Both the position numbers and the translations under genes were made by a program. 59,010 bases of DNA from an uncultured Mycoplasma sp. (GTDB lineage: Bacteria; Bacillota_I; Bacilli_A; RF39; UBA660): positions 1 to 59,010 of the forward strand of contig CAYXZZ010000002.1 of the NCBI GenBank assembly GCA_964470055.1, read 5' to 3'. Below are positions 1-59,010 of the stretch, piece after piece; position 1 is the first letter of the stretch; every line of letters begins with the position of its first letter. Below the pieces are notes generated by a model. It searched no databases. It was not told the origin of the DNA and worked only from the letters and a program-made list of their open reading frames with translations.

Positions 1-69
1 TAGCTCAGTTGGTAGAGCAAGGGACTGAAAATCCCTGTGTCGCTGGTTCGATTCCCGCTGGAGCCACCA
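1..69 (+). tRNA. tRNA-Phe (anticodon GAA), 5' end cut by window edge
   Basis: D-arm TAGCTCAGTTGGTAGAGCA, anticodon stem-loop AGGGA-CTGAAAA-TCCCT, T-loop GGTTCGATTCC, encoded CCA at 67-69. Confidence 0.9.
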
Positions 70-105
70 GTTTTTTATTTAACCTGACTTAACAGTTAAG
101 GTCAT

Positions 106-182
106 GCGCTCGTAGCTCAGTTGGATAGAGTGTTTGGCTACGAACCAAAAGGTCAGGGGTTCGAATCCCTTCGAGCGCACCA
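106..182 (+). tRNA. tRNA-Arg (anticodon ACG)
   Basis: Acceptor GCGCTCG/CGAGCGC, anticodon stem-loop TTTGG-CTACGAA-CCAAA, T-loop GGTTCGAATCC, CCA 180-182. Confidence 0.9.
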
Positions 183-194
183 TATATTATTGTT

Positions 195-271
195 CGGGAA
201 GTGGCTCAACTTGGTAGAGCACTTGGTTTGGGACCAAGGGGTTGCAGGTTCAAATCCTGTCTTCCCGACCA
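195..271 (+). tRNA. tRNA-Pro (anticodon UGG); 3' end rebuilt by the prophage attL
   Basis: Acceptor CGGGAAG/CTTCCCG, anticodon stem-loop CTTGG-TTTGGGA-CCAAG, T-loop GGTTCAAATCC, CCA 269-271; last 17 nt lie inside the att repeat. Confidence 0.9.
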
Positions 272-275
272 TTTG
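255..275 (+). repeat. attL core (TCCTGTCTTCCCGACCATTTG)
   Basis: Exact 21-bp copy of 36038-36058; overlaps the 3' end of tRNA-Pro. Confidence 0.9.
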
Positions 276-282
276 TTTTTAT

Positions 283-307
283 TCGTTGAAATATCAACGA
301 TTTTTTT
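283..307 (+). terminator. Intrinsic terminator after tRNA-Pro (phage-supplied)
   Basis: Stem TCGTTGA/TCAACGA, 4-nt loop, T7 run 301-307. Confidence 0.8.
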
Positions 308-321
308 ATGTATAAATTTAG

Positions 322-343
322 TTTACCTAATATTTACCTAATA
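322..343 (+). promoter_or_regulatory. Tandem 11-bp TTTACCTAATA x2, candidate integrase arm-type binding sites
   Basis: Perfect tandem duplication between attL core and int stop. The same 11-mer recurs near attR (35921-35931), TACCTAAT at 1621-1628. Confidence 0.55.
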
Positions 344-357
344 CTTTTTCCTTTCTT

Positions 358-1530
358 TTATAAATTTGGCTCAAAAGTTAGATTGTCTAGAATATCGACA
401 ATCTCATCTTGAACAGTAGGGAATAAGTGCAAATAAATCTCTATCATAACTTGCATCGTGTGACCCAATCGATTTGCTGTCATTGTAAAGAATTTTACTG
501 CATCTATTTTTATATTTAATTTACGACATTGTTTAATGTATTCATTAATTAGTAATGATACATGACTATGTCTGAATTCGTGCATTGTTATTCTACGAAC
601 TCCACTTATTTTAAAATAATTATCTTTATGTCTATTTATGGTTGTCTTTGGTAGAAATCTTGCATTTCCAAAAACAAACCAGGTTTCTTTAAAATCAGTA
701 TATTTCATCATTTCATTTTTATATGTGAGCAATGTTTCAATTAAGAACTTGCTCATTTTTATTTTTCTATTTTGATTATTCTTAGTAGAAGTTATATCAA
801 CTTTTCCTTTAGTTTCTTCATATAAGGTTTTATTAATTGATATTTCTGCAGTATTGAAATTAATGTCTTCCCATGTAAGTGCTTGAATCTCACCACGTCT
901 GCAGCCAGTGTAGTATGCAAAAATAAAGAAGGTTCTGTCTAATAAATTATCAACTACTGAAATAAATTGATTAAATTCTTCAAAAGTAATATATCGTATT
1001 TTTTCTTCGTCTTTAATAATTGTATCTTGCTTTTCCTGGAAACATCCAAATGTACGAGCCGGATTATCCTGTAGTCCGTATTGTTTAACACCATAATCCA
1101 ATATGCCACATAAGATATTGTATATTTTATTTTTATACGTTGTTGAAATATTCTTTTTATTCATTTCATCAGCCCATAATCTGATCACTTGAATATTTAT
1201 ATCATTTGCAAAATAACTCTCAAAATAAGGCATAATATGATTCTTAGAATCCTTTATATACGAATTAACTGTAGATGATTTTCTGATTGACACTAGATGT
1301 TCAAAATAATCATTTGCAAGTAACCTAAATTCAATTGTTGAAGGATGCTCCCTAAGTCTTAAAAAATCACTTTGTGCCGCTTCCGCCATCTCTCTAGTTC
1401 GATACATCATTGATACTTTTTGTTTCCGATTTCCATATACATCTTTGTAGTAACATATATAATACCAATGACGTCCATCTTTGGTCCATTTCTTTTTATC
1501 TTTTTCATTTCTAACAGCCATAAAATTCAC
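358..1530 (-). CDS. int: Tyrosine-type phage integrase
   Basis: 390 aa; catalytic blocks TGCRRGEI, HEFRHSH, LGHT..EIYLH (R-H-R-Y); adjacent to attL. Confidence 0.93.
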   Translation of the reverse strand: MNFMAVRNEKDKKKWTKDGRHWYYICYYKDVYGNRKQKVSMMYRTREMAEAAQSDFLRLREHPSTIEFRLLANDYFEHLVSIRKSSTVNSYIKDSKNHIMPYFESYFANDINIQVIRLWADEMNKKNISTTYKNKIYNILCGILDYGVKQYGLQDNPARTFGCFQEKQDTIIKDEEKIRYITFEEFNQFISVVDNLLDRTFFIFAYYTGCRRGEIQALTWEDINFNTAEISINKTLYEETKGKVDITSTKNNQNRKIKMSKFLIETLLTYKNEMMKYTDFKETWFVFGNARFLPKTTINRHKDNYFKISGVRRITMHEFRHSHVSLLINEYIKQCRKLNIKIDAVKFFTMTANRLGHTMQVMIEIYLHLFPTVQDEIVDILDNLTFEPNL

Positions 1531-1668
1531 TCCGATTCTTTACATATTTTTTAAAATAGTGTAGAATTAAAGTACACAAAAAAGAATTAAAGTCTTGTCA
1601 GGGCCTTTTTTCTAATTGTGTACCTAATCTTTAGGTTTTGACTTACTGTTCCAGCAGTAGGTCTTTTT

Positions 1669-2058
1669 TTATTCCATGTAATCGATTTTGTCTTCGTCGA
1701 TGTCATAAAATTGATTTAAGTTATTTGTAGGTGATAAAGAATTTTCTCTATCTATTCTTTTATACCATTCTGTTTTTCTAAAATCTCTTAAGTAATAATA
1801 AATCTTATCAAATTCTTCCTCTTTCACCATTTTTGAAAGGCTTTTAATTAAGCTAAAATAACTATATTCAACTTTAGCTATTTCTTTATTATTAATTCTT
1901 AATGAGCACATATTTAATAACGATATAAAAAAAATAAATAGTAATAATATAATATTATAGTCAACAGAATTAAACATTTTCCCAATAATTAATATACCAC
2001 TAAATATAATTACTATTCCATTCACAAACATCATAAAAGTAGGTAACATAATAAACAC
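1669..2058 (-). CDS. Small membrane protein co-oriented downstream of the repressor (possible superinfection-exclusion function)
   Basis: 129 aa with two N-terminal hydrophobic helices then a soluble tail; 16 nt downstream of the repressor gene. Confidence 0.5.
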   Translation of the reverse strand: MFIMLPTFMMFVNGIVIIFSGILIIGKMFNSVDYNIILLLFIFFISLLNMCSLRINNKEIAKVEYSYFSLIKSLSKMVKEEEFDKIYYYLRDFRKTEWYKRIDRENSLSPTNNLNQFYDIDEDKIDYME

Positions 2059-2073
2059 CTCAAATAATTTGTT

Positions 2074-2373
2074 CTATTCATCTTTAACATTATCGAATTT
2101 AGTTAAAGGTATATTGGTAATATCATAATTTACCATATTGAAATCTATTCCAGTAAGTGCATCTAAAGATATATTCAAAATTACTGATATTTCTATTGAT
2201 TTATCTATAGAAGGTTTTCTATTTTCATCTTCCCATCTTGCCACTGTTGTTTGATTTACATTTAATAGTTCAGCAAATTTGTTTTGTGATAAATTCAATT
2301 TTTTTCTTATATATTTTAAGTTAGAAGTAATATAATTTGTAATTTTATTCTCATTCACTTCAATCACCTCCAA
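2074..2373 (-). CDS. XRE/cI-like HTH repressor
   Basis: LSQNKFAELLNVNQTTVARWE HTH_3 pattern; divergent from a Cro-like gene across an operator-bearing intergenic region. Confidence 0.85.
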   Translation of the reverse strand: MEVIEVNENKITNYITSNLKYIRKKLNLSQNKFAELLNVNQTTVARWEDENRKPSIDKSIEISVILNISLDALTGIDFNMVNYDITNIPLTKFDNVKDE

Positions 2374-2414
2374 ATTAATTATATACTTGAAAAAAAATTA
2401 ATTCAATATTTTTT

Positions 2415-2465
2415 ATGACAAAATGCAGAAAAAGTCTTGACTATGACAGATTGCAGAACTATAAT
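2415..2465 (+). promoter_or_regulatory. Early rightward promoter TTGACT-N17-TATAAT (2437-2465) with two 16-bp operator-like boxes ATGACAnAnTGCAGAA (2415-2430, 2443-2458)
   Basis: Consensus -35/-10 with 17-nt spacer; the second box fills the spacer exactly; a third box lies at 2702-2717. Confidence 0.7.
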
Positions 2466-2490
2466 AGTATTAATCAAGGAGGTGAATAAA

Positions 2491-2733
2491 GTGAACGAAA
2501 ATATGAAAATTATGATTGGTAAAGAATTGAAAAAATTAAGAATTGATTGTGGAAAATCAGTAGAAGAACTTAGTAAGAAAAGTAAAATAAATAAAGATAC
2601 TATTTACAAATATGAAAGTGGTAAAGGTAATAGTTTTGATACACTAGAAAAATTATTAAATATTTATAATGTTACATATTTTATTTTTTTTAAACGCATA
2701 TATGACACAATGCAGAAGAAGGAGCGATTATGA
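2491..2733 (+). CDS. Cro-like XRE HTH regulator
   Basis: GTG 2491 (or ATG 2503) preceded by AAGGAGGTG. HTH pattern KSVEELSKKSKINKDTIYKYESG. The ATG at 2437 in the ORF track sits inside the promoter and has no RBS. Confidence 0.8.
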   Translation: MNENMKIMIGKELKKLRIDCGKSVEELSKKSKINKDTIYKYESGKGNSFDTLEKLLNIYNVTYFIFFKRIYDTMQKKERL

Positions 2734-2957
2734 GAGAAGAAAAAAAAGTCCCTGACAAGACAAAAGAAGAAGTTTTAGAACAATTATATGTATCAGCTTC
2801 TGATCTACAAATATTAATTCCAACTATTACATATCCGCAAGCATTGGAATATATTAAAGAAGCAAGAGATATTATGGAAGCTAAAGGCTACGACATTCCA
2901 AAAGGGAGAACTAAAGTAGCATTAACATCAATTGTTAGAAAAAAATTTGGTTTTTAA
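2730..2957 (+). CDS. Small DNA-binding protein, possible excisionase (DUF3173-like pattern)
   Basis: 75 aa; pattern YVSASDL..L.P.....A.EYIK.AR..M...GY.IP.GR..V....V.K.FG resembles small recombination-directionality proteins; position next to cro. Confidence 0.4.
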   Translation: MREEKKVPDKTKEEVLEQLYVSASDLQILIPTITYPQALEYIKEARDIMEAKGYDIPKGRTKVALTSIVRKKFGF

Positions 2958-3206
2958 AAAAGAATAAATTTTAGATGTCTAGTGAACTACACAAAAAGCA
3001 ATATAATATCATATCTTTCTTTCATTAGATAAGTATTGTGTTTTGATAAATCCTCTAGTTATTTTTATTATAAAAAAAGGGATCTGCATCGTCCTGCTTG
3101 AAAATCCATAAAGAGTTATTTTTATGTGTCACATTCTATAGAAAATAAAATTTTTTGTGTAGTTCGTTAGGCATCTAAAAGGAAGAAAAAAAGGAGGAAC
3201 CTAATT

Positions 3207-3329
3207 ATGAAGAAATTATTAAATTATTTTTTTGAAGAAGATGAAACTGAATTAATAGACAGTTATAAAAATTTAGGAATATTAGCAGTAATTAGTTTTG
3301 TAGTTTCAGTTTTAGCAATTATTGCATAA
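3207..3329 (+). CDS. 40-aa membrane peptide
   Basis: AAGGAGGAA RBS 7 nt upstream of ATG; C-terminal hydrophobic helix LGILAVISFVVSVLAIIA. Confidence 0.4.
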   Translation: MKKLLNYFFEEDETELIDSYKNLGILAVISFVVSVLAIIA

Positions 3330-3340
3330 CAGGAGGAAAT

Positions 3341-3577
3341 ATGGAATTTACAGAAAAAGATATTGAAAAATATATCGAAAAAAGAGAAAAGTTAGAAAAG
3401 GATTTATACGCTGAGAGAGCTTATGGTAAACCTAAAAAATCAACACTTAGAAAAATTGAAGAATTAGATAGGATTATTCATTATGACGATTATAGGTTAG
3501 AAGCTAAAAACTTACGTAGAAAAGTAAGTTACTATGAAGAATTATTAAAAAGACACAACATCAGTTATTTAAAGTAA
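3341..3577 (+). CDS. Hypothetical coiled-coil protein
   Basis: 78 aa, AGGAGGAAA RBS; charged heptad-like sequence. Confidence 0.5.
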   Translation: MEFTEKDIEKYIEKREKLEKDLYAERAYGKPKKSTLRKIEELDRIIHYDDYRLEAKNLRRKVSYYEELLKRHNISYLK

Positions 3578-3697
3578 GGGGGATAAAATGAAAAAAAGAC
3601 AAAAAAAGAGAGAACTCAACCTGCAAGTAAAAGTTCCCTTTGTCAAAATGACACTTTTAGTATACCACAAATACCTCTTATTTTCAAGGAGGTGTGA

Positions 3698-4447
3698 GTG
3701 ATGGCAACAAGGTATATACAAACTGACTTTTGGACGGATACCAAAGTAAGAAAAGCAAGTTCTGAAGAACGATATTTCATGTTGTATTTGTTAACAAATC
3801 AACATACTAATCAACTCGGTTGCTATGAAATTGTATTAGAAGATGTCGCTAATGATATGGGTTTTAAAGATGATGTTTTAAAAGTAAAAAAACTATTAAA
3901 ATCTATGAAAGAAAAGTTTAATTTTGCTGACTTTGATAGTGATACAAATGAAGTATTTATAACCAATTGGTATAAGTATAATTGGACTAAAAGTCCTAAG
4001 GTAATGGAACACATTATAAAAGAATTAGAATGGGTTAAAAGTGGCAAATTTAAAGAAATAATTGCTACGGTATGTATACCCTATAAATACCCTATGATAG
4101 GGTATCGGTATAAAAATAATAATAAAAATAAATATAATTATATAAATATATATGATCTTATTGAGAAAAAATTTGGAAGAACAATTAGTTCAATTGAATA
4201 CGAATCGATTAAGAATTGGGAAATGACAAATATTCCACCAGAAATAATTGCTCTAGCTATTAATGAAGCTATGACATATGATGCTCGAAGTATTAAGTAC
4301 ATTCAAAAAATATTATATTCCTGGGCAAAACAGGGATTAGACACTGAAGAAAAAGTCACTAAATATTTAGAAAATCAGAAAAAGACCAAAAGCCAAAAGA
4401 AGAAAGAGGAAGATGATAGCGAAGACATCTCCTATGAGGTATTGTAA
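3698..4447 (+). CDS. Replication initiation / helicase-loading protein with C-terminal DnaD domain
   Basis: C-terminal block IYDLIEKKFGRTISSIEYESIKNW...IKYIQKILYSWAKQGL is DnaD/DnaB_2-like; directly upstream of the helicase with ATGA-type overlap. Confidence 0.75.
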   Translation: MMATRYIQTDFWTDTKVRKASSEERYFMLYLLTNQHTNQLGCYEIVLEDVANDMGFKDDVLKVKKLLKSMKEKFNFADFDSDTNEVFITNWYKYNWTKSPKVMEHIIKELEWVKSGKFKEIIATVCIPYKYPMIGYRYKNNNKNKYNYINIYDLIEKKFGRTISSIEYESIKNWEMTNIPPEIIALAINEAMTYDARSIKYIQKILYSWAKQGLDTEEKVTKYLENQKKTKSQKKKEEDDSEDISYEVL

Positions 4448-5754
4448 TGGATTTTCAAATAGAAGAAGAATTTCTTGGAGCATTGATGTTGAATCCAGAT
4501 TTAATGAAAAAAATAATAATTCCTGAAGAATGCATAATGGATGCAGCAAATAATTTTATTTTTAAGTTGTTTAAAAAACAGTATTCCGAACATAAAACAA
4601 TAAGTCTTGTAGGATTAGCAGAACATTATAAGCATTTGTTTAATGAAAAGTTTAATTTACAAGATATAATTCCAAAATTGAGCAGAATACTAGCTGAAAC
4701 AAGTCCAATAGTTAATTTTGATTATTATCAAGAATCATTATTTGCAAGGTACAAGCGATATAAAATTTTAGATTTAATTAATAAATACAAGAATGAAAAA
4801 ATATCAACAGATGATTTATTAAACTCAATTCACAAATATGAATCTTTAAGCATAACTTCAACTCAAGGTAAGTTAGATGCAAAAGAGATATATTCGATGA
4901 TTAATTCAAAAAATAAGAATATTGAATTTCGATTAAAAAAATTATCTGATACCGCAAATATTCAAGAACATGACCTTGTAGTTATTGCAGCAAGACCAGG
5001 AATAGGTAAATCTGGATTTATGTTGAATTTAATAGAAGACCTTTCAAATCAATATCCTTGCTTGTTATTTAATCTAGAAATGTCAGAGAAGCAAGTTTAT
5101 CAAAGATTAGTTGCAATTAATACACAAATACCTATGATTTATCACGATAAACCAGCTACAGAGCACCAAAAAACAAAAATAATAGAAGGATGTCGTAATG
5201 TAGCAAATAAGCAAATAAAGGTTATTTCTGCAGGGCAGACAATAGAAAGTATTCGTAGAAAAATTATCAATGAATCAAAGGAACAACATCTATTAGTCTT
5301 TATAGATTATGTAGGATTAATTGGAAGTTCAGCCAAACATCCATCATTGTATGAAAAAATAACATCAATTGTTAAAGAACTAAGACAGATTTCATTAGAT
5401 TTTAATTGCACGATTTTTTTAGCAAGTCAAATTAATAGAAGTTCCGAAAAAGAAAAAGATAAGATGCCTAAAATAAGTGACTTAAAAGAATCCGGTGAAT
5501 TAGAACAATCAGCAACAACAGTTTTATTAATACACGATGAATATCATAATAAGAATTTATCAAAAAAAGATATTGAGATTTCTGTAATAATTGGTAAAAA
5601 CCGAAATGGAAAACTAGGATTAGCCAAAATGAAATATTACAAAGAAACTCAACGTTTTGAGGAAATTCAAAATATTGTTGAAAAAATAACAAACGATAAA
5701 AAACAGGGGAGTCAATCACAAATAAATTTTTCAAATGAAAAAGAAGGGAAGTAA
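4447..5754 (+). CDS. Replicative DNA helicase (DnaB family)
   Basis: 435 aa; Walker A ARPGIGKSGF, Walker B LLVFIDYVGL, SQINRS motif. Confidence 0.88.
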   Translation: MDFQIEEEFLGALMLNPDLMKKIIIPEECIMDAANNFIFKLFKKQYSEHKTISLVGLAEHYKHLFNEKFNLQDIIPKLSRILAETSPIVNFDYYQESLFARYKRYKILDLINKYKNEKISTDDLLNSIHKYESLSITSTQGKLDAKEIYSMINSKNKNIEFRLKKLSDTANIQEHDLVVIAARPGIGKSGFMLNLIEDLSNQYPCLLFNLEMSEKQVYQRLVAINTQIPMIYHDKPATEHQKTKIIEGCRNVANKQIKVISAGQTIESIRRKIINESKEQHLLVFIDYVGLIGSSAKHPSLYEKITSIVKELRQISLDFNCTIFLASQINRSSEKEKDKMPKISDLKESGELEQSATTVLLIHDEYHNKNLSKKDIEISVIIGKNRNGKLGLAKMKYYKETQRFEEIQNIVEKITNDKKQGSQSQINFSNEKEGK

Positions 5755-5757
5755 AAT

Positions 5758-6030
5758 ATGAAAATTAAAGTAGAAGAAATAAAAAAAATCGATAGAGAAA
5801 ACTCAAGATTAAAAGGTATGGTTAAATTGAGTATTGATGATCAATTTATCGTTAATGATATTCGAATTATCGAAGGAAACAAAGGATTATTTATAGCTAT
5901 GCCTGCTGTAAAGATGTTTGATGGAAAGTATAAAGATATATTTCATCCAATAAATTCAGACGTTGAAAAAGAAATATCAGAAATAATTATAAAAAAATAT
6001 AATGAATTTTTAGAAAAGGAAGAGGTGTAG
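5758..6030 (+). CDS. spoVG: SpoVG-family protein (phage-encoded)
   Basis: 90 aa; collinear with SpoVG: ..RLKGMVKLSIDDQFIVNDIRIIEGNKGLFIAMP....DGKYKDIFHPINS. Confidence 0.85.
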   Translation: MKIKVEEIKKIDRENSRLKGMVKLSIDDQFIVNDIRIIEGNKGLFIAMPAVKMFDGKYKDIFHPINSDVEKEISEIIIKKYNEFLEKEEV

Positions 6031-6031
6031 T

Positions 6032-6544
6032 ATGAAGATTTTATCAAATAGAACATATACTGATTTATTAGCTCAAATAAAAGTTGCAGAAAATTCTGCA
6101 AGAGATGCAAATAAATCAAAAGAAAACTATAAAAGTAAAGCTGAAGAATTAGAAAAACAGAATGCAGCATTAAGTGCAGAGTTGATTCAAGAAAGATCGT
6201 CAGCAGAAAAAATGAAAAGTGAGATAGAATCACTAGATGCAAAAAATAGTCAATTAAATAAAAAAATAGGTGGATATGAATCTGGAAAGGGAAAAGTTGC
6301 TACACGTGATAAAAGAATTAAAGAACTTGAATCAGAACTTTCTGGAGTAAAAAAACAACTAAATCTAGTAGAAAAACAACTTATTAAAGAAGTTGAAGAC
6401 CGTAAACAAGTTGAAGAAGAAAAGAAAAAACTTCAAGGTATTATAGATAATCAAAATCATTTATTATCAACTAAGATGAGAGGAAATCCCAAACTAAGTG
6501 AATTAGAAAAATTTGATGGCAAAATATCTAAAAAATGCAAGTAA
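6032..6544 (+). CDS. Coiled-coil protein, unknown function
   Basis: 170 aa rich in E/K/Q heptads; overlaps the next gene by 10 nt. Confidence 0.55.
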   Translation: MKILSNRTYTDLLAQIKVAENSARDANKSKENYKSKAEELEKQNAALSAELIQERSSAEKMKSEIESLDAKNSQLNKKIGGYESGKGKVATRDKRIKELESELSGVKKQLNLVEKQLIKEVEDRKQVEEEKKKLQGIIDNQNHLLSTKMRGNPKLSELEKFDGKISKKCK

Positions 6545-7410
6545 ATAAGAAAAAACTAACTGATAATTTAGATATTTGGTTAGAAGAACAACATTTGAAT
6601 GAATTATCAGAAAACACTCTAAAACAGTATAAAAACGGTGTTAGAAAGTTTTTAAGATATTTAGAAGAAAATGATATAATCACCATAAAAAAGCAGACTA
6701 TGCTTGATTATAAGCATTATTTAAACGATATTTCGAAGTCTGTTAATAGTAAAAATGCTTGGATTATATCTTTAAACAAATATCTTAAATATTTAAACTT
6801 AAATAGTCTTTGTTTGAAACAAATCAACGTTCAAAATAGATATTATACTTATTATAATTTGACTATGTCTGATTATAAAAGGTTATTACGAATAGCTAAA
6901 AGGGAAAATAGAATCCAGGATTATTGGATCATAAAAACATTAGCCATGACAGGAATAAGAATTAGTGAATTAAAATATTTTACTGTTGAGAATTTGCAAC
7001 GTCAGAATGAAAATATTTTATGGATCGAAAATAAAGGTAAAAGCAGAGATGTTCCTTTACGTGACGATTTAGCCAGAGATTTACGAAAATATGCAAGAAC
7101 TAACAAAATAACAACTGGAACTATTTTTCCATCACCAAAAATTCCAGGACAAATGATTCATACAGCGACAATTTGGAAACATCTTCAGAAGATAGCAGGA
7201 ATAGCCAGAGTAAAGTTAAAAAATGTACATCCACATAGCTTTAGACACTTATTCGCAGATGTATTTTTACAAACTTATTCTGATAATGTCATAATGCTTG
7301 CAGAATTTTTGGGACATAACTCTTTAGAAACAACAAAAATATATACACGAAAGACATTAAAACAGAAGAAAGAAATGCTATCGAATTTAGATTTTAAAGA
7401 ACGAGATTAA
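6535..7410 (+). CDS. Second tyrosine recombinase (XerC/XerD-like)
   Basis: 291 aa; N-terminal SAM-like core-binding region, TGIRISEL, HPHSFRHLFA, LGHNSLETTKIYT. Confidence 0.85.
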   Translation: MQVNKKKLTDNLDIWLEEQHLNELSENTLKQYKNGVRKFLRYLEENDIITIKKQTMLDYKHYLNDISKSVNSKNAWIISLNKYLKYLNLNSLCLKQINVQNRYYTYYNLTMSDYKRLLRIAKRENRIQDYWIIKTLAMTGIRISELKYFTVENLQRQNENILWIENKGKSRDVPLRDDLARDLRKYARTNKITTGTIFPSPKIPGQMIHTATIWKHLQKIAGIARVKLKNVHPHSFRHLFADVFLQTYSDNVIMLAEFLGHNSLETTKIYTRKTLKQKKEMLSNLDFKERD

Positions 7411-7579
7411 AAGTCCCGTTTTTTTTAAAAAAAAGCATTCGAAAAAAACAAAAACTATTTGTGAGAAAAAATATGCTTGAAAGTATTGAAAAATATAACA
7501 AAAAATAATTTTTTCCACAGGCAAGATAATTATTAGGTTATCTTTCCATACTTTTTACACAAAAATATCAGGACTTGAG

Positions 7580-7822
7580 GTGATTATTATTAAATACGTT
7601 GTTTATCATAAATATGCTAGAAAGTGGTTAACAAGTAGTTATTACAAAACTAATGATGGTTTATCAAAAAATATATTAGATGCTCATTTGTTTAGTGCAT
7701 TTGAATTAAAATTAGCGAGTACAACAAGATTAAGAGAAAAAGATAAATACGTTGTATACAGTTTAAAAGAAATTATTTGTAGAGGAGTTGGATTATTAGA
7801 TGAAATACTTAAGGAAAATTAG
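7580..7822 (+). CDS. Hypothetical protein
   Basis: 80-aa ORF with GTG start after GGACTTGAGG; no recognisable motif. Confidence 0.35.
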   Translation: MIIIKYVVYHKYARKWLTSSYYKTNDGLSKNILDAHLFSAFELKLASTTRLREKDKYVVYSLKEIICRGVGLLDEILKEN

Positions 7823-7979
7823 TTATTTATTAATAATAATAGGCTGCAGTATGATTATTATTGGTGTCTATTTAACAATAGAAAAGGAAGTTTGTATGTC
7901 ATTACCAATGTATAAAAACAAAGATAATGGTATATGCGAAAGATATAAAGATGAATACATAGAAAGGTGGACAGAGTAA
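7800..7979 (+). CDS. 59-aa membrane peptide
   Basis: ATG 7800, hydrophobic helix ISYLLIIIGCSMIIIGVYL; below the 60-aa cutoff of the track. Confidence 0.35.
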   Translation: MKYLRKISYLLIIIGCSMIIIGVYLTIEKEVCMSLPMYKNKDNGICERYKDEYIERWTE

Positions 7980-7981
7980 TT

Positions 7982-8215
7982 ATGACTGAAAAACAATTAA
8001 TAGCTTACATTTTAGGACTTGTAATTGGAACTTTATTTATTCATATGATGTACAAAATTGAACGTAAAAACAAAAACAGAAAAGCATTTAATGAAGTTTA
8101 TCCAGTAGGAAGTACATTTCAGACATTTTATAGAGAACAAGAATTCCCATATGGAACATGGGAACTTGTAGGAATCAATACTGATAATTCTTATATATTT
8201 GAAAGGATAAAATAA
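7982..8215 (+). CDS. Small membrane-anchored hypothetical protein
   Basis: ATG 7982 (MTEKQLIAYILGLVIGTLFI..) after GAAAGGTGG; the track start at 7967 is less likely. Confidence 0.5.
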   Translation: MTEKQLIAYILGLVIGTLFIHMMYKIERKNKNRKAFNEVYPVGSTFQTFYREQEFPYGTWELVGINTDNSYIFERIK

Positions 8216-8216
8216 T

Positions 8217-8543
8217 ATGAGAATTAAAAGCAGTGTTGATCTAGAAAAATTAAGACAGTTTGATTTTGAACAAAGTGAAGAATATGAATATGAAAGATAT
8301 TTCATAAGAATATTTAAAAATACATCTTGGTCATTAGTAATAGAAAAGAATAGAGAAATAGTAATTATAAGTACAACAATTGATGAATATGAGAATATAA
8401 AAACAAAAAAGATAACAAATCAAAGTGTTATCAGACGTTATATTACGGACTTATTAGAAGCAAATCTAGTAGAAGGTATATTTATACCACCAAAGGGTCA
8501 ATTGAAGTTTAATATGGCAGGAAAGATAGTGAAAGGACGTTAA
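8217..8543 (+). CDS. Hypothetical protein
   Basis: 108-aa ORF tightly packed after the previous stop. Confidence 0.5.
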   Translation: MRIKSSVDLEKLRQFDFEQSEEYEYERYFIRIFKNTSWSLVIEKNREIVIISTTIDEYENIKTKKITNQSVIRRYITDLLEANLVEGIFIPPKGQLKFNMAGKIVKGR

Positions 8544-8547
8544 TAGT

Positions 8548-8655
8548 ATGAAAGAAAAAGTAATAGATATCTTAATGATAGTTTTTGCAATAATTTCTTC
8601 AATACTTTTATTTATTCTATTAGCAATAATTGCAATTATATGGATTTTACTATAG
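8548..8655 (+). CDS. 35-aa hydrophobic peptide
   Basis: ATG 8548 after GAAAGGA; sequence almost entirely one TM helix. Confidence 0.3.
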   Translation: MKEKVIDILMIVFAIISSILLFILLAIIAIIWILL

Positions 8656-8672
8656 ATAGGAAGTGATGATAT

Positions 8673-8939
8673 ATGAGTGAAGAAGAATTAAAATTAATTC
8701 AAGAAATGTTAGATAATTGTAAGAAACAATCAATTTATGTTGATGTAAAAGCCATGGAAAAATATAATGCTTTAAGAAAATTGTTAGATAATTACTATAA
8801 ATTATACAGTAACTGGAATCAATTAATGAATTGTGTAATTGATTTATTTAATACAAGTCAAGATACAGCTTATTTAGATGTTTTAGAAAAAATACAAGAA
8901 TTTGAAAAGGATAATAATAATGCTAACACTTCCAATTAA
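8673..8939 (+). CDS. Hypothetical protein
   Basis: 88 aa; preceded by AGGAAGTGATGATATATG junction. Confidence 0.55.
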   Translation: MSEEELKLIQEMLDNCKKQSIYVDVKAMEKYNALRKLLDNYYKLYSNWNQLMNCVIDLFNTSQDTAYLDVLEKIQEFEKDNNNANTSN

Positions 8940-9240
8940 GAAAAAATGGTTTGATATGATTCTATCAGGTAAAAAGAAAGAAGAATATAGAGAAATCAAA
9001 CCATATTATGAAAGCAGATTTTATCATTTAATAGTAGAACAAAAAATAAGTGGAATAGGTTGTCGTGTTGTTGTTAAAAGTCCAAAATATATAATATTTC
9101 GAAATGGTTATTCATCAAACAGTCCATCAATTAAATGTGAAGTAAAAATTACAACAGGAAAAGGAAAAGAAGAATGGGGAGCAGAACCGAATAAAGAATA
9201 CTATATTTTAAAAATACTAAGTGTAGAAAGATTAAATTAG
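8920..9240 (+). CDS. ASCH-domain protein
   Basis: MLTLPIKKKWFDMILSGKKKEEYREIKPYY...IIFRNGY pattern typical of phage ASCH (PUA-like) proteins. Confidence 0.65.
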   Translation: MLTLPIKKKWFDMILSGKKKEEYREIKPYYESRFYHLIVEQKISGIGCRVVVKSPKYIIFRNGYSSNSPSIKCEVKITTGKGKEEWGAEPNKEYYILKILSVERLN

Positions 9241-9252
9241 AGGTGATGATAA

Positions 9253-9411
9253 GTGAATTGGATAGAATTTTTCTTTGGTTGGTTAATCAAAGGACAATAT
9301 GAGGTGACAATGTTAGATACATTGATGTGTTTTTTAGAACTTGCATTAGTTTTTGGTATAGGAATATTTATTTATTGTTTAATACCAGAAAAAAAGGATA
9401 GAAAAAAATGA
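9253..9411 (+). CDS. 52-aa membrane peptide
   Basis: GTG start after AGGTGATGATAA junction; stop overlaps the next ATG (ATGA). Confidence 0.35.
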   Translation: MNWIEFFFGWLIKGQYEVTMLDTLMCFLELALVFGIGIFIYCLIPEKKDRKK

Positions 9412-9677
9412 AAGCATTCATAAAAAAAGATAAATTGGAAACTTTTATAGAAAACTGGCCAGATTATGGTTTTATTCCAACACCAATAAATTCAAAAAAA
9501 CCTCGTGTATATAAAAAGATAGATAATTTATTGTATTTAATAATTGACGTTCCTACTAGAGAATTAATGCTTATAACACCATATGGTTCAAGTCCTTTTA
9601 TGGAAACACAAACACAACATTTTCAAGATTTAATTGATGCAGGATTTATAGAATTTGTAAAAGGAAAATTTGATTAG
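9408..9677 (+). CDS. Hypothetical protein
   Basis: 89-aa ORF, translationally coupled. Confidence 0.55.
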   Translation: MKAFIKKDKLETFIENWPDYGFIPTPINSKKPRVYKKIDNLLYLIIDVPTRELMLITPYGSSPFMETQTQHFQDLIDAGFIEFVKGKFD

Positions 9678-9689
9678 GAGTGATGTTAA

Positions 9690-9941
9690 ATGATAGATTT
9701 TAATGAAATTAAAAGATTGTTAGACGAAATAAGATTTAAAAATAATAGACTTTTAGAATTGTGTATGTATGCTCTTATTAGAGATACAGACATATATAAC
9801 CACGAATTAGATGATACGACGAAAATGTTGTTTATGACAGCTATCGCTAACAATTTAACACTTAACACTAGTCAGTTAAGAGCATATTTAATTGAAATGT
9901 GGGAGAAAAGAGAACACTTAGTAGGGAGTGATGTTAAATGA
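9690..9941 (+). CDS. Hypothetical protein
   Basis: 83 aa; preceded by GGAGTGATGTTAAATG junction. Confidence 0.55.
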   Translation: MIDFNEIKRLLDEIRFKNNRLLELCMYALIRDTDIYNHELDDTTKMLFMTAIANNLTLNTSQLRAYLIEMWEKREHLVGSDVK

Positions 9942-10147
9942 TAATAAAAAGTTTATGGAAAGAATTAGTTTTTGATATCCAAACATATAAAGGTGATAAA
10001 CAACTTTATAGACAAGATGTTATACTTCAGCTATATATGTCATTAGTATTTTTAGTCATATTAACACCAATAATGATTGTTATAGATTTATTATTATTAC
10101 CACTAGAAATATGTTATTACTTTTTTGCTAAGTGGATTAGAAAATAA
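9938..10147 (+). CDS. Small membrane protein (paralogue of 11479-11694)
   Basis: 69 aa; shares the C-terminal pattern IDL.LLP.EI.Y with the other ORF. Confidence 0.55.
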   Translation: MIIKSLWKELVFDIQTYKGDKQLYRQDVILQLYMSLVFLVILTPIMIVIDLLLLPLEICYYFFAKWIRK

Positions 10148-10168
10148 ATAATTTAGGAGTGATATTAA

Positions 10169-10438
10169 GTGATAAATAAAAATAGTAAGTGGATAGCAAA
10201 ATTTAAAATATGTTTAAATGTATTACTACATTATGGTATATATAGAAGAATTGTAGGAGAGCAAGTAAGAATTATTAAAAATAATGGTAAAGAACAATAT
10301 AATATGCTAATTGGAGAAATAGGATATGTATATGGATTTGAATATGAAAATTTTGAAAAACCAATCATTATTCATTTTCCAAAAACTAAAAGGAATTATT
10401 GTTTTGCAATTAATGAATTAGAAATAATTAAGGAGTGA
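10169..10438 (+). CDS. Hypothetical protein
   Basis: 89 aa, GTG start after GGAGTGATATTAAGTG junction. Confidence 0.5.
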   Translation: MINKNSKWIAKFKICLNVLLHYGIYRRIVGEQVRIIKNNGKEQYNMLIGEIGYVYGFEYENFEKPIIIHFPKTKRNYCFAINELEIIKE

Positions 10439-10444
10439 TGTTAA

Positions 10445-10696
10445 GTGAATAAAGAAGAATTAATAAAACTAATAGAAACATTAGAGTTTGAAGAAGTAAG
10501 ATGTATGACATTATCATATTACAAAAATAAGCCTAAAAGAAGTTGTTATAGTTATGGAGATGAAGATATAAATCCAAAAACAATAACATTTGGTACTGAT
10601 TTAGAAAAAATAATAAGTGAAAACTTTAATTCAAATAGAGATCTTATAAATGAGGTATATAGAGAAGTAGAAAGATTAAAGGATAGTGATGATTAA
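10445..10696 (+). CDS. Hypothetical protein
   Basis: 83 aa, GTG start after GGAGTGATGTTAAGTG junction. Confidence 0.5.
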   Translation: MNKEELIKLIETLEFEEVRCMTLSYYKNKPKRSCYSYGDEDINPKTITFGTDLEKIISENFNSNRDLINEVYREVERLKDSDD

Positions 10697-10697
10697 G

Positions 10698-10985
10698 ATG
10701 AATGAAGATATAAAAGAGTTAATTGAAAATTTGGAATTTGCAGAAGGTGTTTTTGATTATATGCTTACACCTGATGATAGTAAATTGTTGTTAGATTACA
10801 TAACAAAAATACAAAACAACTGGAAAAAATTAAAGAAGAAATTAGAAAGACGTATAAAAAGTTATGAAGACAGAAAAGAATTAGGCAAGGGTTATGAACT
10901 AACAAAAGTTATGGAAATTTCACTTGCTTGTGATAAAAGATTTTTAAAAGAAATGCAAGAATTGGAGCAAGGGAAAGATGAATAG
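10698..10985 (+). CDS. Hypothetical protein
   Basis: ATG 10698 (MNEDIKELIENLEF..) after AAGGATAGTGATGATTAAG; N-terminus resembles that of the preceding ORF (LIETLEFEE / LIENLEFAE). Confidence 0.5.
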   Translation: MNEDIKELIENLEFAEGVFDYMLTPDDSKLLLDYITKIQNNWKKLKKKLERRIKSYEDRKELGKGYELTKVMEISLACDKRFLKEMQELEQGKDE

Positions 10986-11145
10986 TAAAGCCAATAAAAT
11001 TTTTGATTTAGCAAAAGAGATGGTAGATATATTATCAACTATGAACCAAGAAGAATTAAAGTTTTTGAAACTACAATATGAAGTTGCTTTTAAATTTGCA
11101 GACTTACACAAAATGAGAAAAAGATTAGAGGGTAAAAATGAGTGA
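10978..11145 (+). CDS. 55-aa hypothetical protein
   Basis: Fills the gap between neighbours, overlapping both by a few nt. Confidence 0.35.
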   Translation: MNSKANKIFDLAKEMVDILSTMNQEELKFLKLQYEVAFKFADLHKMRKRLEGKNE

Positions 11146-11479
11146 AGATAGATTTTATATTAAAGATTTACAACCTATAAGAGAATTTTGTTTAAATAGT
11201 GGAAAAGAAGATATTTATAAATATATTTATTCATTACAACAAGAAATTCAACAATTAAAAGAAGAAAAAAATCATATGTCACATAACTATACCAAATATA
11301 TTCAAGAAAGAGATAAACAACTAGATAAATATAAAGAGGTTATTGAGGAAGTAAGAGAATATATAACAAACACCGTAGTTTATGAAGATTTAGGAGATGG
11401 TTATTCTTACAATTGTGACAAATATGAGGAAGAAAAGTTATTACAAATATTAGATAAAGCAAGAGTAGGTGATAAGTAA
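11138..11479 (+). CDS. Hypothetical coiled-coil protein
   Basis: 113-aa ORF. Confidence 0.5.
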   Translation: MSEDRFYIKDLQPIREFCLNSGKEDIYKYIYSLQQEIQQLKEEKNHMSHNYTKYIQERDKQLDKYKEVIEEVREYITNTVVYEDLGDGYSYNCDKYEEEKLLQILDKARVGDK

Positions 11480-11694
11480 TGATGTTATATGATTTATTTG
11501 AGAATAAGTTTTGGTATATAGATTGTCTTGATTTTAATTGGTATGATACTTTTGATGGCGTTATTACGACTATGGTAATTTACTCCGGACTATTTATTTT
11601 GGCTTTATTAATTGATTTATTCCTGTTGCCGGTAGAAATTATATATTTAATTTATATATTGGTAAAGAGAAAAATAAACAATAAAAAACATTAG
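11479..11694 (+). CDS. Small membrane protein (paralogue of 9938-10147)
   Basis: 71 aa; LALLIDLFLLPVEIIYLIYILVKRK. Confidence 0.55.
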   Translation: MMLYDLFENKFWYIDCLDFNWYDTFDGVITTMVIYSGLFILALLIDLFLLPVEIIYLIYILVKRKINNKKH

Positions 11695-11714
11695 ATAAAG
11701 CGAAGGAGAAGTAA

Positions 11715-12440
11715 ATGAACGAAGAAGAATTATTTAGATTAGCAATAAGTGATGTTTCTACATACTCGTTATTAAATGAAATATTAGCAATTAGAGATAA
11801 TAGATTTCCTAATGAAGAAGTAGATTATTGCATAAATGTAAATGGATATATTAGTTTAGATGCTTTAAATAAATATGTGAAAGTAGTCCAAGAAAATCAC
11901 CAATTAAAAGAGAAAAATGATAAAATAAAAATAGCAATAGCTGAAAATTGTGATTTAAGATTAGATTATGAATTATACAAAGACAATCATATTTATAAAA
12001 ATTATGAAGTTGAAATGAAAGAAAATACCATAAAAAAATTAAAAGAGGCTGTCAAGGAAGTACGAACATATATAAAATATTATTTATTAGATAATAGTTG
12101 GTTTAAAGATAGTCAAAAAGAATTTGAAAAGTTATTACAAATGTTAGAAACATCAAAGGAGGATAATATTATGAATAATGAAAAATTAAATGGAGTGAGT
12201 TGTCCAGGCGTACAAGGAGCTGAAGGGATTCCTGGTAAAACATTTGAAGGAAGGTTATTAATAGAATATACAGAATTAGTTGAGAGAATAGTTTTGTTAG
12301 AAAAAGCATTAGGACCAGATGGAAAAATAGAACATATAGAACCAGTATTAGAAAAACAATTATCAATTATGAGGGACTACAGAGATATATTACAATTAAG
12401 AATAATTGCTCTATTATTAAAAGATAAAAAGGAGAATTGA
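11715..12440 (+). CDS. Hypothetical protein (possibly two nested products)
   Basis: 241 aa; an in-frame ATG at 12171 is preceded by AAAGGAGGA. Confidence 0.5.
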   Translation: MNEEELFRLAISDVSTYSLLNEILAIRDNRFPNEEVDYCINVNGYISLDALNKYVKVVQENHQLKEKNDKIKIAIAENCDLRLDYELYKDNHIYKNYEVEMKENTIKKLKEAVKEVRTYIKYYLLDNSWFKDSQKEFEKLLQMLETSKEDNIMNNEKLNGVSCPGVQGAEGIPGKTFEGRLLIEYTELVERIVLLEKALGPDGKIEHIEPVLEKQLSIMRDYRDILQLRIIALLLKDKKEN

Positions 12441-12443
12441 TTA

Positions 12444-12998
12444 ATGTTAGAAGATAAGCCAATATCAACAAAAGAAGTTGTAGGAATTGTTATAACAGAA
12501 CTAGAGAAAAGAAATATAATAAAAAGAAATTTATCAACATTCAAAAATACAGAACAATTATTATTTGATTATCCAAAGTTGAAAGAATCTATAAAAGACA
12601 GAAAAGAACAAATTAAAGATTACCAGGAATATGGATTACCAGGAAAATCAAAATCAATAGCATCAATTAATAGTAATTCTAAAAAAGAGGATATGGATGA
12701 TATAATATCTAACTCAATATCTTCATTAAAAAAAGATATATATAGAACTGAAGTAGTTATTAAATTTATAGACACAGTATTACAAAGATTTAAAAATGAT
12801 CCATATTATGAAATGATAAAACTCTACTTTTTTGAAAGAAAAACATATGAACAAATTGCAGCAGAATTTGATAAAAGAAAAAACAATGGTAATTCGATTG
12901 CAATATCAACATTAGCATCTAATAAGAATAGAATTGTTAGAGAACTTCAAAAGTATATATTTCCAAATGACTATCTTTATCAAATGCTAGGGTATTGA
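12444..12998 (+). CDS. Late-gene transcriptional regulator, sigma-70 region-4-like (ArpU/RinA-type position)
   Basis: C-terminal YYEMIKLYFFERKTYEQIAAEF...ISTLASNKNRIVRELQ resembles a sigma region 4 HTH; last gene before the packaging operon. Confidence 0.5.
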   Translation: MLEDKPISTKEVVGIVITELEKRNIIKRNLSTFKNTEQLLFDYPKLKESIKDRKEQIKDYQEYGLPGKSKSIASINSNSKKEDMDDIISNSISSLKKDIYRTEVVIKFIDTVLQRFKNDPYYEMIKLYFFERKTYEQIAAEFDKRKNNGNSIAISTLASNKNRIVRELQKYIFPNDYLYQMLGY

Positions 12999-13101
12999 CA
13001 AAGTTGGAAAAGTACCGAAAAACACCACTATTTTAATTTGAAAAAGTATGCTTTATAATGTGTATAGTGAATTTATGATAAAAAAATTCAGAGAGATTAA
13101 A

Positions 13102-13126
13102 AGACTTGCAATGCAGGTCTTTTTTT
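13102..13126 (+). terminator. Intrinsic terminator between regulator and late operon
   Basis: Stem AGACTTGC/GCAGGTCT (one G-U), loop AAT, T6 run. Confidence 0.65.
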
Positions 13127-13143
13127 AGTTAAGGAGAATAAAT

Positions 13144-13419
13144 ATGAATTTTGAAACATTAGAAAAAGCATTTGAAGAAGCAAAAGCAGCACAATTTCCT
13201 ATTTGTGTAGTTTTAACTATTCCAGGACAAGAAGATCATGAAATGATAATTAATGGAATAACAAGTTTAGATAATAAACTTGCATATTACAAAGAAAACT
13301 ATGATGAAGAACTAAGACATAAAAGAAATCCAGAAGTTCAAATTGTAGGAGCTTTTCCAATTAGATTCTTTTTAGATGAATATGACAAAGCAATATACGA
13401 AGCAGAACAAGGTAAATAA
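13144..13419 (+). CDS. Hypothetical protein, first gene of the late operon
   Basis: 91 aa, AAGGAGAA RBS. Confidence 0.55.
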   Translation: MNFETLEKAFEEAKAAQFPICVVLTIPGQEDHEMIINGITSLDNKLAYYKENYDEELRHKRNPEVQIVGAFPIRFFLDEYDKAIYEAEQGK

Positions 13420-13517
13420 ACTTTGTTCTTTTGAATATTTCATGACACATGGATGTAAGGGATGTAAAAAGAGTAGGATGTGTGAAGAACTAGAAAATAA
13501 GAATAGAGGTGATAAGA

Positions 13518-13919
13518 ATGACAAAAAAAAGAATAAAAATAAAATTAGGAAGACCTCTAAAATATAAAACAGCAGAAGAATTAGAAAATCATGTTGCTGG
13601 TTATTTTAAATATTGTCAACATGAAAGATTAGTTCCTGGTATTTCGGGGCTAGCTAGTTATTTAGGAATAACGAGAAAAACATTGTTAAACTATGAGAAT
13701 TATTCAGAAGATGAAGCATATAGTGATGTTATTTTAAGAGCTAGAACAGAAATAGAAGCATATAATGAACAGATATTATATTCAAGATTTACTGCTGGTG
13801 CTCAATTTATTCTAAAAAATAACTTTGGTTATAATGCAGAACAAAAACACATCAATGAAAATGTTGATGTTCCTTTTGAAGAATATCTAAAAGGTTGTGT
13901 TTCAGATAATGAATATTAA
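13518..13919 (+). CDS. Terminase small subunit
   Basis: MTKKRIKIKLGRPLKYKTAEELENHVAGYFKYC...PGISGLASYLGITRKTLLNYEN is the typical N-terminal HTH pattern of small terminases; directly upstream of the large subunit. Confidence 0.75.
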   Translation: MTKKRIKIKLGRPLKYKTAEELENHVAGYFKYCQHERLVPGISGLASYLGITRKTLLNYENYSEDEAYSDVILRARTEIEAYNEQILYSRFTAGAQFILKNNFGYNAEQKHINENVDVPFEEYLKGCVSDNEY

Positions 13920-15552
13920 TAGAAAAGCATTCATTGAAAAGTTTATTAAAATCAAAACAAAAACAAGTGAAATTGTTGATTTTAAAATGAATGCACCACA
14001 AACAAAACTATATAACATTATTAAGGAACAAGCAGAACTTAATAAACCTATTAGACTAATTATTTTAAAGTCTAGACAAATGGGAATCTCTACAGAAATT
14101 GAATCATTATTATTTAGTAATACGATATTAAAGTTCAATGTAAGTACTGGTATTGTTACACATGATTCAGCAGCTACTGCCAACTTATTTGAAATGAGTA
14201 AGTTAATGTATCAATGTCTACCGGATAAATTAAAACCATCATTATTAAAAGATAATGTTAATGAACTAGTATTTAATAATGAAGAAGGTACCGGATTAAA
14301 CAGTAGAATCAAATGTATGACAGCTGGAAATAGAAGTATCGGACGTTCAGCAACTTTCCAATATTTGCATTTATCAGAATATGCATTCTGGCCAGGAGAC
14401 AAGAAAAGTACCTTTAACGGACTAATTCAATGTGTTCCTGCATTACCAGATACAATAGTTGTAATTGAGTCAACACCTCAAGGATATGATGATTTTAAAG
14501 ATAAATGGGATAAAGCAGTTGCTGGAGAAAGTGACTTTATACCAGTTTTCCTTGCATGGTATGAAATGCCAGAGTATTCAATGCCATATGATGGATTTGA
14601 GCTAACAGAGGCCGAAAAAGAAATGATGGAAATGTACAATCTATCATTAGACCAGTTAACATGGAGAAGATGGTGTATTAAAAACAACTGTGATAATGAC
14701 CTTGATCAATTTAAACAAGAATATCCAAGTAATCCTGAAGAAGCATTCTTATCAACAGGAAAGTGTATATTTGATAAAGAGTCAGTAGTTAATAGAATAC
14801 AAAAGATTAAGAAACCTTTAAAAAGAGGTTTTTTTGATTATAAATATAATGGTTTAGAAATAACTGGAATAGAGTTTGTCGAATCAGATTCAAAACCATG
14901 GGTAGAAATATATGAAGATGTAAAAAAAGGATATCCGTACGTTCTAGGTGGAGATACTGCAGGAATTGGAAAGGATTCCTTCGCTGGTGATGTAGTTAAT
15001 AACAATACTGGAGAGCAAGCAGCAACATTAGAGTTAGAAAATGATGAAATAGAATATACAAGACAAATGTATTGCTTAGGAATGTATTACAATAATGCAT
15101 TGATTGGAATTGAAACAAACTATTCAACATATCCAGTTAAAGAATTATTTAGACTAGGATATACAAATCAATATTTAAGAACAATAGATGAAGGTATTGA
15201 TATTAAAATCCAGGATAAATTAGGATTTAATACAAATACAGCAACAAGACCTGTTATTATTGCAGAACTTGTAAAATTTGTTGAAGAAAATATTGAAAAA
15301 ATACATTGTCAAAATACATTAAAACAAACGCTAACATTTATAAAGAGGCCAGATGGAAAAAAGGCCGCAGACAATGGATATCACGATGATAGAGTTATGT
15401 CATTAGCAATAACTCTTGCAATACGTGATCAACAAGAATATCTAGTTATAGAACCAAAGGAAGAAAATAAAGTTGTTCTTCCTTTTGCATTACAAAATGA
15501 AATTACAGAAGATAATAATGATGAATATGAAGTTTTTGAAATGGAGTGGTAA
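13897..15552 (+). CDS. Terminase large subunit
   Basis: 551 aa; Walker-A-like LKSRQMGIST, acidic nuclease-half blocks; position between TerS and portal (start may be ATG 13909). Confidence 0.85.
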   Translation: MFQIMNINRKAFIEKFIKIKTKTSEIVDFKMNAPQTKLYNIIKEQAELNKPIRLIILKSRQMGISTEIESLLFSNTILKFNVSTGIVTHDSAATANLFEMSKLMYQCLPDKLKPSLLKDNVNELVFNNEEGTGLNSRIKCMTAGNRSIGRSATFQYLHLSEYAFWPGDKKSTFNGLIQCVPALPDTIVVIESTPQGYDDFKDKWDKAVAGESDFIPVFLAWYEMPEYSMPYDGFELTEAEKEMMEMYNLSLDQLTWRRWCIKNNCDNDLDQFKQEYPSNPEEAFLSTGKCIFDKESVVNRIQKIKKPLKRGFFDYKYNGLEITGIEFVESDSKPWVEIYEDVKKGYPYVLGGDTAGIGKDSFAGDVVNNNTGEQAATLELENDEIEYTRQMYCLGMYYNNALIGIETNYSTYPVKELFRLGYTNQYLRTIDEGIDIKIQDKLGFNTNTATRPVIIAELVKFVEENIEKIHCQNTLKQTLTFIKRPDGKKAADNGYHDDRVMSLAITLAIRDQQEYLVIEPKEENKVVLPFALQNEITEDNNDEYEVFEMEW

Positions 15553-15821
15553 AAATGAATTTATTTATTTTAATTATAGTAACTGTCTTAGGACTATTTT
15601 TAATATTTTTATTTGGATTTATATTAGGATTATCTATTCCTTACATTGTAAAAGGATATATTAAAGAAAATAAAGTTGATACACATTATCAACAACTAAA
15701 TCAAGATAATTCTAATGAAGCACAAAATATTCCATCACCAATAAATTCTTTTCAAAATACATTACCAGAAATGGAATTAATAGATGAATGGCTTAATGGG
15801 GCGGTGAAACCAAATGAATAA
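15546..15821 (+). CDS. Small membrane protein
   Basis: 91 aa, N-terminal TM helix; overlaps both neighbours. Confidence 0.5.
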   Translation: MVKMNLFILIIVTVLGLFLIFLFGFILGLSIPYIVKGYIKENKVDTHYQQLNQDNSNEAQNIPSPINSFQNTLPEMELIDEWLNGAVKPNE

Positions 15822-17520
15822 TATAGCAGAGACAATATGGAAACAATATCAAGCAGGACTTAATTATTTTAGTAGAGCCGGCTTAGAAAAAGAGTGGAAG
15901 GATGCAGAAGATTTCTACGAAGGAAGACATTGGCCAGCTGCAACTAAAAAAACAAAAAATTTACCACGACCTGTTATTAATCTGTGTTCAATGATTGCAG
16001 ATAATAAAAAAGCATCTATTTTAAGTGGAAAATTAGGAATAATTTATACTCCTGCAGAAATGTTTGGAGAAAGATTAGAAATGGCTCAAATTGGGGCTAA
16101 TTTATTTACTAAGTTTGCAGCTAATATTTCTAAAGAATTAAAGCAAGATGATTTAGATGAAGAAGCAATGAATTATGGTGTAATTTATGGTACATATATA
16201 TATCACTATTTTTGGGACAAAGAAGTAACAGGAGGAATGGAAACTCCATATGTTGGTGGTGAAAGAGGGGAAATATTAAAACCTCAAAATGTAATAGTTG
16301 CCAATGCAAGAGAAAAAAATGTACAAAAACAAAAATATATTATTATTGCATCAGTAGAATCATTATCAAGTGTTAAAGAATTAGCAGAGAAAAATGGAGT
16401 AAAGAATCTTGATGAAATAGTTGCAGATCATGAAATTGATGATGAAGCGACTAAAGAATTAGAAGTATGTACAGTTCTAACAAAATATTCAAGAAAAAAT
16501 GGAAAGGTTGTTTGGAGTAAGTCAACTAAAAATGTTTTAATTCAAGATACAACATATTGGGAGCCAAATGAAGATAAAGTTGAATTAGATGAAGAAGAAA
16601 TTTCTGATGAGGGAACTGAGATAACAGAACCAGATAAAGTTAAAGAGGAAGAAATTGATTTATTTAAAACACAATTATATCCAATTGTTATTGAATGTCA
16701 TAAAGATAGACAAGACTGCATTTATGGTATAGGAGAAGTAGCTCAAGCAATACCTAATAATAAAGCAGTTAACTTTAATATAGCAATGATGCTTTTATCA
16801 GTTCAACAAACAGCATGGCCTAAAATTATTCAAAAGGTCGGTGCATTAGCAAGACAAAATATTACAAATGCACCAGGAGAAGTATTAACTGATAATACAA
16901 AAGGTTCTGGTTGGGGATTCAAATATATGGAAACATCAGGATTTTCTGCTCAAGCTCTAACATTAACAGATAATCTAGTAAGTTTAACCAGAACAACGAC
17001 AGGTTCGAGTGAAGTCGTAACTGGAGAAGTATTAGGTGCAAATATGGCAGCACAAGCTATTATTGCATTACAGAACCAAGCAAAAAAACCAATAGAAATA
17101 TATCAAAATAAATTTAAACGAGCTCATATTGAAATAGGAAAAATACATGAGCAATTCTTTAAGTATTATTACACAGATGACAGAATGTTTAGTTATGAAG
17201 AAGACAATCAGTTATATGTAAATTCTTTTAATGGTGAAATGTTTAGAAATATAGATTTCTCATTAGCAGTAGAAGTAGGAACTACAGGAATATATAGCGA
17301 AGCTTTATTAATAACTCTACTTGATAATATGAAAACAGCAGGTGACATAACACTTGATGAATATATTGAATTATATCCAGATTCAATAATGGTATTTAAA
17401 GAACGATTAAAAAAGATGCGTCAAAAACGTATGATAGAAGAACAAGAACAGTTAATGCAGAATATGACAAATCCTGCATTACCGCCTATGACTGAAGGAA
17501 CAGTTCCAATACAGTCATAA
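15814..17520 (+). CDS. Portal protein
   Basis: 568 aa, immediately after the terminase; size and acidic/helical composition fit a portal. Confidence 0.75.
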   Translation: MNNIAETIWKQYQAGLNYFSRAGLEKEWKDAEDFYEGRHWPAATKKTKNLPRPVINLCSMIADNKKASILSGKLGIIYTPAEMFGERLEMAQIGANLFTKFAANISKELKQDDLDEEAMNYGVIYGTYIYHYFWDKEVTGGMETPYVGGERGEILKPQNVIVANAREKNVQKQKYIIIASVESLSSVKELAEKNGVKNLDEIVADHEIDDEATKELEVCTVLTKYSRKNGKVVWSKSTKNVLIQDTTYWEPNEDKVELDEEEISDEGTEITEPDKVKEEEIDLFKTQLYPIVIECHKDRQDCIYGIGEVAQAIPNNKAVNFNIAMMLLSVQQTAWPKIIQKVGALARQNITNAPGEVLTDNTKGSGWGFKYMETSGFSAQALTLTDNLVSLTRTTTGSSEVVTGEVLGANMAAQAIIALQNQAKKPIEIYQNKFKRAHIEIGKIHEQFFKYYYTDDRMFSYEEDNQLYVNSFNGEMFRNIDFSLAVEVGTTGIYSEALLITLLDNMKTAGDITLDEYIELYPDSIMVFKERLKKMRQKRMIEEQEQLMQNMTNPALPPMTEGTVPIQS

Positions 17521-17618
17521 TTAATAATGGACCCAATGGTCCTTTTATTTTGGTATAAACTTAAATGTTTATATATAAATTCGCATTGAATAGCGCAAAA
17601 ATCGAAAGGAGAAAACAT

Positions 17619-18413
17619 ATGGAAAATGAAAGCGTAAAAGAGTTGGAAGTCGCTGAAACAACTGAAACAGAGGAAGAATCTGTTAGTAATGAAGTTGATG
17701 AAGAACTTCATGAATCTGATTTTGAAGAAGACGAAAGTGAGAAAGAAGAAGCAGATGATGATTCTGCAGAAGATGAAAAACCTAAGTCTGAATCAAATAA
17801 AGAAAGTCAGTCAAAAGAAGAAAATGCAAAATATGCCGCAGCTCGTAGAAGAGCAGAGAAAGAATTAGAAGCTAAGACCGATGAAGCTTTTAAAAAAGGG
17901 CAATTATCTGCATATAAAGGGAAAATTAACCCCTATACCCAAACTGAAATTAAAGATATGACTGATATCGAAGTATATGAAGATATGTATAAAATCGCTG
18001 AGGCTGGGGGAGACCCACTGAAAGATTATGCATCATATGCTGCAGATAAGAAAAGAGAAGCAGAAAAAGCTGCTAATGAAAAACAAGAAAGAGAGGAAAA
18101 GGCGAGAGCAGAGATCGATGAATTTTCTAAAAAGTATCCAGATGTTAATATTTCTGAATTATTAAAAGATGAAATGTTTATGGATTATGCAGATGGAAAA
18201 TCAAAATCTTTAATCGAAACCTATGAATCTTATAATAAATTTAAAAGACATTTTAGGAATGCTGGAATAAAAACAGCAAAAAAGACTATTGCAAATAATA
18301 ATAGTTCACCAGGTAGTCTAAATAGCGAATCTAGTAAAAATACTGTAGATTACAATAGTATGTCTAGAGAAGAATTCCTAAAAGAAGTCGAAAAAGCAAA
18401 AGAAGGTAAATAA
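17619..18413 (+). CDS. Scaffolding protein
   Basis: ATG 17619 after AAAGGAGAAAA; very acidic N-terminus plus long charged helices; between portal and capsid. Confidence 0.7.
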   Translation: MENESVKELEVAETTETEEESVSNEVDEELHESDFEEDESEKEEADDDSAEDEKPKSESNKESQSKEENAKYAAARRRAEKELEAKTDEAFKKGQLSAYKGKINPYTQTEIKDMTDIEVYEDMYKIAEAGGDPLKDYASYAADKKREAEKAANEKQEREEKARAEIDEFSKKYPDVNISELLKDEMFMDYADGKSKSLIETYESYNKFKRHFRNAGIKTAKKTIANNNSSPGSLNSESSKNTVDYNSMSREEFLKEVEKAKEGK

Positions 18414-18444
18414 AAATCTCTGGTGAACGGAAAGAGGTAAAAAT

Positions 18445-19386
18445 ATGGATCAAAATGTAAATACAATTGAAACATTATCAGTAGAGAATCAAACATTCTA
18501 CGATAGAACACTATTAGAAAGGGAACTTCCAGAATTATTCTTATATGAAGATGCAGATAAGAAAGTAATTCCAAAGGGAAAAGGAACAAGTATTGAATTC
18601 AGAAAATTCAATTCATTAGCAGTTCCAGAATCTCCACTTGAAGAAGGAGTAACACCAAAAGGAAATTCAATCAATGTTACAAGTATCGTAGCAACTTGTC
18701 AACAAGAAGGAGATTATGTAACAGTATCTGATGTTTTAGATATGCAAGGAAAAGATCCTGTTATCACTGAACAATCAGAAGTGTTCGGTGAACAAGCTGC
18801 ATTAACTGTTGATACTAGAATTAGAGATAAAGTAATTTCAGGTACAACAGTACAATATGCAGGAGGAAAAGCAGGAAGAGCTGAAATTACTGTTTCTGAC
18901 GTTTTAACTGGTGACGAAATTCTAAAAGCTCATGCCAGATTAGAACACAATGATATTAAGAAATTCGAAGATGGTACTTATCATGCAATTATTGATGCTT
19001 ACCAAAAATACGATTTCCTTAATGACACTACAAATAAAGGATTTACTGAAGTTAGTAAATATGCAAATGCTAAGAAGTTACTAACAGGTGAATTAGGTGA
19101 ATATTTCGGAACTCGTCTTCGTGTAAGTTCTAATACTGCAACAGAAGAAAATGCATCAGGAGTTAAAGTTCATAAAGCAATTATTTATGGACGTCATGCT
19201 TATGGTGTTCCAGCAATCGACAAAGGAGCAGCAAAAGCTTCAATTATCGTTAAACCTTTAGGTTCTGCTGGTTCAGCAGATCCATTAAATCAACGTTCAA
19301 CAATCGGATGGAAATCTTTCTTTACAGCTGAAAGATTAAATGAACTTGCAATTTGTCGTATAGAAACAGCAGCTACTCTTGACTAA
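18445..19386 (+). CDS. Major capsid protein (N4-gp56-like family)
   Basis: 313 aa; N-terminal pattern ..FYDRTLLERELPELFLYEDADKKVIPKGKGTSIEFRKFNSL matches my memory of that family; strong RBS, codon usage typical of highly expressed genes. Confidence 0.8.
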   Translation: MDQNVNTIETLSVENQTFYDRTLLERELPELFLYEDADKKVIPKGKGTSIEFRKFNSLAVPESPLEEGVTPKGNSINVTSIVATCQQEGDYVTVSDVLDMQGKDPVITEQSEVFGEQAALTVDTRIRDKVISGTTVQYAGGKAGRAEITVSDVLTGDEILKAHARLEHNDIKKFEDGTYHAIIDAYQKYDFLNDTTNKGFTEVSKYANAKKLLTGELGEYFGTRLRVSSNTATEENASGVKVHKAIIYGRHAYGVPAIDKGAAKASIIVKPLGSAGSADPLNQRSTIGWKSFFTAERLNELAICRIETAATLD

Positions 19387-19419
19387 GAGTAGCTCTTTTT
19401 AATTATAAGGAGGAAAAAT

Positions 19420-19890
19420 ATGTCAACAACTAAACCAGAAAAAAAAGACGATGTAAAAATTACTGAAAATCAAACTGAAAATAAAAATGCAGTTTCAACA
19501 CCAGATTTAGATGCTTTTATGAAAGAATTAGAAGCAAAAAATGCTGAGATATTAAATGCTAAATTAGCAGAATTAGAAGCTGCAAAACAAGAATATGCAG
19601 AAAAAGCTGCTTCAATGTCAGTTGAAAAAACAACTGCAAGTCCAGCTGAAAGTTCAACTGCAAGTCCAAGAATTGATAATCAAAAATTAGTTAGTGAAGC
19701 AAAAAAAGTAGGCGAGAAACTAAGTAAGCAAAAGAAAATTGCAATAATGATTCCAAAGGATCTAAGAAATCCAAAAGAGACTCATGTTCCAGTAACAATT
19801 TCAGGTTATACATACCAAATTGCACGTGGAGAATCAGTTGAAGTTCCAGTAGAAGTATTTAATATTTTAAAAGAGGCTAAATATATTTAG
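19420..19890 (+). CDS. Head-associated protein (decoration or unknown)
   Basis: 156 aa after the capsid gene; AAGGAGGAAAA RBS. Confidence 0.45.
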   Translation: MSTTKPEKKDDVKITENQTENKNAVSTPDLDAFMKELEAKNAEILNAKLAELEAAKQEYAEKAASMSVEKTTASPAESSTASPRIDNQKLVSEAKKVGEKLSKQKKIAIMIPKDLRNPKETHVPVTISGYTYQIARGESVEVPVEVFNILKEAKYI

Positions 19891-19964
19891 TTTCTTTTTC
19901 TCAAGTTAAATAGTAATTAAGGGAGTGCAAATCTCTCAAACTTGACCGAAAGTGAGGAAGTAAT

Positions 19965-20570
19965 ATGAATTGGGGAGAAATTCAAATAGAATCTTTAAAG
20001 AAAATGTTTTTAAATAGTGACGATATAACTGCTGATAATTTAGATACGTATAAAAAAGATAAAAAATATAGAACTTATTTATCAGCAATGCCACAGGCAG
20101 CAAATGAAGCTATTAATTATATCTTAGAAAATGGAAAACCACTTGTAAAAAATTATAAGTTAAAATATAAAGACACAAATAATAAATATAATTTAGAAAC
20201 ATTAATACCAAACTTTAAAAGAATATATCAAATTGTATGTGAAGATAACAATGTTGAATATTATGTTGAAGGAAATAATGTATTAGCAATAAATGGTTGG
20301 AGCGAAAATGGAAAAGATATAATAGTTTATTATGAGTCTGCACATGAATTATTAAAAAGTTCAACATCTGCTTCAACACCAATTTCTTTGAGCAAATATT
20401 TAACAAGTTTAATACCACTTTATATTGCTGGAGAATTATATAAAGATGATGATATGCAAATGGCCACAATGTATATGAATGAATTTATGACTAATGTTGC
20501 TAACATCACAGGTAAGGATTTTAATCCTAATCCAAAAGAAATAAGCACAGTCTTCGGAATGGAGTGGTAA
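19965..20570 (+). CDS. Virion structural protein (possible head-tail adaptor)
   Basis: 201 aa; position only. Confidence 0.4.
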   Translation: MNWGEIQIESLKKMFLNSDDITADNLDTYKKDKKYRTYLSAMPQAANEAINYILENGKPLVKNYKLKYKDTNNKYNLETLIPNFKRIYQIVCEDNNVEYYVEGNNVLAINGWSENGKDIIVYYESAHELLKSSTSASTPISLSKYLTSLIPLYIAGELYKDDDMQMATMYMNEFMTNVANITGKDFNPNPKEISTVFGMEW

Positions 20571-20571
20571 A

Positions 20572-22410
20572 ATGTATTCAATCCCAGCTACAAAAGAAAA
20601 AAACTATTTTAATATCGAAAATTTTCTAGGTGTGGATTTTACAACCAGTCCAATTGAGTGCGACAAAAGAAGAAGTCCTTCTTCAAAAAATATCATAAAT
20701 AAAGATGGATATAATGAAACGAGAAATGGATATGAAGTAATAAATACTTTTGATGATAGCATCAATGGAGCATGGAACATTGATATACCAGGAAAAGAAT
20801 TGTTTTTAGTGCATGCAGGTACAAATCTGTATGAATGCTCTACAGATTTTCAAGAAAATCAACTAATTTTAGAAGGATTATCTAATAATAGGTCAGTAGG
20901 CCTTTATATTGGCGATTATTTGACGATTTTCGATGGCTCTAGAGCAATTATATATTACAACACAGAAAGCGGCTATAAAGCCGTTTTTTTAGACGAATCA
21001 GGGTATATTCCAACAACAAGTGTTGCGAGAGATTCTTCAGGTGGAGGTACAGACTATGAAAAAGTTAATTTAATGTCTCCATATAGAATAAATACTTTTT
21101 TAACTGAAGAAATAGAAGAAACTGTTGGAGGAGAGATAGTAAAAAAACAACAAACAGTTTTTAAATTAGATGATATCAATATTGATAGTGTCGAATTAGT
21201 AGAAGTTCTTACAGACGAAGGAATTTGGAAAATTCTAGATCCAAGCGAATATAATGTAGACAAAGTAACTGGTCAAGTAACTTTTTCAACAGCACCAGGA
21301 GAAAGTCCAGTTTTAGGAAGAGATAATGTCTCTATAAAATATAGAAAGTCACTTTCTGAGAATAATTCTAAGATTAATAAGTGTTCAATTGCAACTTTAT
21401 ATGGATACGATGGGAATAATGACAGAATATTCGTAAGTGGTAATCCTGAATATCCTAATTATGATTTTCATTGCGAACCAAATGATCCTACATATTGGCC
21501 AGATGAAAACTTTACAAAAATAGGAACAGAACCAATTATTAGTTATTCAAGACTTACTGATGGAACACTAGGAGTACATAAAAAACAATCAGACACAGAT
21601 TGTACAATTTATTATAGAAGTTCTAATCTATTAGATAACTTAGAAGTATTCCCGTTAAAGGATGGAGTTAAGAATATAGGGTGTATTAGTAAATATGCAA
21701 ATTGCAATTTATTAAATGATCCTTTATTTTTATCAGAGCAAGGAGTTTTTGCTATATTAGGAAATTCTTCAGGAGAAAAATTTGCTCAACAAAGAAGTTA
21801 TTATGTTAATGGTAAATTAACAAAAGAAGAAAACTTAGAAAATGCAGTTGCAATTAGTATGAATGGAAAGTATTATTTAGCAATTAATAATCATGTTTAT
21901 ATAGCTGATAGTAGATATTTAAGTTATCCTAAACATTCTAAAACTGAACAATATCAGTATGAATGGTGGTTTTGGGACAATCTTCCTGTAAGATTGTTTT
22001 TTTCATGGAATAATGAATTATATTTTGGAACCAGTGATGGAAAGATATGCAAATTTAATGATAGTTATTTAGATGATACAACACCAATAGAAAGTTATTG
22101 GGAAACACCTTTTTTAGAATTAAATTCAAGTTTTTTTGCTAAAACTATCAAAATGGTCACTTTAATATTAAATCCTAAAGTTAACAGTGATATTACTTTT
22201 GGTTATGAATTAGATGATGGAACAGTTGAGATTATAACTGCTAATTATTCTGATCTAAAAGATGACTTTCCAAAAACAATTCAGGAAAAAGAAAAAATTC
22301 AAAAATTTATGTTTGTTAAATTTTGGATGAAAAATAATACTGGAAGCAGAATGACGTTTGAAAGATTAATAATAGAATATATTCTTTCAGGTAAATATAG
22401 AGGTAATTAA
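20572..22410 (+). CDS. Large virion structural protein
   Basis: 612 aa, beta-rich composition; position in the structural operon. Confidence 0.45.
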   Translation: MYSIPATKEKNYFNIENFLGVDFTTSPIECDKRRSPSSKNIINKDGYNETRNGYEVINTFDDSINGAWNIDIPGKELFLVHAGTNLYECSTDFQENQLILEGLSNNRSVGLYIGDYLTIFDGSRAIIYYNTESGYKAVFLDESGYIPTTSVARDSSGGGTDYEKVNLMSPYRINTFLTEEIEETVGGEIVKKQQTVFKLDDINIDSVELVEVLTDEGIWKILDPSEYNVDKVTGQVTFSTAPGESPVLGRDNVSIKYRKSLSENNSKINKCSIATLYGYDGNNDRIFVSGNPEYPNYDFHCEPNDPTYWPDENFTKIGTEPIISYSRLTDGTLGVHKKQSDTDCTIYYRSSNLLDNLEVFPLKDGVKNIGCISKYANCNLLNDPLFLSEQGVFAILGNSSGEKFAQQRSYYVNGKLTKEENLENAVAISMNGKYYLAINNHVYIADSRYLSYPKHSKTEQYQYEWWFWDNLPVRLFFSWNNELYFGTSDGKICKFNDSYLDDTTPIESYWETPFLELNSSFFAKTIKMVTLILNPKVNSDITFGYELDDGTVEIITANYSDLKDDFPKTIQEKEKIQKFMFVKFWMKNNTGSRMTFERLIIEYILSGKYRGN

Positions 22411-22424
22411 ATAGGAGGTATATA

Positions 22425-23321
22425 ATGAGTAGTATTAATGATTGGATAGCTGCGGCTACCAAAATAAAAGAACAAACAAAAAATGAATACATTAATTCAA
22501 ATCAAGGCCTAATTGATAGTATAAATCAGCAAAAAGATTCAGCAATACAAGGATTACAAAATGCAAATACACAAGCAATTAATGCATTAAACCAAAATAA
22601 GAATACTGTTAATGAAACAGCATTAGAAAGTGCTAAACAAGCAAATATAAATAGATTGTTAGCATTAAAAGATAATAAAAATGCAATGAATCGTGCAGGA
22701 TTAGGATCTCAAGGAGTAGTAGGATCACAAGTTAACTCAATTAATAATAGTTACGGAAGTAACTTAAATTCAATTCTTAAAGATAAAGCAAGTGGATTAA
22801 GAGATATTGAAAACCAAATTAATAATACAAACTTAGAATATGAAACAAACAAAAGTAATTTAGCTGCACAATATGCTGCAACACTTGCTCAACAACAAGC
22901 TGATATTAATACTACTGCAGAACAATTAGCTCAGTCATATTACAATAATTATATATCTCAACAACAAGCAGCCGCAGAATTTGAATGGCAAAAACAACAA
23001 GCAGAAAAAGAAAATCAATTAGCTTGGGCTAATCTTAATGCTAGTTATAATTTCAATGATAGTGATAATTATGAAGTTAATACCGCATACTATCAAGGAA
23101 GCTTGAATCCAGATGCTTATAATGGAACATTTAAAAATGGATATCAACCAAATAATATTAATGGTAAAAAGTTAACTGATTCAGGAAAAGATATGAAATT
23201 AACAACAACTGATAGATACGGTAATACAAAAACATTAACTCAAACTGTATGGCAAACACCAGATGGTAAAAAATGGTATTGGGACGGAAGATATAATAAA
23301 TATTTTGAATATAAAGGGTGA
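22425..23321 (+). CDS. Q/N-rich virion protein
   Basis: 298 aa, long N/Q-rich helical region. Confidence 0.4.
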   Translation: MSSINDWIAAATKIKEQTKNEYINSNQGLIDSINQQKDSAIQGLQNANTQAINALNQNKNTVNETALESAKQANINRLLALKDNKNAMNRAGLGSQGVVGSQVNSINNSYGSNLNSILKDKASGLRDIENQINNTNLEYETNKSNLAAQYAATLAQQQADINTTAEQLAQSYYNNYISQQQAAAEFEWQKQQAEKENQLAWANLNASYNFNDSDNYEVNTAYYQGSLNPDAYNGTFKNGYQPNNINGKKLTDSGKDMKLTTTDRYGNTKTLTQTVWQTPDGKKWYWDGRYNKYFEYKG

Positions 23322-23326
23322 TTTCA

Positions 23327-26300
23327 ATGAAAAAAAATAAAAGAGAAGTAGAATTTGAAATTGGCCTTGATGGTACAGTTGTTAATAGTAAAAAGAAAAA
23401 TAATAATGTTGAATTTGAAGTTGGCTTAGATGGTACAGTAAGAAAAAATAATCTTAGTTCACAAAAGCAAAAAAAGACTTCATCTAAAAAAGATGAGGCT
23501 TCTGTTTTCAAAAAGATTGGTAAAACAATTATTAATATCCCTACTTTAATGGGTGAGGGTGCAATGAAAACAGTAGAAAATGTTGGAGACTGGGCTAACA
23601 AAGCATCCGAAGTAATAGACAAACCAGTAAAAAAAGCATTATCAAAACTTATCCTAGGTTATACTGATGAAGAAGCAGAAAAATTCATTCAAGAAGAACT
23701 AGAAGCTAATAGAAAATATAGAGAAGAAGATACAACTCAAAATATTTTAGATTATGTAGGATGGGATGATGAATTTAGACAAAAGTATGAAAAGGATTCA
23801 TTTGTTAGAAGTGATAACACTGCAGGGCAAGTTGTTAAAGCTGTTGGTGGAATGGTTCCCCAATTAGTTGTAGGTCAAGCAGCAGGGTCACCGCTTCCAA
23901 CCAAATCAACAGTTGGACTATCTACAGGTAAGAAGATTTTAACAACCGCTGGAAATGTGGGGAAAACAGCTTTGTCGACAGCTCCAAGTAACTTTGTTTT
24001 GGCAACAAGTGCATATGGGGGAGCCTTAGAAGAAGCATATAAAGCAGGAGCCACAGAAGATGAAGCAGAAAAATATGCTTTCTTATCAACAACAACAGAA
24101 TTAGCAACAGAGTGGATAACTGGAGGCATCCCAGGAATAGAAGGAACTGGTATTATCGACAATGGAGTTAAAGGATTAATCGATAAATCAACAGGAAAAC
24201 TAAAAGGGGATGTTTCAAAAGCAATGGCCAAAGCTATATTAAATTTTGGTTATGAGGCAGTTGGAGAAGGTTTAGAAGAAGCAATTTCAGAAATAGTTAG
24301 TCCTATGATAAAAAATGCGACTTATTCTGAAGGTGAAAAAATAGACTGGAATAATGTATTTCAATCTGCGATTATTGGGGCAACTGTAGGTGGATTCCTA
24401 AATGCACCAGGAACTATTTCAGATTATAAAAATAATCTAAATAGTCAAAAAGCAACTTTACCTACAGGAACGGTATCACAACAAGAAACTAACAATACAT
24501 CTATTGAAGGGAATCCTCTTATAAATAATCAAAAAGCAACATTACCAATTGCAAATATGACAGTTAATAATGCTGCTAATACAGAAAATAATAATTCATT
24601 TGAATTTGTACAAAGTGATAATGCAAAGATTAATAATCTAAGAGAAAGTGCTAGTAGATATTTAGATAATAGTGATGCATCTAAATCATTTATTAGTACT
24701 GCAGAAAAATTAGTTAATGATAAAGGATACAATATTGTTTTAGATAATAGTTTAACTTCTCCAACTGGTAATCAAGTAAATGCACAAATAAAAGCATTAG
24801 AAAATGGAGAAGTAGAAATAAGAATTAATCCTAATTCAGAACGAGCTGGTGAATTTTTATTAGTTCATGAGGTGACTCATTCTATTGAAACCAAAGAAAT
24901 GGTTGACTTGGTTATGGATTATGCTTCGAAACATTCAGAATTTAATGATGCTTTAGAAGCATTGAAACAAACTTACGGAACAGACTCTATTACTAGTGAA
25001 GTTTTAGCAGATATTTCTGGTCAATTGTTTGGAAATCAAGAATTTATAAACTCACTGTCATTAAAGAAACCTAATATATTTAAGAGAATATATAATTCTA
25101 TTGTTTCTTTAGCAAACAAGATAACTGGTAATTCTAAAGAATCTTTATTTATTAGCAATTTAAAAAGTAAGTGGGAAAATGCATATAGACAAGCTGATGT
25201 TAATACCACAAAAGAAAATTTAAAGAATGACGAAAAACTTTCATTAAGTAAAAATGCTTTACAAGAAGTTTCTGAAGTTGTTAAACAAACCAGAGAACAA
25301 GCAGAAAAAGATCCAAGGCAATTTGTTAAATTAAAAGATAATACAATTAAGTCATTAGTTGACTATGGTATTAAAGATTTACCTATGTTAGAAAGAAGTG
25401 GACATGTTAGAGAAAATATTCTGACAGAAGCCGAAGCAAAAAAATTAGGATACAGTGTAAAAAATAAACATTATCATGGCCTTGGTGTAAAAAAATACTT
25501 AGAAATTATTAATTCTATGGATAATCCAATAGCAATATATCAATATACTGAAAAAGGAAAATATTCTAATGATAATTTTATTGTTGTTACACCAATTGAA
25601 ATAGAAGGAAAAAGATCCATTGTTCCAGTAGAAATTAATAGTAAAGGACAATATAACCAAGTTGAAATTGATTTTAATAAGATTAAATCTTCTTATTTAG
25701 AAACAAAATCTAATTATTTAGATAATCTATTAAAAGAAGGCAAAATAAAAGAGATATTCACCCAGTCAAGTGCTGAGCAAACATCTCTTAGTACTAATAA
25801 TATACCACAAAACGAAAAAAATGTAAACAAATTTAAAGAAAAAACAACTAAGAACAACAATAATAGTGATATAAAACATTCTGCAGAATCAAATAGTTTG
25901 TGGGACGAATATATAGAGAATAATTATAAATCAACTGGAACAAAAACAGAATTAAATAATATTCGTAAAAAAGATAATGTTTCAACAGAACAAAAACTAC
26001 TTGATAAAAAAACAGATAAAATCACTAAAAAATATGAAAAAGAAAAAGAAAAATCTAAAAAGTATATTACTAAAAATGCTGCTAAGATTTTAGAATTTGA
26101 TAATTACAATCAGAAGAAAGAATTTCAAGAATTAATCACTGACTACTATGGTAATCCCAATTATGAAACCATAAGAAAGGATATTAAGGAAAAATTCAGT
26201 GAAAAAAGAATTGAATATATCAATGATGAATTAAAAGAAATTAAAAGACATATAAGAGGTACAGATTTAAAAGTTGATGATTATGTTAAGAAAAATCTAA

Positions 26301-29300
26301 CAGATTATAATTTCTTTAGAAAAAGTAACTTTAATAAATTAAAACTAAAGAATGATGGAATATCTATTGATTCATTTTATACAGAATTAACAGAACAATA
26401 TCCTAGTATCTTTAGCAAAGATATAGCAAATGAAGTTGATCAATTATATAGATTATCTGAGTTTATGGATGAAGACATTACGTTAGTGGAAAAGTATCAT
26501 TTAGATGATAAAGTACTTGATGAAGCTGCTAAATATATATATGATTCTATAAAGAATGAAGATAATATTGATGATCTAATTAATAGTATCTCAATATCAC
26601 CAAAAGAAATTAGAAAAGAAAAGACAATAGAATATAGAGAATTTGCAGAAAGTTTCTTAGAGAACTCTGATTCCTGGAATGATAAAAAAATGGGATTAAG
26701 TTATAAAGTAAATACTATGAAAAGAAACTTTTATGATGTTATGGGAAAAGCAGATGGAGAAAGAATGTATACAAACTTTATTGAACCTATCTTTAAACAT
26801 AACAGTCAAATGCAAAAAGATATTCAGTCTTATAACTCTAAAATTGAGAAATTAAAACTAAATGAAAAAGAATCAATTGCAGTTCAAATGTTTGGCGAAT
26901 ACAAATATAACCCAGAAACGTTAGTAACTGGGCCTCAAATCGACGAATTCATTGAGACTAACAAATTGGACTACAAAAAGATTTCAGAGGCTGTAGAGGT
27001 ATTTAGAGGTATTTACGACGAAGTCTTTCCTAGAATAAATAGTGTTTTAAAAGAACAAGGTTATAAAGAAATCGAATATAGAAAAGGATATTTCCCACAT
27101 TTTACGGGTGAAAGTCCTAATTCAACAATAGGAAAATTCCTTGAAAAGATGGGATGGAAGTTTAAAGATAATAGTATTCCTACAGATATAGCAGGTATAA
27201 CTGAAATGTTTAAACCAGGAAAAGTTTGGACTTCTTTTTCTCAACGAAGAAAAGGAAAATTCACAGACTACAATGCATTACAAGGATTTGATAATTACAT
27301 TCGTGGAGCAATGGAAACAATCTACTTTACTGAAGATATTCAAAAATTACGTGCATTAGAAAACGAAATAAGATATCAACATTCAGATAGTGGAGTACAA
27401 GCTCAAATCGATGAAATTCATTATGATAATTCTTTAACATTTGAAGAAAAACAAGAAAAAATAGATAAGATTTATGCTAAATACATAACTCCAATGAATA
27501 ATTTAGTTACAGAATTAAGAGATTATACAAATGGAATAGCAAATAAAAAGTCAGGTCTTGATAGAACAATGGAATCATTAACTAATAGAAAAGTATATAG
27601 TGTTATGCAAAACATTAGTAATAGATTATCAGCAAACATGGTAGGTTTAAATTTTGGTAGTGCTATAACCAACTTTATACCAATAACACAAGCGACATCA
27701 CAAGTTAAGACAAAGTACTTATTAAAAGGACTAAAAGAAGCTGTTAAAAATCAATATACTTCAGATGGATTTGAAACAAAATCTGTTTTTTTAACGTCTA
27801 GATTAAATGCTGCAGATAGATTATATAAGACAAAATTAGAAAAATTATCTAATAAAGCAAACTTTATGTTTGAAGGAATAGATTCAATTACATCAAATGC
27901 AATCGTTAGAGGGAAGTATTATGAAAATATTTCTAAAGGAATGGCTGAATACAATGCAATGAGAAATGCTGATGAATTTGCCAGAGATTTAATCGCTGGT
28001 AGAACAAAAGGTGAAATGCCTACTGCATTTAATTCTAAGAATCCATTAATAAGAATGTTTACTGCTTTTCAATTAGAAGTTAATAATCAATATGGATATA
28101 TGTTTAAAGATTTACCTAGAGATCTTAAAGATGAAGGACTAAATAAACTAATTGGTGGATTTATAAAAATGTTTATTGGAGCATGGCTATATAACCAACT
28201 TACAGAAAAAGTTGTGGGACGTAAATCAGCATTTAGTCCAGCTGATACGATAGAAGAGATTTATAGTACAGCAACTAATAAGAATCTAGATATTAAAGAA
28301 AAGTCAACAAAAATTCTAGAAAATATAACTCAAGATATTCCATTTGTTGGAAGTTTAGTTGGCGGAGGAAGATTACCTATTTCTAGTGTTGCTAATCCAT
28401 TAAATGTTATAAAAGGAGAAAGCACAGTCGCTGATGAAGCAAAAAAATTACTTTACTATACAGTGTTACCTTTTGGTGGAGGACAATTAAAGAAAACTAA
28501 TGAAGGTATCGCAATGTACGCAAATGACAAAAAAATTAAAGGTAGTTATACATCAACAGGAAAACTAAGATTTGAAGCAGAAAAAGATCCATTATCAGTC
28601 ATTCAAAATGTACTTTTTGGACAATATTCTAGTAAAAATGCTAGAGAATATTTCAATAATGCATATCTTCCTTTAGATGAAAAATCACAAAAGGAAATAG
28701 AATCACTAGATATTTCTGTAAGTGATTACCGTAAATATAGAGATCATTTAAGAGAATTATCAGATATTAAGTCAGATAAAGATGAAGACGGAGATCCAAT
28801 TTCAGGAACTGCTTCAGGTAAAAAAGCATATGCAATAATGAATAGTAACTATTCCAAAAAAGAAAAAAACTATCTATTATCTAAATTAAGTTCATCTGAA
28901 AAGAAAACTACAGTTAAGGATTTAGAGAAAATCTCAAATTCTGAAGAAACTTATAAGTTCTTTTATGGTTTAAATTATGAAAATAGAGAAAGATTCTTAG
29001 ATGAATTAAATTCATATAACATAAATTGTGATACTTTAGTTGATTATTATAAAAAAAGAAAAGAGTATCAAGAGGATTATACTTCTCAATTTAGCAAAAT
29101 TAAGATAATTGATTATCTACAATCATCTAAATTAGATGACAAGACTAAATATTATTTATATAGCAAAGATTATAGTAGTGAAAACGAAAAACTACTTTTG
29201 GATACTTTCAAGATTGATATTGACGATTATTTCAAAGTTATTAAATACCAAGATACAATTAATAGCAAGTATAGAAACCAAAACAAAGTTCGCAAAAATA

Positions 29301-29470
29301 AAATGTTTGGATATATTAATAATATGGACTTAAATTCTAAGCAAAAAATAGTCTTATTCAAAGTAGCTGGATATACTAATTCATCGACTAAGAAAGCAAT
29401 GTATACATATATTAATGGATTAAACATTTCAGCCAATGAAAAGAAGAAAATATTTGAGAGTCTTTATTAA
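23327..29470 (+). CDS. Giant (about 2050 aa) multidomain virion protein with zincin HExxH motif (polyvalent / internal-ejection or tape-measure-like)
   Basis: HEVTH at 24866-24880; Gly/Ala-rich hydrophobic segments near the N-terminus; N-terminal 60-nt tandem repeat; ATG 23327 preferred over GTG 23318. Confidence 0.6.
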   Translation: MKKNKREVEFEIGLDGTVVNSKKKNNNVEFEVGLDGTVRKNNLSSQKQKKTSSKKDEASVFKKIGKTIINIPTLMGEGAMKTVENVGDWANKASEVIDKPVKKALSKLILGYTDEEAEKFIQEELEANRKYREEDTTQNILDYVGWDDEFRQKYEKDSFVRSDNTAGQVVKAVGGMVPQLVVGQAAGSPLPTKSTVGLSTGKKILTTAGNVGKTALSTAPSNFVLATSAYGGALEEAYKAGATEDEAEKYAFLSTTTELATEWITGGIPGIEGTGIIDNGVKGLIDKSTGKLKGDVSKAMAKAILNFGYEAVGEGLEEAISEIVSPMIKNATYSEGEKIDWNNVFQSAIIGATVGGFLNAPGTISDYKNNLNSQKATLPTGTVSQQETNNTSIEGNPLINNQKATLPIANMTVNNAANTENNNSFEFVQSDNAKINNLRESASRYLDNSDASKSFISTAEKLVNDKGYNIVLDNSLTSPTGNQVNAQIKALENGEVEIRINPNSERAGEFLLVHEVTHSIETKEMVDLVMDYASKHSEFNDALEALKQTYGTDSITSEVLADISGQLFGNQEFINSLSLKKPNIFKRIYNSIVSLANKITGNSKESLFISNLKSKWENAYRQADVNTTKENLKNDEKLSLSKNALQEVSEVVKQTREQAEKDPRQFVKLKDNTIKSLVDYGIKDLPMLERSGHVRENILTEAEAKKLGYSVKNKHYHGLGVKKYLEIINSMDNPIAIYQYTEKGKYSNDNFIVVTPIEIEGKRSIVPVEINSKGQYNQVEIDFNKIKSSYLETKSNYLDNLLKEGKIKEIFTQSSAEQTSLSTNNIPQNEKNVNKFKEKTTKNNNNSDIKHSAESNSLWDEYIENNYKSTGTKTELNNIRKKDNVSTEQKLLDKKTDKITKKYEKEKEKSKKYITKNAAKILEFDNYNQKKEFQELITDYYGNPNYETIRKDIKEKFSEKRIEYINDELKEIKRHIRGTDLKVDDYVKKNLTDYNFFRKSNFNKLKLKNDGISIDSFYTELTEQYPSIFSKDIANEVDQLYRLSEFMDEDITLVEKYHLDDKVLDEAAKYIYDSIKNEDNIDDLINSISISPKEIRKEKTIEYREFAESFLENSDSWNDKKMGLSYKVNTMKRNFYDVMGKADGERMYTNFIEPIFKHNSQMQKDIQSYNSKIEKLKLNEKESIAVQMFGEYKYNPETLVTGPQIDEFIETNKLDYKKISEAVEVFRGIYDEVFPRINSVLKEQGYKEIEYRKGYFPHFTGESPNSTIGKFLEKMGWKFKDNSIPTDIAGITEMFKPGKVWTSFSQRRKGKFTDYNALQGFDNYIRGAMETIYFTEDIQKLRALENEIRYQHSDSGVQAQIDEIHYDNSLTFEEKQEKIDKIYAKYITPMNNLVTELRDYTNGIANKKSGLDRTMESLTNRKVYSVMQNISNRLSANMVGLNFGSAITNFIPITQATSQVKTKYLLKGLKEAVKNQYTSDGFETKSVFLTSRLNAADRLYKTKLEKLSNKANFMFEGIDSITSNAIVRGKYYENISKGMAEYNAMRNADEFARDLIAGRTKGEMPTAFNSKNPLIRMFTAFQLEVNNQYGYMFKDLPRDLKDEGLNKLIGGFIKMFIGAWLYNQLTEKVVGRKSAFSPADTIEEIYSTATNKNLDIKEKSTKILENITQDIPFVGSLVGGGRLPISSVANPLNVIKGESTVADEAKKLLYYTVLPFGGGQLKKTNEGIAMYANDKKIKGSYTSTGKLRFEAEKDPLSVIQNVLFGQYSSKNAREYFNNAYLPLDEKSQKEIESLDISVSDYRKYRDHLRELSDIKSDKDEDGDPISGTASGKKAYAIMNSNYSKKEKNYLLSKLSSSEKKTTVKDLEKISNSEETYKFFYGLNYENRERFLDELNSYNINCDTLVDYYKKRKEYQEDYTSQFSKIKIIDYLQSSKLDDKTKYYLYSKDYSSENEKLLLDTFKIDIDDYFKVIKYQDTINSKYRNQNKVRKNKMFGYINNMDLNSKQKIVLFKVAGYTNSSTKKAMYTYINGLNISANEKKKIFESLY

Positions 29471-29483
29471 AGGAGGGGAATAA

Positions 29484-30824
29484 ATGGGACAAAATTATAC
29501 TCCTAAATATGATAATGAAAACATAACATTTGGTTATTTGAAAAAATTATTAGGAAATTCAATAACAAATGTTACTGATAGTGAATCTCAGATTATAAAC
29601 TTTTGTAAAAATTATGGTAGTACTCCAATTCCACCATATAATGAGGGTGATACCTGGACAACTAATGATAAGATATACAAATGTAAGAAGAGCCGAGAAA
29701 TCGGCTCTTTTAATATGTCAGATTGGACACTAATATACGATAAGACAACCAACGAAATAATTTCAAATAATTTTCTATTTCTATCATCTGTAAAACTAAT
29801 AGATAGTTCTGATAACAAGATAGAAACATTTAGCCAATATGATGATCCATCATTAAATTGGGAAAGTAATGAAATAAAAGATATGCATTTAGGAGATTAT
29901 TATCAAAACTTAAATACATATAAGACATATATCTATTCTCTAATAGACAACGAGTATATTTGGGAAGAGATAAATGTTACGACAATAATATTTGATTCTG
30001 TAACTGGTCATAGAAATATATTTTTAAAAAGACCGGATAGTTATACTGAAGGTGACATTTGGAGAATTAATAATGTTGATGATATTCAATTATATTCAGG
30101 TGCTCAACTTAATGATTTCTTTAGAGCAAAAAATACAAATACTGAATTTTTAAGTAGCGATTTTGACAGAATCACTGATGAATTATCATTGAAAGCTAAT
30201 ATCTATTCACAAGCCGGAATTCTTATTCTTTCTGAAAAATTATTAACTAATCTTCAGTATGTTTCTTCAGGTAGATATAACGGATATGACTTATTAGGAT
30301 TTAATAAGTATTACACCGTATCGGGAACAGCAATCGATAATTCTGATTTAGCTCTTGATGTTGATCTACCAGATAACTTTAATGTAGTATCCGCATATAT
30401 AACTGTATTTCATACTCCTGTGTATTGGAATTATTGGGATACAGATACACAAGCATCAACAGATAAATGGGGTTATTCAAGAAATATTAGATTATACAAA
30501 ATGATTAGCGAAAACAATTTTAAACTATACATGGCTTTTGCTAATGAATATAGAATGGAATTTTTAAGCTCTGAAATAGAAGAAATAGAAAATGCATTTA
30601 GAGAAACATCGTGGAATCCAGCTAATACAGAAGGAACCAGTATCGAAAAGAAAACAACATTTAATATAAAGTCTTATTTGAATCGAACTGGCAAAACAAA
30701 ATTAATAATAAGAACTGGTGATGAATTACCAACAACAGATAATGATATTGTTTCAAAAACAGGAATGGCAAGAGCTGTAATAAATATATTAGGATATATT
30801 GATCCAAAAGGAGGGAATATTTAA
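29484..30824 (+). CDS. Tail fibre / receptor-binding candidate
   Basis: 446 aa after the giant protein; AAGGAGGGGAA RBS. Confidence 0.4.
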   Translation: MGQNYTPKYDNENITFGYLKKLLGNSITNVTDSESQIINFCKNYGSTPIPPYNEGDTWTTNDKIYKCKKSREIGSFNMSDWTLIYDKTTNEIISNNFLFLSSVKLIDSSDNKIETFSQYDDPSLNWESNEIKDMHLGDYYQNLNTYKTYIYSLIDNEYIWEEINVTTIIFDSVTGHRNIFLKRPDSYTEGDIWRINNVDDIQLYSGAQLNDFFRAKNTNTEFLSSDFDRITDELSLKANIYSQAGILILSEKLLTNLQYVSSGRYNGYDLLGFNKYYTVSGTAIDNSDLALDVDLPDNFNVVSAYITVFHTPVYWNYWDTDTQASTDKWGYSRNIRLYKMISENNFKLYMAFANEYRMEFLSSEIEEIENAFRETSWNPANTEGTSIEKKTTFNIKSYLNRTGKTKLIIRTGDELPTTDNDIVSKTGMARAVINILGYIDPKGGNI

Positions 30825-31202
30825 ATGTTTAAACAAGACAAAAAAGAGCCAACTATTATAAAATGCAATCGTGGAAACAAGGGGAGTATTACTGTTCGCA
30901 AAAAAAATAAGAATACAGGAGAGTTTGAAAAATTTAATGCAGGGGATAAAGTTGTTCTTTCAGTTAAGCAAAATTTTGCTGAAGAAGAGCCTGCAATAAG
31001 AAAAATAATAGAAGTAACTGAAGAAACTGATTCAGTTACTTTTTCTTTATCAAAAGATGATACTACAATTGGGGAACTAATTTCAGAACCAGTAACATAC
31101 CAATATGATATCGCAATAAACGATGACAATACAATATTAGGATATGATGACGATGGTCCAAAGAAGTTTATTGTTTATCCGGAAGGAAGTAATGACCAAT
31201 GA
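30825..31202 (+). CDS. Small structural protein
   Basis: 125 aa, coupled to neighbours. Confidence 0.4.
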   Translation: MFKQDKKEPTIIKCNRGNKGSITVRKKNKNTGEFEKFNAGDKVVLSVKQNFAEEEPAIRKIIEVTEETDSVTFSLSKDDTTIGELISEPVTYQYDIAINDDNTILGYDDDGPKKFIVYPEGSNDQ

Positions 31203-32518
31203 TTGAAATTGAGAATACAATTGAATTAATAGCAGAAATCGAAACCAATGAAGCGGATATAGAAGCTGAAATTTCTAATGTAGGTCCGCAAGGACCTGCT
31301 GGTAAAACCCCAAAAATAAAAATAGGAACAGTAACAACTTTAGAGCCTGGAACTGAAGCTACTGCATCAATCCGCGGTACAGATGAAGAACCAATTATTG
31401 ATTTTGGCATACCACGAGGAACTGATGGCAATGTAGAATTTGAAAATTTGACTGAAGAACAGAAAAATGAATTAAAAGGTGCCCCTGGTAAAACACCAAG
31501 TATCCAAATAGGAACAGTAGCAACCTTAGAATCCAATGAAAATGCAACGGTAACAAGAAGTGGTACAGATGAAGAACCACTTTTAAATTTTGGTATACCA
31601 AAAGGAGAAGGACTAAAATATGTATATCTTGAAAGTGGAGTAGGAACATCAACTTCTAAGCCAATAATATTTGCAGAACGTATTCCGGGAATATATCTTT
31701 TTCCTGCTCAATCTGGACAAATTACTTTATATGCTAAAGCTTCTTTAGACTGTACAAGTGTTAATTATAGAGAAATTCATTTTAGAGAATTGATTATTAT
31801 AAAAAATATAGTAGAAGCAGAAGAAAAAGAATGCGTTGGATATTGTGTAGATTCAGGATTGGATTTATGTTTTGTTTTAAAAGACAGTACACTACCTTCT
31901 GGAATTTTTTTTCAATCACGTACTGTAACAAGTCCATATGCAAAACGAAGTGGTGCCAATATTACCGGAACATATACCTTTTCATATTATTTGCCGAAGT
32001 GCACAGAAGTTCCCACAGATGACGCACATTTAATAAATAAAAAATATGTAGATAATCTTTTAGTTGAAGTCAATTCAAAACTCTTAGATAAAGTTGAACA
32101 GACAGATATTGATTATTTAATTGCTGACATTGTCGAATTAAACGACTCTGTTAGATATTTAATATATAGTGATTACGAAGCTAAAAAAACAGGACGAAAA
32201 ATTGATGATAAAGAAGAATGGTGTAAAATCTCTAATTTCACGTTAGGACCTAATGTGGAAACATGGTATCCAATTTGTGAAATTCCAAAAAATGCAATCA
32301 GACGAAGATATTTTGCTTCGGTCAATGTAGAAGGAAACAGTTATGATTTTCCGTTTTGCTATCCTAATAAATCTACTGGAACCACACAGGCAATTACAAC
32401 TTATTATAATCAAGAAACAGGAATATTATATGCAATGTTTAACTACGATTATGTTGCAAATGCAAGCGGAACAGTTGAAATCTATTATACAGAAAGTGAA
32501 ACGGTTGAAATAGAATAA
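31199..32518 (+). CDS. Tail fibre with collagen-like G-x-x-G plus duplicated beta module
   Basis: GPQGPAGKTPKIKIGTVTTLEPG...FGIPRGTDG and GAPGKTPSIQIGTVATLESN...FGIPKGEG, a module common in Firmicute phage fibres. Confidence 0.7.
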   Translation: MIEIENTIELIAEIETNEADIEAEISNVGPQGPAGKTPKIKIGTVTTLEPGTEATASIRGTDEEPIIDFGIPRGTDGNVEFENLTEEQKNELKGAPGKTPSIQIGTVATLESNENATVTRSGTDEEPLLNFGIPKGEGLKYVYLESGVGTSTSKPIIFAERIPGIYLFPAQSGQITLYAKASLDCTSVNYREIHFRELIIIKNIVEAEEKECVGYCVDSGLDLCFVLKDSTLPSGIFFQSRTVTSPYAKRSGANITGTYTFSYYLPKCTEVPTDDAHLINKKYVDNLLVEVNSKLLDKVEQTDIDYLIADIVELNDSVRYLIYSDYEAKKTGRKIDDKEEWCKISNFTLGPNVETWYPICEIPKNAIRRRYFASVNVEGNSYDFPFCYPNKSTGTTQAITTYYNQETGILYAMFNYDYVANASGTVEIYYTESETVEIE

Positions 32519-32531
32519 GAAAGGAGTAAAA

Positions 32532-32873
32532 ATGGATAATGAAGAATTCCTAAAAATGGAAAGAGAACTAGGAAGAATAGACGGAAGTGTAAAATCTGCT
32601 CATAGGAGAATTGATTCTTTAGAAAAAGTTGTTAATGTTGTATATGAATTATCATCAAGTGTTAAAGTCATGGCAGAAAAAATGAACTATATGAATGATA
32701 ATATATCAGATATTAAAAACAGTGTAAAAAATGATATATCTAATATTAGATCTAATATAGATGAATATCATCATAAAGAACCAAATAAATTAATATTTAA
32801 TGCAAAAAATGCAGTAATAACAGGAATAATTGCAGTATTAGTAGCAGCAATAATGGGATTAATTTTAAAATAG
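32532..32873 (+). CDS. xhlA: XhlA-like lysis-associated protein
   Basis: 113 aa: N-terminal coiled coil plus C-terminal TM helix AVITGIIAVLVAAIMGLILK, directly upstream of the holin. Confidence 0.6.
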   Translation: MDNEEFLKMERELGRIDGSVKSAHRRIDSLEKVVNVVYELSSSVKVMAEKMNYMNDNISDIKNSVKNDISNIRSNIDEYHHKEPNKLIFNAKNAVITGIIAVLVAAIMGLILK

Positions 32874-32885
32874 GAGGAAATAAAA

Positions 32886-33272
32886 ATGATAGATTTATTA
32901 ATTGGATTAGTAGCTGCAATGGTTGCTAATTTTTTATTGGGAACAAATTTAGCAACATTGAAGGATGAATTTGATAAAAAGAAAATGTTATCTGGTCTTT
33001 TAAAGATTGGTGGAGTGGTGTTAGGAGTAGGTGCAATGTTAGGTTGTGCATACCTAACAAAAGATATTATGGTTATTAACATTAATAATCAAAATGTAAA
33101 CTTGTTAGATGCAATGAGAATGATTTTTGTTTCTGGAATTACTTATTATGGTGCTCAAGATGTTAGCAAATTAATAAAGATATTAAATGTCAAAGTTCCA
33201 GTAGCAGAAAAAACAGAAGAAAACACAATAACAATAGCTGAACAAAACATTATTGAAATTGAGGAGGAATAA
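32886..33272 (+). CDS. Holin
   Basis: 128 aa, three hydrophobic helices, charged C-terminus, upstream of the endolysin. Confidence 0.7.
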   Translation: MIDLLIGLVAAMVANFLLGTNLATLKDEFDKKKMLSGLLKIGGVVLGVGAMLGCAYLTKDIMVININNQNVNLLDAMRMIFVSGITYYGAQDVSKLIKILNVKVPVAEKTEENTITIAEQNIIEIEEE

Positions 33273-33273
33273 T

Positions 33274-34227
33274 ATGGAAAAGCCAATGTATCCTAGTAAG
33301 ATTATTAGGATTACTCAGCGCCACGGAATAGGAAGCCATAAGAGAAATTATGCATTTGATGAAGCAAGCCAAGATGGTGGAATAAGTGGCCTAAGTGCTC
33401 CGTTCACAGGTACAATAAAAAAGATTTATCCACAAGATGCTAATGAGGTATGGCTTGAAAGTATTGAGCCAGTAGAATATCCAGATGGAACTATTGATTA
33501 TATGACCATATTGTTTGCTCATTGTAATGATGTTTCACATTTGCATGTTGGACAAGTTATTAAGCAAAATGAAATATTTTATTCTGAAGGAACTAAAGGT
33601 CAAGCGACTGGAAACCACTGCCATATAGAGTGTGGAAAAGGTAAATTTAGTGGAACAGGTTGGCATAATGATAATGGATCGTGGGATATCAATAACGGAA
33701 AGTGTGTTGAGGAATGCTTATGGATTGATGATAGTTATACTGTAAAAGAACTTGCAGGATATAATTTTAGAAATATAAAAGAAACAGAAGTTAAGAAACT
33801 GGGAACGCCAGTCGAAAGAAATGAATTGGTTGAGCAAGTAAGAGTATTTAATGAAACAATAGTACTGAGAGCTAGAAAAACGCCAAATGGAGAAGTTTTA
33901 GGACATATTATTCCTGGAATATATAACATTCTAGAAAAAGCATCAGCGGGAGATTATGAATGGTTTAGAGTTGAAAATGATTTATGGTTTGCATTCTCGG
34001 AAGAATGGATGGAACTATTAGAAGTAAAAAGTCCGGATAAGAGTGGACAAAATGAAGAAAAACCGGACTCTGCAGAAGAACTGCAAAAAGAACTAGATGC
34101 AGCATATGCAGAAATTGCAGCATTAAAAGAAAAATTAGCTAATGCTCCTAAATTGATTTTTGAAAGTACTAAACTTGATTATTATGCAATTCAATTAAAA
34201 GAAAATCAAAAATTGTACTTAGGATAA
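33274..34227 (+). CDS. Endolysin: M23 (LytM-type) peptidase plus SH3-like wall-binding domain plus C-terminal coiled coil
   Basis: GSHKRNYAFDEA and GNHCHIE metal-ligand blocks; ATG 33274 after GAGGAGGAA. Confidence 0.75.
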   Translation: MEKPMYPSKIIRITQRHGIGSHKRNYAFDEASQDGGISGLSAPFTGTIKKIYPQDANEVWLESIEPVEYPDGTIDYMTILFAHCNDVSHLHVGQVIKQNEIFYSEGTKGQATGNHCHIECGKGKFSGTGWHNDNGSWDINNGKCVEECLWIDDSYTVKELAGYNFRNIKETEVKKLGTPVERNELVEQVRVFNETIVLRARKTPNGEVLGHIIPGIYNILEKASAGDYEWFRVENDLWFAFSEEWMELLEVKSPDKSGQNEEKPDSAEELQKELDAAYAEIAALKEKLANAPKLIFESTKLDYYAIQLKENQKLYLG

Positions 34228-34247
34228 TTTTATTAATTAAAAATAAA

Positions 34248-34294
34248 AGTACTGTAGATTCGTTAAATTAACGGTTTGCAGTACTCTTTTTTTT
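34248..34294 (+). terminator. Terminator of the late/lysis operon
   Basis: Long hairpin AGTACTG...CAGTACT with inner stem CGTTA/TAACG, then a T9 run. Confidence 0.75.
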
Positions 34295-34326
34295 ATGCAA
34301 TAATCACTCACGAAAGGAGGGATTAT

Positions 34327-34503
34327 ATGTATAGAACTTGTATTTTAAATGAACAACAAGTAGCAGAATTTAACCAAGTTTATAATACTAATCTTGTTAG
34401 TATTATGATCCAACAAAAAGGCAATAAGTATTTTGCAATATTAGATTGTGATATCAAAAAGAAAATATATAAAAAAGAAGCAATAAAGTATTTTTGTGCA
34501 TAA
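34327..34503 (+). CDS. 58-aa hypothetical protein (accessory region)
   Basis: ATG 34327 after AAAGGAGGGA; the track start at 34276 lies inside the terminator. Confidence 0.45.
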   Translation: MYRTCILNEQQVAEFNQVYNTNLVSIMIQQKGNKYFAILDCDIKKKIYKKEAIKYFCA

Positions 34504-34654
34504 AATATAGAAAAAATACTAAAAAATGTTAAAAAAATATACTTTTTGTGAAAAAATTTACATTTTTTAGTAAAAAAGTTCTTGTCAGGGAAAAAAAACT
34601 GATATACAATTTAATTACAGAAGTCATCAAAAACTTTCTAAAAAAGTTTGTTAT

Positions 34655-34683
34655 TTGACTTTTTGTATAATATGTGTTATAAT
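34655..34683 (+). promoter_or_regulatory. Strong sigma-A promoter TTGACT-N17-TATAAT with TGn extension
   Basis: Consensus hexamers; a second weaker TTGTCA-N17-TACAAT lies at 34582-34610. Confidence 0.7.
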
Positions 34684-34689
34684 ATGCAA

Positions 34690-34876
34690 CACATATCTTG
34701 AAGAAGTCTTTCTTCAGATATTATACAATGTTGATTGCATTGAGAAGAGTAATCGATGAACATGTTAGACAATCAAATTTGTGTACATTGAGCGAATAGC
34801 AGCAAGAAGCGTCATGCGATGAATGTGTAAGTCTATTCAGTTGAGAAAGAAGCTTCTGCTTCTTTCTTTATTTTTG
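34690..34876 (+). ncRNA. Candidate ToxI-like antitoxin RNA
   Basis: No ORF or RBS. Contains a 5' hairpin (34693-34721), two related ~45-nt stem-loop units (34731-34776, 34794-34838) and a terminator (34843-34876). Closing stems covary (TTGATTG/CAATCAA versus GAATAG/CTATTC) around conserved RAGAAG...CGATGAA...TAAG blocks. The terminator stem is GAGAAAGAAGC/GCTTCTTTCTT followed by a T run. Confidence 0.55.
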
Positions 34877-34895
34877 TATTCAGGGAGGTATTTTA

Positions 34896-35297
34896 ATGGG
34901 AAAAAAAGCAATTGTAAATGGATGCGTATATCATATTAATTTTGGTAGAACATTTCATCCAGAATTAAAGAGTAAACATTTAGGTATTATATTTGAAATT
35001 CCATCAACAAATAATATGTTATTTTGTTTACCTTTAACAAGTCCTAAAGAAAAACATTTCAAAACTTTAGATGACTTTAATAATAGGAACGTAGCTGCAT
35101 TAAAATATCCTCATTTATATTATATAAAAGAAACAGATTCAATGATTTTAATGGAACAATTTAGAACGATTTCTATAAATAGACTTGAATCACAATATAA
35201 GAATCCCGTATCAAAACAAAAAGTTGTATTATCTGATACAGAACGAGCAAAAATATTAAAAGCATTTAATAAAGTGCTAAAAAACATTTTAAAATAA
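34896..35297 (+). CDS. ToxN/AbiQ-like type III toxin (Kid/MazF-fold endoribonuclease)
   Basis: 133 aa. GGGAGG RBS. The HLGIIFEI-x9-LPLTSPKEKHF core (TSPK at 35037-35048) matches the remembered ToxN GIVLEI...APLTSPKKWH. The N-terminal GCVYHINFG and the later EQFRTISINRL are MazF-like. Confidence 0.6.
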   Translation: MGKKAIVNGCVYHINFGRTFHPELKSKHLGIIFEIPSTNNMLFCLPLTSPKEKHFKTLDDFNNRNVAALKYPHLYYIKETDSMILMEQFRTISINRLESQYKNPVSKQKVVLSDTERAKILKAFNKVLKNILK

Positions 35298-35334
35298 TGC
35301 ATAAAAAAATATAATGGTAATATATTAATAATGC

Positions 35335-35379
35335 GGATAGCGAAGAGAAGATATGATCGATGAACTTATAAGTCTATCC
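35335..35379 (+). ncRNA. Third copy of the hairpin unit, in the toxin 3' UTR
   Basis: GGATAG-CGAAGAGAAGATATGATCGATGAACTTATAAGT-CTATCC; same length and conserved blocks as 34794-34838, with a compensatory A-T to G-C change in the stem. Confidence 0.5.
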
Positions 35380-35396
35380 AAATAGTCACGTGATAA

Positions 35397-35427
35397 AACC
35401 CAGGAATTAATCCTGGGTTGTTTTTTT
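35397..35427. terminator. Bidirectional terminator between convergent accessory genes
   Basis: AACCCAGGA-ATTAA-TCCTGGGTT, T7 run on the + strand and TTTTA on the - strand. Confidence 0.75.
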
Positions 35428-35881
35428 ATAACCAACTTTTTCTAAAGATATTTATAAAGTCATTTCTAGTACCAATATTAGATTCAAAGTATTTTTGACA
35501 TATGATATACCATCTATGATTAAATAATGCATCATTTTGGTACTTTCTGTGACATTTTTCACAAAGAGGTAATACAAATCCATACCTCATAGAGTTTTGT
35601 CGATTACGACCGGCAAAAACCTCGTGAAGATGGTCTTTTTTATTTTCGCAAAAATAACACTTATCTAAATTATCAGTGAAAACACTAAATCTGCTCTTTT
35701 CTAATTTAGCAAGTTTAGAAGATTTGTTTTTCATTTTGTATTCTTTTTTTTGTTGTAATGATGTAATTTGTTTGTATTCTTTTAATTTACAATTGCTACA
35801 TTTTGATATATGAATTAATTCTTTACTTTTCTTACAATAAATAGTTCTATTCATTTTTTGTTTTAGATGTATACAATTCAT
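35426..35881 (-). CDS. Cys-rich zinc-binding HNH / NinG-like nuclease candidate
   Basis: 151 aa; CxxC pairs plus CYFCENKKDHLHEVFAGRNRQNSMRYGFVLPLCEKCH (HNH-type beta-beta-alpha-metal pattern). Confidence 0.45.
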   Translation of the reverse strand: MNCIHLKQKMNRTIYCKKSKELIHISKCSNCKLKEYKQITSLQQKKEYKMKNKSSKLAKLEKSRFSVFTDNLDKCYFCENKKDHLHEVFAGRNRQNSMRYGFVLPLCEKCHRKYQNDALFNHRWYIICQKYFESNIGTRNDFINIFRKSWL

Positions 35882-35920
35882 AATTTAATACCAGTATTGG
35901 CACATTAATAGTAACTAAAT

Positions 35921-35931
35921 TTTACCTAATA
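35921..35931 (+). promoter_or_regulatory. TTTACCTAATA arm-type site near attR
   Basis: Exact copy of the 11-mer duplicated at attL. Confidence 0.45.
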
Positions 35932-36037
35932 AAAATATAATACTTTTACACAAATGACTATAAATGTATAGAAATCAATGCAAATAAAAACCTTTATATA
36001 TCAATGATTTTAATTGAATAACAAGTGTTTTTTCTTC

Positions 36038-36058
36038 TCCTGTCTTCCCGACCATTTG
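36038..36058 (+). repeat. attR core (TCCTGTCTTCCCGACCATTTG)
   Basis: Exact copy of 255-275; represents the displaced original 3' end of tRNA-Pro. Confidence 0.9.
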
Positions 36059-36064
36059 ATTTTA

Positions 36065-36089
36065 AGCGTTGTATTTAACGCTTTTTTTT
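36065..36089 (+). terminator. Original host terminator of the tRNA operon
   Basis: AGCGTT-GTATTT-AACGCT followed by a T8 run, immediately after attR. Confidence 0.75.
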
Positions 36090-36205
36090 ATAACAAAAGC
36101 CCTCAGATAATCTGGGGTTAAAATGTTTTCTAACATTGATTCTTAAAAATAAAAGCACCTTTTATGTAAAACTATTTTATATTCAAACAAAAAACAGTAA
36201 AATAA

Positions 36206-36973
36206 TTATTCTATTTTAGAGTCAAAGACAAAATGATCATATAATTCAAAAAGTGCACTTTTAACTATCTGAAATGAAGTTCCGTGATCATGCAATTTTC
36301 CTGCTTTGGTGCCATCCTTATAAATTCCACACTTGATATTAACAACAATATCGCCCCTTTCTAACAATTCAACAAATTTATTAAACCCACTATAGATAAG
36401 ATAATTATCATCTAAAAAGCAAGCATACCTTGCCTTACCACTATAAATAGTGTCATAAGTAACAAAACAAAGATAACGCATTTTCCTTTTCATAATTTCA
36501 TCTAACGTAGAAAGATGCCAGTAAGCCTTCTTTTCAATAATTCTCCCGTTAGAATGAGCAATAACAATATAAACTTTATTATCACTCCTATCAACTTCTA
36601 ATTTCATTTTTAAAAAATTTCCCCAATTAGAATATTTTGAACATGACAAAGTTATGAAAAGAACTTTGTTTTTTTGTTTAGATGAAGAATTGGCACCATA
36701 TTTCTGAACAATCCTTTTCATTTCAAAAAATTCAGGACCATCACAGGTACAGCTAAACATAGTAATAGGATAATCAGACGTAATTCTCTTTACCTTAATT
36801 TCAATTCCATTAAAATCAGGAACAGAAAAACTATTATTATTCAAATTCAATTCCTCTTCAAACTTCAGTCCGACTTCACCATATCCTCTTTTAGGAATTC
36901 TAATCCATCGTTTGTTTTTAACTATATCAATTTTACTTTTTAATTCCTGAAAATTAGTTTTTATAAAAATCAC
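36206..36973 (-). CDS. MvaI/BcnI-MutH-like PD-(D/E)xK nuclease, no adjacent methyltransferase
   Basis: 255 aa; G-x-G-E-x-G-L..E..L, then PDFNGIEIK (D53-x4-E58-x-K60; 36794-36820) and C-terminal HDHGTSFQI, the pattern of the MutH/Sau3AI/BcnI clade. Confidence 0.6.
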   Translation of the reverse strand: MIFIKTNFQELKSKIDIVKNKRWIRIPKRGYGEVGLKFEEELNLNNNSFSVPDFNGIEIKVKRITSDYPITMFSCTCDGPEFFEMKRIVQKYGANSSSKQKNKVLFITLSCSKYSNWGNFLKMKLEVDRSDNKVYIVIAHSNGRIIEKKAYWHLSTLDEIMKRKMRYLCFVTYDTIYSGKARYACFLDDNYLIYSGFNKFVELLERGDIVVNIKCGIYKDGTKAGKLHDHGTSFQIVKSALFELYDHFVFDSKIE

Positions 36974-37061
36974 CTCATTATTATTATTCGCGAAAAAAAA
37001 TTTATTTCTTTAAAATATTAATAAAAACAATCTTTTTTAATAAAATTAAATAGGTGAAACT

Positions 37062-38234
37062 ATGTCAAGAAAATATATCCTTTTATTAGTAATAATATTT
37101 ATAATATATATGCCAGTAATAGCTATAGCAAAAGACACATCAAAATCAAGCGTAATAATGGATATGGATACTGGAAGAGTATTATATGAAAAAAATGCAA
37201 ATGAGAAAATGCTTATTGCATCTACAACTAAGATTATGACCGCAATCTTGACTTTAGAAAATGCTGACATAACAGAAGAAATAATTATAGGAAATGAGAT
37301 ATTAACAATGTATGGAACTAACATTTATATAGAAGTTGGAGAGAAAATGAAAATTATTGATTTGCTATATGGACTGCTCCTAAGGAGCGGAAATGATGCC
37401 GCAATTGCTTTAGCAACATATATTGGTGGAACTGAAGAAAACTTTGTAAAAATGATGAATGAGAAAGCCAAACAACTAGGCATGTTAAACACAACTTTTG
37501 AAAATTCTCATGGACTTGACGACGACACAACAAACTACTCAACTGCATATGATATGGCTCTTTTATCCAGCTACGCAAATATGAATAAAACATATCAAGA
37601 AATATCAAACACAACAAAATATACCACATCAACCAAAAATAAGAGTTATCTATGGTACAACAGAAATAAACTTTTAACAACATACGAATATTGTACAGGA
37701 GGAAAAAATGGATACACACCTAGCGCAGGAAGGACACTTGTAACTACAGCCACAAAAGGGACACAAAATATTACTATTGTAACCTTAAATGATCAAAATG
37801 AATATGAAACCCACATAGAATTATACAACTATGCTTTTGCAACTTATAAAAACTACAAAATTATAGATAAAAACAATCTAAAACTAGACAATCAAAATAT
37901 CGTAGGAAATATTTATGTAAAAGAGAATTTCATATATCCGTTAAAAGACTCTGAAAAAGAGAAAATAACTACAGAAATTGTTTTGCTAAACAAAAAAGAA
38001 CAATCAGGAAAAAAAGGTATTATAAAAATAAAACTAGCAGACGAATTAATTGGAAAAGTAAATATATATGAGAAGACAGAAAAAAAAGAAGATGAATCAA
38101 TCTTCTCAAAATTAAAAAATTATATATTAGAAACTCTGAAGAAGTTAATGCTTGGTCGACAGAACAACCTAAATCCAGGCCCATTAGTGCCGATACCACT
38201 TGACACAAAAAGTTCAGTATTTCCAATTTTATAA
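37062..38234 (+). CDS. D-alanyl-D-alanine carboxypeptidase (PBP5-type serine peptidase S11)
   Basis: Signal/anchor helix, SxxK (STTK), SxN (SGN), KTG-like GKNGYT. Confidence 0.88.
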   Translation: MSRKYILLLVIIFIIYMPVIAIAKDTSKSSVIMDMDTGRVLYEKNANEKMLIASTTKIMTAILTLENADITEEIIIGNEILTMYGTNIYIEVGEKMKIIDLLYGLLLRSGNDAAIALATYIGGTEENFVKMMNEKAKQLGMLNTTFENSHGLDDDTTNYSTAYDMALLSSYANMNKTYQEISNTTKYTTSTKNKSYLWYNRNKLLTTYEYCTGGKNGYTPSAGRTLVTTATKGTQNITIVTLNDQNEYETHIELYNYAFATYKNYKIIDKNNLKLDNQNIVGNIYVKENFIYPLKDSEKEKITTEIVLLNKKEQSGKKGIIKIKLADELIGKVNIYEKTEKKEDESIFSKLKNYILETLKKLMLGRQNNLNPGPLVPIPLDTKSSVFPIL

Positions 38235-39037
38235 TAAGCCTGGTCATATTTTTCAGCACCATCAAATTTATACAATGCACCAATATAAGGTATTCTAACA
38301 TTACCATTATGTGAATGACCGGCCAAAAATAAATCTGTAGAATAATTATTCAATACATCATCTATCAAATCAGGTTCATGGGAAATAGTTAACGTAAATA
38401 TTTCAGAATTATGAGTAGAATCAGCAAAATAAGAAAAACTCTCACCGACATCCAAATTTCCGTTCAACTTACTACCGAGCCCCACCAACAAAATAGGCTT
38501 ACTATCATCATTGTATATAAGATCATAACTACTCTCCAAAACATCAAAATTACTTTGCTTCATAACTACAGAAAAAATCTCACCATCCTCTTCACCACCA
38601 ACAGCATATTTACCTAATTTAGCTTCAATTTTTTTCAGTAGTTTAATTAACTTCTCTTGTTCATCAGTCTGCAATTCATAACTAACATCAATTAAATCAC
38701 CAGTAAAAACAACAATATCTGGCTTCCGCGAATTAATTTCTTCCACCAACAATTTAACCTCATCATAAAAAACGGTTGTACCATAATGTAAATCAGAAAA
38801 TTGAATGATTTTCAAACCATTAAAACTATCAGGTAATTTCTCATTCACAATACGCTTTTCTTTCACTTCCAAAACCCGAGTCGACACATAAGTAGTATAA
38901 AAATAAAAAGCCAATACACAAATAACCAACAGAAAAGACATTTTAAAAGCAAAAATTGTAATTTTTTTTCTCTTGTTTCTTCGTTGCTCATTAATAATTT
39001 CTTGTTGTTTATGTTGATTTAATTCTTCACGAGTCAT
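38120..39037 (-). CDS. Membrane-anchored calcineurin-like metallophosphoesterase (YkuE-like)
   Basis: N-terminal TM helix, DLHYG, GDLID, GHSHNG motifs. Confidence 0.85.
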   Translation of the reverse strand: MTREELNQHKQQEIINEQRRNKRKKITIFAFKMSFLLVICVLAFYFYTTYVSTRVLEVKEKRIVNEKLPDSFNGLKIIQFSDLHYGTTVFYDEVKLLVEEINSRKPDIVVFTGDLIDVSYELQTDEQEKLIKLLKKIEAKLGKYAVGGEEDGEIFSVVMKQSNFDVLESSYDLIYNDDSKPILLVGLGSKLNGNLDVGESFSYFADSTHNSEIFTLTISHEPDLIDDVLNNYSTDLFLAGHSHNGNVRIPYIGALYKFDGAEKYDQAYYKIGNTELFVSSGIGTNGPGFRLFCRPSINFFRVSNI

Positions 39038-39157
39038 TCTACTATCACCAATTATATTTTAGCAAAATATCCTTCAATATACTAGTGAGAAAAAACTTGT
39101 TTACAATTTTGATAGTAAAAATATACATTAATATGATAAAATGAAAAGGGTGATAAT

Positions 39158-40555
39158 ATGAAATATGACATAATTATAATAGGCGCTGGACCAGCCGGAT
39201 TATTTGCAGCGTACGAACTTATAAACAAAAATAAAAAATTAAAAATAGCCATACTAGACAAGGGCTTCAAAGTCAAAAATAGAACATGTCCTATGAATAA
39301 AAATGGAATTCCGTGCCAAAATTGTAATCCGTGCGCGATACTTGCAGGATATGGTGGTGCGGGAACTTTCTCAGATGGAAAATTAAACTTTATTCCAAGA
39401 CTTGGCAAGAGTGACTTAACCAAATATATGCCAGAAAGTGTAGCCAACAAATTAATTGATGAAACAGAACAAATATTCAATAAGTTTAAAATGGATGCCG
39501 AAGTATATCCAAGCAACATCGAAGAAGCCAATCAAATAAAGAAAAAAGTTGCTGTAGCAGGTGCTAAGTTATTAGTCATAAAACAAAAACATCTTGGAAG
39601 CGATCACCTTCCAGAATATATAGATGGCATTTGTACTTATTTACTAGAAAACGGAGTAGAACTAATAGAGCGAGCAGATGTTACAGATATCAAAACTATT
39701 GATGAACATAACCATGAAATAACATATTTGACAGGCAAGCAAACTTCTACTTTAAAGGCTGATAAAGTAATTGTAGCACCAGGAAGAACAGGTGCAAAAT
39801 GGATTCAAGAATTAGCCGATAAATATAATATACCATACCTGTCACAAAGTATTGAAATTGGAGTTAGAGTTGAAGTTAGAAAAGAAATTATGCAAGAAAT
39901 AACAGATATAATCTATGATCCAACCATTTTTATTAAAACAAGCACATATGGAGACGAAATCAGAACGTTTTGTACAAACCCAGGCGGCTTTGTCGCCAAA
40001 GAAAATTACTATGGTTTTATTTGTGTAAATGGCCATGCTTTGAAAGATACAAAAAGTAACAATACAAACTTTGCATTTATTTCCAAGGTTAATCTAACAG
40101 AGCCTGTAACTAATACTAGATTATATGGAGAATCAATTGCTCGTATAGCAAATGTTTTAGGTGATGGAAAACCGATTATTCAATCACTGAAAGATTTAAA
40201 GAGTGGTAGAAGAAGCGAATGGCACCGACTAAATAAAGGTTTTATTGAGCCGACTTTAAAAGATTGTGTAGCAGGAGACTTAGCCTTAGTATTACCACAT
40301 AGAATAATCTCAAATATTTTAGAAGGTTTAGAAACATTAGATAAAATAATTCCTGGAGTTGCCAATGATGACACATTACTATATGGTCCAGAAATTAAAT
40401 TTTTCTCTAACGAAATAGAAACAGATAATCATTTTAAATTAGAAAATGACAACATTTATTTCATTGGAGACGGAGCAGGAAAAGCAGGAAACATTGTAAC
40501 CGCAGCCGCAACCGGATTAGTAGCAGCAAGAGACATATTAGAAAAGGAACATTAA
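39158..40555 (+). CDS. FAD-dependent oxidoreductase (COG2509-type)
   Basis: N-terminal IIIGAGPAGLFAA dinucleotide fold, C-terminal GDGAG..G. Confidence 0.8.
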   Translation: MKYDIIIIGAGPAGLFAAYELINKNKKLKIAILDKGFKVKNRTCPMNKNGIPCQNCNPCAILAGYGGAGTFSDGKLNFIPRLGKSDLTKYMPESVANKLIDETEQIFNKFKMDAEVYPSNIEEANQIKKKVAVAGAKLLVIKQKHLGSDHLPEYIDGICTYLLENGVELIERADVTDIKTIDEHNHEITYLTGKQTSTLKADKVIVAPGRTGAKWIQELADKYNIPYLSQSIEIGVRVEVRKEIMQEITDIIYDPTIFIKTSTYGDEIRTFCTNPGGFVAKENYYGFICVNGHALKDTKSNNTNFAFISKVNLTEPVTNTRLYGESIARIANVLGDGKPIIQSLKDLKSGRRSEWHRLNKGFIEPTLKDCVAGDLALVLPHRIISNILEGLETLDKIIPGVANDDTLLYGPEIKFFSNEIETDNHFKLENDNIYFIGDGAGKAGNIVTAAATGLVAARDILEKEH

Positions 40556-40556
40556 A

Positions 40557-41273
40557 ATGAACAACGAAAAAAAAGCAACTATCACCATGATGATAGTAAT
40601 TGTAGGAATACTTTTAATTTTAATCTTTGCCTTAATAATTTCAAAGTCAAAAGATAAAAAAATAACATATACAGAAGAATTATTAAATATAAATTATGAA
40701 ATTGAGGGAAATGAAATGAATTTAGAACAATATGACACTAAAAATCCAGTAGTAGCCATGTATATAGAAAATTATGGCTCAATTGTTATTGAATTATATC
40801 CATCAATAGCAGAAAATACAGTTAATAACTTCATATCACTAGTAAAAAGTGGTTTTTATGACGGAAATACAATTCACAGACTTGTACCAGGTTTTGTTTT
40901 ACAAGGTGGTGACCCAGATGGCCAAGGAACTGGTGGACCAGGCTACCAAATAAAAGGAGAGTTTACTGCCAACGGATATGAAAATAATTTAAAACATGAA
41001 AAAGGCATTGTTTCTATGGCAAGAAGTCAGTCATATGATTCAGCAGGAAGTCAATTCTTCATTATGTTAGGAACTGCTGACTACCTAGATGGACAGTATG
41101 CTGCTTTTGGAAAAGTAATCGATGGTTGGGATAACATTGAAAAAATTGCTAGCCAAGAGAAAATTGCTAACCAAGATTCCGGAAAACTTCAAAATAATTT
41201 AACCATCAAAAAGGCCGTCATTGATTTAAAAGGTCAAACATACAAAGAAGTAGAAAAGGTTACTGCCGAGTAA
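40557..41273 (+). CDS. ppiB: Membrane-anchored cyclophilin-type peptidyl-prolyl isomerase
   Basis: TM helix, then FHRLVPGFVLQGGDP..GTGGPGY and SQFFI cyclophilin signature. Confidence 0.88.
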   Translation: MNNEKKATITMMIVIVGILLILIFALIISKSKDKKITYTEELLNINYEIEGNEMNLEQYDTKNPVVAMYIENYGSIVIELYPSIAENTVNNFISLVKSGFYDGNTIHRLVPGFVLQGGDPDGQGTGGPGYQIKGEFTANGYENNLKHEKGIVSMARSQSYDSAGSQFFIMLGTADYLDGQYAAFGKVIDGWDNIEKIASQEKIANQDSGKLQNNLTIKKAVIDLKGQTYKEVEKVTAE

Positions 41274-41309
41274 TCTTTTTTCATTGCAACAAAAAAAGTA
41301 ATTAAAAAA

Positions 41310-41864
41310 TTACTTTTCGACATACTCAATTCCCTCATCTGGTCTAAGAGACACCTTAATTATTTTCTGAGACGCATCTCCCAATAGCCGATAAGAAACA
41401 CCACAATTATCAAACAATAATTTTGATGCAACATTTTCATCGGTTCCACAATATTTATCAGATAAATAAATAACTTCTGAAATTCCAGATTGAATAATTA
41501 TTTTAGCACATTCATTACACGGAAATAAGTCGACATAAATTCTGGCACCAACTAAATCTCGACGACTGCCGGCATAATTCAAAACCGCGTTAAGTTCTGC
41601 ATGACAGACATATGGATATTTTGTTTCATTACGACACTCTCCATCTCGATTCCAAGGAAAGTCATCATCACTAAAATTATTGGGAGTCCCATTATATCCA
41701 ATAGACAAAATTCTATTTTCTCTACTAACTATGCACGCTCCAACTTGTGTAGAAGGATCTTTACTTCTTCCGGCCGACAACTTCGCAACTCCCATAAAAA
41801 ACTCATCCCAGCTCAAATAACCTGCTCGTTTATTTCCTAAAATATTTTTCTTTAACTCTGCCAT
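41310..41864 (-). CDS. comEB: dCMP deaminase (ComEB family)
   Basis: CHAELNA and PCNECAK zinc-binding motifs. Confidence 0.85.
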   Translation of the reverse strand: MAELKKNILGNKRAGYLSWDEFFMGVAKLSAGRSKDPSTQVGACIVSRENRILSIGYNGTPNNFSDDDFPWNRDGECRNETKYPYVCHAELNAVLNYAGSRRDLVGARIYVDLFPCNECAKIIIQSGISEVIYLSDKYCGTDENVASKLLFDNCGVSYRLLGDASQKIIKVSLRPDEGIEYVEK

Positions 41865-42023
41865 AAATACCTCCTAATATGATTCTAACATAAAAAAGTA
41901 AAATAATCTGAAAAACTTAGAAGAATTAATCAAATTAATATGATATAATAAAAAAGTAGAATAGTAGTCCCAAAGCACAGCGGTTTACTAAACAAAGAAA
42001 AGTATTCAGATAAGGAGATAATT

Positions 42024-42302
42024 ATGCAGAAACAATTACTTCCGATAGGAACAATAGTGTTATTAAAAAACGGCTTAAAAAGAATCATGATTATTGGTTA
42101 TATTCCTACCGAACTAGAAATAAAAGACAGTAAAATATACGACTACAGCGGAGTACCTTATCCAGAAGGTTTAGTAGACTCCAGACGAATTTTACTATTC
42201 AATCATGAACAAATCGATAAAATATTCTATCACGGATATAAAGATGAAGAACACAAAACATTCATAGAAAAAATTTCAGAAGTCAAGGATACTTTAAAAT
42301 AA
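42024..42302 (+). CDS. DUF4176-family protein
   Basis: LLPIGTIVLLKNG.KRIMIIGY...YDYSGVPYPEG......FNHEQIDKI..GY pattern; the family is commonly linked to type VIIb secretion loci. Confidence 0.65.
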   Translation: MQKQLLPIGTIVLLKNGLKRIMIIGYIPTELEIKDSKIYDYSGVPYPEGLVDSRRILLFNHEQIDKIFYHGYKDEEHKTFIEKISEVKDTLK

Positions 42303-42319
42303 AAAAGTAGGAGGTATAT

Positions 42320-42871
42320 ATGAATACATACGGGAAAGACAATTTACCAAAATTAGATCAACCAACAGATAAAAAATACTATTTTAATTCAACACAAACA
42401 TACAAAGCCGCTGATGTCACTCCAACGGAAACAACAGTAAAAAATGAGTTTAACACATTAAAAAGCGACATCGAAACAGCACTTACAAATTTTAACAAGC
42501 ACCTAGAGCAACTAGAAAGCAGTTTCGGTACAAAATTTATTGCTATAAACAACCAGCCTCTAGGATTCGTTGATATAGAGGCTTTTAATACATTGACAAA
42601 AACAATAACAACGTCTCTTGAAAGTAGCGAAGAAAATATAAATACCTTTTTTTCAACGTGCCAAACAAAAACAGAAGAAATAAACAATTGGTTAACAGAA
42701 CTTAACACAAACTATAACATTCTCAAACAATATGAAAAACTATACTACCATTGTGTAAATAGTGATAATGAAGAATATCAAGCCCAAGCCTCAACATATA
42801 GAAATTTAATGAGTGAGTATGAACAATTACCAGGTGACCCACTTAACTATGGTGATTGGATAAAGGAATAG
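42320..42871 (+). CDS. Helical hypothetical protein
   Basis: 183 aa, no signal peptide, AGGAGG RBS; between the DUF4176 and glucosaminidase genes. Confidence 0.5.
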   Translation: MNTYGKDNLPKLDQPTDKKYYFNSTQTYKAADVTPTETTVKNEFNTLKSDIETALTNFNKHLEQLESSFGTKFIAINNQPLGFVDIEAFNTLTKTITTSLESSEENINTFFSTCQTKTEEINNWLTELNTNYNILKQYEKLYYHCVNSDNEEYQAQASTYRNLMSEYEQLPGDPLNYGDWIKE

Positions 42872-42881
42872 GAGGTTCATT

Positions 42882-44822
42882 ATGTCAAGTAACTCAGTAT
42901 TTGATGGAGACGCAAGCAAATATGAAGCGGGCGATCCACTATTAAAACTTTCTCAAGAAAAGAGAGCCTACGTTGAAGAGGTGGCGTACTATGCCCAACA
43001 AGAATATTCTCGCAGAGTAGCAGCCGGTGAAGATTGGGTACTACCAGAAGTAGCAGTTTCACAAGCCATTTTAGAGACTGGTTGGGGCCAATCACGAGGA
43101 GCCAACGATTTTGGAATTAAAGCCTGGAGTGGCAGTGATAGAAGCAAGACAACTCTTCCAACAAAAGAAGAAAGTAGTGATGGCAGCCTTTACAACACCA
43201 ACGCCGCATTTGAACAAACATCAAGCATTGAAGACTCAGTTAACTTATATTACGATTTCATCACCAGCAATTCAAGGTATTCAAATGCCCTTAATCTAAC
43301 AGATCCATACCAATCAGTTAAAGAAATTGCTGCTGCAGGATATGCCACTTCACATTCTTATGATGACAATCTAATAAGCATAATCAAAAATTATAACTTA
43401 TCAAGATATTCAACGACGGCAGTCACCTCATTCGACTACAGTGAAGCCGGATATAATGAAGGAATAACTGCTTATGAAGAAGCAACTAAAATAATTATAA
43501 ATCTAGAAATAAGCCTTGCTGAATCAGAAAATACAATAAAAACTGCTTGCTTAACCAAACCACAAATTTCTTATGAAAGTATCATTGAATTTGAAAAGAT
43601 AAAAGAAGTCATAACAACAATAAAAGAACTACTAGAACGTATAAAAGGAATCGCCGATCGAGAAAAGTACATTGCCGAACAGTACAATCTTGATAGTAGT
43701 AGTCTCACTCAATTTAAAGCAGCCACACTTACACTTGGAACAATAAACTATTCTTTCAATGATAACCAGGATTTCATAAAAATGGTTGATGAATACAAAT
43801 CAAGCGACTCATCAACTGTCTTTTCAACTTGGTTTCAAAGTTACATTTCCCAAAATGGCATTGCTTCAAATATTGTGGATATGAACAAATATATAGAAAA
43901 CATAAAATCCACATATGCCACAACTAGTGAAAATCACGTCGTAAGCACAGCAACTGAAATTCTTCAAACAGAACGAACCACTACAACACCAGCAGTAACT
44001 AGTCAAAACCAATCAACACTTCAAACAAGTAGTAATTCAACAAGCAGCACTCAGTTTTCTGCAAGCACTATAACTACAAGTTCAACAAATACTTCAAAAA
44101 ACACAACTATTTCAACTAATGTAGTAACTCAAACAACTACACCAACAACTGAGAACAAGCAAAATACTACCACTGTAACGACATCTGCTGCAAGCAATTC
44201 ACAAAATTCATCTGAAACATCATCAGCCCAAAATAACTCACAAAATACATCTGATTTATCATCAACAATTTTCCCGGATTTGAATGCAGAACAAGACTCC
44301 ACATCAACGCCAACAACCAACTCGACAATTGAATCTTTACCAGAAAAATCAACACCATCAACTTTGGCCAATAAGCAGAGCACTCTTCTTCAGCCGGGAC
44401 TTATATCCAATTCCAATAATACCTCAACTAAGATTAAAGAAATAAGTTCACTAATAACTCCTGCAACAACCCAACCAGATAATAGTCAAATTATCGATTC
44501 CGAAATTCCAACAGAATCAACAATAACTGAAATAATTCCTGGAACTAGTAACAGTAATACAACAGTATCAACACAACCCGATAATGACACAAACACAACT
44601 GCTCTAGCAATCGGTTTAGGTATTGGCGCAACTGCTCTAGGTGTAGGAGCGGGCGCATACTACGTAAATAAAAAACGTCAAAAAAACAGTGACATTGCTG
44701 AAGAGTATGAGCAAACAGAAGACGAGTACCAACAAGAATATTATAAAGACGACTATTACGAAGAAGAAAAAGACTTTTTTCCACAGGATGCGCTAGACGA
44801 CGAAGATGATTATCTCGAATAA
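42882..44822 (+). CDS. N-acetylglucosaminidase-domain protein with Ser/Thr-rich linker, C-terminal TM helix and acidic tail
   Basis: AQAILETGWGQS..FGIK (GH73/LytD-type); low-complexity S/T/N/Q region; ALAIGLGIGATALGVGAGAYYV then NKKRQKN. Confidence 0.8.
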   Translation: MSSNSVFDGDASKYEAGDPLLKLSQEKRAYVEEVAYYAQQEYSRRVAAGEDWVLPEVAVSQAILETGWGQSRGANDFGIKAWSGSDRSKTTLPTKEESSDGSLYNTNAAFEQTSSIEDSVNLYYDFITSNSRYSNALNLTDPYQSVKEIAAAGYATSHSYDDNLISIIKNYNLSRYSTTAVTSFDYSEAGYNEGITAYEEATKIIINLEISLAESENTIKTACLTKPQISYESIIEFEKIKEVITTIKELLERIKGIADREKYIAEQYNLDSSSLTQFKAATLTLGTINYSFNDNQDFIKMVDEYKSSDSSTVFSTWFQSYISQNGIASNIVDMNKYIENIKSTYATTSENHVVSTATEILQTERTTTTPAVTSQNQSTLQTSSNSTSSTQFSASTITTSSTNTSKNTTISTNVVTQTTTPTTENKQNTTTVTTSAASNSQNSSETSSAQNNSQNTSDLSSTIFPDLNAEQDSTSTPTTNSTIESLPEKSTPSTLANKQSTLLQPGLISNSNNTSTKIKEISSLITPATTQPDNSQIIDSEIPTESTITEIIPGTSNSNTTVSTQPDNDTNTTALAIGLGIGATALGVGAGAYYVNKKRQKNSDIAEEYEQTEDEYQQEYYKDDYYEEEKDFFPQDALDDEDDYLE

Positions 44823-44837
44823 AAACAAGAATAATTA

Positions 44838-44866
44838 TTGAAAAACAAAGAAAAATATTATATAAT
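44838..44866 (+). promoter_or_regulatory. valS promoter TTGAAA-N17-TATAAT
   Basis: Near-consensus hexamers with 17-nt spacing. Confidence 0.65.
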
Positions 44867-44872
44867 CATAAC

Positions 44873-45096
44873 CAGATGCAAAGAAATCGAGGAGTAAATA
44901 CTTCAAGTCTTTCCAAGAGAGTTCAGAGTTGGTGTAAATGAACAAAGATAAGTATTGAAGGTAGCGATGGAGCATGATTGCAGAAATAGTAGTAAGTAAT
45001 CCCGAGTAATTTACGTTACAAATTTCAAGATATCGAAAGATATAAAATAAGGTGGTACCACGAGCATTTTCGTCCTTTGGGATGATGCTCGTTTTT
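44873..45096 (+). promoter_or_regulatory. T-box riboswitch leader (Val)
   Basis: AGAGA stem I element, candidate GUA specifier in GGUGUAAAUG, T-box AAGGTGGTACCACG (45049-45062), terminator CGAGCAT...ATGCTCG plus T5 (45061-45096). Confidence 0.85.
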
Positions 45097-45114
45097 ATTT
45101 TGAAGGAGGGCTAT

Positions 45115-45225
45115 ATGAAACCTATTCACCAAACAGGCTATAATAATAGCCTATCAATCAAGTTACACGTACGAGTCCAGCACTCATTAAAGACTTACAA
45201 CAAAATACGAAAGAGAGGAAAATAA
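45115..45225 (+). CDS. 36-aa basic sORF between T-box terminator and valS
   Basis: GAAGGAGGG 5 nt upstream of ATG; [36 protein letters not shown]; stop 1 nt before the valS ATG. Confidence 0.3.
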
Positions 45226-45226
45226 T

Positions 45227-47764
45227 ATGTTAGATAAAAAATATAATCATTTAGAAGTAGAAAAAGGTAAATACGAAAATTGGAAATCAAAAAATTATTT
45301 TAAATGTGATGAAAAAAGCGATAAGACACCATTCTGTATCGTAATTCCACCTCCAAATGTAACGGGAAAATTACATTTAGGACATGCTTGGGATGTAACT
45401 CTTCAAGATTTAATCATCAGATACAAAAGAATGCAAGGATATGACTGTTTATGGTTACCAGGAATGGACCATGCAGGTATTGCAACTCAAGCCAAAGTAG
45501 ATAAACGTTTAAAAGAACAAGGTATCCGTCCACGTGATATGCAACGTGAAGATTGGTTAGAACAAGCATGGGCTTGGAAACATGAATATGCTGAAACAAT
45601 CCACGAGCAATGGGCAAAGATGGGAATATCAGTAGACTATACCAAAGAACGTTTCACTTTAGATGAAGGTCTAAATAGAGCAGTTAACCAAGTATTCATC
45701 GACTTATACAATAAAGGATTAATCTATCGCGGAGAGCGAATCATTAACTGGGATCCAGAACAAATGACAGCCCTTTCAACAGAAGAAGTTATCTATAAAG
45801 AAGATAAAGGTGCCTTCTACCACTTAAAATACTACATTGAAGGAGAAGACAGATTCCTAGAAGTAGCAACAACACGTCCAGAAACATTATTCGGAGATAC
45901 AGCCGTAGCCGTTAATCCGAAAGATGAAAGATACAAGGACCTAATCGGCAAGAACGTTATTCTTCCAATCGTTAATAAACCAATCCCAATCGTTGGTGAT
46001 GAACATGCTGATCCAGAATTTGGAACAGGAGTGGTTAAAATAACTCCAGCCCATGACCCTAACGACTTTGAAGTTGGAAATAGGCATAATCTTGAAAGAG
46101 TAGTAGTAATGAATCCAGACGCTACAATGAATGAAAAAGCAGGTAAATACTGTGGAATGTCTCGTGAAAAATGTCGTGAAGAATTACTAAAAGATCTAAA
46201 AGAACAAGACCTACTTATCAAAGTAGAAGAAATGACTCACTCAGTAGGCCACTCAGAAAGAAGTGACGCTGTAGTTGAACCATATCTTTCAAAACAATGG
46301 TTCGTTAAAATGCGTCCATTAGCCGACCGAGTTTTAGAAAACCAAAAAAATAAAGATGAAAAAGTTAACTTTGTCCCAACTCGTTACGAAAAAACAATGA
46401 ATCACTGGATGGAAATTACATACGACTGGTGTATCTCACGCCAATTATGGTGGGGACATAGAATTCCTGCTTGGTACAAAGACGATGAAGTAAAAGTACA
46501 AATTGAATGCCCAGGAGAAGGTTGGGTACAAGACGAAGATGTCCTTGATACATGGTTCTCATCAGCACTATGGCCATTCTCAACTCTAGGTTGGCCAGAC
46601 AAAACAGACCTACTAGACAGATACTATCCAAATAATGTTTTAGTAACAGGATACGACATCATTCCATTCTGGGTAAACAGAATGACTTTCCAAGGATTAG
46701 AATTCACAGAAAAACGTCCGTTCAAAGACTGCCTAATCCATGGGCTTATCCGAGATAAAGAAGGACGTAAAATGTCTAAGTCCCTTGGTAACGGAGTAGA
46801 CCCAATGGATGTAATTGAAACCTATGGCTGTGACGCTCTAAGATATTTCTTAACAACAAACTCCGCTCCAGGAATGGACTTACGTTACGACGAAGATAAA
46901 GTTAAGTCATCATGGAACTTTATTAATAAATTATGGAACGCATCACGCTTCGTTCTAATGAACATCGAAGACTTAAAGGAAAGAAAAATTAATAAAGATG
47001 AACTTACTCTATACGACAAATGGATTCTTACAAAGAAAAATGAACTAATCAAATCAACAATTAAAAATATGGATAAATATGATTTCCATAACGTTGGTGC
47101 AGAATTATATAGTTTCATTTGGGAAGACTTCTGCGACTGGTATATTGAACTTACAAAGTCATCTATGACAGAAACTACAAAGACAGTTCTTCTAGATACT
47201 CTAACAGATATCTTAAAATTACTTCATCCATTTATGCCATATGTAACAGAAGAAATCTATCAGATGTTACCAATCAAAGATGCCGAATCAATCATGATTT
47301 CAGCATATCCAACATATAACAAAAAAGATGTTTATAAAGAAGAATCTGAAAAACTAGAAAAAGTTCTAGAAGATATCGTTGCTATCCGTAATTTAAAAGC
47401 AACAAATAAAATTACAAAAACAGCGCTAGTTAACTTCGAATGTAGTAGTGAAGATTTAATCAACATCTACGCATCACAATTAAAAATAACAGAAGAAAAT
47501 CTAACAAGTGATGACCCAGATAACATGATTAGTACTAACTACAAATCAGCACACATTGATATCACATACTTCTTCGAACAAGAAACAATCGACACAAAAG
47601 CCCTAGAAGAAGAAATCAAAAAATTAGAAGCATCAATTGCTCGTCGAAAAGGACTTTTATCAAACGACAACTACGTAAATAAAGCCCCTGCTAATATCGT
47701 AGAAATGGATCGTAAAAAACTAGCCGAGGAAGAAGAAAAACTAGCCAACTTAAAAAATAAATAA
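45227..47764 (+). CDS. valS: Valyl-tRNA synthetase
   Basis: [13 protein letters not shown] and KMSKS class I motifs, editing domain, C-terminal coiled coil. Confidence 0.97.
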
Positions 47765-47870
47765 TCATAAAAGGACAAGCCTCAAAACTTGTCTTTTTTC
47801 GTCATTACTCCCTAGACATAAAAATACAAATATATTATACTTAAAATATAAAAATAGGGAGAAAATAAAA

Positions 47871-50261
47871 ATGACAAATGCCAATAAAATAATTAAAATA
47901 TCATCTATTTTATACTTAATCAGTTCACTACTAACAATACATTATCTAACTCCAATAGGAGCAATATTTCTAATTATAGGACTACTATTATTAGCATACA
48001 GTTTCCTACTGCCAGAAGATCTAAAAAGAAAAAAATTATCGTTAATAATCATCGCAATCCTTTCATGTCTTCTTAACATCCCATCAGCAATACTACTTTT
48101 TATTGCCGTAAATGAAATCAGTTCTGTAAAACAGATTAATAATAATTCGCCACCAATCATCGAGGCAACATCTGAAAATAAAAGAATAGACCTTCTATTA
48201 AAACTAGGATTATCAATGATCCTAATATCTGGTGTCCTTTTCGCAACCACAAGTTGGGAAATAATTTCTAACTTCATAAAAGTAGTTGCCTTAGTTTTAA
48301 TGGGATTAATATTCCTAGGTTTATCTTCTTTTTCTGAAAAAAAATTAAAAATATCTAGCACAACCAAAGCCTATTTTATTTTAGGACTTGCTTTTTTCCT
48401 TCTAACTTGGATAGGAATTGGCTACTTTGGAACTTTCTCACAATGGTTTAGTTTTTCTGGAGCAGGCAAAAATCTTGTCTATTTCATAACCTTTATTCTT
48501 CTAAGTCTAATGCTATATATAATTGCCAACAAATTTCAAGAAAAAGAATATGCCTATATCGGACATTCAACTCTTTATATAGCTCTTTATCATCTCTTAA
48601 CATATGCTAATCTAGATTTATTAACCACAACTTTAGTTTTAACAACTCTATCTTTAGTAATAAATCTTCTACCAAATACAGAAAAACTAACTAAAATAAA
48701 AGAGGTAAATAGTACCATAAGTTATCTATACTGGCCACTTATTCTAACACAATGCTTTAACGCATCAGAAATACTAGTTTTAATAGTCAGTCTTATCAAT
48801 ATCTGCAATATGTTATTACTACTAGTAAAAAATAAGAATACATCAGAAAACATCTTTGGATTAATCATCAGTTATCTTTTAATACTTATAAGCATCTTAA
48901 AATTATCTCTTCCAATTGATAAAGTCTTTGTATTATTTGCAGTAATACCATTATTCTCATTACTAATAAAATATCAAAAACTAAATCAAAATAAACCTCT
49001 CATAATTACAAATCAAATTCTTTTTAACGTATTTGCAACCATAATTATTATAGTTCTTGCAACCTACACACCACTATATTTATTAATTGCTTCATTAATA
49101 TACATAATCATCAACATCATCAACAGTCTAAATACTGAAATAAATGAAATAGACTTTAGATATCAACCAATAGTAATATTTATTGCCTACATGAGTATAA
49201 TCCACTTTATAAATATAAATGTATACTACATAGGAGAGTTACTTGCTTTTGCTTTAACAGCCTTATCATATGCTATAATAAAACATTTTAGTAAAACTGA
49301 AAAAATAACAAAATACTACAACGTTTTCTTAATAATTGCAATGATATTTACCTATCTATTAAACTTCAACTATCTAGAAATAGCTCCTGCAATAATACTA
49401 CTATCTCTATCAATTTATTCATTTATCAAAAGTAAAAATCCATCAACTAGTCACGTTGTTTTCTACATATTTGTTTTAACGAATATAGTATCATTTATCG
49501 AATCTTTAGGATTATATGATATTGCTTCAACAATGAATAGTCTAATAATATTATCTATTTTTATTATCTTAACTTTAACTATCAAAGATTCAAAACTATC
49601 AATAATAAATTATATCGCAATAGCCTTTCCATTATATAGTCTAGTTAATTCATTTAGTGTAGATCACACCTTAAATACAATTATCAATAATTTATTCTAT
49701 ATATATTTATTGTTCCTAGTCCTAAAACTAATCATTAAAGATAAACGTACTAAAGACATAGTTGGCACAGTGGGCCTAATCTTAATTGTTCTAGACATTA
49801 TCACAACAGTAGACTTACTAATAGGACTATATATTGGTATTTTAGGAATAATCATTATCTTCATTACATTCAATGAAGAAGAGTATAAAAAAATGTTTTA
49901 CTGTGGAGTAGTTATTACAATTTTAAATATCATAATTCAATTATGGGAACTATGGGCAAGAATTCCATTTTGGTTATATTTATTAATAGTTGGTATCGCC
50001 ATAATAGCCTTTGTAACATACAAAGAAATGTATAAAAAGGATGAACCTAACCAACTAGAAGAACTTGTAAAAAAATCAGAAGTACCAGAACAAGAAATCG
50101 TATCAGTACCTCTTACTACTAAATCTAAACAAAATACACCTATAGAAAACATCCAAACTCCAGAAAAAATTCCAGTAGCAAAGTTTTGCCCAGCCTGTGG
50201 AACTCAAAACATGGAAGGTAATTTCTGTAGAAACTGCGGAAAAGACTTAAAACTTAAATAA
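47871..50261 (+). CDS. Large polytopic membrane protein (more than 20 predicted helices) with C-terminal zinc ribbon
   Basis: 796 aa, almost entirely hydrophobic helices; tail FCPACGTQNMEGNFCRNCG. Confidence 0.7.
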   Translation: MTNANKIIKISSILYLISSLLTIHYLTPIGAIFLIIGLLLLAYSFLLPEDLKRKKLSLIIIAILSCLLNIPSAILLFIAVNEISSVKQINNNSPPIIEATSENKRIDLLLKLGLSMILISGVLFATTSWEIISNFIKVVALVLMGLIFLGLSSFSEKKLKISSTTKAYFILGLAFFLLTWIGIGYFGTFSQWFSFSGAGKNLVYFITFILLSLMLYIIANKFQEKEYAYIGHSTLYIALYHLLTYANLDLLTTTLVLTTLSLVINLLPNTEKLTKIKEVNSTISYLYWPLILTQCFNASEILVLIVSLINICNMLLLLVKNKNTSENIFGLIISYLLILISILKLSLPIDKVFVLFAVIPLFSLLIKYQKLNQNKPLIITNQILFNVFATIIIIVLATYTPLYLLIASLIYIIINIINSLNTEINEIDFRYQPIVIFIAYMSIIHFININVYYIGELLAFALTALSYAIIKHFSKTEKITKYYNVFLIIAMIFTYLLNFNYLEIAPAIILLSLSIYSFIKSKNPSTSHVVFYIFVLTNIVSFIESLGLYDIASTMNSLIILSIFIILTLTIKDSKLSIINYIAIAFPLYSLVNSFSVDHTLNTIINNLFYIYLLFLVLKLIIKDKRTKDIVGTVGLILIVLDIITTVDLLIGLYIGILGIIIIFITFNEEEYKKMFYCGVVITILNIIIQLWELWARIPFWLYLLIVGIAIIAFVTYKEMYKKDEPNQLEELVKKSEVPEQEIVSVPLTTKSKQNTPIENIQTPEKIPVAKFCPACGTQNMEGNFCRNCGKDLKLK

Positions 50262-50389
50262 GAAAAATTCATCTTCACGATGAGTTTTTTTAGTTCAATT
50301 CAAAAAAACAAATATTAATTTCTTTTTAAAACACACTTTCTCGACAAAAAACGACACCTAATCTTGCTAGTATAAAACTAGGTGATTAT

Positions 50390-50836
50390 ATGAAAAAAAC
50401 ATTCCTCGTTAGTTTATTATTTTTAGCAATTGGTATTCTTCTTGGAACCAAAATCTATACCGCAACAACATCACTACAAACAACATTTTCTGAAGGAGAA
50501 ACATATTACTTCCTCCAAGCTGGCTCATACTCATCTTTAGACATATTAAATGAAAATACCCAAAATCTAACATCTAAAATAACAGAAGAAGAAAATAATA
50601 AATTTTACGTTTATGTTGGAATAACTAAATCAATAAAAAATGCTAAAAAAATAAAAAAAGTCTATGAAAATCAAAATTACACCATCTACATTAAAGAAGT
50701 AATCTTAGATAACGTCGAACTTTCCAGCAACATAACTCAATTTGATTTACTCCTAAACAGCACTGACAATCCAGAAGAAATCATCACCATTAATGAAGTT
50801 GTTCTCGCAAATTACGAAGAAATTATAAAAAAGTGA
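50390..50836 (+). CDS. Membrane-anchored protein with possible SPOR-like domain
   Basis: N-terminal TM helix; YYFLQAGSYSS...FYVYVGITKSIKNAKKIKKVY resembles a SPOR repeat. Confidence 0.4.
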   Translation: MKKTFLVSLLFLAIGILLGTKIYTATTSLQTTFSEGETYYFLQAGSYSSLDILNENTQNLTSKITEEENNKFYVYVGITKSIKNAKKIKKVYENQNYTIYIKEVILDNVELSSNITQFDLLLNSTDNPEEIITINEVVLANYEEIIKK

Positions 50837-50872
50837 GGAAAACATCAAAAAAAAGAGAATAATACTAATGAG

Positions 50873-51574
50873 GTGAATATGAGTTACAAAGTAAAAGAAA
50901 TCCCAATAACAGAAAGACCAAGAGAACGTCTAAAGCAAGTCGGACCAGAAAATTTAAGCGACAAAGAACTACTTGCCATAATCCTAAAAACAGGTACCAA
51001 AAACAAAAATGTAACGGAACTAGCCCTAGAAATATTAAAAGAATATCCCATCTCAGAATTAAAAAATACAAGTTTCAACCAGTTAGTTCAAATCAAAGGA
51101 ATAGGAGAGGTAAAGGCTCTAGAATTACTAGCAACAATCGAACTAGGAAAAAGACTCTATGTAAGAGAAAATAAACCATTAAAAAAGTTAAAAAACGCTA
51201 AAGAAATATTTCTTTATACCAAATATTTATTCATTGATAAACAACAAGAAAATTTTTATGCCCTATATTTCAATAACAGAAATTGTCTTCTATCCCAAAA
51301 ATGTCTCTTCATTGGCACCATCAATGAAAGCATTGTTCATCCAAGAGAAGTTTTTAAAGAAGCCTATCGTCTAAGTGCGGCCTATATTATCTGCATTCAC
51401 AATCATCCAACCAACGATACTACACCAAGTATTGCAGATATTAACTTCACAGAACAGTTAACTAATATTGGCAAGATTCAAGGCATTAAAGTTATAGACC
51501 ATATAATTGTCGGTCATGATAATTACTACAGTTTTTATGAACAAAATAAAACTATAATAAAGGAGGACCCATGA
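50873..51574 (+). CDS. radC: RadC-like JAB-domain protein
   Basis: N-terminal HhH (IKGIGEVKA), HNHPTNDTTPSIAD JAMM motif; upstream of mreC. Confidence 0.9.
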   Translation: MNMSYKVKEIPITERPRERLKQVGPENLSDKELLAIILKTGTKNKNVTELALEILKEYPISELKNTSFNQLVQIKGIGEVKALELLATIELGKRLYVRENKPLKKLKNAKEIFLYTKYLFIDKQQENFYALYFNNRNCLLSQKCLFIGTINESIVHPREVFKEAYRLSAAYIICIHNHPTNDTTPSIADINFTEQLTNIGKIQGIKVIDHIIVGHDNYYSFYEQNKTIIKEDP

Positions 51575-52341
51575 AAAAGCAAACTAAGAAAAAATTAACA
51601 ACCCTCGTAATCATAATCATTATAACGATTCTATTAGCAATATCCCTAAATCAAGATAGAACTTATACAAAAATTGAAGAAACTCTAAAAGATTTAACCG
51701 CTTCATTAATAAGCCAATTTAACATTCAATCCACAAAAGACTATCCTGATCAAACAGAAAGTTATCTCATTCAAAAAAATATCAACACATCCTTAGAAAA
51801 AGAAATTGCCGAGTTAAAAGAACTCCTTACTTTAAACAGCACCTTAACCGCCTATGAAAAAGAAAACGCTACAGTTATCTCAAGAAATTCTTCTTATTGG
51901 TTTAATACTATAACCATAGATAAAGGAAAGAAAAACGGTCTAAAACAAGGAATGGCTGTTCTTACAACCAACGGCCTAATCGGAAAAATAACCAAAGTAA
52001 CTAAGACTACCAGTGAAGTAAAACTTTTAACATCAGATGACATAACATACAAAACAAGCGTCGTCATCCGAATCGACGAAAAAGACAATTATGCCATTTT
52101 AAACGGCTATGATACCGACCAAAACTACCTAAAAGTATCCGCAATCGACAAAAATATCAAAATAAATCAAGGCGATACAGTCCTTACTAGTGGCCTAGGT
52201 TCAATGCCTCAAGGAATATACATAGGAACAGTTGAAAAAACAGAAATCGACAACTATAATCTGAGCCAAGTTGTCTACGTAAAACCAACACAAGACTTTA
52301 GTAACATCCATTACGTAACAGTTTTAAAGGAGTTAAATTAA
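51571..52341 (+). CDS. mreC: Rod shape-determining protein MreC
   Basis: TM anchor, coiled coil, beta-barrel region GMAVLTTNGLIGKITKV..SEVKLLTS; synteny radC-mreC-mreD. Confidence 0.88.
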   Translation: MKKQTKKKLTTLVIIIIITILLAISLNQDRTYTKIEETLKDLTASLISQFNIQSTKDYPDQTESYLIQKNINTSLEKEIAELKELLTLNSTLTAYEKENATVISRNSSYWFNTITIDKGKKNGLKQGMAVLTTNGLIGKITKVTKTTSEVKLLTSDDITYKTSVVIRIDEKDNYAILNGYDTDQNYLKVSAIDKNIKINQGDTVLTSGLGSMPQGIYIGTVEKTEIDNYNLSQVVYVKPTQDFSNIHYVTVLKELN

Positions 52342-52823
52342 TGCTAGCACTTGTAATATTCTTCATTGCTTTAATTCTAGACGGAATTATTTCTTTAAAT
52401 ATTCCCACGACCTCATATTTTCAGCCACTATTAACATTAACCTGTATCCTTATTCTCTACAATCAATTTAAAAATAAAAATAAACGTTATCTAACAATGA
52501 TAGTCATAATAGGACTAATATATGATCTTCTATATACCAATCTCTTGTTTTTTCACGCTATCATTTTCTATCTTCTAGGTATTTTCATCATCTATCTAAA
52601 TAAAAACTACAAACAGAACATCCTCACAATAATAATTTCACTCATAATTATAATTACTCTATATGAAAGCATGACTCAATCTTTTCTATTTATCTTTCAA
52701 ATTGTCCCATTCTCATTTTCTAAACTAACTTACAAAATAATCCATTCACTTATTATAAATATCATATTCATCATACCAATATATTTTCTTCAAAAAGGAA
52801 TAAAATCCAAGCACAAAGCATAA
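52341..52823 (+). CDS. mreD: Rod shape-determining protein MreD
   Basis: 160-aa polytopic membrane protein overlapping the mreC stop. Confidence 0.8.
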   Translation: MLALVIFFIALILDGIISLNIPTTSYFQPLLTLTCILILYNQFKNKNKRYLTMIVIIGLIYDLLYTNLLFFHAIIFYLLGIFIIYLNKNYKQNILTIIISLIIIITLYESMTQSFLFIFQIVPFSFSKLTYKIIHSLIINIIFIIPIYFLQKGIKSKHKA

Positions 52824-52844
52824 TCTTCTCTAAAGGAGAACATT

Positions 52845-53417
52845 ATGCAAAACAAAGTACTAAAGAAAAAACTAATCTTAAAAAAACAAATCAAACAAAC
52901 ACTCAGTAAAGTATTAATTACAATTATTATTTTTCTTATTGGTATGATTGTAACCAAAACAAATCCTAAATATAAAATATTTATTCAAGAAAATATTTAT
53001 GAAAATAGTTTTAAATTTACGAAAATCAATGAATTATACAAAAAGTATTTTGGCAAACTTCTCTCACTAGATAATATAATCTATGAAGAAACACCCGTTT
53101 TCAATGAGAACATCACATATACAGAAAAAAATACTTACAAAGACGGAGTAGCCCTAACAGTTTCAACTGGTTATATGGTTCCAAGCCTAGAAAATGGAAT
53201 AGTAGTCTATATTGGAAATAAAGAGGAATATGGTCAAACTATAATAATAGAACAGACCAATGGTATAGATGTATTTTATTCAAACATTACCAATGAAAAT
53301 ATAAAATTATATGATTACATAGAAAAAGGTGAATACGTAGGTCAAACCAAAACCGATAAATTATATTTAGTTTTTCAAAAGAATGGAACTATTTTAAATT
53401 ATCAAGACTATATCTAA
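52845..53417 (+). CDS. Membrane-anchored degenerate LytM/M23-domain protein (SpoIVFA-like position)
   Basis: TM helix plus GVALTV..G..V.S...G.VVYIG....YG.TIIIE...G....Y without the HxxxD/HxH ligands; precedes an M50 protease as in the Bacillus spoIVF operon. Confidence 0.55.
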   Translation: MQNKVLKKKLILKKQIKQTLSKVLITIIIFLIGMIVTKTNPKYKIFIQENIYENSFKFTKINELYKKYFGKLLSLDNIIYEETPVFNENITYTEKNTYKDGVALTVSTGYMVPSLENGIVVYIGNKEEYGQTIIIEQTNGIDVFYSNITNENIKLYDYIEKGEYVGQTKTDKLYLVFQKNGTILNYQDYI

Positions 53418-53457
53418 ATATATTGAAATAAATCCATTAGTCTACGTATTTGCCATC

Positions 53458-54162
53458 ATGGCCATCCTAACCGCATCATTTAAAGATTTTATAATAATTT
53501 CATGTTTAATTACCATTCACGAACTCGGTCATTTCTCAATGGCCAAACTATTAAATGTTGAAGTTGACAAAATATATCTCTATCCCTTAGGAGGAATTTC
53601 TAAATTCTTTCTCCCTATAAACGCAACCTTCATAAAAGAGTTTTTAATTTTAATAACCGGCCCAATTTTCCAATGCTTTGCCCAAGGCATACTATTATTA
53701 CTTTTTCCAGAGAGTGAAAGATTAATTATAATGTATCATTATGGAATACTAATTTTTAATCTACTGCCTATATATCCACTAGATGGTGGCAAACTTGTCC
53801 AACTATTACTAGCAACATTATTTCCATACAAGAAAAGTTTAGAACTATCAATAATTATTAGTTATGTAATGATTGTTATTTATTTCTTAGTTAATCTTAA
53901 AACCATCAAAATAAATAGTCTAATAATAACATTATTTCTAGTACACAAAGTATCAAAAGAACAAAAAAAGATTAAACTCCTTCATGAAAGATTTATCTTA
54001 GAAAGATATCTTCATAATTATTCTTTCAAAAAGAGTAGAATAGTACCAAATACAAACTATTTTTATAAAAATACACACCACTTAATAAAAGAACAAGAAC
54101 ATTATTACCTTGAAAAAGAATATCTTGAAAAAAAATATAAAAAATTTCCAAAAAATTGTTGA
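53458..54162 (+). CDS. spoIVFB: M50 site-2 metalloprotease (SpoIVFB-like)
   Basis: HELGH in TM helix, NLLPIYPLDGG motif; the true start is probably upstream at a non-AUG codon. Confidence 0.65.
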   Translation: MAILTASFKDFIIISCLITIHELGHFSMAKLLNVEVDKIYLYPLGGISKFFLPINATFIKEFLILITGPIFQCFAQGILLLLFPESERLIIMYHYGILIFNLLPIYPLDGGKLVQLLLATLFPYKKSLELSIIISYVMIVIYFLVNLKTIKINSLIITLFLVHKVSKEQKKIKLLHERFILERYLHNYSFKKSRIVPNTNYFYKNTHHLIKEQEHYYLEKEYLEKKYKKFPKNC

Positions 54163-54221
54163 CAACAAAAAATCACTATGCTAAAATCTAATTACTGACT
54201 GCGATTAAAGCCGTTAGTTAT

Positions 54222-54297
54222 GGGGCATTAGCTCAGCTGGGAGAGCGCCACGTTTGCACCGTGGAGGTCAGCGGTTCGATCCCGCTATGCTCCACCA
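54222..54297 (+). tRNA. tRNA-Ala (anticodon UGC)
   Basis: Acceptor GGGGCAT/ATGCTCC with G3:U70, anticodon stem-loop CCACG-TTTGCAC-CGTGG, T-loop GGTTCGATCCC, CCA 54295-54297. Confidence 0.92.
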
Positions 54298-54440
54298 TAT
54301 TGAATTATACGTTGAGAAATCAACGTTTTTATTTTGTTTACCTAATAATTACCTAATATTTTTCTTTCTTTTTTTATTTTTTGATACTTTTTAAAGATTG
54401 TCTAATAAATAGATAATCTTTATTTTTATATTCAGCGTCT
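54298..54440 (+). mobile_element. Relic of a related prophage attL arm
   Basis: Carries a terminator, two arm-type sites and a decayed integrase 3' end. Collinear with 276-410: CGTTGAGAAATCAACG hairpin, TTTACCTAATAATTACCTAATA (54337-54358), then AAAGATTGTCTAATAAATAGATAATCT versus TTAGATTGTCTAGAATATCGACAATCT (int C-terminus). Confidence 0.6.
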
Positions 54441-54579
54441 ATCTACCAATTATTTATATATAAAAAATATTTCCTCAACTGTAAATTTTACATAAAAATC
54501 TCCTAAAACATCTTATATAAAAAATCATTCATGATATACTAAAATTATATTATGATAGTAACATAGGAGTGATAATACT

Positions 54580-55446
54580 ATGGTTGATTTAATTTTATTT
54601 ATACTTGCAGTTCTACCTATTGTAGCAATCTGTACATACATATATATGAAAGATAAAAATAAAGAACCGCTTGCATTATTAATAAAATTATTTTTATTAG
54701 GCATTGGCTCTTGCTTTGTAGTATTAATCATGTCAAAAATTTTATTTAAATTCTTCCCATTTATGGAAAAATCCACTGCTAATATGACATTCTTTGAAGT
54801 AATGACGTATTCCTTTATTGGAGTAGCCCTAATAGAAGAATTCTGTAAATGGATGATGACTTATTATGGAGCCTATAAAACCAAAGCCTATGATGAAGTA
54901 TATGATGGAATAGTTTATGCCGTATATGTGTCATTAGGTTTTGCCTTTCTTGAAAACTTACTATATGTTTTTGGTAATGGAAGCATAATCGTTGGAATTT
55001 CAAGAGGAATACTCGCAGTACCAGGCCATGCTTGTGATGCTGTCTTTATGGGATACTATTTAAGTCTAGCCAAAGTATATGCGCAACAGAACAACAAGAA
55101 ACAAGAAAAGAAAAATCTTATATTAAGTATTATTGTTCCGACTATTCTTCACGGAATATATGACTTTTGCTTATTCTCATCCATTGATCTACTTTTAATT
55201 GTTTTCTTAATTTTTGTAATTACAATATACATAGTTGCTTTTAAAAAAATCAAACAATTATCAGCCCTATACAAAAAGACCCAACCTCAATACCAACAAG
55301 TAGTAACCCAACAAGCATACCAAACACAGCAACTTCCTCCACAAAATCCATCTGAAGTACCACAACCACAAAATAAATTTTGTCCATATTGTGGAACTCC
55401 AGTATCCGGAAATTTCTGCACAAAATGTGGAGCCAGACAGTTATAA
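54580..55446 (+). CDS. PrsW-family intramembrane protease with C-terminal zinc ribbon
   Basis: EEFCKW and HGIYDF motifs in TM helices; Q/P-rich linker; FCPYCGTPVSGNFCTKCG. Confidence 0.8.
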   Translation: MVDLILFILAVLPIVAICTYIYMKDKNKEPLALLIKLFLLGIGSCFVVLIMSKILFKFFPFMEKSTANMTFFEVMTYSFIGVALIEEFCKWMMTYYGAYKTKAYDEVYDGIVYAVYVSLGFAFLENLLYVFGNGSIIVGISRGILAVPGHACDAVFMGYYLSLAKVYAQQNNKKQEKKNLILSIIVPTILHGIYDFCLFSSIDLLLIVFLIFVITIYIVAFKKIKQLSALYKKTQPQYQQVVTQQAYQTQQLPPQNPSEVPQPQNKFCPYCGTPVSGNFCTKCGARQL

Positions 55447-55458
55447 TAACTGTCTTTT

Positions 55459-56589
55459 TTAATGCCTGTATCGACTTTTCTTTTCCAATGAAATATTTAT
55501 TACAATACCAATAATAATCATATAAGAAATCAAACTAGAGCCACCATAAGAAATGAAGGGTAGAGTAATACCAGTAATAGGAAACAACCCAACTGTCATC
55601 CCAATATTTTGAATTTGTTGGAAAAGAAGCATTCCTAAAATACCAGCCAGCACAAATTTATTAAACAAGTTAGTCTGTTTTTTAATTAAAAAGACAATAT
55701 AAATATCAAATGCCACCAATAAAATTAATAAAAGTCCTACACCGATAAAACCAAAGTTAGATGCAAACACTGCAAAAATAAAGTCCGTAGACGATTCCGG
55801 AAAATAAATTGGCGTATTTCTCAAACCATGCCCCATCAATCCCGCCGAACCAATCGCTGCAATCGCATTCTCTAACTGTAACCCAATCCCATCTTTCCAC
55901 ATAAAAAGTCTCTCTATTCTATAATACATAGATGTTCCAAAAAGACTAACAAATAACTCTTCATCACCAAAATAAATACCACCACAAATACCTAATATAA
56001 AAACAAGAATACCTAGGGCAATGATAAACCACCTCATCCTAATACCAGAAACAAAAATCATAAATATATAAATAACAAGGTAAATGATAACCGCTCCAGT
56101 ATCCGGTTGTAAAAAGGTAAGCATTGCCGGTAAGAAAACCACAAATAAACTTTTAATTATAAAGCAAAATTCTTCATACATTGTAGGATTTTCTTTTTCT
56201 TTTCTATAATCAGCAATCAGTTTTCCCAGTGCCAGCATAATAAAAAGTTTCATAAATTCACTCGGCTGCACACTACCAACACCAGGAATCACAAACCAAC
56301 ACTTACTATTATTAATTGGTGTTCCAAAAATCAGTAGTAACACCAACAAAAAAATTCCTCCGCCGTAAAATAACCAAACATTATGATACAAAAAATCATT
56401 TTTCATCTTTATCATCACTCCAACAACACAAAAACCAATAATGTACCATACACATTGCTTCAAAGCCAAATTCCCAAGTTCCCTAGACGTATAAAGCGAA
56501 GCACTATAAATAGATACAATACTAACTATTGCGAATAAAAAGACGAAAGCCATAATACTTTTATTAATCTTAATTCTCATTAAAATCAC
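55459..56589 (-). CDS. SEDS-family peptidoglycan polymerase (FtsW/RodA/SpoVE)
   Basis: 10-TM pattern, QPSEFMKL, PFISYGGSS. Confidence 0.88.
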   Translation of the reverse strand: MILMRIKINKSIMAFVFLFAIVSIVSIYSASLYTSRELGNLALKQCVWYIIGFCVVGVMIKMKNDFLYHNVWLFYGGGIFLLVLLLIFGTPINNSKCWFVIPGVGSVQPSEFMKLFIMLALGKLIADYRKEKENPTMYEEFCFIIKSLFVVFLPAMLTFLQPDTGAVIIYLVIYIFMIFVSGIRMRWFIIALGILVFILGICGGIYFGDEELFVSLFGTSMYYRIERLFMWKDGIGLQLENAIAAIGSAGLMGHGLRNTPIYFPESSTDFIFAVFASNFGFIGVGLLLILLVAFDIYIVFLIKKQTNLFNKFVLAGILGMLLFQQIQNIGMTVGLFPITGITLPFISYGGSSLISYMIIIGIVINISLEKKSRYRH

Positions 56590-56654
56590 CTTTATAGTTA
56601 TTATGTGAAATTTTTAAAATAATTATTGCATAAAATATATAAAGGAGAAAAAAT

Positions 56655-56960
56655 ATGAAAAAACTTCCGAAAATATATCAAACAGAATTTAATAAGCAAA
56701 TAAATAACAATAGAAATTCCTGTTACGTTGAAAAAGAACCATTACGTCTAAAAGAAGACTACATTCAAGATAAAAATGAAGTATTAGATGAAATTTTTTC
56801 TGGAATAGGATACTCTTATAATATTCCAATAATCATTAGAACTAAAAATAAAACATATGATACAAGCCTTATCGCCAGAACAAAATATAATGTAGTAACA
56901 CTAGATAACGATGTCATTTCTTTAAACGAAATAATTTCAATCAAAAAGAAAAAGAACTAA
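56655..56960 (+). CDS. Hypothetical protein
   Basis: 101 aa, AAGGAGAAAA RBS. Confidence 0.5.
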   Translation: MKKLPKIYQTEFNKQINNNRNSCYVEKEPLRLKEDYIQDKNEVLDEIFSGIGYSYNIPIIIRTKNKTYDTSLIARTKYNVVTLDNDVISLNEIISIKKKKN

Positions 56961-56974
56961 TGTTCTTTTTTTCA

Positions 56975-57373
56975 TTAGCATAAATCTAATGATGTATCAG
57001 CTAAACACTTAATTGCTCCTACACATTTTAAATCTAATGTGAAAAATTCATCTGTTGCGGCCAATTGTCCATCTTCGTTATAATAAAGAATTCTACAAGT
57101 ACAACAGCAATCATCCAAAGCCTCTACTCTGAAAACAGAAGATTCACCTGTAACTTCATTAACTGTATATGGGAAACTCCAATTATTTCCTGAGCAACAG
57201 TTATACAACATAATAGGTCTAGTATTATAGCAAATAGTATTGCAAACTGGCCCTAAAAAAGGTTTATCACATCCAGCAAAAACTCCATTATCAAAATCTT
57301 GTTTTTGTAGTAAAAGGATTTTCTTTAATATTTCAAAAATACAGCCGCACTCATTCCTTTCTTCGTTACACAT
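56975..57373 (-). CDS. CotY/CotZ-family cysteine-rich spore coat / exosporium protein
   Basis: C.C..EIL..I...Q....C....FLGP.....YNTRP..LY.....F....S..FRVE.LDDCC..CRIL....CV.AIKCL pattern. Confidence 0.75.
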   Translation of the reverse strand: MCNEERNECGCIFEILKKILLLQKQDFDNGVFAGCDKPFLGPVCNTICYNTRPIMLYNCCSGNNWSFPYTVNEVTGESSVFRVEALDDCCCTCRILYYNEDGQLAATDEFFTLDLKCVGAIKCLADTSLDLC

Positions 57374-57388
57374 AATATGACCTCCTTT

Positions 57389-57769
57389 CTATAAATTTTT
57401 AACATTAACATCTTTAATGCATTTTACAGCACATATACAACTGATTCGTACAGTAATGTATTGCTTAGTAGAGATAAAACGATCACCAACTTCATCAAGT
57501 ATTAGTAGAGTACAGCAATCACCATTAAGAGAATGAATTCTAAATTTAGAACTTTCCTTTAATGCACCACCATCCAAAAAACTTGTTGAAAGTAGGTTTC
57601 CAAATTTATTGTACAAAGTAATAACTCTAGTATTATAGCAATCACGATTAGGCATAGGACCTAAAAATGCTTTTGTACAACTAGGTTCACAGCTGGAAAT
57701 ATTAGTCGAGTTATCTTGCAACACATAAATCAGTTTTAATAAATTTCTTATACAACTATTAAAATTCAA
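57389..57769 (-). CDS. CotY/CotZ-family spore coat protein (paralogue)
   Basis: Same Cys pattern: FLGP..NRDCYNTRVITLY...SSKFRIHSLNGDCCTLLIL...CICAVKCI. Confidence 0.75.
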   Translation of the reverse strand: MNFNSCIRNLLKLIYVLQDNSTNISSCEPSCTKAFLGPMPNRDCYNTRVITLYNKFGNLLSTSFLDGGALKESSKFRIHSLNGDCCTLLILDEVGDRFISTKQYITVRISCICAVKCIKDVNVKNL

Positions 57770-58002
57770 ACTACCACCTCATTATCTCTCCTAATATAAA
57801 ATATTCAAAAACAAATAAATTGTGTTACTAATCTATTTAAGATTATGCTAAAAAACAATAATTATTCAAAATGTATAAAAATGTAAAAAAACATTTAAAA
57901 TACTTGCGCTATTAAAAAAAAGAATATACAATGAATACATAAGGATATGGGTTCGGTAATGCGAATAACGATATTCTTAAGATACTATAGGAGGTGAAAA
58001 AA

Positions 58003-58299
58003 ATGGCAGAAGGTACAATTCATGTTGATGAGGCTGCACTAAACGATTTAAGAACAGCTTTAGAAACTGCTGGAGAGGAATACAAAAGAGAATTAGCAAG
58101 ATTAACAAATTTAATCGGAGAAATTACTAGTGGTGATATCCAAGGAGATCCAGCAAACGATTTATTAGCAAAATTCAATGCTAAACAAGATACATTCAAC
58201 AAATTAACTACTACAATTGAAGAAGCACAAGAATATATGGGAATTCAAGGTCAAAAATTCGGTAGCATGATAGGAAACTTATCATCAGGAATGAAGTAG
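58003..58299 (+). CDS. WXG100-like small helical-hairpin protein
   Basis: 98 aa from ATG 58003 (TAGGAGG RBS); two helices joined by GDIQGDPA where WXG normally sits. Confidence 0.45.
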   Translation: MAEGTIHVDEAALNDLRTALETAGEEYKRELARLTNLIGEITSGDIQGDPANDLLAKFNAKQDTFNKLTTTIEEAQEYMGIQGQKFGSMIGNLSSGMK

Positions 58300-58336
58300 G
58301 ATTTTCACAAAATATTAAGAAAGGTGGGTATTATTA

Positions 58337-58615
58337 ATGAACGTAACATTAAAACCAGGTGCAGCAACAGATGATGCAGCTCAAATCGATTCAATCGTTA
58401 AAAATATCAAAGAACATTTAAGCACATTAGATTCTGCAATTAAAGATAATATTCCAAGTGGTGTTCAAACTACATGGTCTGATGAAGTTAGAAACAACTG
58501 GGAAACTTATTACTCAGCAGATATTCCAGCAGCTATGGCAGAAATGGAATTAAGTGCCAAGAACTTAAGAATGGCTGTTGAAGAAGTACTTAAATATAGT
58601 AACGAACAACTATAA
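58337..58615 (+). CDS. WXG100-like small helical protein
   Basis: 92 aa, two-helix pattern with a central TTWSDEV turn. Confidence 0.4.
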   Translation: MNVTLKPGAATDDAAQIDSIVKNIKEHLSTLDSAIKDNIPSGVQTTWSDEVRNNWETYYSADIPAAMAEMELSAKNLRMAVEEVLKYSNEQL

Positions 58616-58719
58616 AAAAAGAATACATTGCTCTATGCAATGTATAGTAAGTAGAGAAGAATGTTTTTCTCTATTTACTATGCATTAACATTAAGATAAA
58701 AGGGAAAAAGGTGAGATTT

Positions 58720-59010
58720 ATGGCTAAATACAACATTACAAGTGAAAGTCAATTAATTGATATTGCAACAATCACTAACGGATGTACTAAAATCGAAGTT
58801 GCAGCACAAAAGTTTGCAGAAGCGGCTCAATTTATGTACAGTGGTAGTGATATTTGTAACGAAAATGCTTTATCAGTTGATAAAACTACTATGCAACCAC
58901 AATTGGATGCCGATGCAGAATATATTAAAAGTATGCAAACAGCAATCAACGACTTCACATTACAAATTAAAAACGTTGCTCTTCAAATATACGCTGAACA
59001 AAAGGCCGAA
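58720..59010 (+). CDS. Helical protein, 3' end outside the window
   Basis: ATG 58720 after AAAGGTGAG; open to the window edge; not in the ORF track because there is no stop. Confidence 0.4.
   Translation, partial: MAKYNITSESQLIDIATITNGCTKIEVAAQKFAEAAQFMYSGSDICNENALSVDKTTMQPQLDADAEYIKSMQTAINDFTLQIKNVALQIYAEQKAE

Follow-up and report, generated by a model that had tools for sequence, protein, structure and literature searches.

[quoted passage not shown] The cassette was found in a 59 010 nt stretch of DNA from an uncultured Mycoplasma sp. (hereafter the window), within a prophage that has integrated in tRNA-Pro and whose attR lies 0.6 kb beyond the cassette. With holin and endolysin genes upstream, it occupies the slot between lysis genes and attR in which the initial annotation had placed it. 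A tblastn search with the toxin against phage GenBank records returned no match, so there is no annotated phage context for the cassette.

The elements of the cassette (Table 1) are arranged as a single predicted transcription unit, which would begin at 34582/34655 and run through two RNA units (U1 and U2), a terminator, an RBS, the toxin ORF, a third RNA unit (U3) and a second terminator. Two promoters, a leader hairpin, a pair of stem-loops, the first terminator and a 133 aa ORF preceded by GGGAGG had been read from the sequence at the outset, and all were recovered in place, the boundaries of U1 and U2 lying at most 1 nt from those of the original stem-loops. The third unit had been named only through its stem, GGATAG/CTATCC; it was located 3′ of the ORF, starting 37 nt past the toxin stop codon. 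Two terminator-like sites were found, against 0.1 expected from shuffles.

Table 1. Features of the cassette and its prophage surroundings (window coordinates)
Feature	Position	Strand	Details
attL repeat	255–275		21 bp direct repeat; 3′ end of tRNA-Pro
Holin	32886–33272
Endolysin	33253–34227
Promoter-like site P1 (upstream)	34582–34610	+	TTGTCA-N17-TACAAT; 10/12 consensus matches
Leader inverted repeat A	34620–34662	+	Arms GAAGTCA (34620–34626) and TGACTTT (34656–34662)
Promoter-like site P2 (main)	34655–34683	+	TTGACT-N17-TATAAT with TG extension; 11/12 matches
Leader inverted repeat B	34672–34694	+	ATGTGTT ... AACACAT
5′ leader hairpin	~34693–34721	+	Common only to the window and its closest locus, L003
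RNA unit U1	34732–34775	+	Closing stem UGAUUGC / GACAAUCA; CM match 34728–34778, 64.3 bits
Single-stranded linker U1–U2	34776–34793	+	Contains TGTACATT at 34782–34789, which includes UACAU
RNA unit U2	34794–34838	+	Closing stem GAAUAGC / GUCUAUUC; CM match 34790–34841, 51.9 bits
Intrinsic terminator T1	34843–34876	+	34843–34868 plus T tail to 34876; separates RNA units from toxin gene
RBS	34883–34888	+	GGGAGG
Toxin gene	34896–35297	+	ATG at 34896; 133 aa; predicted MazF/CptN-fold endoribonuclease
RNA unit U3	35335–35379	+	Closing stem GGAUAGC / GUCUAUCC; CM match 35331–35382, 58.2 bits
Intrinsic terminator T2	35397–35427	+	35397–35419 plus tail to 35427; closes the cassette
attR repeat	36038–36058		21 bp direct repeat

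At the position of promoter P1 the −10 box is kept family-wide, with CATATAATAGAGTT in distant loci, where promoter P2 also retains its 17 nt spacing. The promoter region contains two conserved inverted repeats: the 3′ arm of repeat A is the −35 box of promoter P2 and has compensatory variants in other loci, and repeat B flanks the −10 box of the same promoter on both sides. A type III reading offers no explanation for the role of these repeats, which we count against it.

The cassette is not peculiar to this prophage. Fifty-three homologous loci were gathered from metagenome-assembled genomes of gut Bacilli/‘Tenericutes’, with toxins 39–86% identical to that of the window. Exactly two upstream units followed by a terminator are present in 46 of the 53 loci, a hairpin and T-run recurs at the T1 position, and an extra unit lies downstream of the toxin stop codon in 15/53. 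The flanking genes vary from locus to locus, and the cassette is a self-contained unit of approximately 0.7–0.85 kb found in unrelated contexts. Three decayed loci (L022, L030 and L042) hold one U1/U2 recombinant unit each, and the L030 toxin lacks Cys44, a residue that is invariant elsewhere.

The hairpins of the RNA units are conserved across these loci, and covary in 94 distinct units as had originally been proposed. In a three-helix fold of 12 pairs, 95.3% of positions are paired, compared with 30–34% when the partners are slid, and the covariation score is 0.589 vs no more than 0.098 for the slid versions, a score that none of 500 shuffles equalled. Mutual information puts its highest-scoring pairs in the same three nested helices. 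Within the window, covariation reaches beyond the closing stems to the inner 2 bp helix, which is UG/CA in U1, CA/UG in U2 and AG/CU in U3. The conserved interior of the unit reads GWGAAG ... GAKGRAC ... WAG. Two additions to this fold were considered, and neither gained support. For a pseudoknot inside the unit, mutual information gave no pair beyond the nested helices except the non-canonical 19:32 (A·G/C·U), and the invariant loops cannot reveal one; a 4 bp helix joining columns 14–17 to 38–41 was unsupported on inspection of the alignment for the clade of the window, where only the 2 bp helix P3 (columns 14–15/38–39) covaries.

Pairwise, the units of the window are 60% (U1/U2), 69% (U1/U3) and 64% (U2/U3) identical. 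The initial figure of roughly 60% therefore describes the window well (60–69%) but fails as a family trait, strong divergence being confined to the clade of the window; for most family members, the interiors of units from one locus share at least 90% identity, and the closing stems alone differ. Interiors share 81% identity inside a locus and 68–72% between loci; for closing stems the figures are 42% inside a locus and 81–83% between loci at the same position. The pattern is one of concerted evolution. The units are spaced rather than strictly tandem, with linkers of 8–18 nt across the family. In the nine loci of the clade of the window the linker motif TGTACATT is invariant, making it a candidate processing or recognition site, and it includes UACAU, the sequence at which MazF of B. 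subtilis and S. aureus cleaves.

The covariance model (CM) is specific to these units. The best non-unit match in the window scored 13 bits, vs 52–64 bits for the three units, and all 110 CM matches, including eight that are absent from the seed alignment, adjoin a toxin gene and lie on its strand. Unrelated viral DNA (716 kb) gave no CM matches except on a contig that also bears one of the homologous loci, L002. Viral contigs were also scanned for RNA patterns: the first pattern gave one match, at which the CM found nothing, and a second, looser one returned 86 stretches, of which only the one on the L002 contig was real; these 86 served as a negative control for the CM. Because the fold covaries over 94 units and the CM has no further match either in the window or in viral DNA that is unrelated, the units are more than chance resemblances. 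Searches of Rfam, including the pemK motif RF02913 and toxin–antitoxin-related families, gave no match at E≤10 in 34000–36000 or 34720–34880, and none, RF02913 included, at E≤1 in 13 homologous loci. Type I-like antisense pairing with the toxin RBS was also set aside, inspection of the unit sequences having revealed no complement of GGGAGG.

The protein had been identified initially as a relative of ToxN/AbiQ with a Kid/MazF-like fold, and the two parts of that assignment fared differently. Against type III toxin families the profile searches did give matches, but all were weak and none reached a curated cut-off: the window protein scored 21.8 bits with Pfam ToxN_toxin (PF13958; cut-off 25 bits, with weak matches in 11/26 relatives), was a sub-threshold match to PADLOC AbiQ (E 3.7e-4), and scored 17.2 bits with NCBIfam CptIN (NF047359), for which the equivalog cut-off is 90 bits and 16 of the 26 family members match weakly (best E 1.4e-6). 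No TenpN-type match appeared in the Pfam, NCBIfam or PADLOC scans or among the top 50 PDB fold matches, the presence of a TenpN model in each library being unconfirmed. With Pfam PemK_toxin the window protein scored 18.1 bits against a cut-off of 23.1, and 25 of the 26 relatives match at E<0.01 (best 5e-10); public records annotate the relatives as type II PemK/MazF toxins. A sequence search of the PDB with the single toxin protein gave no match, and a search with the family profile hit MazF/EndoA alone and none of ToxN, AbiQ and CptN.

Structural comparison points the same way. In Foldseek searches with the AlphaFold (AF2) model of the toxin (mean pLDDT 90), MazF of S. aureus, B. subtilis and M. 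tuberculosis matched at E of about 2e-5 (TM 0.68/0.78) and CptN (4rmo_A) at E 5e-5; neither ToxN, the structure originally suggested for comparison, nor AbiQ was among the top 50 matches. Alignment to E. coli MazF with hhalign (probability 92.6%) pairs T48 with the catalytic T52, and E23 with E24. The catalytic Thr is retained, and His28 stands at the position of the MazF catalytic Arg29; because of this replacement, the activity of the toxin is assumed here rather than shown. Relative to MazF there is a 16-residue insertion (56–71) that carries the invariant Arg64. Other invariant residues include E23, H28, C44, P46, T48, S49, P50, K51, K53, H54, D81, S82, Q88, R96 and Y101. Judged by sequence profiles and predicted fold, the toxin is not a ToxN/AbiQ member and lies nearer to canonical MazF/PemK, in keeping with the Kid/MazF-like fold first suggested for it.

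The order of promoter, repeated RNA, terminator and RNase-fold toxin, with no protein antitoxin, thus recurs in approximately 50 independent loci, and supports the type III architecture proposed from the window alone. We put at about three in four the probability that the cassette represents an undescribed family of type III systems, pairing a protein toxin with an RNA antitoxin, and is accessory cargo of the right prophage end; on the best reading, the nearest known type III family is CptIN.

Toxicity, neutralisation, processing and phage defence we infer by analogy. As in ToxIN and CptIN, transcription would mostly end at T1, leaving the RNA in excess, whilst read-through past T1 would yield toxin mRNA, each copy of which would also bear U3. 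By binding directly to the toxin, the RNA units would occlude its active site, with the conserved unit interior as the recognition surface, and the position-specific closing stems would stop neighbouring units from misfolding into one another. Cleavage of the precursor by the toxin probably falls within the single-stranded linkers that are conserved, at UGUACAUU and at the CAAUG/AAUGC that precedes units. Should transcription of the cassette stop, for example through phage shut-off or prophage loss, the labile RNA would decay and the freed toxin could cleave cellular and phage RNA, leading to abortive infection or prophage stabilisation. A defence role is, however, not to be presumed, because in E. 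coli tests CptIN did not protect against phage (PMC3401426).

A bolder version of the type III reading, which we regard as possible but doubtful, makes the family an evolutionary bridge from type II MazF toxins to type III systems, in which a canonical MazF-type RNase, probably a dimer, would be kept inactive by a fixed heteromeric pair, the two different modules U1 and U2, as an RNA stand-in for MazE, possibly uncleaved. With U3 in the 3′ UTR of every toxin mRNA, each message would then bring its own antidote, and the promoter inverted repeats would add RNA- or complex-dependent autoregulation, which is to our knowledge unreported for type III systems.

Alternatively, the units could be cis-regulatory, the MazF-like protein binding or cleaving its own leader and 3′ UTR and autoregulating in the manner of ribosomal-protein leaders, in which case it need not harm the cell. 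We consider this unlikely. Although the units do sit in the 5′ leader and 3′ UTR of one mRNA, the RBS lies outside them, and the terminator after U2, which could serve as an attenuator, follows the units with a fixed stem and U-tract. Rfam classes the pemK motif RF02913, an RNA upstream of PemK-type genes, as cis-regulatory; here, however, a fixed pair of units with a separate downstream copy suits stoichiometric titration better than a switch, and the MazF fold and conserved catalytic Thr point to a general RNase needing an inhibitor, for which no other gene was found.

It is quite improbable that the units are processed small RNAs with another job, such as decoys or guides against incoming phage or the host, and that the protein, as a nuclease dedicated to them, does no more than process them. 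The strict linkage of RNA and nuclease, the conservation of the single-stranded linkers and the accessory position in the prophage would suit such an arrangement, but the conserved parts of the unit are common to the loci and so unlike variable guides, the variable part, a 2–3 bp hairpin and its short loop, could hardly be large enough for target choice, and no effector gene lies beside the cassette.

The search for a protein antitoxin agreed with the initial claim that there is none. Clustering of neighbouring ORFs (at least 35 aa, within 1.2 kb) gave no conserved partner and no MazE/PemI-type gene beside the toxin; none was common to more than a few loci, bar artefacts overlapping the toxin gene or the RNA, and every locus has non-coding RNA over the 300 nt that precede the toxin. 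Of the approximately 185 nt said at first to hold neither ORF nor RBS, the absence of an RBS stands, but mechanical TTG-start ORFs of 33–34 aa lie at 34655–34759 and 34698–34799, and are not conserved. Two leader peptides, MLIALRR... (23 aa) and MRIAKRRYDR (10 aa), start from an ATG before U1 and U3, respectively, in the clade of the window; they were rejected as genes because they have no RBS, their frames are broken by changes in the loop of the inner hairpin (helix P2), whose length varies by 1–6 nt, in non-multiples of 3, and a leader ORF is common to only 6/54 loci, where it overlaps the conserved RNA. In most loci TAA directly follows the ATG before U1. A 58 aa ORF at 34327–34503 was discounted as an antitoxin: it has a good RBS, but no family matches, and is absent from the ORF families found in at least three loci. 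Hence, for all that the relatives carry type II PemK/MazF annotation and PemK_toxin matches, that the leader has short ATG or TTG ORFs and that the promoter-overlapping palindromes resemble type II operators, an ordinary type II MazEF-like module, with its antitoxin in a tiny or fast-evolving leader ORF or elsewhere in the genome, is barely credible against leader ORFs that lack conservation, an RBS and a stable frame, leader substitutions that are compensatory in RNA helices, and a self-contained cassette that moves into unrelated contexts.

If confirmed, the type III reading would add a fourth type III toxin lineage, close to canonical MazF, with an RNA fold unlike the known tandem-pseudoknot antitoxins, an RNA family without Rfam counterpart and a new gene layout, in which the toxin gene is preceded by two non-equivalent units and followed by one. 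It would also mean that RNA regulation can underlie proteins to which automatic annotation gives the label ‘type II PemK/MazF toxin’. Units with diverged stems can escape type III searches that rely on repeats, and the CM built here is a direct route to further loci. Its position at the end of a prophage, in gut Bacilli that are uncultured, makes the cassette a candidate superinfection-exclusion or prophage-stabilisation module of the human and animal gut, and its small components (a 133 aa protein and 45 nt RNAs) would suit structural study of how RNA recognition evolved in MazF-fold proteins.

Amongst known systems, the type II toxins MazF, PemK and EndoA are the best fold and profile matches of the window toxin. 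Aligned positions include the catalytic Thr and the Glu that precedes the β1–β2 loop, and the C-terminal motif ETDSMILMEQFRTIS resembles ERDSVILLEQIRTID of Bacillus toxins; in contrast, the cassette has no MazE-like gene, and the toxin has His28 for the catalytic Arg, the insertion with Arg64 and a score below the PemK_toxin cut-off. The pemK RNA motif of Weinberg et al. 2017 is reportedly a structured RNA named for its position upstream of PemK-family toxin genes in Firmicutes. The window RNA is likewise structured, but does not match RF02913.

A 2025 survey recognises only three ToxN-like type III families, toxIN, cptIN and tenpIN (PMC12283969). The last provides a precedent for non-identical type III antitoxin repeats (PMC12283969), although it has a different toxin family, to which no similarity was detected here, and its repeats are tandem and upstream only. 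With ToxIN and AbiQ the cassette has in common its general architecture, the inferred logic of terminator-attenuated excess RNA and a Kid/MazF-superfamily RNase toxin, a Thr-Ser-x-Lys stretch (T48 S49 P50 K51) and the sub-threshold ToxN_toxin and AbiQ matches. However, the window toxin is under the gathering threshold, with ToxN/AbiQ outside the top 50 structural matches, and ToxI consists of identical 36 nt tandem pseudoknot repeats (up to 5.6), whereas here the two upstream units are fixed in number and their closing stems always differ.

CptIN (Coprococcus/Eubacterium rectale; PDB 4RMO) differs in several respects. The window toxin scores 17 bits against the 90-bit CptIN cut-off; the units here are separated by 8–18 nt linkers and have position-specific closing stems; some clades add a unit downstream of the toxin gene; and the cassette belongs to a prophage, in contrast to the 33 cptIN loci of PMC3401426, every one of them chromosomal. 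The solved type III antitoxins are all pseudoknots in tandem near-identical repeats, CptI being an H-type pseudoknot with an A-minor twist (PMC4627078), whereas covariation here backs a nested three-helix hairpin whose invariant loops cannot reveal a pseudoknot. The cptI units have a mean length of 44.8 nt (range 40–48 nt) and number 1.9–3.4 repeats per locus (PMC3401426); set beside them, our units fit in length, at approximately 45 nt, and in most loci have interiors of at least 90% identity, with closing stems that always differ. The two systems also resemble each other in the order of promoter, about two RNA units, terminator and toxin, in their gut Firmicutes hosts and in their toxin fold. 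More generally, the cassette has four features of type III systems, namely a toxin with a predicted RNase fold, upstream RNA units on the toxin strand, a terminator before the toxin and no protein antitoxin.

Re-reading of the window and a consensus scan bore out the regional layout proposed in the initial annotation, with promoters, hairpins, a terminator, an RBS and an ORF in that order. Two terminator-like sites were found where shuffled sequence gave an expectation of 0.1, and compensatory changes in all three helices of the approximately 45 nt RNA units (P1, P2 and P3) are already visible among the window's three units, U1, U2 and U3. Where the toxin ORF ends, a weak promoter-like site (TTTAAA-N16-TATAAT, 35288-35315, + strand) would place a start about 10 nt before U3 and may allow its independent transcription; AT-rich −10-like hexamers occur at the equivalent position in other loci too, so the site could be due to chance.

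Features of the cassette and its prophage setting in the window
Feature	Position	Strand	Remarks
tRNA-Pro	195-271		
21-bp direct repeat TCCTGTCTTCCCGACCATTTG	255-275 and 36038-36058		First copy overlaps tRNA-Pro 3′ end
Integrase gene	358-1530	-	Adjoins tRNA-Arg and tRNA-Pro
Holin	32886-33272		5′ of cassette
Endolysin	33253-34227		5′ of cassette
Promoter-like, TTGTCA-N17-TACAAT	34582-34610	+	Consensus scan, 10/12 matches
Promoter-like, TTGACT-N17-TATAAT with TG extension	34655-34683	+	Consensus scan, 11/12 matches
Leader hairpin	~34693-34721	+	Between promoter and terminator
RNA unit U1	34732-34775	+	Bounded by closing helix
RNA unit U2	34794-34838	+	Bounded by closing helix
Terminator-like site with T-run	34843-34868	+	Consensus scan
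RBS GGGAGG	34883-34888	+	5′ of ATG 34896
Toxin ORF, 133 aa	34896-35297	+	ATG at 34896
RNA unit U3	35335-35379	+	Bounded by closing helix; 37 nt past toxin stop codon
Terminator-like site with T-run	35397-35419	+	Consensus scan
Phage-type gene, phrog_7566 (unknown function), 151-aa Cys-rich protein	35426-35881	-	Between cassette and attR, convergent to cassette
MvaI/BcnI-family restriction endonuclease gene	36206-36973	-	Pfam E 3.5e-36; just beyond attR

The placement of the cassette between the lysis genes and attR was also correct, as the holin and endolysin genes precede it and the attR repeat follows. The copies of TCCTGTCTTCCCGACCATTTG probably mark attL and attR, the two ends of a prophage some 35.8 kb long that the integrase put into tRNA-Pro. 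L001, L003, L006 and L024 also have a relative of the phrog_7566 gene downstream of their cassettes; kinship of the prophages is a likelier reason for this shared neighbour than a link in function.

The anatomy of the cassette is conserved. Among 53 homologous loci (2 viral contigs and 51 genome contigs, all MAG or metagenomic, and nearly all from uncultured gut Bacilli, ‘Tenericutes’ or Erysipelotrichaceae), reading of the flanks gave a constant order of promoter, U1, short linker, U2, terminator, RBS and toxin, which persists down to 39% protein identity. By a covariance-model tally, exactly two upstream units are present in 46 loci, one recombinant unit joining a U1 5′ arm to a U2 3′ arm in three (L022, 2328-2380; L030, 135-188; L042, 2895-2945), only the downstream unit, with a truncated toxin gene, in one (L025), and no unit in three, of which L012 and L036 lie on contigs that break off 80 nt and 10 nt before the start of the toxin ORF and L053 is a gene fragment. 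Three upstream units were found in none of the 53 loci, and a downstream unit is present in 15/53. The single units look like deletions via recombination between near-identical interiors. In the L030 toxin, Phe replaces the otherwise invariant Cys44; the L041 toxin gene has a premature stop, and L025, like L053, is a gene fragment. All these loci (L022, L030, L042, L041, L053 and L025) appear to be decaying. Two cassettes, L006 and L007, reside in one circular 1.2-Mb Bacilli MAG (JBAMOY010000001.1, ~1.195-1.201 Mb and 0.624-0.630 Mb), and their identical unit coordinates and covariance-model scores suggest that the cassette was duplicated recently or belongs to a pair of related prophages.

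The covariation claimed for the window's hairpins extends to the homologous loci, for which a covariance model could be built from an alignment of 94 distinct units gathered by pattern search. RNAalifold and inspection agree on a nested fold, in which the closing helix P1 (6 bp and an invariant C-G pair), the inner helix P3 (2 bp) and the variable terminal hairpin P2 (2-3 bp) are separated by highly conserved internal loops (GWGAAG, GAKGRAC and WAG). Standard pairs occupy 95.3% of cells across the 94 units, a share that falls to 30-34% on sliding the 3′ partners by 1-3 columns, and both sides change in 10 of 12 pairs, although raw pair counts exceed the number of independent events because the units are related by descent. 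The covariation score of 0.589 (≤0.098 for the slid versions) was reached by 0/500 shuffles, a control that overstates significance because of the same relatedness, a weakness from which the slid control is free. Mutual information independently puts the same helix pairs first. Columns 19/32 of alignment A2 (34746/34755 in the window's U1), which flank the P2 hairpin, covary non-canonically (A·G in 82 units, C·U in 10, A·A in 2), suggesting a conserved non-Watson-Crick pair.

The linkage between RNA and toxin gene is exclusive. In the window the covariance model finds only the three units, at 52-64 bits, the next match scoring 13 bits; across the 53 loci (263 kb), all 110 hits, 8 of them outside the seed, lie on the toxin strand and adjoin the toxin gene. 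A search of 716 kb of unrelated viral DNA gave zero hits outside the contig of the known locus L002. Nothing in Rfam, including the pemK motif RF02913 and TA-related families, matched the units of the window and 13 loci at permissive thresholds.

Closing stems and interiors have evolved differently. P1 is 81% identical between U1 copies and 83% between U2 copies of different loci, but 42% between U1 and U2 within a locus, whereas interiors are 81% identical within a locus and 68-72% between loci; the closing stems are position-specific, and the interiors are homogenised within each locus. The description of the units as diverged, with roughly 60% identity, holds for the window (60-69% pairwise) but not for most loci, where interiors are at least 90% identical; the window clade of nine loci lies at the diverged extreme (59-78%). 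Such a pattern would be expected if each locus's own toxin recognised the unit interior, and differing closing stems would let adjacent units fold separately. In the U1-U2 linker, TGTACATT is invariant in 9/9 window-clade loci (window 34782-34789), and other clades have a motif of the type (U/A)NCAUC there; U1 is preceded by CAATG and U3 by AATGC. UACAU, which the invariant stretch contains, is the sequence cleaved by MazF of B. subtilis and S. aureus, and the C-terminal motif of those toxins resembles that of the toxin family; the linker is thereby a plausible candidate processing site.

The leader before U1 (window 34582-34694; the same region in L009-L052) is conserved family-wide, and its upstream −10 box is CATATAATAGAGTT in distant loci. 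Inverted repeat A follows this box, its 3′ arm also serving as the second promoter's −35 box, and inverted repeat B then flanks the second −10 box on both sides. Compensatory variants occur in both repeats (AAGTCA/TGACTT versus AAATCA/TGATTT) and the mismatches noted by eye are G-T, a hint that the repeats form hairpins in RNA transcribed from the upstream promoter and are not operators bound by a protein.

Single-sequence searches with the toxin gave sub-threshold matches only: Pfam ToxN_toxin (E 2.3e-4) and PemK_toxin (E 3e-3), PADLOC AbiQ (E 3.7e-4), NCBIfam CptIN (E 3.5e-3, 17 bits, cut-off 90) and a PHROGs MazF-like growth inhibitor (E 5e-3). The initial assignment to ToxN/AbiQ was not upheld, the ToxN_toxin score of 21.8 bits falling below the cut-off of 25. 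The first database search gave 78 relatives; those with a name are labelled ‘type II PemK/MazF family toxin’ or ‘endoribonuclease’. By profile search, 373 clusters were retrieved. Only 21 of 1.84 billion cluster representatives reached E ≤1e-10, with a clear gap between these and generic MazF-like proteins, so that the family is a compact one with sharp limits. Its invariant residues include E23, H28, C44, P46, T48, S49, P50, K51, K53, H54, R64, D81, S82, Q88, R96 and Y101. Scanned member by member, PemK_toxin matches 25/26 members (best 5e-10), CptIN 16/26 (best 1.4e-6) and ToxN_toxin 11/26.

The AlphaFold model of the toxin is confident (pLDDT 90, pTM 0.81) and has the MazF superfamily fold, its best structural matches being MazF of S. 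aureus, B. subtilis and M. tuberculosis (E ~2e-5, TM 0.68/0.78). CptN (4rmo_A) ranks 12th (E 5e-5), and ToxN and AbiQ are absent from the top 50. A profile alignment to E. coli MazF (92.6% probability; the MazF sequence used is consistent with the PDB matches) pairs T48 with the catalytic T52 and E23 with E24, puts the invariant H28 at the position of the catalytic R29, and reveals a 16-residue insertion (56-71) carrying the invariant R64. Sub-threshold profile scores, MazF-led structural matches and this alignment together indicate a predicted MazF-superfamily endoribonuclease between canonical MazF and the CptN/ToxN toxins, which belongs to none of the curated type III families.

The claim that no protein antitoxin ORF is present held across the 54 loci (53 and the window): when every ORF of 35 aa or more lying no further than 1.2 kb from the toxin gene was clustered, no conserved partner emerged, and the leader contains no RBS. 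The larger clusters were artefacts, made of ORFs that run antisense to the toxin gene or overlap the conserved RNA; among real flanking families, only that of the phrog_7566-like downstream phage gene recurs in as many as five loci. An ATG before U1 is directly followed by TAA in most loci, and P2 loop lengths vary by non-multiples of three. The stretch from the endolysin gene to the cassette holds a 58-aa ORF (34327-34503, + strand) preceded by a strong RBS, AAAGGAGG; this ORF was rejected as an antitoxin, having no Pfam or PHROG match and being absent from the ORF families common to at least three loci.

[quoted passage not shown] By analogy with ToxIN and CptIN, termination between U2 and the toxin gene would leave RNA in excess of toxin mRNA (PMC3401426, PMC4627078); the units would bind and inhibit the RNase, which would probably trim the precursor within the linkers, and loss of transcription would free the toxin. 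The main rival, in which the RNA units are purely cis-regulatory, we regard as improbable.

According to a 2025 survey, the ToxN-like type III families are still toxIN, cptIN and tenpIN, AvcID and AbiF being further systems with an RNA antitoxin; the survey notes repeats that differ from one another for some tenpIN loci only (PMC12283969). Our literature search found no description of a MazF/PemK-type toxin paired with such RNA. New with respect to the known systems are upstream units that are fixed at two and non-equivalent, and, in some clades, a further copy of the unit that the toxin message carries in its 3′ UTR. CptIN is the nearest relative, alike in unit length, unit number and host range and weakly similar in profile and fold; however, the cassette falls below the defining thresholds of CptIN and differs in RNA fold and layout, and we therefore class it as a new family within a known kind of system.
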